From the NCBI GenBank assembly GCA_964016885.1, contig OZ024741.1:412114001-412178000 (forward strand): 64,000 bases of DNA, read 5' to 3'. Below, piece by piece: positions 1-64,000 of this stretch (the stretch's first letter is position 1; every line of letters starts with the position of its first letter). The notes under the pieces were generated by a model. The model searched no databases. It was not told where the DNA came from and was given only the letters and a program-made list of their open reading frames with translations. The translations under genes and the position numbers were made by a program. This DNA is from Eledone cirrhosa. Its lineage: Eukaryota.

Positions 1-3000
1 AAGACACTGTCTATATTGTTTAACCCTTTATTACCATATTTCTAATGTAAGACACTGTCTATGTTTTTTAAGCCTATCATTACCATATTTCTAATGTAAG
101 ACACTGTCTATGTTGTTTAACCCTTTCATTATCATATTTCTAATGTAAGACACTGTCTATGTTGTTTAACCCTTTAATTATCATATTTCTAATGTAAAAC
201 ACTGTCTACATTGTTTAACCCTTTCATTAGCATATTTGTAATGTAAGACACTGTCTATGCTGTTTCACCCTTTCATTACCATATTTCTAATGAAAGACAC
301 TGTCTATGTTGTTTAACCCTTTCATTACCATATTTCTAATGTAAGACACTGTCTATGTTGTTTAACCCTTTCATTACCATATTTCTAATGTAAGACTCTG
401 ACTATGTGTTTAACTCTTTCATTACCATATTTCTAATGTAAGACACTGTCTATGTTGTTTAACCCTTTCATTACCATATTTTTAATGTAAGACACTGTCT
501 ATGTTGTTTAACCCTTTCACTACCATGTTTCTAATGTAAGACACTGTCTATATTGTTTAACCCTTTATTACCATATTTCTAATGTAAGACACTGTCTATG
601 TTTATTAACCCTTTCATTACCATATTTCTAATGAAAGACACTGTCTATGTTGTTTAACACTTTTATTACCATATTTCTAATGTCTTTGTTCATTACCATA
701 TTTCTAATGTCTATGTTGTTTAACCCTTTCATTACGATATTTCTAATGTAAGACACTCTCTATGTTGTTTAACCCTTTCATTACCATATTTCTAATGAAA
801 GACTCTGTCTATGTTGTTTAACCTTTTCATTACCATATTTCTAATGTAAGACACTATCTACATTGTCTAACCCTTTCATTACCAAATTTCTAATGTAAGA
901 CACAGTCTATGTTTTTTAACCCTTTCATTACCATATTTCTAATGAAAGACACAGTCTATGTTTTTTAACCCTTTCATTACCAAATTTCTAATGTAAGACA
1001 CTGTCTATGTTGTTTAACCCTTTAATTACCATATTTGTAATGTAAGACACTGTCTATGTTGTTTAACCCTTTCATTAGCATATTTGTAATGTAAGACACT
1101 GTCTATGTTGTTTAACCCTTTCATTACCATATTTCTAATGAAAGACACTGTTTATGTCTTTAACCCTTTCATTACCATATTTCTAATGTAAGACTCTGAC
1201 TATGTGTTTAACTCTTTCATTACCATATTTCTAATGTAAGACACTGTCTATGTTGTTTAACCCTTTCATTACCATATTTTTAATGTAAGTCACTGTCTAT
1301 GTTGTTTAACCCTTTCATTACCATATTTCTAATGTAAGACACTGTCTATGTTGTTTAAACTTTTCACTACCATGTTTCTAATGTAAGACACTCTCTATAT
1401 TGTTTAACCCTTTATTACCATATTTCTAATGAAAGACTCTGTCTATGTTGTTTAACCTTTTCATTACCATATTTCTAATGTAAGACACTGTGTATGTTGT
1501 TTAACCCTTTAATTACCATATTTCTAACGTAAGACATTGTCTATATTGTTTAACCCTTTCACTACCATGTTTCTAATGTAAGACACTGTCTATATTGTTT
1601 AACCCTTTATTACCATATTTCTAATGTAAGACACTGTCTATGTTTTTTAACCCTTTCATTACCATATTTCTAATGAAAGACACTGTCTATGTCCTTTAAC
1701 CCTTTCATTACCATATTTCTAATGAAAGACACTGTCTATGTTGTTTAACACTTTCATTACCATATTTCTAATGAAAGACACTGTCTATGTTGTTTAACCC
1801 TTTCATTACCATATTTCTAATGTCTATGTTCATTACCATATTTCTAATGTCTATGTTGTTTAACCCTTTCATTACGATATTTCTAATGTAAGACACTCTC
1901 TATGTTGTTTAACCCTTTCATTACCATATTTCTAATGAAAGACTCTGTCTATGTTGTTTAACCTTTTCATTACCATATTTCTAATGTAAGACACTGTCTA
2001 TGTTGTTTAACCCTTTCATTACCATATTTCTAATGAAAGACACTGTTTATGTCTTTAACCCTTTCATTACCATATTTCTAATGTAAGACTCTGACTATGT
2101 GTTTAACCCTTTCATTACCATATTTCTAATGTAAGACACTGTCTATGTTGTTTAACCCTTTCATTACCATATTTTTAATGTAAGACACTGTCTATGTTGT
2201 TTAACCCTTTCACTACCATGTTTCTAATGTAAGACACTGTCTATATTGTTTAACCCTTTATTACCATATTTCTAATGTAAGACACTGTCTATGTTTTTTA
2301 ACCCTTTCATTACCATATTTCTAATGAAAGACACTGTCTGTGTCCTTTAACCCTTTCATTACCATATTTCTAATGAAAGACACTGTCTATGTTGTTTAAC
2401 ACTTTCATTACCATATTTCTAATGTAAGACACTCTCTATGTTGTTTAACCCTTTAATTACCATATTTGTAATGTAAGACACTGTCTATGTTGTTTAACCC
2501 TTTCATTACCATATTTGTAATGTAAGACACTGTGTATCTTGTTTAACCTTTCATTACCATATTTCTAACGTAAGACACTGTCTATGTTGTTTAACCCTTT
2601 CATTACCATATTTCTAATGAAAGACTCTGTCTATGTTGTTTACCCTTTTCATTACCATATTTCTGATGTAAGACACTGTCTATGTTGCTTAACCTTTTCT
2701 TTACCATATTTCTAATTAAAGACACTGTATATGTCGTGTAACCATTTCATTACCATATTTCTAATGTAAGACACTGTCTATGTTGTTTAACCCTTTCATT
2801 ACCATATTTCTAATGTAAGAGACTGTCTATGTTGTTTATCCCTTTAATTACCATATTTCTAATGTAAGACACTGTTTATGTTGTTTAACCTTTTCATTAC
2901 CATATTTCTAATGTAAGACACGATCTATGTTGTTTAACCCTTTCATTACCATATTTCTAATGAAAGACACTGTCTATGTTGTTTAACCCTTTCATTACCA

Positions 3001-6000
3001 TATTTCTAATGAAAGACACTGTCTATGTTGTTTAACCCTTTCATTACCATATTTCTAATGTATGACACTGTCTATGTTGTTTAACCCTTTCATTACCATA
3101 TTTCTAATGTAAGACACTGTCTATGTTGTTTAACCCTTTCATTACCATATTTCTAACGTAAGACACTGTCTATGTTGTTTAACCCTTTCATTACCATATT
3201 TCTAATGTTAGACACTGTCTATGTTGTTTAACACTTTCATTACCATATTTCTGATGTAAGACACTGTCTATGTTGTTTAACCCTTTCATTACCATATTTC
3301 TAATGAAAGACACTGTATATGTTGTTTAACCCTTTCATTACCATATTTCTAACGTAAGACACTGTCTATGTTGTTTAACCCTTTCATTACCATATTTCTA
3401 ATGTAAGACACTGTCTATGTTGTTTAACCCTTTCATTACTATATTTCTAATATAAGATATTGCCTATGTTGTTTAACCCTTTCATTACCATATTTCTAAT
3501 GAAAGACACTGTCTATGTTGTTTAACCCTTTCATTACCATATTTCTAATGTAAGACACGATCTATGTTGTTTAACCCTTTCATTACCATATTTCTAATGA
3601 AAGACACTCTGTATGTTGCTTAACCTTTTCTTTACCATATTTCTAATTAAAGACACTGTCTATGTTGTTTAACCCTTTCATTACCATATTTCTAATGTAA
3701 GACACTGTCTATGTTGTTTAACCCTTTCATTACTATATTTCTAATATAAGATATTGCCTATGTTGTTTAACCCTTTCATTACCATATTTCTAATGAAAGA
3801 CACTGTCTATGTTGTTTAACCCTTTCATTACCATATTTCTAATGTAAGACACGATCTATGTTTTTTAACCCTTTCATTACCATATTTCTAATGAAAGACA
3901 CTGTATATGTTGTTTAACACTTTTATTACCATATTTCTAATGTCTTTGTTCATTACCATATTTCTAATGTCTATGTTGTTTAACCCTTTCATTACGATAT
4001 TTCTAATGTAAGACACTCTCTATGTTGTTTAACCCTTTCATTACCATATTTCTAATGAAAGACTCTGTCTATGTTGTTTAACCTTTTCATTACCATATTT
4101 CTAATGTAAGACACTATCTACATTGTCTAACCCTTTCATTACCAAATTTCTAATGTAAGACACAGTCTATGTTTTTTAACCATTTCATTACCATATTTCT
4201 AATGAAAGACACTGTCTATGTTGTTTAACCCTTTCATTACCATATTTCTAATGTAAGGGACTATCTATGTTGTTTAACCCTTTCATTACCATATTTCTAA
4301 TGAAAGACACTATCTATGTTGTTTAACACTTTCATTACCATATTTCTAATGAAAGACACTGTCTATGTTGTTTAACCCTTTCATTACCATATTTCTAATG
4401 AAAGACACTGTCTATGTTGTTTAACCCTTTCATTACCATATTTCTAAATGAAAGACACTGACTATGTTGGTTAACCCTTTCATTACCATATTTCTAATGA
4501 AAGACACTGTCTATGTTGTTAAACTTTTTCATTACCATATTTCTAATGAAAGACACTGTCTCTATTGTTTAACCCTTTCATTACCATATTTCTAATGTAA
4601 GACACTGTCTATGTTGTTTAACCTTTTCATTACCATATTTCTAATGAAAGACACTGACTATGTTGTTTAACCCTTTCATTACCATATTTCTAATGTAAGA
4701 CACTGTCTATGTTGTTTAACCCTTTCATTACCAGACTTCTAATGAAAAACACTGTCTATGTTATTTAAACCTTTCATTACCATATTTCTAATGGAAGACA
4801 CTGTCTATGTTGTTTAACCCTTTCATTACCATATTTCTAATGAAAGACACTGTCTATGTTGTTTAACCCTTTCATTACCATATTTCTAATGTAAGACACT
4901 GTCTATGTTGTTTAACTCTTTCATTACCATATTTCTAACGTAAGACACTGTCTATGTTGTTTAACCCTTTCATTTCCATATTTCTAATGTAAGACACTGA
5001 ATATGTTGTTTAACCCTTTCATTACCATATTTCTAATGAAAGACACTCTGTATGTTGTTGAACCCTTTAATTACCATATTTCTAATGTAAGACACTGTCT
5101 ATGTTGTTTAACCTTTTCATTACCATATTTCTAATGAAAGACACTGACTATGTTGTTTAACCCTTTCATTACCATATTTCTAATGTAAGACACTGTCTAT
5201 GTTGTTTAACCCTTTCATTACCATATTTCTAATGAAAGACTCTGTCTATGTTGTTTAACCCTTTCATTACCATATTTCTAATGTAAGACACTGTCTATGT
5301 TGTTTAACCCTTTCATTACCATCATTCTAATGAAAGACACTGTCTATGTCTTTAAGCTTGCATTACCATCATTCTAATGAAAGACATTGTCTATGTCTTT
5401 AAACCTTTCATTCCCATATTTCTAATGTAAGACACTGTCTATGTTGTTTAACCCTTTTAATAGCATACTTCTAATGTAAAACACTGTCTATGTTGTTTAA
5501 CCCTTTCATTACCATATTTCTAATGAAAGACACTGTCTATGTTGTTTAACACTTTCATTACCATATTTCTAATGTAAGACACTGTCTATGTTGTTTAACC
5601 CTTTCATTACCATATTTCTAATGAAAGACACTCTGTATGTTGCTTAACCTTTTCTTTACCATATTTCTAATGAAAGACACTCTCTATGTTGTTTAACCAT
5701 TTCATTACCATATTTCTAATGAAAGACACTGTCTATTTTGTTTAACCCTTTCATTACCATATTTCTAATGAAAGACACTATCTATGTTGTTTAACACTTT
5801 CATTACCATATTTCTAATGAAAGACACTGTCTATGTTGTTTAACCCTTTCATTACCATATTTCTAATGAAAGACACTGTTTATGTTGTTTAACCCTTTCA
5901 TTACCATATTTCTAATGAAAGACACTGTCTATGTTGTTTAACACTTTCATTACCATATTTCTAATGTAAGGCACTGTCTATGTTGTTTAACCCTTTCATT

Positions 6001-7040
6001 ACCATATTTCTAATGTAAGACACCGTCTATGTTGTTTAACACTTTCATTACCATATTTCTAATGTAAGACACTGTCTATGTTGTTTAACTCTTTCATTAC
6101 CATATTTCTAATGTAAGACACTGTCTATGTTGTTTAACCCTTTCATTACTATATTTCTAACATAAGATACTGTCTATGTTGTTTAACCCTTTCATTACTA
6201 TATTTCTAATGAAAGACACTGTCTATGTTGTTTAACCCTTTCATTACCATATTTCTAATGAAAGACACTGTATATGTTGTTTAACCCTTTCATTACCATA
6301 TTTCTAATGTAAGACACTGTCTATGTTGTTTAACCCTTTCATTACTATATTTCTAACATAAGATACTGTCTATGTTGTTTAACTCTTTCATTACCATATT
6401 TCTAATGAAAGACACTGTCTATGTTGTTTAACCCTTTCATTACCATATTTCTAATGAAAGACACTGTATATGTTGTTTAACCCTTTCATTACCATATTTC
6501 TAATGAAAGACACTGTCTATTTTGTTTAACCCTTTCATTACCATATTTCTAATGAAAGACACTATCTATGTTGTTTAACACTTTCATTACCATATTTCTA
6601 ATGAAAGACACTGTCTATGTTGTTTAACCCTTTCATTACCATATTTCTAATGAAAGACACTGTTTATGTTGTTTAACCATTTCATTACCATATTTCTAAT
6701 GAAAGACACTGTCTATGTTGTTTAACCCTTTCATTACCATATTTCTAATGTAAGGGACTATCTATGTTGTTTAACCCTTTCATTACCATATTTCTAATGA
6801 AAGACACTATCTATGTTGTTTAACACTTTCATTACCATATTTCTAATGAAAGACACTGTCTATGTTGTTTAACCCTTTCATTACCATATTTCTAATGAAA
6901 GACACTGTTTATGTTGTTTAACCGTTTCATTACCATATTTCTAATGTAAGACACTGTCTATGTTGTTTAACTCTTTCATTAACATATTTCTAACGTAAGT
7001 CACTGTCTATGTTGTTTAACCCTTTCATTACTATATTTCT
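1..7040. repeat. 49-bp tandem satellite array, block 1 (runs off the window start)
   Basis: Direct periodicity, e.g. TGTCTATGTT at 301 and 350. Consensus AAGACACTGTCTATGTTGTTTAACCCTTTCATTACCATATTTCTAATGW; monomers usually differ by 0-4 substitutions; a few truncated monomers at ~681, 1821 and 3941. Confidence 0.99.
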
Positions 7041-8227
7041 GGTGGGCTCTTAGAAAACTAGGAGTAGATGAATGGCTTGTGAAAGCGGTACAAGCCATGT
7101 ATAGGGGAGCAGTCAGCAAAGTTAGGATTGGCAATGAGTATAGCGAGCAATTTAGCGTACAGGTTGGGGTCCACCAGGGCTCTGTTCTTAGCCCTCTCCT
7201 GTTCATCATAGTCCTGCAGGCAATAACGGAGGAGTTTAAGACCGGATGCCCATGGGAACTCCTGTATGCTGATGACCTCGCACTCATAGCTGAATCTATG
7301 GTAGAACTAGAGAATAAATTCCAAACCTGGAAGCAGGGACTAGAGAGAAAGGGCCTCAAAGTCAACATGACAAAGACTAAGGTCCTTATAAGTAGACGAG
7401 AAAACAGAACCCAGATCCCCTCAGGGAAATGGCCTTGCTCAGTATGTAGGAAAGGTGTAGGTAGGAACTCCATTCTCTGCCCCAAATGCAACCAATGGGT
7501 ACACAAGAGATGTAGCGGGATCTCAGGAAGCTTAATTAAGAATGTAGGATTCACATGCAGCAGCTGTGCTGAAACAGCAAGCAAACAGCCACAGGAAACA
7601 AGTACCACCAATCTCTGGGAGGGCCCTGTAGAAACAGTAGACAGCTTCTGCTACCTAGGTGACCGAATTAGCAACGGAGGTGGGTGCTCAGAAAGTACAA
7701 TAACTAGGGTAAGAACGGGATGGAAGAAGTTTAGGGAACTACTACCACTGCTAGCTGCAAAAGGCTTCTCCCTCAGAATGAAAGGCAGACTGTATGATGC
7801 GTGTATCCGAACAGCGATGTTGCATGGTAGTGAGACCTGGGCGCTGAAGGTGGAAGACTTACGTAGATTAGAGAGAAACGAAGCCTGCATGCTCCGATGG
7901 ATGTGTAACAGTAATATACGTGAACGACAAAGCATAAAGGAATTGAGAGAGAGACTGAGCATAAGAGGAATCAAATGCTGCGTACAGGAGAGGCGGTTAC
8001 GCTGGTATGGACATGTGATGCGTATGAAGGATGACAGCTGCATAAAAAGGTGCAGAGCACTAGAAGTTGATGGAAACCGCGGAGTGGGGAGACCCAAGAT
8101 GACTTGGGATGAGGTGATAAAAGCCGACCTTACCCAACTACACCTCTCAAAGTCAATGACACACGACCGTGACTTCTGGCGTCACGCAGTAATACAGGGT
8201 ACCCGACCTCCCATGGGTACATGCTGA
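7040..8227 (+). pseudogene. ORF2 fragment (C-terminal RT, inserted PHD finger, RTE C-terminal region); no endonuclease domain or true start
   Basis: The frame is open from the junction (WWALRKLGVDEWLVKAVQAMY...) to TGA at 8225-8227, 395 codons with no stops. YADD at 7265-7276. The ORF-track start at 7079 is an internal GTG. Confidence 0.93.
7436..7567 (+). other. C4HC3 PHD-type zinc finger within ORF2 (also 10790-10921 and 13021-13152)
   Basis: CSVC-x10-CPKC-x4-H-x2-C-x14-CSSC, with W two residues before the His and F two residues before the last Cys pair, matching the PHD consensus. Confidence 0.85.
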
Positions 8228-8508
8228 AGCATATAAACAATATGCCCCCCCCCCCCACCGCAAGGTGGTCGTGGAGGTGCCACGGCAAAAAAGCACCCAG
8301 CCCACACTGTAACGTGGACGTGTAGGCGCCACGAAAAAGCACCCAGCACTCACTGTAAATGAGGTTGGTGTTAGGAAGGGCATCCAGCTGTAGAAATCAA
8401 GCCAGATCAGTTCCTGTATGAGCAAGGCATGGTCAGCCGACCAGACACTGCCCACAACAGGACAACCCGTCTAACCCATGCTAGCGTGGAAGAACGGACG
8501 TAAAACGG
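8228..8508 (+). other. Structured LINE 3' UTR (C12 tract, internal ~46-49-nt direct repeat, several stem-loops, 3'-terminal stem-loop)
   Basis: Repeat units GGTGCCACGGCAAAAAAGCACCCAGC (8276) and GGCGCCACGAAAAAGCACCCAGC (8325). Hairpin CCACC-GCAA-GGTGG at 8255-8268. Terminal stems CGTCT/GGACG (8468-8472/8496-8500) and CCATG/CGTGG (8476-8480/8485-8489). Confidence 0.8.
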
Positions 8509-8530
8509 TGATGATGATGATGATGATGAT
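8509..8530 (+). repeat. (TGA)7 microsatellite 3' tail of the LINE (also 11864-11885 and 14094-14115)
   Basis: TGATGATGATGATGATGATGAT directly before the satellite resumes. Short tandem-repeat tails in place of poly(A) are typical of RTE/CR1/L2 elements. Confidence 0.95.
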
Positions 8531-10394
8531 TTCTAATATAAGATACTGTCTATGTTGTTTAACCCTTTCATTACCATATTTCTAAATGAAAGACACTGAC
8601 TATGTTGGTTAACCCTTTCATTACCATATTTCTAATGAAAGACACTGTCTATGTTGTTAAACTTTTTCATTACCATATTTCTAATGAAAGACACTGTCTC
8701 TATTGTTTAACCCTTTCATTACCATATTTCTAATGTAAGACACTGTCTATGTTGTTTAACCTTTTCATTACCATATTTCTAATGAAAGACACTGACTATG
8801 TTGTTTAACCCTTTCATTACCATATTTCTAATGTAAGACACGGTCTATGTTGTTTAACCCTTTCATTACCAGACTTCTAATGAAAAACACTGTCTATGTT
8901 ATTTAAACCTTTCATTACCATATTTCTAATGGAAGACACTGTCTATGTTGTTTAACCCTTTCATTACCATATTTCTAATGAAAGACACTGTCTATGTTGT
9001 TTAACCCTTTCATTACCATATTTCTAATGTAAGACACTGTCTATGTTGTTTAACTCTTTCATTACCATATTTCTAACGTAAGACACTGTCTATGTTGTTT
9101 AACCCTTTCATTTCCATATTTCTAATGTAAGACACTGAATATGTTGTTTAACCCTTTCATTACCATATTTCTAATGAAAGACACTCTGTATGTTGTTGAA
9201 CCCTTTAATTACCATATTTCTAATGTAAGACACTGTCTATGTTGTTTAACCTTTTCATTACCATATTTCTAATGAAAGACACTGACTATGTTGTTTAACC
9301 CTTTCATTACCATATTTCTAATGTAAGACACTGTCTATGTTGTTTAACCCTTTCATTACCATATTTCTAATGAAAGACACTGTCTATGTTGTTTAACCCT
9401 TTCATTACCATATTTCTAATGTAAGACACTGTCTATGTTGTTTAACCCTTTCATTACCATCATTCTAATGAAAGACACTGTCTATGTCTTTAAGCTTGCA
9501 TTACCATCATTCTAATGAAAGACATTGTCTATGTCTTTAAACCTTTCATTCCCATATTTCTAATGTAAGACACTGTCTATGTTGTTTAACCCTTTTAATA
9601 GCATACTTCTAATGTAAAACACTGTCTATGTTGTTTAACCCTTTCATTACCATATTTCTAATGAAAGACACTGTCTATGTTGTTTAACACTTTCATTACC
9701 ATATTTCTAATGTAAGACACTGTCTATGTTGTTTAACCCTTTCATTACCATATTTCTAATGAAAGACACTCTGTATGTTGCTTAACCTTTTCTTTACCAT
9801 ATTTCTAATGAAAGACACTCTCTATGTTGTTTAACCCTTTCATTACCATATTTCTAATGAAAGACACTGTCTATTTTGTTTAACCCTTTCATTACCATAT
9901 TTCTAATGAAAGACACTATCTATGTTGTTTAACACTTTCATTACCATATTTCTAATGAAAGACACTGTCTATGTTGTTTAACCCTTTCATTACCATATTT
10001 CTAATGAAAGACACTGTTTATGTTGTTTAACCATTTCATTACCATATTTCTAATGAAAGACACTGTCTATGTTGTTTAACCCTTTCATTACCATATTTCT
10101 AATGTAAGGGACTATCTATGTTGTTTAACCCTTTCATTACCATATTTCTAATGAAAGACACTATCTATGTTGTTTAACACTTTCATTACCATATTTCTAA
10201 TGAAAGACACTGTCTATGTTGTTTAATCCTTTCATTACCATATTTCTAATGAAAGACACTGTTTATGTTGTTTAACCGTTTCATTACCATATTTCTAATG
10301 TAAGACACTGTCTATGTTGTTTAACTCTTTCATTAACATATTTCTAACGTAAGTCACTGTCTATGTTGTTTAACCCTTTCATTACTATATTTCT
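8531..10394. repeat. 49-bp satellite spacer between LINE copies 1 and 2 (~38 monomers)
   Basis: Same consensus; 1864 bp. Confidence 0.99.
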
Positions 10395-11581
10395 GGTGGG
10401 CTCTTAGAAAACTAGGAGTAGATGAATGGCTTGTGAAAGCGGTACAAGCCATGTATAGGGGAGCAGTCAGCAAAGTTAGGATTGGCAATGAGTATAGCGA
10501 GCAATTTAGCGTACAGGTTGGGGTCCACCAGGGCTCTGTTCTTAGCCCTCTCCTGTTCATCATAGTCCTGCAGGCAATAACGGAGGAGTTTAAGACCGGA
10601 TGCCCATGGGAACTCCTGTATGCTGATGACCTCGCACTCATAGCTGAATCTATGGTAGAACTAGAGAATAAATTCCAAACCTGGAAGCAGGGACTAGAGA
10701 GAAAGGGCCTCAAAGTCAACATGACAAAGACTAAGGTCCTTATAAGTAGACGAGAAAACAGAACCCAGATCCCCTCAGGGAAATGGCCTTGCTCAGTATG
10801 TAGGAAAGGTGTAGGTAGGAACTCCATTCTCTGCCCCAAATGCAACCAATGGGTACACAAGAGATGTAGCGGGATCTCAGGAAGCTTAATTAAGAATGTA
10901 GGATTCACATGCAGCAGCTGTGCTGAAACAGCAAGCAAACAGCCACAGGAAACAAGTACCACCAATCTCTGGGAGGGCCCTGTAGAAACAGTAGACAGCT
11001 TCTGCTACCTAGGTGACCGAATTAGCAACGGAGGTGGGTGCTCAGAAAGTACAATAACTAGGGTAAGAACGGGATGGAAGAAGTTTAGGGAACTACTACC
11101 ACTGCTAGCTGCAAAAGGCTTCTCCCTCAGAATGAAAGGCAGACTGTATGATGCGTGTATCCGAACAGCGATGTTGCATGGTAGTGAGACCTGGGCGCTG
11201 AAGGTGGAAGACTTACGTAGATTAGAGAGAAACGAAGCCTGCATGCTCCGATGGATGTGTAACAGTAATATACGTGAACGACAAAGCATAAAGGAATTGA
11301 GAGAGAGACTGAGCATAAGAGGAATCAAATGCTGCGTACAGGAGAGGCGGTTACGCTGGTATGGACATGTGATGCGTATGAAGGATGACAGCTGCATAAA
11401 AAGGTGCAGAGCACTAGAAGTTGATGGAAACCGCGGAGTGGGGAGACCCAAGATGACTTGGGATGAGGTGATAAAAGCCGACCTTACCCAACTACACCTC
11501 TCAAAGTCAATGACACACGACCGTGACTTCTGGCGTCACGCAGTAATACAGGGTACCCGACCTCCCATGGGTACATGCTGA
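10394..11581 (+). pseudogene. ORF2 fragment (RT + PHD), copy 2
   Basis: Translation identical to copy 1 in the ORF track. Confidence 0.93.
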
Positions 11582-11885
11582 AGCATATAAACAATATGCC
11601 CCCCCCCCCCCACCGCAAGGTGGTCGTGGAGGTGCCACGGCAAAAAAGCACCCAGCCCACACTGTAAAGTGGACGTGTAGGCGCCACGAAAAAGCACCCA
11701 GCACTCACTGTAAATGAGGTTGGTGTTAGGAAGGGCATCCAGCTGTAGAAATCAAGCCAGATCAGTTCCTGTATGAGCAAGGCATGGTCAGCCGACCAGA
11801 CACTGCCCACAACAGGACAACCCGTCTAACCCATGCTAGCGTGGAAGAACGGACGTAAAACAGTGATGATGATGATGATGATGAT
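10395..11885 (+). mobile_element. 5'-truncated RTE LINE, copy 2
   Basis: Same junctions as copy 1 at offset +3354. Differences seen: C13 instead of C12, A at 11862 (G in the other copies), and GTAAAGT where copy 1 has GTAACGT. Confidence 0.95.
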
Positions 11886-12625
11886 TTCTAATATAAGATA
11901 CTGTCTATGTTGTTTAACCCTTTCATTACCATATTTCTAAATGAAAGACACTGACTATGTTGGTTAACCCTTTCATTACCATATTTCTAATGAAAGACAC
12001 TGTCTATGTTGTTAAACTTTTTCATTACCATATTTCTAATGAAAGACACTGTCTCTATTGTTTAACCCTTTCATTACCATATTTCTAATGTAAGACACTG
12101 TCTATGTTGTTTAACCTTTTCATTACCATATTTCTAATGAAAAACACTGTCTATGTTATTTAAACCTTTCATTACCATATTTCTAATGGAAGACACTGTC
12201 TATGTTGTTTAACCCTTTCATTACCATATTTCTAATGAAAAACACTGTCTATGTTATTTAAACCTTTCATTACCATATTTCTAATGGAAGACACTGTCTA
12301 TGTTGTTTAACCCTTTCATTACCATATTTCTAATGTAAGGGACTATCTATGTTGTTTAACCCTTTCATTACCATATTTCTAATGAAAGACACTATCTATG
12401 TTGTTTAACACTTTCATTACCATATTTCTAATGAAAGACACTGTCTATGTTGTTTAACCCTTTCATTACCATATTTCTAATGAAAGACACTGTTTATGTT
12501 GTTTAACCGTTTCATTACCATATTTCTAATGTAAGACACTGTCTATGTTGTTTAACTCTTTCATTAACATATTTCTAACGTAAGTCACTGTCTATGTTGT
12601 TTAACCCTTTCATTACTATATTTCT
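11886..12625. repeat. 49-bp satellite spacer between LINE copies 2 and 3 (~15 monomers)
   Basis: Same consensus; 740 bp. It starts and ends with the same variant monomers as the 8531-10394 spacer but lacks its middle. Confidence 0.99.
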
Positions 12626-13812
12626 GGTGGGCTCTTAGAAAACTAGGAGTAGATGAATGGCTTGTGAAAGCGGTACAAGCCATGTATAGGGGAGCAGTCA
12701 GCAAAGTTAGGATTGGCAATGAGTATAGCGAGCAATTTAGCGTACAGGTTGGGGTCCACCAGGGCTCTGTTCTTAGCCCTCTCCTGTTCATCATAGTCCT
12801 GCAGGCAATAACGGAGGAGTTTAAGACCGGATGCCCATGGGAACTCCTGTATGCTGATGACCTCGCACTCATAGCTGAATCTATGGTAGAACTAGAGAAT
12901 AAATTCCAAACCTGGAAGCAGGGACTAGAGAGAAAGGGCCTCAAAGTCAACATGACAAAGACTAAGGTCCTTATAAGTAGACGAGAAAACAGAACCCAGA
13001 TCCCCTCAGGGAAATGGCCTTGCTCAGTATGTAGGAAAGGTGTAGGTAGGAACTCCATTCTCTGCCCCAAATGCAACCAATGGGTACACAAGAGATGTAG
13101 CGGGATCTCAGGAAGCTTAATTAAGAATGTAGGATTCACATGCAGCAGCTGTGCTGAAACAGCAAGCAAACAGCCACAGGAAACAAGTACCACCAATCTC
13201 TGGGAGGGCCCTGTAGAAACAGTAGACAGCTTCTGCTACCTAGGTGACCGAATTAGCAACGGAGGTGGGTGCTCAGAAAGTACAATAACTAGGGTAAGAA
13301 CGGGATGGAAGAAGTTTAGGGAACTACTACCACTGCTAGCTGCAAAAGGCTTCTCCCTCAGAATGAAAGGCAGACTGTATGATGCGTGTATCCGAACAGC
13401 GATGTTGCATGGTAGTGAGACCTGGACGCTGAAGGTGGAAGACTTACGTAGATTAGAGAGAAACGAAGCCTGCATGCTCCGATGGATGTGTAACAGTAAT
13501 ATACGTGAACGACAAAGCATAAAGGAATTGAGAGAGAGACTGAGCATAAGAGGAATCAAATGCTGCGTACAGGAGAGGCGGTTACGCTGGTATGGACATG
13601 TGATGCGTATGAAGGATGACAGCTGCATAAAAAGGTGCAGAGCACTAGAAGTTGATGGAAACCGCGGAGTGGGGAGACCCAAGATGACTTGGGATGAGGT
13701 GATAAAAGCCGACCTTACCCAACTACACCTCTCAAAGTCAATGACACACGACCGTGACTTCTGGCGTCACGCAGTAATACAGGGTACCCGACCTCCCATG
13801 GGTACATGCTGA
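12625..13812 (+). pseudogene. ORF2 fragment (RT + PHD), copy 3
   Basis: One amino-acid difference from copies 1 and 2 in the ORF track. Confidence 0.93.
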
Positions 13813-14115
13813 AGCATATAAACAATATGCCCCCCCCCCCCACCGCAAGGTGGTCGTGGAGGTGCCACGGCAAAAAAGCACCCAGCCCACACTGTAAAGT
13901 GGACGTGTAGGCGCCACGAAAAAGCACCCAGCACTCACTGTAAATGAGGTTGGTGTTAGGAAGGGCATCCAGCTGTAGAAATCAAGCCAGATCAGTTCCT
14001 GTATGAGCAAGGCATGGTCAGCCGACCAGACACTGCCCACAACAGGACAACCCGTCTAACCCATGCTAGCGTGGAAGAACGGACGTAAAACGGTGATGAT
14101 GATGATGATGATGAT
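12626..14115 (+). mobile_element. 5'-truncated RTE LINE, copy 3
   Basis: Same junctions at offset +5585 from copy 1; private G>A at 13426 (Ala>Thr, SETWA>SETWT). Confidence 0.95.
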
Positions 14116-16699
14116 TTCTAATATAAGATACTGTCTATGTTGTTTAACCCTTTCATTACCATATTTCTAAATGAAAGACACTGACTATGTTGGTTAACCC
14201 TTTCATTACCATATTTCTAATGAAAGACACTGTCTATGTTGTTAAACTTTTTCATTACCATATTTCTAATGAAAGACACTGTCTCTATTGTTTAACCCTT
14301 TCATTACCATATTTCTAATGTAAGACACTGTCTATGTTGTTTAACCTTTTCATTACCATATTTCTAATGAAAAACACTGTCTATGTTATTTAAACCTTTC
14401 ATTACCATATTTCTAATGGAAGACACTGTCTATGTTGTTTAACCCTTTCATTACCATATTTCTAATGAAAGACACTGTCTATGTTGTTTAACCCTTTCAT
14501 TACCATATTTCTAATGTAAGACACTGTCTATGTTGTTTAACTCTTTCATTACCATATTTCTAACGTAAGACACTGTCTATGTTGTTTAACCCTTTCATTT
14601 CCATATTTCTAATGTAAGACACTGAATATGTTGTTTAACCCTTTCATTACCATATTTCTAATGAAAGACACTCTGTATGTTGTTGAACCCTTTAATTACC
14701 ATATTTCTAATGTAAGACACTGTCTATGTTGTTTAACCTTTTCATTACCATATTTCTAATGAAAGACACTGACTATGTTGTTTAACCCTTTCATTACCAT
14801 ATTTCTAATGTAAGACACTGTCTATGTTGTTTAACCCTTTCATTACCATATTTCTAATGAAAGACACTGTCTATGTTGTTTAACCCTTTCATTACCATAT
14901 TTCTAATGTAAGACACAGTCTATGTTGTTTAACCCTTTCATTACCATAATTCTAATGAAAGACACTGTCTATGTCTTTAAGCTTGCATTACCATCATTCT
15001 AATGAAAGACATTGTCTATGTCTTTAAACCTTTCATTCCCATATTTCTAATGTAAGACACTGTCTATGTTGTTTAACCCTTTTAATAGCATACTTCTAAT
15101 GTAAAACACTGTCTATGTTGTTTAACCCTTTCATTACCATATTTCTAATGAAAGACACTGTCTATGTTGTTTAACACTTTCATTACCATATTTCTAATGT
15201 AAGACACTGTCTATGTTGTTTAACCCTTTCATTACCATATTTCTAATGAAAGACACTCTGTATGTTGTTTAACCCTTTCATTACCATATTTCTAATGAAA
15301 GACACTCTGTATGTTGTTTAACTTTTTCTTTACCATATTTCTAATGTAAGACACTGTCTATGTTGTTTAACCCATTCATTAACATATTTCCAATGAAAGA
15401 AACTGTCTAACTTGTTTAACCCTTTAATTACCATATTTCTAATGTAAGACACTGTCTATGTTGTTTAACCCTTTCATTACCATATTTCTAATGTAAGACA
15501 CTCTGTATGTTGCTTAACCTTTTCTTTACCATATTTCAAATGAATGACACTGTATGTGTCGTGTAACCATTTCATTACCATATTTCTAATGAAAGACACT
15601 CTGTATGTTGCTTAACCTTTTCTTTACCATATTTCAAATGAATGACACTGTATATGTCGTGTAACCATTTCATTACCATATTTCTAATGTAAGACACTGT
15701 CTATGTTCTTTATCCCTTTAATTACCATATTTCTGATGTAAGACACTGTTTATGTTGTTTAACCTTTTCATTACCATATTTCTAATGTAAGACACGATTT
15801 ATCTTGTTTAACCCTTTCATTACCATATTTCTAAGGAAAGACACTATCTATGTTGTTTAACACTTTCATTACCATATTTCTAATGAAAGACACTGTCTAT
15901 GTTGTTTAACGCTTTCATTACCATATTTCTAATGAAAGACACTATCTATGTTGTTTAACCCTTTCATTAATATATTTCTAATTAAAGACACTGTCTATGT
16001 TGTTTAACCATTTCATTACCATATTTCTAACGTAAGACACTGTCTATGTTGTTTAACCCTTTCATTACTATATTTCTAATATAAGATACTGTCTATGTTG
16101 TTTAACCCTTTCATTACCATATTTCTAATGAAAGACACTGACTATGTTGTTTAACCCTTTCATTACCATATTTCTAATGTAAGACACTGTCTCAATTGTT
16201 TAACCCTTTCATTACCATATTTCTAACGTAAGACACTGTCTATGTTGTTTAACCCTTTCATTACCATATTTCTAATGTAAGGTACTGTCTATGTTGTTTA
16301 ACCCTTTCATTACCATATTTCTAATGAAAGACACTGTCTATGTTGTTTAACACTTTTATTACCATATTTCTAATGAAAGACACTGTCTATGTTGTTTAAC
16401 ACTTTTATTACCATATTTCTAATGAAAGACACTCTCTATGTTGTTTAACCCTTTCATTACCATATTTCTAATGAAAGACACTGTCTATGTTGTTGAACCC
16501 TTTCATTACTATATTTCTAATGAAAGACACTGTCTATGTTGTTTAACCCTTTAATTACCATATTTCTAATGTAAGACACTGTCTATGTTGTTTAACCATT
16601 TCATTACCATATTTCTAATGAAAGACACTCTGTATGTTGTTAAACCCTTTAATTACCATATTTCTAATGTAAGACACTGTCTATGTTGTTTAACCCTTT

Positions 16700-19600
16700 C
16701 ATTACCATATTTCTAATGAAAGACACTGTCTATGTTGTTTAACCCTTTCATTACCATATTTCTAATGTAAGACACTGTCTATGTTGTTTAACTCTTTCAT
16801 TACCATATTTCTAACGTAAGACACTGTCTATGTTGTTTAACCCTTTCATTTCCATATTTCTAATGAAAGACACTGTCTATGTTGTTGAACCCTTTAATTA
16901 CCATATTTCTAATGTAAGACACTGTCTATGTTGTTTAACCTTTTCATTACCATATTTCTAATGTAAGACACTGTCTATGTTGTTTAACACTTTCATTACC
17001 ATATTTCTAATGTAAGGCACTGTCTATGTTGTTTAACCCTTTCATTACCATATTTCTAATGAAAGACACTGTTTATGTTGTTTAACCCTTTCATTACCAT
17101 ATTTCTAATGTAAGACACTGTCTATGTTGTTTAACCCTTTCATTACCATCATTCTAATGAAAGACACTGTCTATGTCTTTAAGCTTGCATTACCATCATT
17201 CTAATGAAAGACATTGTCTATGTCTTTAAACCTTTCATTCCCATATTTCTAATGTAAGATACTGTCTATGTTGTTTAACCCTTTTAATAGCATACTTCTA
17301 ATGTAAAACACTGTCTATGTTGTTTAACCCTTTCATTACCATATTTCTAATGAAAGACACTGTCTATGTTGTTTAACCCTTTCATTACCATATTTCTAAT
17401 GAAAGACACTCTGTATGTTGCTTAACCTTTTCTTTACCATATTTCTAATGAAAGACACTCTCTATGTTGTTTAACCCTTTCATTACCATATTTCTAATGA
17501 AAGACACTCTGTATGTTGTTTAACTTTTTCTTTACCATATTTCTAATGTAAGACACTGTCTATGTTGTTTAACCCATTCATTAACATATTTCCAATGAAA
17601 GAAACTGTCAAACTTGTTTAACCCTTTAATTACCATATTTCTAATGTAAGACACTGTCTATGTTGTTTGACCCTTTCATTACCATATTTCTAATGTAAGA
17701 CACTCTGTATGTTGCTTAACCTTTTCTTTACCATATTTCAAATGAATGACACTGTATATGTCGTGTAACCATTTCATTACCATATTTCTAATGAAAGACA
17801 CTCTGTATGTTGCTTAACCTTTTCTTTACCATATTTCAAATGAATGACACTGTATATGTCGTGTAACCATTTCATTACCATATTTCTAATGTAAGACACT
17901 GTCTATGTTCTTTATCCCTTTAATTACCATATTTCTGATGTAAGACACTGTTTATGTTGTTTAACCTTTTCATTACCATATTTCTAATGTAAGACACGAT
18001 CTATGTTGTTTAACCCTTTCATTACCATATTTCTAAGGAAAGACACTATCTATGTTGTTTAACACTTTCATTACCATATTTCTAATGAAAGACACTGTCT
18101 ATGTTGTTTAACGCTTTCATTACCATATTTTTAATGAAAGACACTATCTATGTTGTTTAACCCTTTCATTAATATATTTCTAATTAAAGACACTGTCTAT
18201 GTTGTTTAACCATTTCATTACCATATTTCTAACGTAAGACACTGTCTATGTTGTTTAACCCTTTCATTACTATATTTCTAATATAAGATACTGTCTATGT
18301 TGTTTAACCCTTTCATTACCATATTTCTAATGAAAGACACTGACTATGTTGTTTAACCCTTTCATTACCATATTTCTAATGTAAGACACTGTCTATGTTG
18401 TTTAAGCCTTTCATTACCATATTTCTAATGAAAGACACTGTCTCAATTGTTTAACCCTTTCATTACCATATTTCTAACGTAAGACATTGTCTATGTTGTT
18501 TAACCCTTTCATTACCATATTTCTAATCTAAGGTACTGTCTATGTTGTTTAACCCTTTCATTACCATCATTCTAATGAAAGACACTGTCTATGTCTTTAA
18601 GCTTGCATTACCATCATTCTAATGAAAGACATTGTCTATGTCTTTAAACCTTTCATTCCCATATTTCTAATGTAAGACACTGTCTATGTTGTTTAACCCT
18701 TTCAATAGCATACTTCTAATGTAAGACACTGTCTATGTTGTTTAACCCTTTCATTACTATATTTCTAATGAAAGACACTGTCTATGTTGTTTAACACTTT
18801 CATTACCATATTTCTAATATAAGATACTGTCTATGTCTTTAAGCTTTCATTACCATCATTCTAATGAAAGACATTGTCTATGTCTTTAACCCTTTCATTT
18901 CCATATTTCTAATTTAAGACACTGTCTATGTTGTTTAACTCTTTCAATACCATACTTCTAATGTAAGACACTGTCTATGTTGTTTAACCCTTTCATTACC
19001 ATATTTCTAATGTAAGACACTGTCTACGTTGTTTAACCCTTTCATTACCATATTTCTAATGTAAGATACTCTCTATGTTGTTTAACCCTTTCATTACCAT
19101 ATTTCTAATGAAAGACACTGTCTATGTTGTTTAACCCTTTCACTACCATATTTCTAATGTAAGAAACTCTCTATGTTGTTTAACCCTTTCATTACCATAT
19201 TTCTAATGAAAGACACTGTCTATGTTGTTTAACCCTTTCATTACCATATTTATAATGAAAGACACTGTCTATGTTGTTTAACCCTTTCATTACTATATTT
19301 CTAATGAAAGACACTGTCTATGTTGTTTAACCATTTCATTACCATATTTCTAATGTAAGACACTGTCTATGTTGTTTAACCCTTTCATTACCATATTTCT
19401 AATGAAAGACACTGTCTATGTTGTTTAACCCTTTCATTACCATATTTGTAATGAAAGACACTGTCTATGTTGTTTAACCCTTTCATTACTATATTTCTAA
19501 TGAAAGACACTGTCTATGTTGTTTAACCCTTTAATTACCATATTTCTAATGTAAGACACTGTCTATGTTGTTTAACCCTTTAATTACCATATTTCTAATG

Positions 19601-22600
19601 TAAGACACTGTCTATGTTGTTTAACCCTTTCATTACCATATTTCTAATGAAAGACACTCTGTATGTTGTTGAACCCTTTAATTACCATATTTCTAATGTA
19701 AGACACTGTCTATGTTGTTTAACCCTTTCATTACCATATTTCTAATGAAAGACACTGTCTATGTTGTTTAACCCTTTCATTACCATATTTCTAATGTAAG
19801 ACACTCTCTATGTTGTTTAACCCTTTCACTACCAGACTTCTAATGAAAAACACTGTCTATGTTATTTAACCCTTTCATTACCATATTTCTAATGTAAGAC
19901 ACTGTCTAAGTTGTTTAACCCTTTAATTACCATATTTCTAATGTAAGACATTGTCTATGTTGTTTAACCCTTTCATTACCATATTTGTAATGAAAGACAC
20001 TGTCTATGTTGTTTAACCCTTTCATTACAATTTTTCTAATGTAAGACACTATCTATGTTGTTTAATCCTTTCATTATCATATTTCTAATGTAAGACACTG
20101 TATATGTCGTTTAACACTTTCATCATCATATTTCTAATGTAAGAAACTGTCTATATTGTTTATCCCTTTCAATACCACATTTCTAATGTAAGACACTGTC
20201 TATGTTGTTTAACCCTTTCATTACCATATTTCTAATGAAAGACACTCTCTATGTTGTTTAACCCTTTCATTACCATATTTCTAATGATAGACGCTGTCTA
20301 TGTTGTTTAACCCTTTCATTACCATATTTGTAATGAAAGACACTGTCTATGTTGTTTAACCCTTTCATTACTATATTTCTAATGAAAGACACTGTCTATG
20401 TTGTTTAACACTTTCATTACCATATTTCTAATGAAAGACACTCTCTATGTTGTTTAACCCTTTCATTACCATATTTCTAATGAAAGACACTCTCTATGTT
20501 GTTTAACCCTTTCACTACCATATTTCTAATGTAAGAAACTCTCTATGTTGTTTAACCCTTTCATTACCATATTTCTAATGAAAGACACTGTCTATGTTGT
20601 TGAACCCTTTCATTACTATATTTCTAATGAAAGACACTGTCTATGTTGTTTAACCCTTTAATTACCATATTTCTAATGTAAGACACTGTCTATGTTGTTT
20701 AACCATTTCATTACCATATTTCTAATGAAAGACACTCTGTATGTTGTTGAACCATTTAATTACCATATTTCTAATGTAAGACACTGTCTATGTTGTTTAA
20801 CCTTTTCATTACCATATTTCTAATGAAAGACAGTGACTATGTTTTTTAACCCTTTCATTACCATATTTCTAATGTAAGACACTGTCTATGTTGTTTAACC
20901 CTTTCATTACCAGACTTCTAATGAAAAACACTGTCTATGTTATTTAAACCTTTCATTACCATATTTCTAATGTAAGACACTGTCTATGTTGTTTAACCCT
21001 TTCATTACCATATTTCTAATGAAAGACACTGTCTATGTTGTTTAACCCTTTCATTACCATATTTCTAATGTAAGACACTGTCTATGTTGTTTAACTCTTT
21101 CATTACCATATTTTTAACGTAAGACACTGTCTATGTTGTTTAACCCTTTCATTTCCATATTTCTAATGAAAGACACTATCTATGTTGTTTAACCATTTCA
21201 TTACCATATTTCTAACGTAAGACACTGTCTATGTTGTTTAACCCTTTCATTACTATATTTCTAATATAAGATACTGTCTATGTTGTTTAACCCTTTCATT
21301 ACCATATTTCTAATGAATGACACTGACTATGTTGTTTAACCCTTTCATTACCATATTTCTAATGTAAGACACTGTCTATGTTGTTTAAGCCTTTCATTAC
21401 CATATTTCTAATGAAAGACACTGTCTATGTTGTTTAACCCTTTCATTACCATATTTCTAATGTAAGACACTGTCTATGTTGTTTAACTCTTTCATTACCA
21501 TATTTCTAACGTAAGACACTGTCTATGTTGTTTAACCCTTTCATTTCCATATTTCTAATGAAAGACACTGTCTATGTTGTTGAACCCTTTAATTACCATA
21601 TTTCTAATGTAAGACACTGTCTATGTTGTTTAACCTTTTCATTACCATATTTCTAATGTAAGACACTGTCTATGTTGTTTAACACTTTCATTACCATATT
21701 TCTAATGTAAGGCACTGTCTATGTTGTTTAACCCTTTCATTACCATATTTCTAATGAAAGACACTGTTTATGTTGTTTAACCCTTTCATTACCATATTTC
21801 TAATGTAAGACACTGTCTATGTTGTTTAACCCTTTCATTACCATCATTCTAATGAAAGACACTGTCTATGTCTTTAAGCTTGCATTACCATCATTCTAAT
21901 GAAAGACATTGTCTATGTCTTTAAACCTTTCATTCCCATATTTCTAATGTAAGATACTGTCTATGTTGTTTAACCCTTTTAATAGCATACTTCTAATGTA
22001 AAACACTGTCTATGTTGTTTAACCCTTTCATTACCATATTTCTAATGAAAGACACTGTCTATGTTGTTTAACCCTTTCATTACCATATTTCTAATGAAAG
22101 ACACTCTGTATGTTGCTTAACCTTTTCTTTACCATATTTCTAATGAAAGACACTCTCTATGTTGTTTAACCCTTTCATTACCATATTTCTAATGAAAGAC
22201 ACTCTGTATGTTGTTTAACTTTTTCTTTACCATATTTCTAATGTAAGACACTGTCTATGTTGTTTAACCCATTCATTAACATATTTCCAATGAAAGAAAC
22301 TGTCAAACTTGTTTAACCCTTTAATTACCATATTTCTAATGTAAGACACTGTCTATGTTGTTTGACCCTTTCATTACCATATTTCTAATGTAAGACACTC
22401 TGTATGTTGCTTAACCTTTTCTTTACCATATTTCAAATGAATGACACTGTATATGTCGTGTAACCATTTCATTACCATATTTCTAATGAAAGACACTCTG
22501 TATGTTGCTTAACCTTTTCTTTACCATATTTCAAATGAATGACACTGTATATGTCGTGTAACCATTTCATTACCATATTTCTAATGTAAGACACTGTCTA

Positions 22601-25600
22601 TGTTCTTTATCCCTTTAATTACCATATTTCTGATGTAAGACACTGTTTATGTTGTTTAACCTTTTCATTACCATATTTCTAATGTAAGACACGATCTATG
22701 TTGTTTAACCCTTTCATTACCATATTTCTAAGGAAAGACACTATCTATGTTGTTTAACACTTTCATTACCATATTTCTAATGAAAGACACTGTCTATGTT
22801 GTTTAACGCTTTCATTACCATATTTTTAATGAAAGACACTATCTATGTTGTTTAACCCTTTCATTAATATATTTCTAATTAAAGACACTGTCTATGTTGT
22901 TTAACCATTTCATTACCATATTTCTAACGTAAGACACTGTCTATGTTGTTTAACCCTTTCATTACTATATTTCTAATATAAGATACTGTCTATGTTGTTT
23001 AACCCTTTCATTACCATATTTCTAATGAAAGACACTGACTATGTTGTTTAACCCTTTCATTACCATATTTCTAATGTAAGACACTGTCTATGTTGTTTAA
23101 GCCTTTCATTACCATATTTCTAATGAAAGACACTGTCTCAATTGTTTAACCCTTTCATTACCATATTTCTAACGTAAGACATTGTCTATGTTGTTTAACC
23201 CTTTCATTACCATATTTCTAATCTAAGGTACTGTCTATGTTGTTTAACCCTTTCATTACCATCATTCTAATGAAAGACACTGTCTATGTCTTTAAGCTTG
23301 CATTACCATCATTCTAATGAAAGACATTGTCTATGTCTTTAAACCTTTCATTCCCATATTTCTAATGTAAGACACTGTCTATGTTGTTTAACCCTTTCAA
23401 TAGCATACTTCTAATGTAAGACACTGTCTATGTTGTTTAACCCTTTCATTACTATATTTCTAATGAAAGACACTGTCTATGTTGTTTAACACTTTCATTA
23501 CCATATTTCTAATATAAGATACTGTCTATGTCTTTAAGCTTTCATTACCATCATTCTAATGAAAGACATTGTCTATGTCTTTAACCCTTTCATTTCCATA
23601 TTTCTAATTTAAGACACTGTCTATGTTGTTTAACTCTTTCAATACCATACTTCTAATGTAAGACACTGTCTATGTTGTTTAACCCTTTCATTACCATATT
23701 TCTAATGTAAGACACTGTCTACGTTGTTTAACCCTTTCATTACCATATTTCTAATGTAAGATACTCTCTATGTTGTTTAACCCTTTCATTACCATATTTC
23801 TAATGAAAGACACTGTCTATGTTGTTTAACCCTTTCACTACCATATTTCTAATGTAAGAAACTCTCTATGTTGTTTAACCCTTTCATTACCATATTTCTA
23901 ATGAAAGACACTGTCTATGTTGTTTAACCCTTTCATTACCATATTTATAATGAAAGACACTGTCTATGTTGTTTAACCCTTTCATTACTATATTTCTAAT
24001 GAAAGACACTGTCTATGTTGTTTAACCATTTCATTACCATATTTCTAATGTAAGACACTGTCTATGTTGTTTAACCCTTTCATTACCATATTTCTAATGA
24101 AAGACACTGTCTATGTTGTTTAACCCTTTCATTACCATATTTGTAATGAAAGACACTGTCTATGTTGTTTAACCCTTTCATTACTATATTTCTAATGAAA
24201 GACACTGTCTATGTTGTTTAACCCTTTAATTACCATATTTCTAATGTAAGACACTGTCTATGTTGTTTAACCCTTTAATTACCATATTTCTAATGTAAGA
24301 CACTGTCTATGTTGTTTAACCCTTTCATTACCATATTTCTAATGAAAGACACTCTGTATGTTGTTGAACCCTTTAATTACCATATTTCTAATGTAAGACA
24401 CTGTCTATGTTGTTTAACCCTTTCATTACCATATTTCTAATGAAAGACACTGTCTATGTTGTTTAACCCTTTCATTACCATATTTCTAATGTAAGACACT
24501 CTCTATGTTGTTTAACCCTTTCACTACCAGACTTCTAATGAAAAACACTGTCTATGTTATTTAACCCTTTCATTACCATATTTCTAATGTAAGACACTGT
24601 CTAAGTTGTTTAACCCTTTAATTACCATATTTCTAATGTAAGACATTGTCTATGTTGTTTAACCCTTTCATTACCATATTTGTAATGAAAGACACTGTCT
24701 ATGTTGTTTAACCCTTTCATTACAATTTTTCTAATGTAAGACACTATCTATGTTGTTTAATCCTTTCATTATCATATTTCTAATGTAAGACACTGTATAT
24801 GTCGTTTAACACTTTCATCATCATATTTCTAATGTAAGAAACTGTCTATATTGTTTATCCCTTTCAATACCACATTTCTAATGTAAGACACTGTCTATGT
24901 TGTTTAACCCTTTCATTACCATATTTCTAATGAAAGACACTCTCTATGTTGTTTAACCCTTTCATTACCATATTTCTAATGATAGACGCTGTCTATGTTG
25001 TTTAACCCTTTCATTACCATATTTGTAATGAAAGACACTGTCTATGTTGTTTAACCCTTTCATTACTATATTTCTAATGAAAGACACTGTCTATGTTGTT
25101 TAACACTTTCATTACCATATTTCTAATGAAAGACACTCTCTATGTTGTTTAACCCTTTCATTACCATATTTCTAATGAAAGACACTCTCTATGTTGTTTA
25201 ACCCTTTCACTACCATATTTCTAATGTAAGAAACTCTCTATGTTGTTTAACCCTTTCATTACCATATTTCTAATGAAAGACACTGTCTATGTTGTTGAAC
25301 CCTTTCATTACTATATTTCTAATGAAAGACACTGTCTATGTTGTTTAACCCTTTAATTACCATATTTCTAATGTAAGACACTGTCTATGTTGTTTAACCA
25401 TTTCATTACCATATTTCTAATGAAAGACACTCTGTATGTTGTTGAACCATTTAATTACCATATTTCTAATGTAAGACACTGTCTATGTTGTTTAACCTTT
25501 TCATTACCATATTTCTAATGAAAGACAGTGACTATGTTTTTTAACCCTTTCATTACCATATTTCTAATGTAAGACACTGTCTATGTTGTTTAACCCTTTC

Positions 25601-26115
25601 ATTACCAGACTTCTAATGAAAAACACTGTCTATGTTATTTAAACCTTTCATTACCATATTTCTAATGTAAGACACTGTCTATGTTGTTTAACCCTTTCAT
25701 TACCATATTTCTAATGAAAGACACTGTCTATGTTGTTTAACCCTTTCATTACCATATTTCTAATGTAAGACACTGTCTATGTTGTTTAACTCTTTCATTA
25801 CCATATTTTTAACGTAAGACACTGTCTATGTTGTTTAACCCTTTCATTTCCATATTTCTAATGAAAGACACTATCTATGTTGTTTAACCATTTCATTACC
25901 ATATTTCTAACGTAAGACACTGTCTATGTTGTTTAACCCTTTCATTACTATATTTCTAATATAAGATACTGTCTATGTTGTTTAACCCTTTCATTACCAT
26001 ATTTCTAATGAAAGACACTGACTATGTTGTTTAACCCTTTCATTACCATATTTCTAATGTAAGACACTGTCTATGTTGTTTAAGCCTTTCATTACCATAT
26101 TTCTAATGAAAGACA
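16700..26115. repeat. Tandem segmental duplication within the satellite, period 4695 bp (~96 monomers)
   Basis: Rare variants recur at exactly +4695: ATCTAAGGTA 18526/23221, GATAGACGCT 20286/24981, CAGTGACT 20831/25526. Boundaries approximate. Confidence 0.85.
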
Positions 26116-29100
26116 CTGTCTCAATTGTTTAACCCTTTCATTACCATATTTCTAACGTAAGACACTGTCTATGTTGTTTAACCCTTTCATTACCATATTT
26201 CTAATGTAAGGTACTGTCTATGTTGTTTAACCCTTTCATTACCATATTTCTAATGAAAGACACTGTCTATGTTGTTTAACACTTTTATTACCATATTTCT
26301 AATGAAAGACACTGTCTATGTTGTTTAACACTTTTATTACCATATTTCTAATGAAAGACACTCTCTATGTTGTTTAACCCTTTCATTACCATATTTCTAA
26401 TGAAAGACACTGTCTATGTTGTTTAACCCTTTCACTACCATATTTCTAATGTAAGAAACTCTCTATGTTGTTTAACCCTTTCATTACCATATTTCTAATG
26501 AAAGACACTGTCTATGTTGTTGAACCCTTTCATTACTATATTTCTAATGAAAGACACTGTCTATGTTGTTTAACCCTTTAATTACCATATTTCTAATGTA
26601 AGACACTGTCTATGTTGTTTAACCATTTCATTACCATATTTCTAATTAAAGACACTGACTATGTTGTTTAACCCTTTCATTACCATATTTCTAATGTAAG
26701 ACACTGTCTATGTTGTTTAACCCTTTCATTACCAGACTTCTAATGAAAAACACTGTCTATGTTATTTAAACCTTTCATTACCATATTTCTAATGTAAGAC
26801 ACTGTCTATGTTGTTTAACCTTTTCATTACCATATTTCTAATGAAAGACACTGACTATGTTGTTTAACCCTTTCATTACCATATTTCTAATGTAAGACAC
26901 TGTCTATGTTGTTTAACCCTTTCATTACCAGACTTCTAATGAAAAACACTGTCTATGTTATTTAAACCTTTCATTACCATATTTCTAATGTAAGACACTG
27001 TCTATGTTGTTTAACCCTTTCATTACCATATTTCTAATGAAAGACACTGTCTATGTTGTTTAACCCTTTCATTACCATATTTCTAATGTAAGACACTGTC
27101 TATGTTGTTTAACTCTTTCATTACCATATTTCTAACGTAAGACACTGTCTATGTTGTTTAACCCTTTCATTTCCATATTTCTAATGTAAGACACTGACTA
27201 TGTTGTTTAACCCTTTCATTACCATATTTCTAATGAAAGACACTCTGTATGTTGTTGAACCCTTTAATTACCATATTTCTAATGTAAGACACTGTCTATG
27301 TTGTTTAACCTTTTCATTACCATATTTCTAATGAAAGACACTGACTATGTTGTTTAACCCTTTCATTACCATATTTCTAATGAAAGACACTGACTATGTT
27401 GTTTAACCCTTTCATTACCATATTTCTAATGTAAGACACTGTCTATGTTGTCTAAGCCTTTCATTACCATATTTCTAATGAAAGACACTGTCTCAATTGT
27501 TTAACCCTTTCATTACCATATTTCTAACGTAAGACACTGTCTATGTTGTTTAACCCTTTCATTACCATATTTCTAATGTAAGGTACTGTCTATGTTGTTT
27601 AACCCTTTCATTACCATATTTCTAATGAAAGACACTGTCTATGTTGTTTAACACTTTTATTACCATATTTCTAATGAAAGACACTGTCTATGTTGTTTAA
27701 CACTTTTATTACCATATTTCTAATGAAAGACACTCTCTATGTTGTTTAACCCTTTCATTACCATATTTCTAATGAAAGACACTGTCTATGTTGTTTAACC
27801 CTTTCACTACCATATTTCTAATGTAAGAAACTCTCTATGTTGTTTAACCCTTTCATTACCATATTTCTAATGAAAGACACTGTCTATGTTGTTGAACCCT
27901 TTCATTACTATATTTCTAATGAAAGACACTGTCTATGTTGTTTAACCCTTTAATTACCATATTTCTAATGAAAGACACTGACTATGTTGTTTAACCCTTT
28001 CATTACCATATTTCTAATGTAAGACACTGTCTATGTTGTTTAAGCCTTTCATTACCATATTTCTAATGAAAGACACTGTCTCAATTGTTTAACCCTTTCA
28101 TTACCATATTTCTAACGTAAGACATTGTCTATGTTGTTTAACCCTTTCATTACCATATTTCTAATCTAAGGTACTGTCTATGTTGTTTAACCCTTTCATT
28201 ACCATCATTCTAATGAAAGACACTGTCTATGTCTTTAAGCTTGCATTACCATCATTCTAATGAAAGACATTGTCTATGTCTTTAAACCTTTCATTCCCAT
28301 ATTTCTAATGTAAGACACTGTCTATGTTGTTTAACCCTTTCAATAGCATACTTCTAATGTAAGACACTGTCTATGTTGTTTAACCCTTTCATTACTATAT
28401 TTCTAATGAAAGACACTGTCTATGTTGTTTAACACTTTCATTACCATATTTCTAATATAAGATACTGTCTATGTCTTTAAGCTTTCATTACCATCATTCT
28501 AATGAAAGACATTGTCTATGTCTTTAACCCTTTCATTTCCATATTTCTAATTTAAGACACTGTCTATGTTGTTTAACTCTTTCAATACCATACTTCTAAT
28601 GTAAGACACTGTCTATGTTGTTTAACCCTTTCATTACCATATTTCTAATGTAAGACACTGTCTACGTTGTTTAACCCTTTCATTACCATATTTCTAATGT
28701 AAGATACTCTCTATGTTGTTTAACCCTTTCATTACCATATTTCTAATGAAAGACACTGTCTATGTTGTTTAACCCTTTCACTACCATATTTCTAATGTAA
28801 GAAACTCTCTATGTTGTTTAACCCTTTCATTACCATATTTCTAATGAAAGACACTGTCTATGTTGTTTAACCCTTTCATTACCATATTTATAATGAAAGA
28901 CACTGTCTATGTTGTTTAACCCTTTCATTACTATATTTCTAATGAAAGACACTGTCTATGTTGTTTAACCATTTCATTACCATATTTCTAATGTAAGACA
29001 CTGTCTATGTTGTTTAACCCTTTCATTACCATATTTCTAATGAAAGACACTGTCTATGTTGTTTAACCCTTTCATTACCATATTTGTAATGAAAGACACT

Positions 29101-32100
29101 GTCTATGTTGTTTAACCCTTTCATTACTATATTTCTAATGAAAGACACTGTCTATGTTGTTTAACCCTTTAATTACCATATTTCTAATGTAAGACACTGT
29201 CTATGTTGTTTAACCCTTTAATTACCATATTTCTAATGTAAGACACTGTCTATGTTGTTTAACCCTTTCATTACCATATTTCTAATGAAAGACACTCTGT
29301 ATGTTGTTGAACCCTTTAATTACCATATTTCTAATGTAAGACACTGTCTATGTTGTTTAACCCTTTCATTACCATATTTCTAATGAAAGACACTGTCTAT
29401 GTTGTTTAACCCTTTCATTACCATATTTCTAATGTAAGACACTCTCTATGTTGTTTAACCCTTTCACTACCAGACTTCTAATGAAAAACACTGTCTATGT
29501 TATTTAACCCTTTCATTACCATATTTGTAATGTAAGACACTGTCTAAGTTGTTTAACCCTTTAATTACCATATTTCTAATGTAAGACATTGTCTATGTTG
29601 TTTAACCCTTTCATTACCATATTTGTAATGAAAGACACTGTCTATGTTGTTTAACCCTTTCATTACAATTTTTCTAATGTAAGACACTATCTATGTTGTT
29701 TAATCCTTTCATTATCATATTTCTAATGTAAGACACTGTATATGTCGTTTAACACTTTCATCATCATATTTCTAATGTAAGAAACTGTCTATATTGTTTA
29801 TCCCTTTCAATACCACATTTCTAATGTAAGACACTGTCTATGTTGTTTAACCCTTTCATTACCATATTTCTAATGAAAGACACTCTCTATGTTGTTTAAC
29901 CCTTTCATTACCATATTTCTAATGATAGACGCTGTCTATGTTGTTTAACCCTTTCATTACCATATTTGTAATGAAAGACACTGTCTATGTTGTTTAACCC
30001 TTTCATTACTATATTTCTAATGAAAGACACTGTCTATGTTGTTTAACACTTTCATTACCATATTTCTAATGAAAGACACTCTCTATGTTGTTTAACCCTT
30101 TCATTACCATATTTCTAATGAAAGACACTCTCTATGTTGTTTAACCCTTTCACTACCATATTTCTAATGTAAGAAACTCTCTATGTTGTTTAACCCTTTC
30201 ATTACCATATTTCTAATGAAAGACACTGTCTATGTTGTTGAACCCTTTCATTACTATATTTCTAATGAAAGACACTGTCTATGTTGTTTAACCCTTTAAT
30301 TACCATATTTCTAATGTAAGACACTGTCTATGTTGTTTAACCATTTCATTACCATATTTCTAATGAAAGACACTCTGTATGTTGTTGAACCATTTAATTA
30401 CCATATTTCTAATGTAAGACACTGTCTATGTTGTTTAACCTTTTCATTACCATATTTCTAATGAAAGACACTGACTATGTTGTTTAACCCTTTCATTACC
30501 ATATTTCTAATGTAAGACACTGTCTATGTTGTTTAACCCTTTCATTACCAGACTTCTAATGAAAAACACTGTCTATGTTATTTAAACCTTTCATTACCAT
30601 ATTTCTAATGTAAGACACTGTCTATGTTGTTTAACCCTTTCATTACCATATTTCTAATGAAAGACACTGTCTATGTTGTTTAACCCTTTCATTACCATAT
30701 TTCTAATGTAAGACACTGTCTATGTTGTTTAACTCTTTCATTACCATATTTTTAACGTAAGACACTGTCTATGTTGTTTAACCCTTTCATTTCCATATTT
30801 CTAATGAAAGACACTATCTATGTTGTTTAACCATTTCATTACCATATTTCTAACGTAAGACACTGTCTATGTTGTTTAACCCTTTCATTACTATATTTCT
30901 AATATAAGATACTGTCTATGTTGTTTAACCCTTTCATTACCATATTTCTAATGAAAGACACTGACTATGTTGTTTAACCCTTTCATTACCATATTGCTAA
31001 TGTAAGACACTGTCTATGTTGTTTAAGCCTTTCATTACCATATTTCTAATGAAAGACACTGTCTCAATTGTTTAACCCTTTCATTACCATATTTCTAACG
31101 TAAGACACTGTCTATGTTGTTTAACCCTTTCATTACCATATTTCTAATGTAAGGTACTGTCTATGTTGTTTAACCCTTTCATTACCATATTTCTAATGAA
31201 AGACACTGTCTATGTTGTTTAACACTTTTATTACCATATTTCTAATGAAAGACACTGTCTATGTTGTTTAACACTTTTATTACCATATTTCTAATGAAAG
31301 ACACTCTCTATGTTGTTTAACCCTTTCATTACCATATTTCTAATGAAAGACACTGTCTATGTTGTTTAACCCTTTCACTACCATATTTCTAATGTAAGAA
31401 ACTCTCTATGTTGTTTAACCCTTTCATTACCATATTTCTAATGAAAGACACTGTCTATGTTGTTGAACCCTTTCATTACTATATTTCTAATGAAAGACAC
31501 TGTCTATGTTGTTTAACCCTTTAATTACCATATTTCTAATGTAAGACACTGTCTATGTTGTTTAACCATTTCATTACCATATTTCTAATTAAAGACACTG
31601 ACTATGTTGTTTAACCCTTTCATTACCATATTTCTAATGTAAGACACTGTCTATGTTGTTTAACCCTTTCATTACCAGACTTCTAATGAAAAACACTGTC
31701 TATGTTATTTAAACCTTTCATTACCATATTTCTAATGTAAGACACTGTCTATGTTGTTTAACCTTTTCATTACCATATTTCTAATGAAAGACACTGACTA
31801 TGTTGTTTAACCCTTTCATTACCATATTTCTAATGTAAGACACTGTCTATGTTGTTTAACCCTTTCATTACCAGACTTCTAATGAAAAACACTGTCTATG
31901 TTATTTAAACCTTTCATTACCATATTTCTAATGTAAGACACTGTCTATGTTGTTTAACCCTTTCATTACCATATTTCTAATGAAAGACACTGTCTATGTT
32001 GTTTAACCCTTTCATTACCATATTTCTAATGTAAGACACTGTCTATGTTGTTTAACTCTTTCATTACCATATTTCTAACGTAAGACACTGTCTATGTTGT

Positions 32101-32900
32101 TTAACCCTTTCATTTCCATATTTCTAATGTAAGACACTGACTATGTTGTTTAACCCTTTCATTACCATATTTCTAATGAAAGACACTCTGTATGTTGTTG
32201 AACCCTTTAATTACCATATTTCTAATGTAAGACACTGTCTATGTTGTTTAACCTTTTCATTACCATATTTCTAATGAAAGACACTGACTATGTTGTTTAA
32301 CCCTTTCATTACCATATTTCTAATGAAAGACACTGACTATGTTGTTTAACCCTTTCATTACCATATTTCTAATGTAAGACACTGTCTATGTTGTCTAAGC
32401 CTTTCATTACCATATTTCTAATGAAAGACACTGTCTCAATTGTTTAACCCTTTCATTACCATATTTCTAACGTAAGACACTGTCTATGTTGTTTAACCCT
32501 TTCATTACCATATTTCTAATGTAAGGTACTGTCTATGTTGTTTAACCCTTTCATTACCATATTTCTAATGAAAGACACTGTCTATGTTGTTTAACACTTT
32601 TATTACCATATTTCTAATGAAAGACACTGTCTATGTTGTTTAACACTTTTATTACCATATTTCTAATGAAAGACACTCTCTATGTTGTTTAACCCTTTCA
32701 TTACCATATTTCTAATGAAAGACACTGTCTATGTTGTTTAACCCTTTCACTACCATATTTCTAATGTAAGAAACTCTCTATGTTGTTTAACCCTTTCATT
32801 ACCATATTTCTAATGAAAGACACTGTCTATGTTGTTGAACCCTTTCATTACTATATTTCTAATGAAAGACACTGTCTATGTTGTTTAACCCTTTAATTAC
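23000..32900. repeat. Overlapping tandem duplication, period 4943 bp (~101 monomers)
   Basis: ATCTAAGG 23221/28164, GATAGACGCT 24981/29924, TCTAAGCC 27451/32394. Boundaries approximate. Confidence 0.8.
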
Positions 32901-35900
32901 CATATTTCTAATGTAAGACACTGTCTATGTTGTTTAACCATTTCATTACCATATTTCTAATTAAAGACACTGACTATGTTGTTTAACCCTTTCATTACCA
33001 TATTTCTAATGTAAGACACTGTCTATGTTGTTTAACCCTTTCATTACCAGACTTCTAATGAAAAACACTGTCTATGTTATTTAAACCTTTCATTACCATA
33101 TTTCTAATGTAAGACACTGTCTATGTTGTTTAACCTTTTCATTACCATATTTCTAATGAAAGACACTGACTATGTTGTTTAACCCTTTCATTACCATATT
33201 TCTAATGTAAGACACTGTCTATGTTGTTTAACCCTTTCATTACCAGACTTCTAATGAAAAACACTGTCTATGTTATTTAAACCTTTCATTACCATATTTC
33301 TAATGTAAGACACTGTCTATGTTGTTTAACCCTTTCATTACCATATTTCTAATGAAAGACACTGTCTATGTTGTTTAACCCTTTCATTACCATATTTCTA
33401 ATGTAAGACACTGTCTATGTTGTTTAACTCTTTCATTACCATATTTCTAACGTAAGACACTGTCTATGTTGTTTAACCCTTTCATTTCCATATTTCTAAT
33501 GTAAGACACTGACTATGTTGTTTAACCCTTTCATTACCATATTTCTAATGAAAGACACTCTGTATGTTGTTGAACCCTTTAATTACCATATTTCTAATGT
33601 AAGACACTGTCTATGTTGTTTAACCTTTTCATTACCATATTTCTAATGTAAGACACTGACTATGTTGTTTAACCCTTTCATTACCATATTTCTAATGTAA
33701 GACACTGTCTATGTTGTTTAACCCTTTCATTACCATATTTCTAATGAAAGACACTCTGTATGTTGCTTAACCTTTTCTTTACCATATTTCTAATGAAAGA
33801 CACTCTCTATGTTGTTTAACCCTTTCATTACCATATTTCTAATGAAAGACACTCTGTATGTTGTTTAACTTTTTCTTTACCATATTTCTAATGTAAGACA
33901 CTGTCTATGTTGTTTAACCCATTCATTAACATATTTCCAATGAAAGAAACTGTCTAACTTGTTTAACCCTTTAATTACCATATTTCTAATGTAAGACACT
34001 GTCTATGTTGTTTAACCCTTTCATTACCATATTTCTAATGTAAGACACTCTGTATGTTGCTTAACCTTTTCTTTACCATATTTCAAATGAATGACACTGT
34101 CTATGTTGTTTAACCCTTTCATTACCATATTTGTAATGAAAGACACTGTCTATGTTGTTTAACCCTTTAATTACCATATTTCTAATGTAAGACACTGTCT
34201 ATGTTGTTTAACTCTTTCAATACCATACTTCTAATGTAAGACACTGTCTATGTTGTTTAACCCTTTCATTACCATATTTCTAATGTAAGACACTGTCTAC
34301 GTTGTTTAACCCTTTCATTACCATATTTCTAATGTAAGATACTCTCTATGTTGTTTAACCCTTTCATTACCATATTTCTAATGAAAGACACTGTCTATGT
34401 TGTTTAACACTTTCATTACCATATTTATAATGAAAGACACTGTCTATGTTGTTTAACCCTTTCATTACTATATTTCTAATGAAAGACACTGTCTATGTTG
34501 TTTAACCCATTCATTACCATATTTCTAATGTAAGACACTGTCTACGTTGTTTAACCCTTTCATTACCATATTTCTAATGTAAGATACTCTCTATGTTGTT
34601 TAACCCTTTCATTACCATATTTCTAATGAAAGACACTGTCTATGTTGTTTAACCCTTTCATTACCATATTTATAATGAAAGACACTGTCTATGTTGTTTA
34701 ACCCTTTCATTACTATATTTCTAATGAAAGACACTGTCTATGTTGTTTAACCATTTCATTACCATATTTCTAATGTAAGACACTGTCTATGTTGTTTAAC
34801 CCTTTCATTACCATATTTCTAATGAAAGACACTGTCTATGTTGTTTAACCCTTTCATTACCATATTTGTAATGAAAGACACTGTCTATGTTGTTTAACCC
34901 TTTCATTACTATATTTCTAATGAAAGACACTGTCTATGTTGTTTAACCCTTTAATTACCATATTTCTAATGTAAGACACTGTCTATGTTGTTTAACCCTT
35001 TCATTACCATATTTCTAATGAAAGACACTGTCTATGTTGTTTAACCCTTTAATTACCATATTTCTAATGTAAGACACTGTCTATGTTGTTTAACCCTTTA
35101 ATTACCATATTTCTAATGTAAGACACTGTCTATGTTGTTTAACCCTTTCATTACCATATTTCTAATGAAAGAGACTCTGTATGTTGTTGAACCCTTTAAT
35201 TACCATATTTCTAATGTAAGACACTGTCTATGTTGTTTAACCCTTTCATTACCATATTTCTAATGAAAGACACTGTCTATGTTGTTTAACCCTTTCATTA
35301 CCATATTTCTAATGTAAGACACTCTCTATGTTGTTTAACCCTTTCACTACCAGACTTCTAATGAAAAACACTGTCTATGTTATTTAACCCTTTCATTACC
35401 ATATTTCTAATGTAAGACACTGTCTAAGTTGTTTAACCCTTTAATTACCATATTTCTAATGTAAGACATTGTCTATGTTGTTTAACCCTTTCATTACCAT
35501 ATTTGTAATGAAAGACACTGTCTATGTTGTTTAACCCTTTCATTACAATTTTTCTAATGTAAGACACTATCTATGTTGTTTAATCCTTTCATTATCATAT
35601 TTCTAATGTAAGACACTGTATATGTCGTTTAACACTTTCATCATCATATTTCTAATGTAAGAAACTGTCTATATTGTTTATCCCTTTCAATACCACATTT
35701 CTAATGTAAGACACTGTCTATGTTGTTTAACCCTTTCATTACCATATTTCTAATGAAAGACACTCTCTATGTTGTTTAACCCTTTCATTACCATATTTTT
35801 AATGATAGACGCTGTCTATGTTGTTTAACCCTTTCATTACCATATTTGTAATGAAAGACACTGTCTATGTTGTTTAACCCTTTCATTACTATATTTCTAA

Positions 35901-38900
35901 TGAAAGACACTGTCTATGTTGTTTAACACTTTCATTACCATATTTCTAATGAAAGACACTCTCTATGTTGTTTAACCCTTTCATTACCATATTTCTAATG
36001 AAAGACACTCTCTATGTTGTTTAACCCTTTCACTACCATATTTCTAATGTAAGAAACTCTCTATGTTGTTTAACCCTTTCATTACCATATTTCTAATGAA
36101 AGACACTGTCTATGTTGTTGAACCCTTTCATTACTATATTTCTAATGAAAGACACTGTCTATGTTGTTTAACCCTTTAATTACCATATTTCTAATGTAAG
36201 ACACTGTCTATGTTGTTTAACCATTTCATTACCATATTTCTAATGAAAGACACTCTGTATGTTGTTGAACCATTTAATTACCATATTTCTAATGTAAGAC
36301 ACTGTCTATGTTGTTTAACCTTTTCATTACCATATTTCTAATGAAAGACACTGACTATGTTGTTTAACCCTTTCATTACCATATTTCTAATGTAAGACAC
36401 TGTCTATGTTGTTTAACCCTTTCATTACCAGACTTCTAATGAAAAACACTGTCTATGTTATTTAAACCTTTCATTACCATATTTCTAATGTAAGACACTG
36501 TCTATGTTGTTTAACCCTTTCATTACCATATTTCTAATGAAAGACACTGTCTATGTTGTTTAACCCTTTCATTACCATATTTCTAATGTAAGACACTGTC
36601 TATGTTGTTTAACTCTTTCATTACCATATTTCTAACGTAAGACACTGTCTATGTTGTTTAACCCTTTCATTTCCATATTTCTAATGAAAGACACTATCTA
36701 TGTTGTTTAACCATTTCATTACCATATTTCTAACGTAAGACACTGTCTATGTTGTTTAACCCTTTCATTACTATATTTCTAATATAAGATACTGTCTATG
36801 TTGTTTAACCCTTTCATTACCATATTTCTAATGAAAGACACTGACTATGTTGTTTAACCCTTTCATTACCATATTTCTAATGTAAGACACTGTCTATGTT
36901 GTTTAAGCCTTTCATTACCATATTTCTAATGAAAGACACTGTCTCAATTGTTTAACCCTTTCATTACCATATTTCTAACGTAAGACACTGTCTATGTTGT
37001 TTAACCCTTTCATTACCATATTTCTAATGTAAGGTACTGTCTATGTTGTTTAACCCTTTCATTACCATATTTCTAATGAAAGACACTGTCTATGTTGTTT
37101 AACACTTTTATTACCATATTTCTAATGAAAGACACTGTCTATGTTGTTTAACACTTTTATTACCATATTTCTAATGAAAGACACTCTCTATGTTGTTTAA
37201 CCCTTTCATTACCATATTTCTAATGAAAGACACTGTCTATGTTGTTTAACCCTTTCACTACCATATTTCTAATGTAAGAAACTCTCTATGTTGTTTAACC
37301 CTTTCATTACCATATTTCTAATGAAAGACACTGTCTATGTTGTTGAACCCTTTCATTACTATATTTCTAATGAAAGACACTGTCTATGTTGTTTAACCCT
37401 TTAATTACCATATTTCTAATGTAAGACACTGTCTATGTTGTTTAACCATTTCATTACCATATTTCTAATTAAAGACACTGACTATGTTGTTTAACCCTTT
37501 CATTACCATATTTCTAATGTAAGACACTGTCTATGTTGTTTAACCCTTTCATTACCAGACTTCTAATGAAAAACACTGTCTATGTTATTTAAACCTTTCA
37601 TTACCATATTTCTAATGTAAGACACTGTCTATGTTGTTTAACCTTTTCATTACCATATTTCTAATGAAAGACACTGACTATGTTGTTTAACCCTTTCATT
37701 ACCATATTTCTAATGTAAGACACTGTCTATGTTGTTTAACCCTTTCATTACCAGACTTCTAGTGAAAAACACTGTCTATGTTATTTAAACCTTTCATTAC
37801 CATATTTCTAATGTAAGACACTGTCTATGTTGTTTAACCCTTTCATTACCATATTTCTAATGAAAGACACTGTCTATGTTGTTTAACCCTTTCATTACCA
37901 TATTTCTAATGTAAGACACTGTCTATGTTGTTTAACTCTTTCATTACCATATTTCTAACGTAAGATACTGTCTATGTTGTTTAACCCTTTCATTTCCATA
38001 TTTCTAATGTAAGACACTGACTATGTTGTTTAACCCTTTCATTACCATATTTCTAATGAAAGACACTCTGTATGTTATTGAACCCTTTAATTACCATATT
38101 TCTAATGTAAGACACTGTCTATGTTGTTTAACCTTTTCATTACCATATTTCTAATGAAAGACACTGACTATGTTGTTTAACCCTTTCATTACCATATTTC
38201 TAATGTAAGACACTGTCTATGTTGTTTAACCCTTTCATTACCATATTTCTAATGAAAGACACTCTGTATGTTGCTTAACCTTTTCTTTACCATATTTCTA
38301 ATGAAAGACACTCTCTATGTTGTTTAACCCTTTCATTACCATATTTCTAATGAAAGACACTCTGTATGTTGTTTAACTTTTTCTTTACCATATTTCTAAT
38401 GTAAGACACTGTCTATGTTGTTTAACCCATTCATTAACATATTTCCAATGAAAGAAACTGTCTAACTTGTTTAACCCTTTAATTACCATATTTCTAATGT
38501 AAGACACTGTCTATGTTGTTTAACCCTTTCATTACCATATTTCTAATGTAAGACACTATCTATGTTGCTTAACCTTTTCTTTACCATATTTCAAATGAAT
38601 GACACTGTATATGTCGTGTAACCATTTCATTACCATATTTCTAATGAAAGACACTCTGTATGTTTCTTAACCTTTTCTTTACCATATTTCAAATGAATGA
38701 CACTGTATATGTCGTGTAACCATTTCATTACCATATTTCTAATGTAAGACACTGTCTATGTTCTTTATCCCTTTAATTACCATATTTCTGATGTAAGACA
38801 CTGTTTATGTTGTTTAACCTTTTCATTACCATATTTCTAATGTAAGACACGATATATGTTGTTTAACCCTTTCATTACCATATTTCTAAGGAAAGACACT

Positions 38901-40499
38901 ATCTATGTTGTTTAACACTTTCATTACCATATTTCTAATGAAAGACACTGTCTATGTTGTTTAACGCTTTCATTACCATATTTCTAATGAAAGACACTAT
39001 CTATGTTGTTTAACCCTTTCATTAATATATTTCTAATTAAAGACACTGTCTATGTTGTTTAACCATTTCATTACCATATTTCTAACGTAAGACACTGTCT
39101 ATGTTGTTTAACCCTTTCATTACTATATTTCTAATATAAGATACTGTCTTTGTTGTTTAACCCTTTCATTACCATATTTCTAATGTAAGACACTGTCTAT
39201 GTTGTTTAAGCCTTTCATTACCATATTTCTAATGTAAGGTACTGTCTATGTTGTTTAACCCTTTCATTACCATATTTCTAATGAAAGACACTGTCTATGT
39301 TGTTTAACCCTTTCATTACCATATTTCTAATGTAAGGTACTGTCTATGTTGTTTAACCCTTTCATTACCATATTTCTAATGAAAGACACTGTCTATGTTG
39401 TTTAACCCTTTCATTACCATATTTCTAATGTAAGACACTCTCTATGTTGTTTAACCCTTTCATTACCATCATTCTAATGAAAGACACTGTCTATGTCTTT
39501 AAGCTTGCATTACCATCATTCTAATGAAAGACATTGTCTATGTCTTTAAACCTTTCATTCCCATATTTCTAATGTAAAACACTGTCTATGTTGTTTAACC
39601 CTTTCATTACTATATTTCTAATGAAAGACACTGTCTATGTTGTTTAACCCTTTCATTCCCATATTTCTAATTTAAGACACTGTCTATGTTGTTTAACCCT
39701 TTCATTACCATATTTTTAATGTAAGACACTGTCTACGTTGTTTAACCCTTTCATTACCATATTTCTAATGTAAGACACTCTCTATGTTGTTTAACCCTTT
39801 CATTACCATATTTCTAATGAAAGACACTGTCTATGTTGTTTAACCCTTTCATTCCCATATTTCTAATTTAAGACACTCTCTATGTTGTTTAACCCTTTCA
39901 TTACCATATTTCTAATGAAAGACACTGTCTATGTTGTTTAACCCTTTCATTACCATATTTGTAATGAAAGACACTGTCTATGTTGTTTAACCCTTTCATT
40001 ACTATATTTCTAATGAAAGACACTGTCTATGTTGTTTAACCATTTCATTACCATATTTCTAATGTAAGACACTGTCTATGATGTTTAACCCTTTAATTAC
40101 CATGTTTCTAATGTAAGACACTATCTATGTTGTTTAACCCTTTCATTGCTATATTTCTAATGTAAGACACTGTCTATGTTGTTTAACCCTTTCATTACCA
40201 TGTTTCTAATGAAAGACACTGTCTATGTTGTTTAACACTTTCACTACCATATTTCTAATGCACGACACTGTCTATGTTGTTTAACCCTTTAATTACCATA
40301 TTTCTAATGTAAGACATTGTCTATCTTGTTTAACACTTTCACTACCATATTTCTATTGCACGACACTGTCTATGTTGTTTAACCCTTTAATTACCATATT
40401 TCTAATGTAAGACACTGTCTATGTTGTTTAACACTTTCACTACCATATTTCTAATGCACGACACTGTCTATGTTGTTTAACCCTTTCATTACCATATTT

Positions 40500-43400
40500 C
40501 TAATGTAAGACACTGTCTATGTTGTTTAACTCTTTCATTACCATATTTCTAATGAAAGACACTGTCTATGTTGTTTAACCCTTTCATTGCCATATTTCTA
40601 ATGAAAGCCACTGTCTATGTTGTTTAACCCTTTCATTACTATATTTCTAATGTAAGTCACTGTCCATGTTGTTTAACCCTTTAATTACCATATTTCTAAT
40701 GAAAGACACTGTCTATGTCTTTAACCCTTTCATTACCATATTTCTAATGTAAGACACTGTCTATGTTGTATAACCCTTTCATTACCATCATTCTAATGAA
40801 AGACACTGTCTATGTTGTTTAACCCTTTCATTACTATATTTCTAATGTAAGTCACTGTCCATGTTGTTTAACCCTTTCATTACCATCATTCTAATGAAAG
40901 ACACTGTCTATGTTGTTTAACCCTTTAATTACCATATTTCTAATGAAAGACACTGTCTATGTCTTTAACCCTTTCATTACCATATTTCTAATGAAAGACA
41001 CTGTCTATGTTGTTTAACCCTTTCATTACCATATTTCTAATGAAAGACGCTGTCTATGTCTTTAACCCTTTCATTACCATATTTCTAATGAAAGACACTG
41101 TCTATGTTGTTTAACCCTTTCAGTACCATATTTCTAATGAAAGACACTGTCTATGTTGTTTAACCCTTTCATTACTATATTTCTAATGAAAGACACTGTC
41201 TATGTTGTTTAACCCTTTCATTAGCATATTTCTAATGAAAGACAGTCTATGTTGTTTAACCCTTTCATTACCATATTTCTAATGTAAGACACTCTATATG
41301 TTGTTTAACCCTTTAATTACCATATTTCTAATGTAAGACACTGTCTATGTTGTTTAACCTTTTCTTTACCATATTTCTAATGAAAGACACTGTCTATGTT
41401 GTTTAACCCTTTAAAAACCATATTTCTAATGTAAAACACTCTCTATGTTGTTTAACCCTTTCATTAACATTTTTCCAATGAAAGAAACTGTCTAAGTTGT
41501 TTAACCCTTTCATTACCATATTTGTAATGTAAGACACTGTCTATGTTGTTTAACACCTTAATTACCATATTTCTAATGTAATACATCGTCTATGTTGTTT
41601 AACCCTTTCATTACCATATTTGTAATGTAAGACACTGTCTATGTTTTTTAACCCTTTCATTACCATATTTGTAAAGAAAGACACTGTCTATGTTGTTTAA
41701 CCCTTTCATTACTATATTTCTAATGAAAGACACTGTCTATGTTGTTTAACCCTTTAATTACCATATTTCTAATGTAAGACACTGTCTATGTTGTTTAACC
41801 CTTTCATTACCATATTTCTAATGAAAGACACTCTGTATGTTGTTGAACCCTTTAATTACCATATTTCTAATGTAAGACACTGTCTATGTTGTTTAACCCT
41901 TTCAATACCATATTTCTAATGATAGACACTGACTATGTTGTTTAACCCTTTCATTACCATATTTCTAATGTAAGACACTCTCTATGTTGTTTAACCCTTT
42001 CACTACCAGACTTCTAATGAAAAACACTGTCTATGTTATTTAACCCTTTCATTACCATATTTCTAATGTAAGACACTGTCTAAGTTGTTTAACCCTTTAA
42101 TTACCATATTTCTAATGTAAGACATTGTCTATGTTGTTTAACCCTTTCATTACCATATTTGTAATGAAAGACACAGGCTATGTTGTTTAACCCTTTCATT
42201 ACAATTTTTCTAATGTAAGACACTGTCTATGTTGTTTAATCCTTTCATTATCATATTTCTAATGTAAGACACTGTATATGTCATTTAACACTTTCATTAT
42301 CATATTTCTAATGTAAGAAACTGTCTATATTGTTTATCCCTTTCAATACCATATTTCTAATGAAAGACACTGTCTATGTTGTTTAACCCTTTCATTACCA
42401 TATTTCTAATGTAAGACACTCTCTATGTTGTTTAACCCTTTCATTACCATATTTCTAATGAAAGACACTGTCTATGTTGTTTAACCCTTTCACTACCATA
42501 TTTCTAATGTAAGAAACTCTCTATGTTGTTTAACCCTTTCATTACCATATTTCTAATGAAAGACACTGTCTATGTTGTTTAACCCTTTCATTACCATATT
42601 TGTAATGAAAGACACTGTCTATGTTGTTTAACCCTTTCATTACTATATTTCTAATGAAAGACACTGTCTATGTTGTTTAACACTTTCATTACCATATTTC
42701 TAATGAAAGACACTGTCTATGTTGTTTAACCCTTTCACTACCATATTTCTAATGTAAGAAACTCTCTATGTTGTTTAACCCTTTCATTACCATATTTCTA
42801 ATGAAAGACACTGTCTATGTTGTTGAACCCTTTCATTACTATATTTCTAATGAAAGACACTGTCTATGTTGTTTAACCCTTTAATTACCATATTTTTAAT
42901 GTAAGACACTGTCTATGTTGTTTAACCATTTCATTACCATATTTCTAATGAAAGACACTCTGTATGTTGTTGAACCCTTTAATTACCATATTTCTAATGT
43001 AAGACACTGTCTATGTTGTTTAACCTTTTCATTACCATATTTCTAATGAAAGACACTGTCTATGTTGTTTAACCCTTTCATTACCAGACTTCTAATGAAA
43101 AACACTGTCTATGTTATTTAAACCTTTCATTACCATATTTCTAATGTAAGACACTGTCTATGTTGTTTAACCCTTTCATTACCATATTTCTAATGTAAGA
43201 CACTATCTATGTTGTTTAACCCTTTCATTACCATATTTCTAATGTAAGACACTGTCTATGTTGTTTAACTCTTTCATTACCATATTTCTAACGTAAGACA
43301 CTGTCTATGTTGTTTAACCCTTTCATTACCATATTTCTAATGTAAGACACTGTCTATGTTGTTTAACTCTTTCATTACCATATTTCTAATGAAAGACACT

Positions 43401-46400
43401 GTCTATGTTGTTTAACCCTTTCATTGCCATATTTCTAATGAAAGCCACTGTCTATGTTGTTTAACCCTTTCATTACTATATTTCTAATGTAAGTCACTGT
43501 CCATGTTGTTTAACCCTTTAATTACCATATTTCTAATGAAAGACACTGTCTATGTCTTTAACCCTTTCATTACCATATTTCTAATGTAAGACACTGTCTA
43601 TGTTGTATAACCCTTTCATTACCATCATTCTAATGAAAGACACTGTCTATGTTGTTTAACCCTTTCATTACTATATTTCTAATGTAAGTCATTGTCCATG
43701 TTGTTTAACCCTTTCATTACCATCATTCTAATGAAAGACATTGTCTATGTTGTTTAACCCTTTAATTACCATATTTCTAATGAAAGACACTGTCTATGTC
43801 TTTAACCCTTTCATTACCATATTTCTAATGAAAGACACTGTCTATGTTGTTTAACCCTTTCATTACCATATTTCTAATGAAAGACGCTGTCTATGTCTTT
43901 AACCCTTTCATTACCATATTTCTAATGAAAGACACTGTCTATGTTGTTTAACCCTTTCAGTACCATATTTCTAATGAAAGACACTGTCTATGTTGTTTAA
44001 CCCTTTCATTACTATATTTCTAATGAAAGACACTGTCTATGTTGTTTAACCCTTTCATTAGCATATTTCTAATGAAAGACAGTCTATGTTGTTTAACCCT
44101 TTCATTACCATATTTCTAATGTAAGACACTCTATATGTTGTTTAACCCTTTAATTACCATATTTCTAATGTAAGACACTGTCTATGTTGTTTAACCTTTT
44201 CTTTACCATATTTCTAATGAAAGACACTGTCTATGTTGTTTAACCCTTTAAATACCATATTTCTAATGTAAAACACTCTCTATGTTGTTTAACCCTTTCA
44301 TTAACATTTTTCCAATGAAAGAAACTGTCTAAGTTGTTTAACCCTTTCATTACCATATTTGTAATGTAAGACACTGTCTATGTTGTTTAACACCTTAATT
44401 ACCATATTTCTAATGTAATACATCGTCTATGTTGTTTAACCCTTTCATTACCATATTTGTAATGTAAGACACTGTCTATGTTTTTTAACCCTTTCATTAC
44501 CATATTTGTAAAGAAAGACACTGTCTATGTTGTTTAACCCTTTCATTACTATATTTCTAATGAAAGACACTGTCTATGTTGTTTAACCCTTTAATTACCA
44601 TATTTCTAATGTAAGACACTGTCTATGTTGTTTAACCCTTTCATTACCATATTTCTAATGAAAGACACTCTGTATGTTGTTGAACCCTTTAATTACCATA
44701 TTTCTAATGTAAGACACTGTCTATGTTGTTTAACCCTTTCATTACCATATTTCTAATGATAGACACTGACTATGTTGTTTAACCCTTTCATTACCATATT
44801 TCTAATGTAAGACACTCTCTATGTTGTATAACCCTTTCACTACCAGACTTCTAATGAAAAACACTGTCTATGTTATTTAACCCTTTCATTACCATATTTC
44901 TAATGTAAGACACTGTCTAAGTTGTTTAACCCTTTAATTACCATATTTCTAATGTAAGACATTGTCTATGTTGTTTAACCCTTTCATTACCATATTTGTA
45001 ATGAAAGACACAGGCTATGTTGTTTAACCCTTTCATTACAATTTTTCTAATGTAAGACACTGTCTATGTTGTTTAATCCTTTCATTATCATATTTCTAAT
45101 GTAAGACACTGTATATGTCATTTAACACTTTCATTATCATATTTCTAATGTAAGAAACTGTCTATATTGTTTATCCCTTTCAATACCATATTTCTAATGA
45201 AAGACACTGTCTATGTTGTTTAACCCTTTCATTACCATATTTCTAATGTAAGACACTCTCTATGTTGTTTAACCCTTTCATTACCATATTTCTAATGAAA
45301 GACACTGTCTATGTTGTTTAACCCTTTCACTACCATATTTCTAATGTAAGAAACTCTCTATGTTGTTTAACCCTTTCATTACCATATTTCTAATGAAAGA
45401 CACTGTCTATGTTGTTTAACCCTTTCATTACCATATTTGTAATGAAAGACACTGTCTATGTTGTTTAACCCTTTCATTACTATATTTCTAATGAAAGACA
45501 CTGTCTATGTTGTTTAACACTTTCATTACCATATTTCTAATGAAAGACACTGTCTATGTTGTTTAACCCTTTCACTACCATATTTCTAATGTAAGAAACT
45601 CTCTATGTTGTTTAACCCTTTCATTACCATATTTCTAATGAAAGACACTGTCTATGTTGTTGAACCCTTTCATTACTATATTTCTAATGAAAGACACTGT
45701 CTATGTTGTTTAACCCTTTAATTACCATATTTCTAATGTAAGACACTGTCTATGTTGATTAACCATTTCATTACCATATTTCTAATGAAAGACACTCTGT
45801 ATGTTGTTGAACCCTTTAATTACCATATTTCTAATGTAAGACACTGTCTATGTTGTTTAACCTTTTCATTACCATATTTCTAATGAAAGACACTGACTAT
45901 GTTGTTTAACCCTTTCATTACCATATTTCTAATGTAAGAGACTGTCTATGTTGTTTAACCCTTTCATTACCAGACTTCTAATGAAAAACACTGTCTATGT
46001 TATTTAAACCTTTCATTACCATATTTCTAATGTAAGACACTGTCTATGTTGTTTAACTCTTTCATTACCATATTTCTAACGTAAGACACTGTCTATGTTG
46101 TTTAACCCTTTCATTTCCATATTTCTAATGTAAGACACTGACTATGTTGTTTAACCCTTTCATTACCATATTTCTAATGAAAGACACTGTCTATGTTGTT
46201 TAACCCTTTCATTACCATATTTCTAATGAAAGACACTGTCTATGTTGTTTAACCCTTTCATTACCATATTTCTAATGTAAGACACTGTCTATGTTGTTTA
46301 ACCCTTTCATTACCATATTTCTAATGAAAGACACTCTGTATGTTGTTGAACCCTTTAATTACCATATTTCTAATGTAAGACACTGTCTATGTTGTTTAAC

Positions 46401-49400
46401 CCTTTCAATACCATATTTCTAATGATAGACACTGACTATGTTGTTTAACCCTTTCATTACCATATTTCTAATGTAAGACACTCTCTATGTTGTTTAACCC
46501 TTTCACTACCAGACTTCTAATGAAAAACACTGTCTATGTTATTTAACCCTTTCATTACCATATTTCTAATGTAAGACACTGTCTAAGTTGTTTAACCCTT
46601 TAATTACCATATTTCTAATGTAAGACATTGTCTATGTTGTTTAACCCTTTCATTACCATATTTGTAATGAAAGACACAGGCTATGTTGTTTAACCCTTTC
46701 ATTACAATTTTTCTAATGTAAGACACTGTCTATGTTGTTTAATCCTTTCATTATCATATTTCTAATGTAAGACACTGTATATGTCATTTAACACTTTCAT
46801 TATCATATTTCTAATGTAAGAAACTGTCTATATTGTTTATCCCTTTCAATACCATATTTCTAATGAAAGACACTGTCTATGTTGTTTAACCCTTTCATTA
46901 CCATATTTCTAATGTAAGACACTCTCTATGTTGTTTAACCCTTTCATTACCATATTTCTAATGAAAGACACTGTCTATGTTGTTTAACCCTTTCACTACC
47001 ATATTTCTAATGTAAGAAACTCTCTATGTTGTTTAACCCTTTCATTACCATATTTCTAATGAAAGACACTGTCTATGTTGTTTAACCCTTTCATTACCAT
47101 ATTTGTAATGAAAGACACTGTCTATGTTGTTTAACCCTTTCATTACTATATTTCTAATGAAAGACACTGTCTATGTTGTTTAACACTTTCATTACCATAT
47201 TTCTAATGAAAGACACTGTCTATGTTGTTTAACCCTTTCACTACCATATTTCTAATGTAAGAAACTCTCTATGTTGTTTAACCCTTTCATTACCATATTT
47301 CTAATGAAAGACACTGTCTATGTTGTTGAACCCTTTCATTACTATATTTCTAATGAAAGACACTGTCTATGTTGTTTAACCCTTTAATTACCATATTTTT
47401 AATGTAAGACACTGTCTATGTTGTTTAACCATTTCATTACCATATTTCTAATGAAAGACACTCTGTATGTTGTTGAACCCTTTAATTACCATATTTCTAA
47501 TGTAAGACACTGTCTATGTTGTTTAACCTTTTCATTACCATATTTCTAATGAAAGACACTGTCTATGTTGTTTAACCCTTTCATTACCAGACTTCTAATG
47601 AAAAACACTGTCTATGTTATTTAAACCTTTCATTACCATATTTCTAATGTAAGACACTGTCTATGTTGTTTAACCCTTTCATTACCATATTTCTAATGTA
47701 AGACACTATCTATGTTGTTTAACCCTTTCATTACCATATTTCTAATGTAAGACACTGTCTATGTTGTTTAACTCTTTCATTACCATATTTCTAACGTAAG
47801 ACACTGTCTATGTTGTTTAACCCTTTCATTACCATATTTCTAATGTAAGACACTGTCTATGTTGTTTAACTCTTTCATTACCATATTTCTAATGAAAGAC
47901 ACTGTCTATGTTGTTTAACCCTTTCATTGCCATATTTCTAATGAAAGCCACTGTCTATGTTGTTTAACCCTTTCATTACTATATTTCTAATGTAAGTCAC
48001 TGTCCATGTTGTTTAACCCTTTAATTACCATATTTCTAATGAAAGACACTGTCTATGTCTTTAACCCTTTCATTACCATATTTCTAATGTAAGACACTGT
48101 CTATGTTGTATAACCCTTTCATTACCATCATTCTAATGAAAGACACTGTCTATGTTGTTTAACCCTTTCATTACTATATTTCTAATGTAAGTCATTGTCC
48201 ATGTTGTTTAACCCTTTCATTACCATCATTCTAATGAAAGACATTGTCTATGTTGTTTAACCCTTTAATTACCATATTTCTAATGAAAGACACTGTCTAT
48301 GTCTTTAACCCTTTCATTACCATATTTCTAATGAAAGACACTGTCTATGTTGTTTAACCCTTTCATTACCATATTTCTAATGAAAGACGCTGTCTATGTC
48401 TTTAACCCTTTCATTACCATATTTCTAATGAAAGACACTGTCTATGTTGTTTAACCCTTTCAGTACCATATTTCTAATGAAAGACACTGTCTATGTTGTT
48501 TAACCCTTTCATTACTATATTTCTAATGAAAGACACTGTCTATGTTGTTTAACCCTTTCATTAGCATATTTCTAATGAAAGACAGTCTATGTTGTTTAAC
48601 CCTTTCATTACCATATTTCTAATGTAAGACACTCTATATGTTGTTTAACCCTTTAATTACCATATTTCTAATGTAAGACACTGTCTATGTTGTTTAACCT
48701 TTTCTTTACCATATTTCTAATGAAAGACACTGTCTATGTTGTTTAACCCTTTAAATACCATATTTCTAATGTAAAACACTCTCTATGTTGTTTAACCCTT
48801 TCATTAACATTTTTCCAATGAAAGAAACTGTCTAAGTTGTTTAACCCTTTCATTACCATATTTGTAATGTAAGACACTGTCTATGTTGTTTAACACCTTA
48901 ATTACCATATTTCTAATGTAATACATCGTCTATGTTGTTTAACCCTTTCATTACCATATTTGTAATGTAAGACACTGTCTATGTTTTTTAACCCTTTCAT
49001 TACCATATTTGTAAAGAAAGACACTGTCTATGTTGTTTAACCCTTTCATTACTATATTTCTAATGAAAGACACTGTCTATGTTGTTTAACCCTTTAATTA
49101 CCATATTTCTAATGTAAGACACTGTCTATGTTGTTTAACCCTTTCATTACCATATTTCTAATGAAAGACACTCTGTATGTTGTTGAACCCTTTAATTACC
49201 ATATTTCTAATGTAAGACACTGTCTATGTTGTTTAACCCTTTCATTACCATATTTCTAATGATAGACACTGACTATGTTGTTTAACCCTTTCATTACCAT
49301 ATTTCTAATGTAAGACACTCTCTATGTTGTATAACCCTTTCACTACCAGACTTCTAATGAAAAACACTGTCTATGTTATTTAACCCTTTCATTACCATAT

Positions 49401-50800
49401 TTCTAATGTAAGACACTGTCTAAGTTGTTTAACCCTTTAATTACCATATTTCTAATGTAAGACATTGTCTATGTTGTTTAACCCTTTCATTACCATATTT
49501 GTAATGAAAGACACAGGCTATGTTGTTTAACCCTTTCATTACAATTTTTCTAATGTAAGACACTGTCTATGTTGTTTAATCCTTTCATTATCATATTTCT
49601 AATGTAAGACACTGTATATGTCATTTAACACTTTCATTATCATATTTCTAATGTAAGAAACTGTCTATATTGTTTATCCCTTTCAATACCATATTTCTAA
49701 TGAAAGACACTGTCTATGTTGTTTAACCCTTTCATTACCATATTTCTAATGTAAGACACTCTCTATGTTGTTTAACCCTTTCATTACCATATTTCTAATG
49801 AAAGACACTGTCTATGTTGTTTAACCCTTTCACTACCATATTTCTAATGTAAGAAACTCTCTATGTTGTTTAACCCTTTCATTACCATATTTCTAATGAA
49901 AGACACTGTCTATGTTGTTTAACCCTTTCATTACCATATTTGTAATGAAAGACACTGTCTATGTTGTTTAACCCTTTCATTACTATATTTCTAATGAAAG
50001 ACACTGTCTATGTTGTTTAACACTTTCATTACCATATTTCTAATGAAAGACACTGTCTATGTTGTTTAACCCTTTCACTACCATATTTCTAATGTAAGAC
50101 ACTGTCTACGTTGTTTAACCCTTTCATTACCATATTTCTAATGAAAGACACAGTCTATGTTGTTGAACCCTTTCATTACTATATTTCTAATGAAAGACAC
50201 TGTCTATGTTGTTTAACCCTTTAATTACCATATTTCTAATGTAAGACACTGTCTATGTTGATTAACCATTTCATTACCATATTTCTAATGAAAGACACTC
50301 TGTATGTTGTTGAACCCTTTAATTACCATATTTCTAATGTAAGACACTGTCTATGTTGTTTAACCTTTTCATTACCATATTTCTAATGAAAGACACTGAC
50401 TATGTTGTTTAACCCTTTCATTACCATATTTCTAATGTAAGAGACTGTCTATGTTGTTTAACCCTTTCATTACCAGACTTCTAATGAAAAACACTGTCTA
50501 TGTTATTTAAACCTTTCATTACCATATTTCTAATGTAAGACACTGTCTATGTTGTTTAACCCTTTCATTACCATATTTCTAATGTAAGACACTATCTATG
50601 TTGTTTAACCCTTTCATTACCATATTTCTAATGTAAGACACTGTCTATGTTGTTTAACTCTTTCATTACCATATTTCTAACGTAAGACACTGTCTATGTT
50701 GTTTAACCCTTTCATTTCCATATTTCTAATGTAAGACACTGACTATGTTGTTTAACCCTTTCATTACCATATTTCTAATGAAAGACACTGTCTATGTTGT
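40500..50800. repeat. Nested duplications in the satellite, periods 2837 bp and 4503 bp (2837+1666)
   Basis: GCCACTG variant at 40607/43444/47947; CAGGCT variant at 42174/45011/46677/49514. Boundaries approximate. Confidence 0.8.
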
Positions 50801-53800
50801 TTAACCCTTTCATTACCATATTTCTAATGAAAGACACTGTCTATGTTGTTTAACCCTTTCATTACCATATTTCTAATGTAAGACACTGTCTATGTTGTTT
50901 AACCCTTTCATTACCATATTTCTAACGTAAGACACTGTCTATGTTGTTTAAACCTTTCATTTCCATATTTCTAATGTAAGACACTGACTATGTTGTTTAA
51001 CCCTTTCATTACCATATTTCTAATGAAAGACACTGTCTATGTTGTTTAACCCTTTCAGTACCATATTTCTAACGTAAGGCACTGTCTATGTTGTTTAACC
51101 CTTTCATTATCATATTTCTAATGTAAGGCACTGTCTATGTTGTTTAAACCTTTCATTACTATATTTCTAATATAAGATACTGTCTATGTTTTTAATCTTT
51201 TCATTACCGTATTTCTAATTTAAGACACTGTCTATGTTGTTTAACCCTTTCATTACCGTATTTCTAATGTAAGTCACTGTCCATGTTGTTTAACCCTTTC
51301 ATTACCATCATTCTAATGAAAGACACTGTCTATGTTGTTTAACCCTTTCATTACCATATTTCTAATGTAAGACACTCTATATGTTGTTTAACCCTTTAAT
51401 TACCATATTTCTAATGTAAGACACTGTCTATGTTGTTTAACCTTTTCTTTACCATATTTCTAATGAAAGACACTGTCTATGTTGTTTAACCCTTTAAATA
51501 CCATATTTCTAATGTAAAACACTCTCTATGTTGTTTAACCCTTTCATTAACATTTTTCCAATGAAAGAAACTGTCTAAGTTGTTTAACCCTTTCATTACC
51601 ATATTTGTAATGTAAGACACTGTCTATGTTGTTTAACACCTTAATTACCATATTTCTAATGTAATACATCGTCTATGTTGTTTAACCCTTTCATTACCAT
51701 ATTTGTAATGTAAGACACTGTCTATGTTGTTTAACCCTTTCATTACCATATTTGTAAAGAAAGACACTGTCTATGTTGTTTAACCCTTTCATTACTATAT
51801 TTCTAATGAAAGACACTGTCTATGTTGTTTAACCCTTTAATTACCATATTTCTAATGTAAGACACTGTCTATGTTGTTTAACCCTTTCATTACCATATTT
51901 CTAATGAAAGACACTCTGTATGTTGTTAAACCCTTTAATTACCATATTTCTAATGTAAGACACTGTCTATGTTGTTTAACCCTTTCATTACCATATTTCT
52001 AATGATAGACACTGACTATGTTGTTTAACCCTTTCATTACCATATTTCTAATGTAAGACACTCTCTATGTTGTTTAACCCTTTCATTATCATATTTCTAA
52101 TGTAAGACACTGTATATGTCGTTTAACACTTTCATTATCATATTTCTAATGTAAGAATCTGTCTATATTGTTTATCACTTTCAATAGCACATTTCTAATG
52201 TAAGACACTGTCTATGTTATTTAACCCTTTCATTACCATATTTCTAATGTAAGACACTGTCTAAGTTGTTTAACCCTTTAATTACCATATTTCTAATGTA
52301 AGACATTGTCTATGTTGTTTAACCCTTTCATTACCATATTTGTAATGAAAGACACGGGCTATGTTGTTTAACCCTTTCATTACAATTTTTCTAATGTAAG
52401 ACACTGTCTATGTTGTTTAATCCTTTCATTATCATATTTCTAATGTAAGACACTGTATATGTCGTTTAACACTTTCATTATCATATTTCTAATGTAAGAA
52501 TCTGTCTATATTGTTTATCACTTTCAATAGCACATTTCTAATGTAAGACACTGTCTATGTTGTTTAACCCTTTCATTACCATATTTCTAATGAAAGACAC
52601 TCTCTATGTTGTTTAACCCTTTCATTACCATATTTCTAATGAAAGACACTGTCTATGTTGTTTAACCCTTTCATTACCATATTTCTAATGTAAGACACTC
52701 TCTATGTTGTTTAACCCTTTCATTACCATATTTCTAATGAAAGACACTGTCTATGTTGTTTAACCCTTTCACTACCATATTTCTAATGAAAGACACTGTC
52801 TATGTTGTTTAACCCTTTCATTACCATATTTGTAATGAAAGACACTCTCTATGTTGTTTAACCCTTTCATTACTATATTTCTAATGAAAGACACTGTCTA
52901 TGTTGTTTAACACTTTCATTACCATATTTCTAATGAAAGACACTCTCTATGTTGTTTAACCCTTTCATTACCATATTTCTAATGAAAGACACTGTCTATG
53001 TTGTTTAACCCTTTCACTACCATATTTCTAATGTAAGAAACTCTCTATGTTGTTTAACCCTTTTATTACCATATTTCTAATGAAAGACACTGTCTATGTT
53101 GTTGAACCCTTTCATTACTATATTTCTAATGAAAGACACTGTCTATGTTGTTTAACCCTTTAATTACCATATTTCTAATGTAAGACACTGTCTATGTTGT
53201 TTAACCATTTCATTACCATATTTCTAATGAAAGACACTCTGTATGTTGTTGAACCCTTTAATTACCATATTTCTAATGTAAGACACTGTCTATGTTGTTT
53301 AACCTTTTCATTACCATATTTCTGATGAAAGACACTGACTATGTTGTTTAACCCTTTCATTACCATATTTCTAATGTAAGACACTGTCTATGTTGTTTAG
53401 CCCTTTCATTACCAGACTTCTAATGAAAAACACTGTCTATGTTATTTAAACCTTTCATTACCATATTTCTAATGTAAGACACTGTCTATGTTGTTTAACC
53501 CTTTCATTACCATATTTCTAATGTAAGACACTATCTATGTTGTTTAACCCTTTCATTACCATATTTCTAATGTAAGACACTGTCTATGTTGTTTAACTCT
53601 TTCATTACCATATTTCTAACGTAAGACACTGTCTATATTGTTTAACCCTTTCATTTCCATATTTCTAATGTAAGACACTGACTATGTTGTTTAACCCTTT
53701 CATTACCATATTTCTAATGAAAGACACTGTCTATGTTGTTTAACCCTTTCATTACCATATTTCTAATGAAAGACACTGTCTATGTTGTTTAACCCTTTCA

Positions 53801-55399
53801 TTACCATATTTCTAATGTAAGACACTGTCTATGTTGTTTAACCCTTTCATTACCATATTTCTAACGTAAGACACTGTCTATGTTGTTTAAAACTTTCATT
53901 TCCATATTTCTAATGTAAGACACTGACTATGTTGTTTAACCCTTTCATTACCATATTTCTAATGAAAGACACTGTCTATGTTGTTTAACCCTTTCAGTAC
54001 CATATTTCTAACGTCAGGCACTGTCTATGTTGTTTAACCCTTTCATTATCATATTTCTAATGTAAGGCACTGTCTATGTTGTTTAAACCTTTCATTACTA
54101 TATTTCTAATATAAGATACTGTCTATGTTGTTTAATCTTTTCATTACCGTATTTCTAATTTAAGACACTGTCTATGTTGTTTAACCCTTTCATTACCGTA
54201 TTTCTAATGTAAGTCACTGTCCATGTTGTTTAACCCTTTCATTACCATCATTATAATGAAAGACACTGTCTATGTTGTTTAACCCTTTCATTACCATATT
54301 TCAAATGAAAGACACTCTCTATGTTGTTTAACCCTTTCATTACCATATTTCTAATGAAAGACACTGTCTATGTTGTTTCACCTTTTCATTACCATATTTC
54401 TAATGAAAGACACTGTTTATGTTGTTTAAACCTTTCATTACCATATTTCTAATGAAAGACACTGTCTATGATGTTTAACCCTTTAATTACCATGTTTCTA
54501 ATGTAAGACACTATCTATGTTGTTTAACCCTTTCATTGCCATATTTCTAATGTAAGACACTGTCTATGTTGTTTAACCCTTTCATTACCATATTTCTAAT
54601 GAAAGACACTGTCTATGTTGTTTAAGCCTTTCATTTCCATATTTCTAATGAAAGACACTGTCTATATTGTTTAACCCTTTAATTACCATATTTCTAATGT
54701 AAGACATTGTCTATGTTGTTTAACACTTTCACTACCATATTTCTAATGTACGACACTGTCTATGTTGTTTAACCCTTTCATTACCATATTTCTAATGAAA
54801 GACACTGTCTATGTCTTTAACCCTTTCATTACCATATTTCTAATGAAAGACACTGTCTATGTTGTTTAACCCTTTCATTACCATATTTGTAATGTTAGAC
54901 TCTGTCTATGTTGTTTAACTCTTTCATTACCATATTTCTAATGAAAGACACTGTCTATGTTGTTTAACCCTTTCATTACCATATTTGTAATGTAAGACTC
55001 TGTCTATGTTGTTTAACCCTTTCATTGCTATATTTCTAATGAAAGCCACTGTCTATGTTGTTTAACCCTTTCATTACTATATTTCTAATGTAAGAAACTG
55101 TCTATGTTGTATAACCCTTTCATTACCATATTTCTAATGAAAGACGCTGTCTATGTCTTTAACCCTTTCATTACCATATTTCTAATGAAAGACACTGTCT
55201 ATGTTGTTTAACCCTTTCATTACTATATTTCTAATGAAAGACACTGTCTATGTTGTTTAACCCTTTCATTAGCATATTTCTAATGAAAGACAGTCTATGT
55301 TGTTTAACCCTTTCATTACCATATTTCTAATGTAAGACACTCTATATGTTGTTTAACCCTTTAATTACCATATTTCTAATGTAAGACACTGTCTATGTT

Positions 55400-58300
55400 G
55401 TTTAACCTTTTCTTTACCATATTTCTAATGAAAGACACTGTCTATGTTGTTTAACCCTTTAAATACCATATTTCTAATGTAAAACACTCTCTATGTTGTT
55501 TAACCCTTTCATTAACATTTTTCCAATGAAAGAAACTGTCTAAGTTGTTTAACCCTTTCATTACCATATTTGTAATGTAAGACACTGTCTATGTTGTTTA
55601 ATCCTTTCATTATCATATTTCTAATGAAAGACACTGTCTATGTTGTTTAACCCTTTCAATACCATATTTCTAATGTAAGAAACTATCTATGTTGTTTAAC
55701 CCTTTCATTACCATATTTCTAATGAAAGACACTCTCTATGTTGTTTAACCCTTTCATTACCATATTTCTAATGAAAGACACTGTCTATGTTGTTTAACAT
55801 TTTCATTACCATATTTCTAATGTAAGACACTGTCTATGTTGTTTAAACTTTTCATTACCATATTTCTAATGTAAGACATTGTCTATGTTGTTTAACCCTT
55901 TCATTACCATATTTGTAATGAAAGACACTGTCTATGTTGTTTAACCCTTTCATTACCATATTTCTAATGTAAGACACTGTCTATGTTGTTTAAACTTTTC
56001 ATTACCATATTTCTAATGTAAGACACTGTCTATGTTGTTTAACCCTTTAATTACCATGTTTCTAATGTAAGACACTATCTATGTTGTTTAACCCTTTCAT
56101 TACCATGTTTCTAATGTAAGACACTGTCTATGTTGTTTAACCCTTTCATTACCATATTTCTAATGAAAGACACTGTCTATGTTGTTTAACCCTTTCATTT
56201 CCATATTTCTAATGTAAGACACTGTCTATGTTGTATAACCCTTTCATTACCGTATTTCTAATGTACGACACTGTCTATGTTGTTTAACCCTTTCATTACC
56301 ATATTTCTAATGTAAGACACTGTCTATATGGTTTAACCCTTTCATTACCATATTTCTAATGAAAGACACTGTCTATGTTGTTTAACCCTTTCATTTCCAT
56401 ATTTCTAATGTAAGACACTATCTATGTTGTATAACCCTTTCATTACCGTATTTCTAATGTACGACACTGTCTATGTTGTTTAACCCTTTCATTACCATAT
56501 TTCTAATGTAAGACACTGTCTATGTTGTTTAACCCTTTCATTACCATATTTCTAATGAAAGACACTGTCTATGTTGTTTAACCCTTTCATTTCCATATTT
56601 CTAATGTAAGACACTGTCTATGTTGTATGACCCTTTCATTACCGTATTTCTAATGTACGACACTGTCTATGTTGTTTAACCCTTTCATTACCTTCTAATG
56701 TAAGACACTGTCTATGTTGTTTAACCCTTTCATTACCATATTTCTAATGAAAGACACTGTCTATGTTCTTTAACCCTTTCATTTCCATATTTCTAATGTA
56801 AGACACTGTCTATGTTGTATAACCCTTTCATTACCGTATTTCTAATGTACGACACTGTCTATGTTGTTTAACCCTTTCATTACCATATTTCTAATGTAAA
56901 ACACTCTCTATGTTGTTTAACCCTTTCATTAACATTTTTCCAATGAAAGAAACTGTCTAAGTTGTTTAACCCTTTCATTACCATATTTGTAATGTAAGAC
57001 ACTGTCTATGTTGTTTAATCCTTTCATTATCATATTTCTAATGAAAGACACTGTCTATGTTGTTTAACCCTTTCAATACCATATTTCTAATGTAAGAAAC
57101 TATCTATGTTGTTTAACCCTTTCATTACCATATTTCTAATGAAAGACACTCTCTATGTTGTTTAACCCTTTCATTACCATATTTCTAATGAAAGACACTG
57201 TCTATGTTGTTTAACATTTTCATTACCATATTTCTAATGTAAGACACTGTCTATGTTGTTTAACCTTTTCATTACCATATTTCTAATGTAAGACATTGTC
57301 TATGTTGTTTAACCCTTTCATTACCATATTTGTAATGAAAGACACTGTCTATGTTGTTTAACCCTTTCATTACCATATTTCTAATGTAAGACACTGTCTA
57401 TGTTGTTTAAACTTTTCATTACCATATTTCTAATGTAAGACACTGTCTATGTTGTTTAACCCTTTAATTACCATGTTTCTAATGTAAGACACTATCTATG
57501 TTGTTTAACCCTTTCATTACCATGTTTCTAATGTAAGACACTGTCTATGTTGTTTAACCTTTTCTTTACCATATTTCTAATGAAAGACACTGTCTATGTT
57601 GTTTAACCCTTTAAATACCATATTTCTAATGTAAAACACTCTCTATGTTGTTTAACCCTTTCATTAACATTTTTCCAATGAAAGAAACTGTCTAAGTTGT
57701 TTAACCCTTTCATTACCATATTTGTAATGTAAGACACTGTCTATGTTGTTTAATCCTTTCATTATCATATTTCTAATGAAAGACACTGTCTATGTTGTTT
57801 AACCCTTTCAATACCATATTTCTAATGTAAGAAACTATCTATGTTGTTTAACCCTTTCATTACCATATTTCTAATGAAAGACACTCTCTATGTTGTTTAA
57901 CCCTTTCATTACCATATTTCTAATGAAAGACACTGTCTATGTTGTTTAACATTTTCATTACCATATTTCTAATGTAAGACACTGTCTATGTTGTTTAACC
58001 TTTTCATTACCATATTTCTAATGTAAGACATTGTCTATGTTGTTTAACCCTTTCATTACCATATTTCTAATGAAAGACACTGTCTATGTTGTTTAACCCT
58101 TTCATTACCATATTTCTAATGTAAGACACTGTCTATGTTGTTTAAACTTTTCATTACCATATTTCTAATGTAAGACACTGTCTATGTTGTTTAACCCTTT
58201 AATTACCATGTTTCTAATGTAAGACACTATCTATGTTGTTTAACCCTTTCATTACCATGTTTCTAATGTAAGACACTGTCTATGTTGTTTAACCCTTTCA

Positions 58301-61300
58301 TTTCCATATTTCTAATGTAAGACACTGTCTATGTTGTATAACCCTTTCATTACCGTATTTCTAATGTACGACACTGTCTATGTTGTTTAACCCTTTCATT
58401 ACCATATTTCTAATGTAAGACACTGTCTATATGGTTTAACCCTTTCATTACCATATTTCTAATGAAAGACACTGTCTATGTTGTTTAACCCTTTCATTTC
58501 CATATTTCTAATGTAAGACACTATCTATGTTGTATAACCCTTTCATTACCGTATTTCTAATGTACGACACTGTCTATGTTGTTTAACCCTTTCATTACCA
58601 TATTTCTAATGTAAGACACTGTCTATGTTGTTTAACCCTTTCATTACCATATTTCTAATGAAAGACACTGTCTATGTTGTTTAACCCTTTCATTTCCATA
58701 TTTCTAATGTAAGACACTGTCTATGTTGTATGACCCTTTCATTACCGTATTTCTAATGTACGACACTGTCTATGTTGTTTAACCCTTTCATTACCTTCTA
58801 ATGTAAGACACTGTCTATGTTGTTTAACCCTTTCATTACCATATTTCTAATGAAAGACACTGTCTATGTTCTTTAACCCTTTCATTTCCATATTTCTAAT
58901 GTAAGACACTGTCTATGTTGTATAACCCTTTCATTACCGTATTTCTAATGTACGACACTGTCTATGTTGTTTAACCCTTTCATTACCATATTTCTAATGT
59001 AAGACACTGTCTATGTTGTTTAACCCTTTCATTACCATATTTCTAATGAAAGACACTGTCTATGTTGTTTAACCTTTTCTTTACCATATTTCTAATGAAA
59101 GACACTGTCTATGTTGTTTAACCCTTTAAATACCATATTTCTAATGTAAAACACTCTCTATGTTGTTTAACCCTTTCATTAACATTTTTCCAATGAAAGA
59201 AACTGTCTATGTTGTTTAACCCTTTCAATACCATATTTCTAATGTAAGAAACTATCTATGTTGTTTAACCCTTTCATTACCATATTTGTAATGTAAGACA
59301 CTGTCTATGTTGTTTAACCCTTTCATTACCATATTTCTAATGAAAGACACTGTCTATGTTCTTTAACCCTTTCATTTCCATATTTCTAATGTAAGACACT
59401 GTCTATGTTGTATAACCCTTTCATTACCGTATTTCTAATGTACGACACTGTCTATGTTGTTTAACCCTTTCATTACCATATTTCTAATGTAAGACACTGT
59501 CTATGTTGTTTAACCCTTTCATTACCATATTTCTAATGAAAGACACTGTCTATGTTGTTTAACCTTTTCTTTACCATATTTCTAATGAAAGACACTGTCT
59601 ATGTTGTTTAACCCTTTAAATACCATATTTCTAATGTAAAACACTCTCTATGTTGTTTAACCCTTTCATTAACATTTTTCCAATGAAAGAAACTGTCTAT
59701 GTTGTTTAACCCTTTCAATACCATATTTCTAATGAAAGACACTGTCTATGTTGTTTAACCCTTTCATTACCATATTTGTAATGTAAGACACTGTCTATGT
59801 TGTTTAATCCTTTCATTATCATATTTCTAATGAAAGACACTGTCTATGTTGTTTAACCCTTTCAATACCATATTTCTAATGTAAGAAACTATCTATGTTG
59901 TTTAACCCTTTCATTACCATATTTCTAATGAAAGACACTCTCTATGTTGTTTAACCCTTTCATTACCATATTTCTAATGAAAGACACTGTCTATGTTGTT
60001 TAACATTTTCATTACCATATTTCTAATGTAAGACACTGTCTATGTTGTTTAACCTTTTCATTACCATATTTCTAATGTAAGACATTGTCTATGTTGTTTA
60101 ACCCTTTCATTACCATATTTGTAATGAAAGACACTGTCTATGTTGTTTAACCCTTTCATTACCATATTTCTAATGTAAGACACTGTCTATGTTGTTTAAA
60201 CTTTTCATTACCATATTTCTAATGTAAGACACTGTCTATGTTGTTTAACCCTTTAATTACCATGTTTCTAATGTAAGACACTATCTATGTTGTTTAACCC
60301 TTTCATTACCATGTTTCTAATGTAAGACACTGTCTATGTTGTTTAACCCTTTCATTACCATATTTCTAATGAAAGACACTGTCTATGTTGTTTAACCCTT
60401 TCATTTCCATATTTCTAATGTAAGACACTGTCTATGTTGTATAACCCTTTCATTACCGTATTTCTAATGTACGACACTGTCTATGTTGTTTAACCCTTTC
60501 ATTACCATATTTCTAATGTAAGACACTGTCTATATGGTTTAACCCTTTCATTACCATATTTCTAATGAAAGACACTGTCTATGTTGTTTAACCCTTTCAT
60601 TTCCATATTTCTAATGTAAGACACTGTCTATGTTGTATAACCCTTTCATTACCGTATTTCTAATGTACGACACTGTCTATGTTGTTTAACCCTTTCATTA
60701 CCATATTTCTAATGAAAGACACTGTCTATGTTGTTTAACCCTTTCATTTCCATATTTCTAATGTAAGACACTGTCTATGTTGTATGACCCTTTCATTACC
60801 GTATTTCTAATGTACGACACTGTCTATGTTGTTTAACCCTTTCATTACCTTCTAATGTAAGACACTGTCTATGTTGTTTAACCCTTTCATTACCATATTT
60901 CTAATGAAAGACACTGTCTATGTTCTTTAACCCTTTCATTTCCATATTTCTAATGTAAGACACTGTCTATGTTGTATAACCCTTTCATTACCGTATTTCT
61001 AATGTACGACACTGTCTATGTTGTTTAACCCTTTCATTACCATATTTCTAATGTAAGACACTGTCTATGTTGTTTAACCCTTTCATTACCATATTTCTAA
61101 TGAAAGACACTGTCTATGTTGTTTAACCTTTTCTTTACCATATTTCTAATGAAAGACACTGTCTATGTTGTTTAACCCTTTAAATACCATATTTCTAATG
61201 TAAAACACTCTCTATGTTGTTTAACCCTTTCATTAACATTTTTCCAATGAAAGAAACTGTCTATGTTGTTTAACCCTTTCAATACCATATTTCTAATGTA

Positions 61301-63150
61301 AGAAACTATCTATGTTGTTTAACCCTTTCATTACCATATTTGTAATGTAAGACACTGTCTATGTTGTTTAACCCTTTCATTACCATATTTCTAATGAAAG
61401 ACACTGTCTATGTTCTTTAACCCTTTCATTTCCATATTTCTAATGTAAGACACTGTCTATGTTGTATAACCCTTTCATTACCGTATTTCTAATGTACGAC
61501 ACTGTCTATGTTGTTTAACCCTTTCATTACCATATTTCTAATGTAAGACACTGTCTATGTTGTTTAACCCTTTCATTACCATATTTCTAATGAAAGACAC
61601 TGTCTATGTTGTTTAACCTTTTCTTTACCATATTTCTAATGAAAGACACTGTCTATGTTGTTTAACCCTTTAAATACCATATTTCTAATGTAAAACACTC
61701 TCTATGTTGTTTAACCCTTTCATTAACATTTTTCCAATGAAAGAAACTGTCTATGTTGTTTAACCCTTTCAATACCATATTTCTAATGAAAGACACTGTC
61801 TATGTTGTTTAACCCTTTCATTACCATATTTGTAATGTAAGACACTGTCTATGTTGTTTAATCCTTTCATTATCATATTTCTAATGAAAGACACTGTCTA
61901 TGTTGTTTAACCCTTTCAATACCATATTTCTAATGTAAGAAACTATCTATGTTGTTTAACCCTTTCATTACCATATTTCTAATGAAAGACACTCTCTATG
62001 TTGTTTAACCCTTTCATTACCATATTTCTAATGAAAGACACTGTCTATGTTGTTTAACATTTTCATTACCATATTTCTAATGTAAGACACTGTCTATGTT
62101 GTTTAACCTTTTCATTACCATATTTCTAATGTAAGACATTGTCTATGTTGTTTAACCCTTTCATTACCATATTTGTAATGAAAGACACTGTCTATGTTGT
62201 TTAACCCTTTCATTACCATATTTCTAATGTAAGACACTGTCTATGTTGTTTAAACTTTTCATTACCATATTTCTAATGTAAGACACTGTCTATGTTGTTT
62301 AACCCTTTAATTACCATGTTTCTAATGTAAGACACTATCTATGTTGTTTAACCCTTTCATTACCATGTTTCTAATGTAAGACACTGTCTATGTTGTTTAA
62401 CCCTTTCATTACCATATTTCTAATGAAAGACACTGTCTATGTTGTTTAACCCTTTCATTTCCATATTTCTAATGTAAGACACTGTCTATGTTGTATAACC
62501 CTTTCATTACCGTATTTCTAATGTACGACACTGTCTATGTTGTTTAACCCTTTCATTACCATATTTCTAATGTAAGACACTGTCTATATGGTTTAACCCT
62601 TTCATTACCATATTTCTAATGAAAGACACTGTCTATGTTGTTTAACCCTTTCATTTCCATATTTCTAATGTAAGACACTGTCTATGTTGTATAACCCTTT
62701 CATTACCGTATTTCTAATGTACGACACTGTCTATGTTGTTTAACCCTTTCATTACCATATTTCTAATGTAAGACACTGTCTATGTTGTTTAACCCTTTCA
62801 TTACCATATTTCTAATGAAAGACACTGTCTATGTTGTTTAACCCTTTCATTTCCATATTTCTAATGTAAGACACTGTCTATGTTGTATAACCCTTTCATT
62901 ACCGTATTTCTAATGTACGACACTGTCTATGTTGTTTAACCCTTTCATTACCTTCTAATGTAAGACACTGTCTATGTTGTTTAACCCTTTCATTACCATA
63001 TTTCTAATGAAAGACACTGTCTATGTTGTTTAACCCTTTCATTTCCATATTTCTAATGTAAGACACTGTCTATGTTGTATAACCCTTTCATTACCGTATT
63101 TCTAATGTACGACACTGTCTATGTTGTTTAACCCTTGCATTACCATATTT
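55400..63150. repeat. ~2.1-kb higher-order units containing a 196-bp (4-mer) sub-repeat
   Basis: A monomer with a 4-bp deletion (TTACCTTCTA) at 56691/58794/60848/62951 (spacing 2103, 2054, 2103). TACGAC variant at 56264/56460/56656/56848 and 62524/62720/62916/63108. Confidence 0.8.
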
Positions 63151-64000
63151 CTAATGTAAGACACTGTCTATGTTGTTTAACCCTTTCATTACCATATTTC
63201 TAATGAAAGACACTGTCTATGTCTTTAACCCTTTCATTGCCATATTTCTAATGAAAGACACTGTCTATGTTGTTTAACCCTTTCATTACCATATTTGTAA
63301 TGTAAGACTCTGTCTATGTTGTATAACCCTTTCATTACTATATTTCTAATGTAAGACACTGTCTATGTTGTTTAACCCTTTCATTACCATATTTCTAATG
63401 AAAGACACTATCTATGTTGTTTAACCCTTTCATTACAATATTTCTAATGAAAGACACTGTCTATGTTGTTTAACCCTTTCATTACTATATTTCTAATGTA
63501 AGACACTGTCTATGTTTTATAACCCTTTCATTACCATATTTCTAATGAAAGACAGTCTATGTTGTTTAACCCTTTCATTGCCATATTTCTAATGTAAGAC
63601 ACTGTCTATGTTGTTTAACCCTTTCATTACCATATTTCTAATGAAAGACACTATGTATGTTGTTTAACCTTTTCTTTACCATATTGCTAATGAAAGACAC
63701 TGTCTATGTTGTTTAACCCTTTCATTAACATTTTTCCAATGAAAGAAACTGTCTAAGTTGTTTAACCCTTTCATTACCATATTTGTAATGTAAGACACTG
63801 TCTATGTTGTTTAACACTTTAATTACCATATTTCTAATGTAATACATCGTCTATGTTGTTTAACCCTTTCATTACCATATTTGTAATGTAAGACACTCTC
63901 TATGTTGTTTAACCCTTTCATTACAATATTTCTAATGTAAGACACTGTCTATGTTGTTTAATCCTTTCATTATCATATTTCTAATGAAAGACACTGTATA

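What the first reader, a model, noticed from the sequence alone, without database searches (positions are those of the whole stretch)
8255..8363. 3' UTR built from alternating GNRA hairpins and compact H-type pseudoknots
Pairings found by eye, in order. Hairpin CCACC-GCAA-GGTGG (8255-8268). Pseudoknot 1: S1 CGTG 8270-73/CACG 8281-84, S2 GGTGC 8276-80/GCACC 8293-97, 2-nt loop 1, no loop 2, A-rich loop 3 (GCAAAAAA). Hairpin CACT-GTAA-AGTG (8305-8316; perfect in copies 2 and 3, closing pair broken by C8313 in copy 1). Pseudoknot 2: S1 CGTG 8319-22/CACG 8330-33, S2 GGCGC 8325-29/GCACC 8339-43 with one mismatch, loop 3 AAAAA. Hairpin CTCA.T-GTAA-ATGAG (8349-8363). The three hairpin stems differ in sequence but all keep pairing and a GNRA loop, which suggests selection on structure. 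Established: short loop 1 plus A-rich loop 3 is classic H-type pseudoknot geometry, and tandem pseudoknots occur in 3' UTRs of non-polyadenylated viral RNAs such as TMV. Inference: an RNA module for stability, translation or RNP assembly in a LINE that lacks poly(A).
Basis: partly seen in the sequence, partly recalled or inferred. Interest (0 to 1): 0.75.

Follow-up and report, generated by a model that had tools for sequence, protein, structure and literature searches.

The report
Relocated leader pseudoknots in RTE tail
The tail of a very abundant jumping gene carries a duplicated stretch, predicted to fold into small RNA knots, that sits at the front end of related elements and inside short non-coding parasites, and it likely works as a movable handle that docks the RNA on ribosomes.

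Summary
The block is not five independent structures: it is a tandem duplication of one 49-nt hairpin-plus-pseudoknot unit (38 of 49 columns alike) in the 3' UTR of a young RTE-type LINE. Across ten hand-picked family units the knot shows modest covariation; second copies decay. The whole module sits in the 5' UTR of a sister family and of outside relatives, shortly before the start codon, and in tRNA-headed SINEs; a tree places the 3' position in one derived clade whose 5' UTRs lack it. The core letters are printed in hagfish RTE leaders; I found no paper describing the fold or the move. Best reading: a relocated leader module that likely docks RNA on ribosomes; function untested. The scan found this module before, in this genome and others.

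The parts
7041..8528 (+). 5'-truncated copy 1 of a young RTE-type LINE (family F1)
   Evidence: Only non-satellite blocks are three 1488-89 bp copies; RVT_1 and PHD hits; 150 of 150 scored genomic matches 100% identical over 155 aa
7041..8227 (+). 3' part of the single 1040-codon ORF (RT, PHD finger, C-terminus)
8255..8268 (+). Hairpin H1 (GCAA loop); its first base is where LINE and SINE begin to share sequence
   Evidence: loose ends before 8255 are SINE sequence
8268..8297 (+). Predicted H-type pseudoknot, unit 1: S1 8268-73/8281-86 (core 8270-73/8281-84), S2 8276-80/8293-97
8305..8316 (+). Hairpin H2 (GTAA loop), closing pair broken by C8313 in this copy only
8319..8343 (+). Predicted pseudoknot, unit 2: duplicate of unit 1 with one S2 mismatch
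8349..8363 (+). Hairpin H3; 8343-8363 resembles the 3' end of the SINE's CORE-like body
   Evidence: alignment score reached by 1 of 2000 shuffles
8364..8403 (+).
8418..8420 (+). ATG 14 nt after the core, likely the ancestral start codon carried along with the leader piece
   Evidence: ATG at +14/+15 in 52 of 62 F1 copies, at +10 in 8 of 8 F2 copies
8467..8497 (+). Terminal RTE stem-loop, the likely reverse-transcriptase recognition site
   Evidence: fold; same tail type ends F4 and outside relatives
8509..8530 (+). (GAT)n tail
11610..11718 (+). Same module in window copy 2 (element 10395-11883)
13840..13948 (+). Same module in window copy 3 (element 12626-14113)

Best explanation
The flagged stretch is a tandem duplication of the front half of an RTE leader module that now lies in the 3' UTR; it is predicted to fold into hairpins and small pseudoknots and, with the conserved knot just downstream, likely docks the RNA on ribosomes so that newly made RTE protein would pick it up. 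Shown: the duplication; the same unit and core in the 5' UTR of sister family F4 and of outside element L150, in SINEs and in short two-part elements; absence from the 5' UTRs of F1 and F2, which carry tandem monomers instead; strong conservation in the 3' position. Inferred: folding; one relocation, likely by fusion of a two-part (leader piece plus tail) element behind the ORF; ribosome binding; that one intact knot per element is enough and extra copies decay.
For: [quoted passage not shown] No core in the 5' UTR of 8 of 8 full-length F1 and 8 of 8 F2 loci. Tree: 3'-module clade (23 rows, SH-aLRT 99) is sister to F4 (12 rows, 99), next L150 with the same knot in its 5' UTR. Selection in 3' place: F1 v F2 four-fold sites 37% identical (211 sites), spacer 55%, knot+hairpin 74%, core 24 of 25. 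Structure: 84.1% of cells paired v 77.9 +/- 2.0 in shuffles (1 of 500), covariation 0.222 v 0.133 (4 of 500), slid controls at most 0.101. Second knot: TGCY at +6..+19 in 19 of 42 clusters v 6, 2, 3, 1 in later windows. Ribosome link: first ATG after the core is in frame and open to the endonuclease in 10 of 14 elements, 10-22 nt away in 12 of 13 with the partner triplet; the core is far more conserved than the RTE proteins (37-48% identity), which fits a host partner; twister ribozymes, whose cleavage removes the cap (passages), sit directly upstream in L178 (E 2.5e-7). Non-coding SINEs keep it (32 copies), as Alu keeps its SRP domain (passage).
Against: No RNA data and no experiment. Outside loci were found by an exact core pattern, so their core conservation is partly built in. 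In F4 the ATG 9 nt after the core is out of frame with the ORF in 15 of 17 copies that have it. The flagged knot itself is lineage-limited: a generic descriptor hit 3 of 42 outside clusters v 1.65 expected and 6 in a downstream control; only two clusters hold the homologous knot. Pairs changed on both sides: 4, reached by 40 of 500 shuffles; rows were hand-picked, related, and F5 was left out. S2 of unit 2 is broken in active F2. The one-unit SINE ends before the ATG. The second knot has only 3 pairs in F1, and the extension of its outer stem pairs no more than expected (28 of 42 v 29.5). Exchange with abundant SINEs could homogenise the core without selection.
Confidence: 0.4

Rival explanations
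1. The module is a second binding site for the RTE protein itself (like the R2 pseudoknots), needed with the terminal stem-loop for RNP assembly or second-strand synthesis, and works from either end.
For: One module per element, 5' or 3'; kept in SINEs and two-part elements; R2 proteins bind a 3' UTR pseudoknot and compensatory mutants restore activity (passages) and a 5' pseudoknot (passage).
Against: The core barely changes while the proteins diverge, unlike family-specific stem-loop recognition in L2 (abstract); does not explain the spacing to the start codon; many outside relatives lack the flagged knot.
Confidence: 0.3
2. The flagged 109 nt are mostly passenger: slippage-prone duplicates of a captured leader piece, kept alike by exchange with SINEs; only the downstream core (possibly as a DNA element bound by a transcription regulator) matters.
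For: Units expand into long decaying arrays; unit 2 is damaged in two active families; 9 of 32 SINE copies carry the two-unit form and 8 the F1-type tail, so exchange occurs; nested folding z-scores are not significant; Kojima 2018 speculates on regulator binding.
Against: Changes on both sides of a pair in S1 (T-A to A-T in L150, L206; T-A to C-G in F2, F3) and S2 (T-A to A-T in F3); each of F1, F2, F3, F4, F6 keeps one unit with at least 3 S1 and 4 S2 pairs.
Confidence: 0.18
3. The knots protect the RNA (exonuclease block or poly(A) substitute), as the first reader suggested from plant-virus 3' UTRs.
For: Compact H-type geometry; the unit fills the slot that a twister ribozyme fills in L178, L361, L362; the tail is (GAT)n.
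Against: No pile-up of 5' ends at the knots among 32 tail-anchored copies in about 1.04 Mb (small sample); ancestral place is inside the leader, over 200 nt from the F4 start of homology.
Confidence: 0.12

Closest known systems
Bipartite RTE derivatives and RTE-derived SINE bodies (Kojima 2018, PMC5786205, text parts 2-4 of 5 and supplement passages; Kojima 2020, PMC7245038, passages and supplement passages)
   Same: [quoted passage not shown]
   Different: Here the two-part piece forms the 3' UTR of autonomous, highly amplified LINEs and is duplicated; the passages read give no fold. The Ceph-domain half of the 2018 paper is another sequence (0 hits for the core strings in its supplement).
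R2 retrotransposon pseudoknots (PMC12180492 passages; PMC6765202 passages)
   Same: Pseudoknot in a non-LTR element's UTR, conserved in fold more than in letters.
   Different: R2 knot lies in the last 65 nt and is shown to bind protein; this module lies 110-250 nt before the tail, has a separate terminal stem-loop, and came from the leader.
Ribozyme-headed leaders of RTE and R2 elements (Perere-3 twister variants, PMC8501958 passages; HDV-like, via PMC6765202)
   Same: Structured leader RNA tied to cap-independent translation; twister sits directly 5' of the same core in L178.
   Different: The flagged stretch matches no Rfam family at E up to 10 and has no ribozyme core.
HCV-type IRES pseudoknot; TMV tandem 3' pseudoknots; plant-virus 3' translation enhancers (recalled; the HCV paper seen only as a title in a reference list)
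   Same: Small knot at a fixed distance from a start codon, or knots in a 3' UTR without poly(A).
   Different: No sequence or Rfam match; analogy only.

Membership tests
RTE-clade LINE | Single ORF with APE endonuclease and RT | tested here: met
   1040-codon frame in 8 full-length copies; RVT_1; relatives carry PF03372+PF00078
RTE-clade LINE | Short tandem-repeat tail, terminal stem-loop, 5' truncation, target duplication | tested here: met
   (6-nt duplication at both ends)
RTE-clade LINE | RT tree placement among named RTE references | not tested
   Tree held only unnamed loci; link to named RTEs is the shared leader core
H-type pseudoknot | Interleaved stems, short loop 1, A-rich loop 3 | tested here: met
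H-type pseudoknot | Covariation in both stems | tested here: met
   Two pairs per stem change on both sides; modest significance
H-type pseudoknot | Both stems form at once | not testable with these tools
   Needs probing; ViennaRNA gives either hairpin
GNRA tetraloop hairpins | GNRA loop closed by a conserved pair | tested here: inconclusive
   H1 closing pair varies T-A, T-G, C-G; H3 needs a bulge; the first F2 hairpin has T opposite T; the letters TGTAA are kept in all families
Self-cleaving ribozymes (twister, HDV-like, hammerhead, pistol, hatchet) | Match to Rfam model / catalytic core | tested here: not met
   six weak unrelated hits at E 3.6-7.7, none on 8255-8403
Ceph-domain (3' half from RTE 5' UTR) | Sequence of the Ceph RTE-derived half | tested here: not met
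   different sequence; a Ceph-like stretch lies just upstream of the knot in the L141 cluster (seen by eye)
Bipartite RTE piece (leader part + 3' tail) | Leader-derived segment followed by RTE tail without ORF between | tested here: met
   8255-8530 v F4 leader and tail; SINE consensus
IRES-like start-positioning element | Fixed short distance to the in-frame start codon | tested here: inconclusive
   Met in 10 of 14 outside elements; not met in F4, 15 of 17 out of frame
IRES-like start-positioning element | Cap-independent translation or 40S binding | not testable with these tools
   No RNA or bench data
R2-type 3' pseudoknot-hinge-stem | Knot within the terminal ~65 nt | tested here: not met
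   Module ends about 105 nt before the tail repeats
Exonuclease-resistant RNA | Stable 5' ends at the knot | tested here: inconclusive
   no pile-up in 32 copies; DNA copies are an indirect readout

The most novel reading that the evidence does not exclude
An undescribed, animal-wide structured RNA of one RTE lineage: a 40-nt ribosome-docking knot with exchangeable upstream modules (twister ribozyme, hairpin, or the flagged pseudoknot) that starts translation from the leader, is hijacked by SINEs as an Alu-like ribosome handle, and still works after moving to the 3' UTR of two currently amplifying LINE families.
Probability: 0.25. Interest if true: 0.8.

Novelty: new variant of a known kind. 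Interest (0 to 1): 0.55.

Why it matters
It offers a testable answer to why RTE elements so often spawn two-part parasites and why SINE bodies keep RTE leader pieces: a folded RNA handle needed wherever it lies. Natural 5' and 3' versions in one genome separate promoter, initiation and RNP roles. RTE UTRs are being engineered for gene writing (PMC13708176 passages), where a minimal cis handle would be of direct use. If the knots prove to be decaying passengers, the finding shrinks to an unusual chimeric 3' UTR.

Tried and rejected
Rfam: nothing on the module, nothing at gathering score in 18 related loci; one search gave microsatellite noise apart from a tRNA hit on a SINE head. No RNA holder listed; contigs of four runs only confirmed variants. 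My interim idea that C8313 is the family norm (22 of 23 in loci) was a search bias from the query; rejected. A ribozyme-like stretch near the F2 start was dropped because it lies in the ORF's coding frame. Two core hits upstream of F2 copies are neighbouring insertions. A recalled 15-letter motif found 0 matches and 0 control matches: uninformative. Generic knot descriptor not enriched outside. 5'-end mapping inconclusive. Viral contigs: 1 hit, in coding DNA. A link of the knot to the Nin domain (shared short letters in PMC4758252 supplement; file 1 not searched) was not established. The careful tree did not finish; the quick tree is reported, no one-clade test was run, F5 and F6 are not in it, and the script mislabelled L015m, L017p, L028p, L134p, which have the 3' module; L055m is undetermined. 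Ruminski 2011 and Berry 2010 could not be read. Not-in-print claim rests; Repbase reports, subscription papers and figure images were not searchable and may describe it.

Full report
Setting. The window is a 49-bp satellite broken by three 1488-89 bp inserts. They share both junctions and a 6-nt target duplication, so they are one insertion multiplied with the array. The insert is the 3' part of a LINE: RVT_1 and a PHD finger, a stop at 8225-27, a 300-nt 3' UTR and a (GAT)n tail. The genome is 3.0 Gb, likely a cephalopod (recalled resemblance, not tested). The family (F1) is very young: 150 of 150 scored matches are identical over 155 aa, many in 1040-codon frames.

Observation. Every pairing listed is there and the combination is beyond chance (0 of 5000 shuffles with knot and GNRA hairpin; knot alone 15 of 5000 for one unit). 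The two units are duplicates (38 of 49 columns). S1 of unit 1 extends to 6 pairs. C8313 is a minority allele. Nested folding is unremarkable.

Families in the genome. The 25-nt core after H3 occurred 42 times in 590 kb of 59 arbitrary stretches, its reverse 0 times. Targeted searches gave families F2-F6 and a SINE. Their units differ in the stems: S2 GGTGC/GCACC (F1), GGTGT/ACACA (F2 unit 1), GGAGA/GCTCC (F3), GGTGG/GCACC (F4), GGTGT/GCACC (F6); F2 unit 2 keeps only two S2 pairs. Two outside lineages have S1 with A-T in place of T-A (L150, L206). On ten hand-picked units (F5 left out as too decayed) 84.1% of cells pair against 77.9 +/- 2.0 (1 of 500 shuffles), covariation 0.222 against 0.133 (4 of 500), four pairs change on both sides (40 of 500), slid controls reach at most 0.101. 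This is moderate support; the rows are related.

The missed core. An exact pattern for 8364-8388 hit 83 metagenome stretches. After clustering 82 of them into 42 groups, TGCY stands 6-19 nt downstream in 19 of 42, against 6, 2, 3 and 1 in later windows, complementary to the invariant GGCA of the loop: a predicted second knot. The flagged knot is not general among these: 3 of 42 by a generic descriptor, 1.65 expected. Other lineages have a twister ribozyme (L178, E 2.5e-7) or other hairpins in that slot.

Place. Outside, the core lies in front of RTE ORFs: 14 loci have an endonuclease hit downstream, the first ATG after the core is in frame and open in 10 of 14, and 10-22 nt from the partner triplet in 12 of 13. 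I saw no clear 3' UTR case outside. [quoted passage not shown] In this genome F4 has unit and core before its ORF in 12 of 12 loci and a short tail in 9 of 12, although its nearest ATG is out of frame in 15 of 17 copies. F1 and F2 have the module behind the ORF and none in front (8 of 8 each); their 5' UTRs are tandem monomers (about 330 and 514 bp) with CCAAT- and, in F2, TATA-like boxes read by eye. The SINE is tRNA head, CORE-like body, one unit, core and F4 tail in 23 of 32 copies; 9 have two units. A quick tree of 42 rows (from 91 copies, reduced at 93% identity) joins F1-F3 in one clade (99), sister to F4 (99), with L150 next. The simplest history is one fusion of a leader-plus-tail piece behind the ORF, then unit duplication; a remnant of the old tail start follows the ORF end in F1-F3 (seen by eye).

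Selection in the new place. F1 and F2 both amplify now and are saturated at four-fold sites (37% of 211), yet share 24 of 25 core letters, 74% of knot plus hairpin and 55% of the spacer. Exchange with SINEs could contribute.

Mechanism. A module kept in leaders, non-coding SINEs and 3' UTRs is hard to read as only a promoter or only an initiation site. Its fixed spacing to the start codon and its constancy against diverged RTE proteins point to a host partner, most simply the ribosome: initiation from the leader of uncapped RNAs, docking near nascent RTE protein from other places (0.40). Direct binding by RTE protein is the close rival (0.30); passenger duplication (0.18) and nuclease protection (0.12) follow. 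All function is inferred.

Known and new. Two-part RTE pieces in SINEs are known (PMC5786205, PMC7245038), as are functional UTR pseudoknots in R2 (PMC12180492). My searches found no description of this fold or of its move into the 3' UTR of autonomous RTEs. Earlier scan notes report the same module; two gave leads that I tested: spacing to the start codon and likeness to the CORE end. Verdict: real, new variant of a known kind, interest 0.55.

Noticed in passing
window 7436-7567: A PHD finger lies inside the ORF after the RT core; many of the 120 listed relatives carry PF00628 too, so this is a widespread PHD-bearing RTE group.
   Followed up: partly
window 7041-8528, 10395-11883, 12626-14113: Three copies with identical junctions: one insertion multiplied by satellite duplication; copy 1 differs at 8313.
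   Followed up: yes
window 1-64000: 49-bp satellite with over 1100 copies; its period equals the module's unit length, no relation was tested. A 26-nt odd stretch sits at 15538-15563.
   Followed up: no
L069-L076 and L328-L335, 5' ends: Two co-amplifying RTE families have tandem 5' monomers (about 330 and 514 bp) with promoter-like boxes, as in rodent L1 (recalled).
   Followed up: partly
L276, L297, L307, L311: The 48-49 nt unit expands into long tandem arrays in older families.
   Followed up: no
SINE consensus (e.g. L096 6602-6946, minus strand): The SINE's CORE-like body can be drawn by eye with the same knot-CAG-hairpin layout as the unit, and its 3' end aligns with window 8343-8363 (1 of 2000 shuffles).
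   Followed up: partly
L178 2499-2577 minus; L361, L362: Twister-type ribozyme directly upstream of and overlapping the core in RTE leaders outside Schistosoma; the same letters open hagfish RTE-2_EBu.
   Followed up: partly
L246-L270, after the core: Family F4 has a 7-codon upstream ORF between the core and the main ATG in most copies.
   Followed up: partly
L338-L341, L343-L348, L351, L355-L358, L361, L362: Animal-type RTE/SINE pieces inside prokaryotic genome bins, likely contamination.
   Followed up: no
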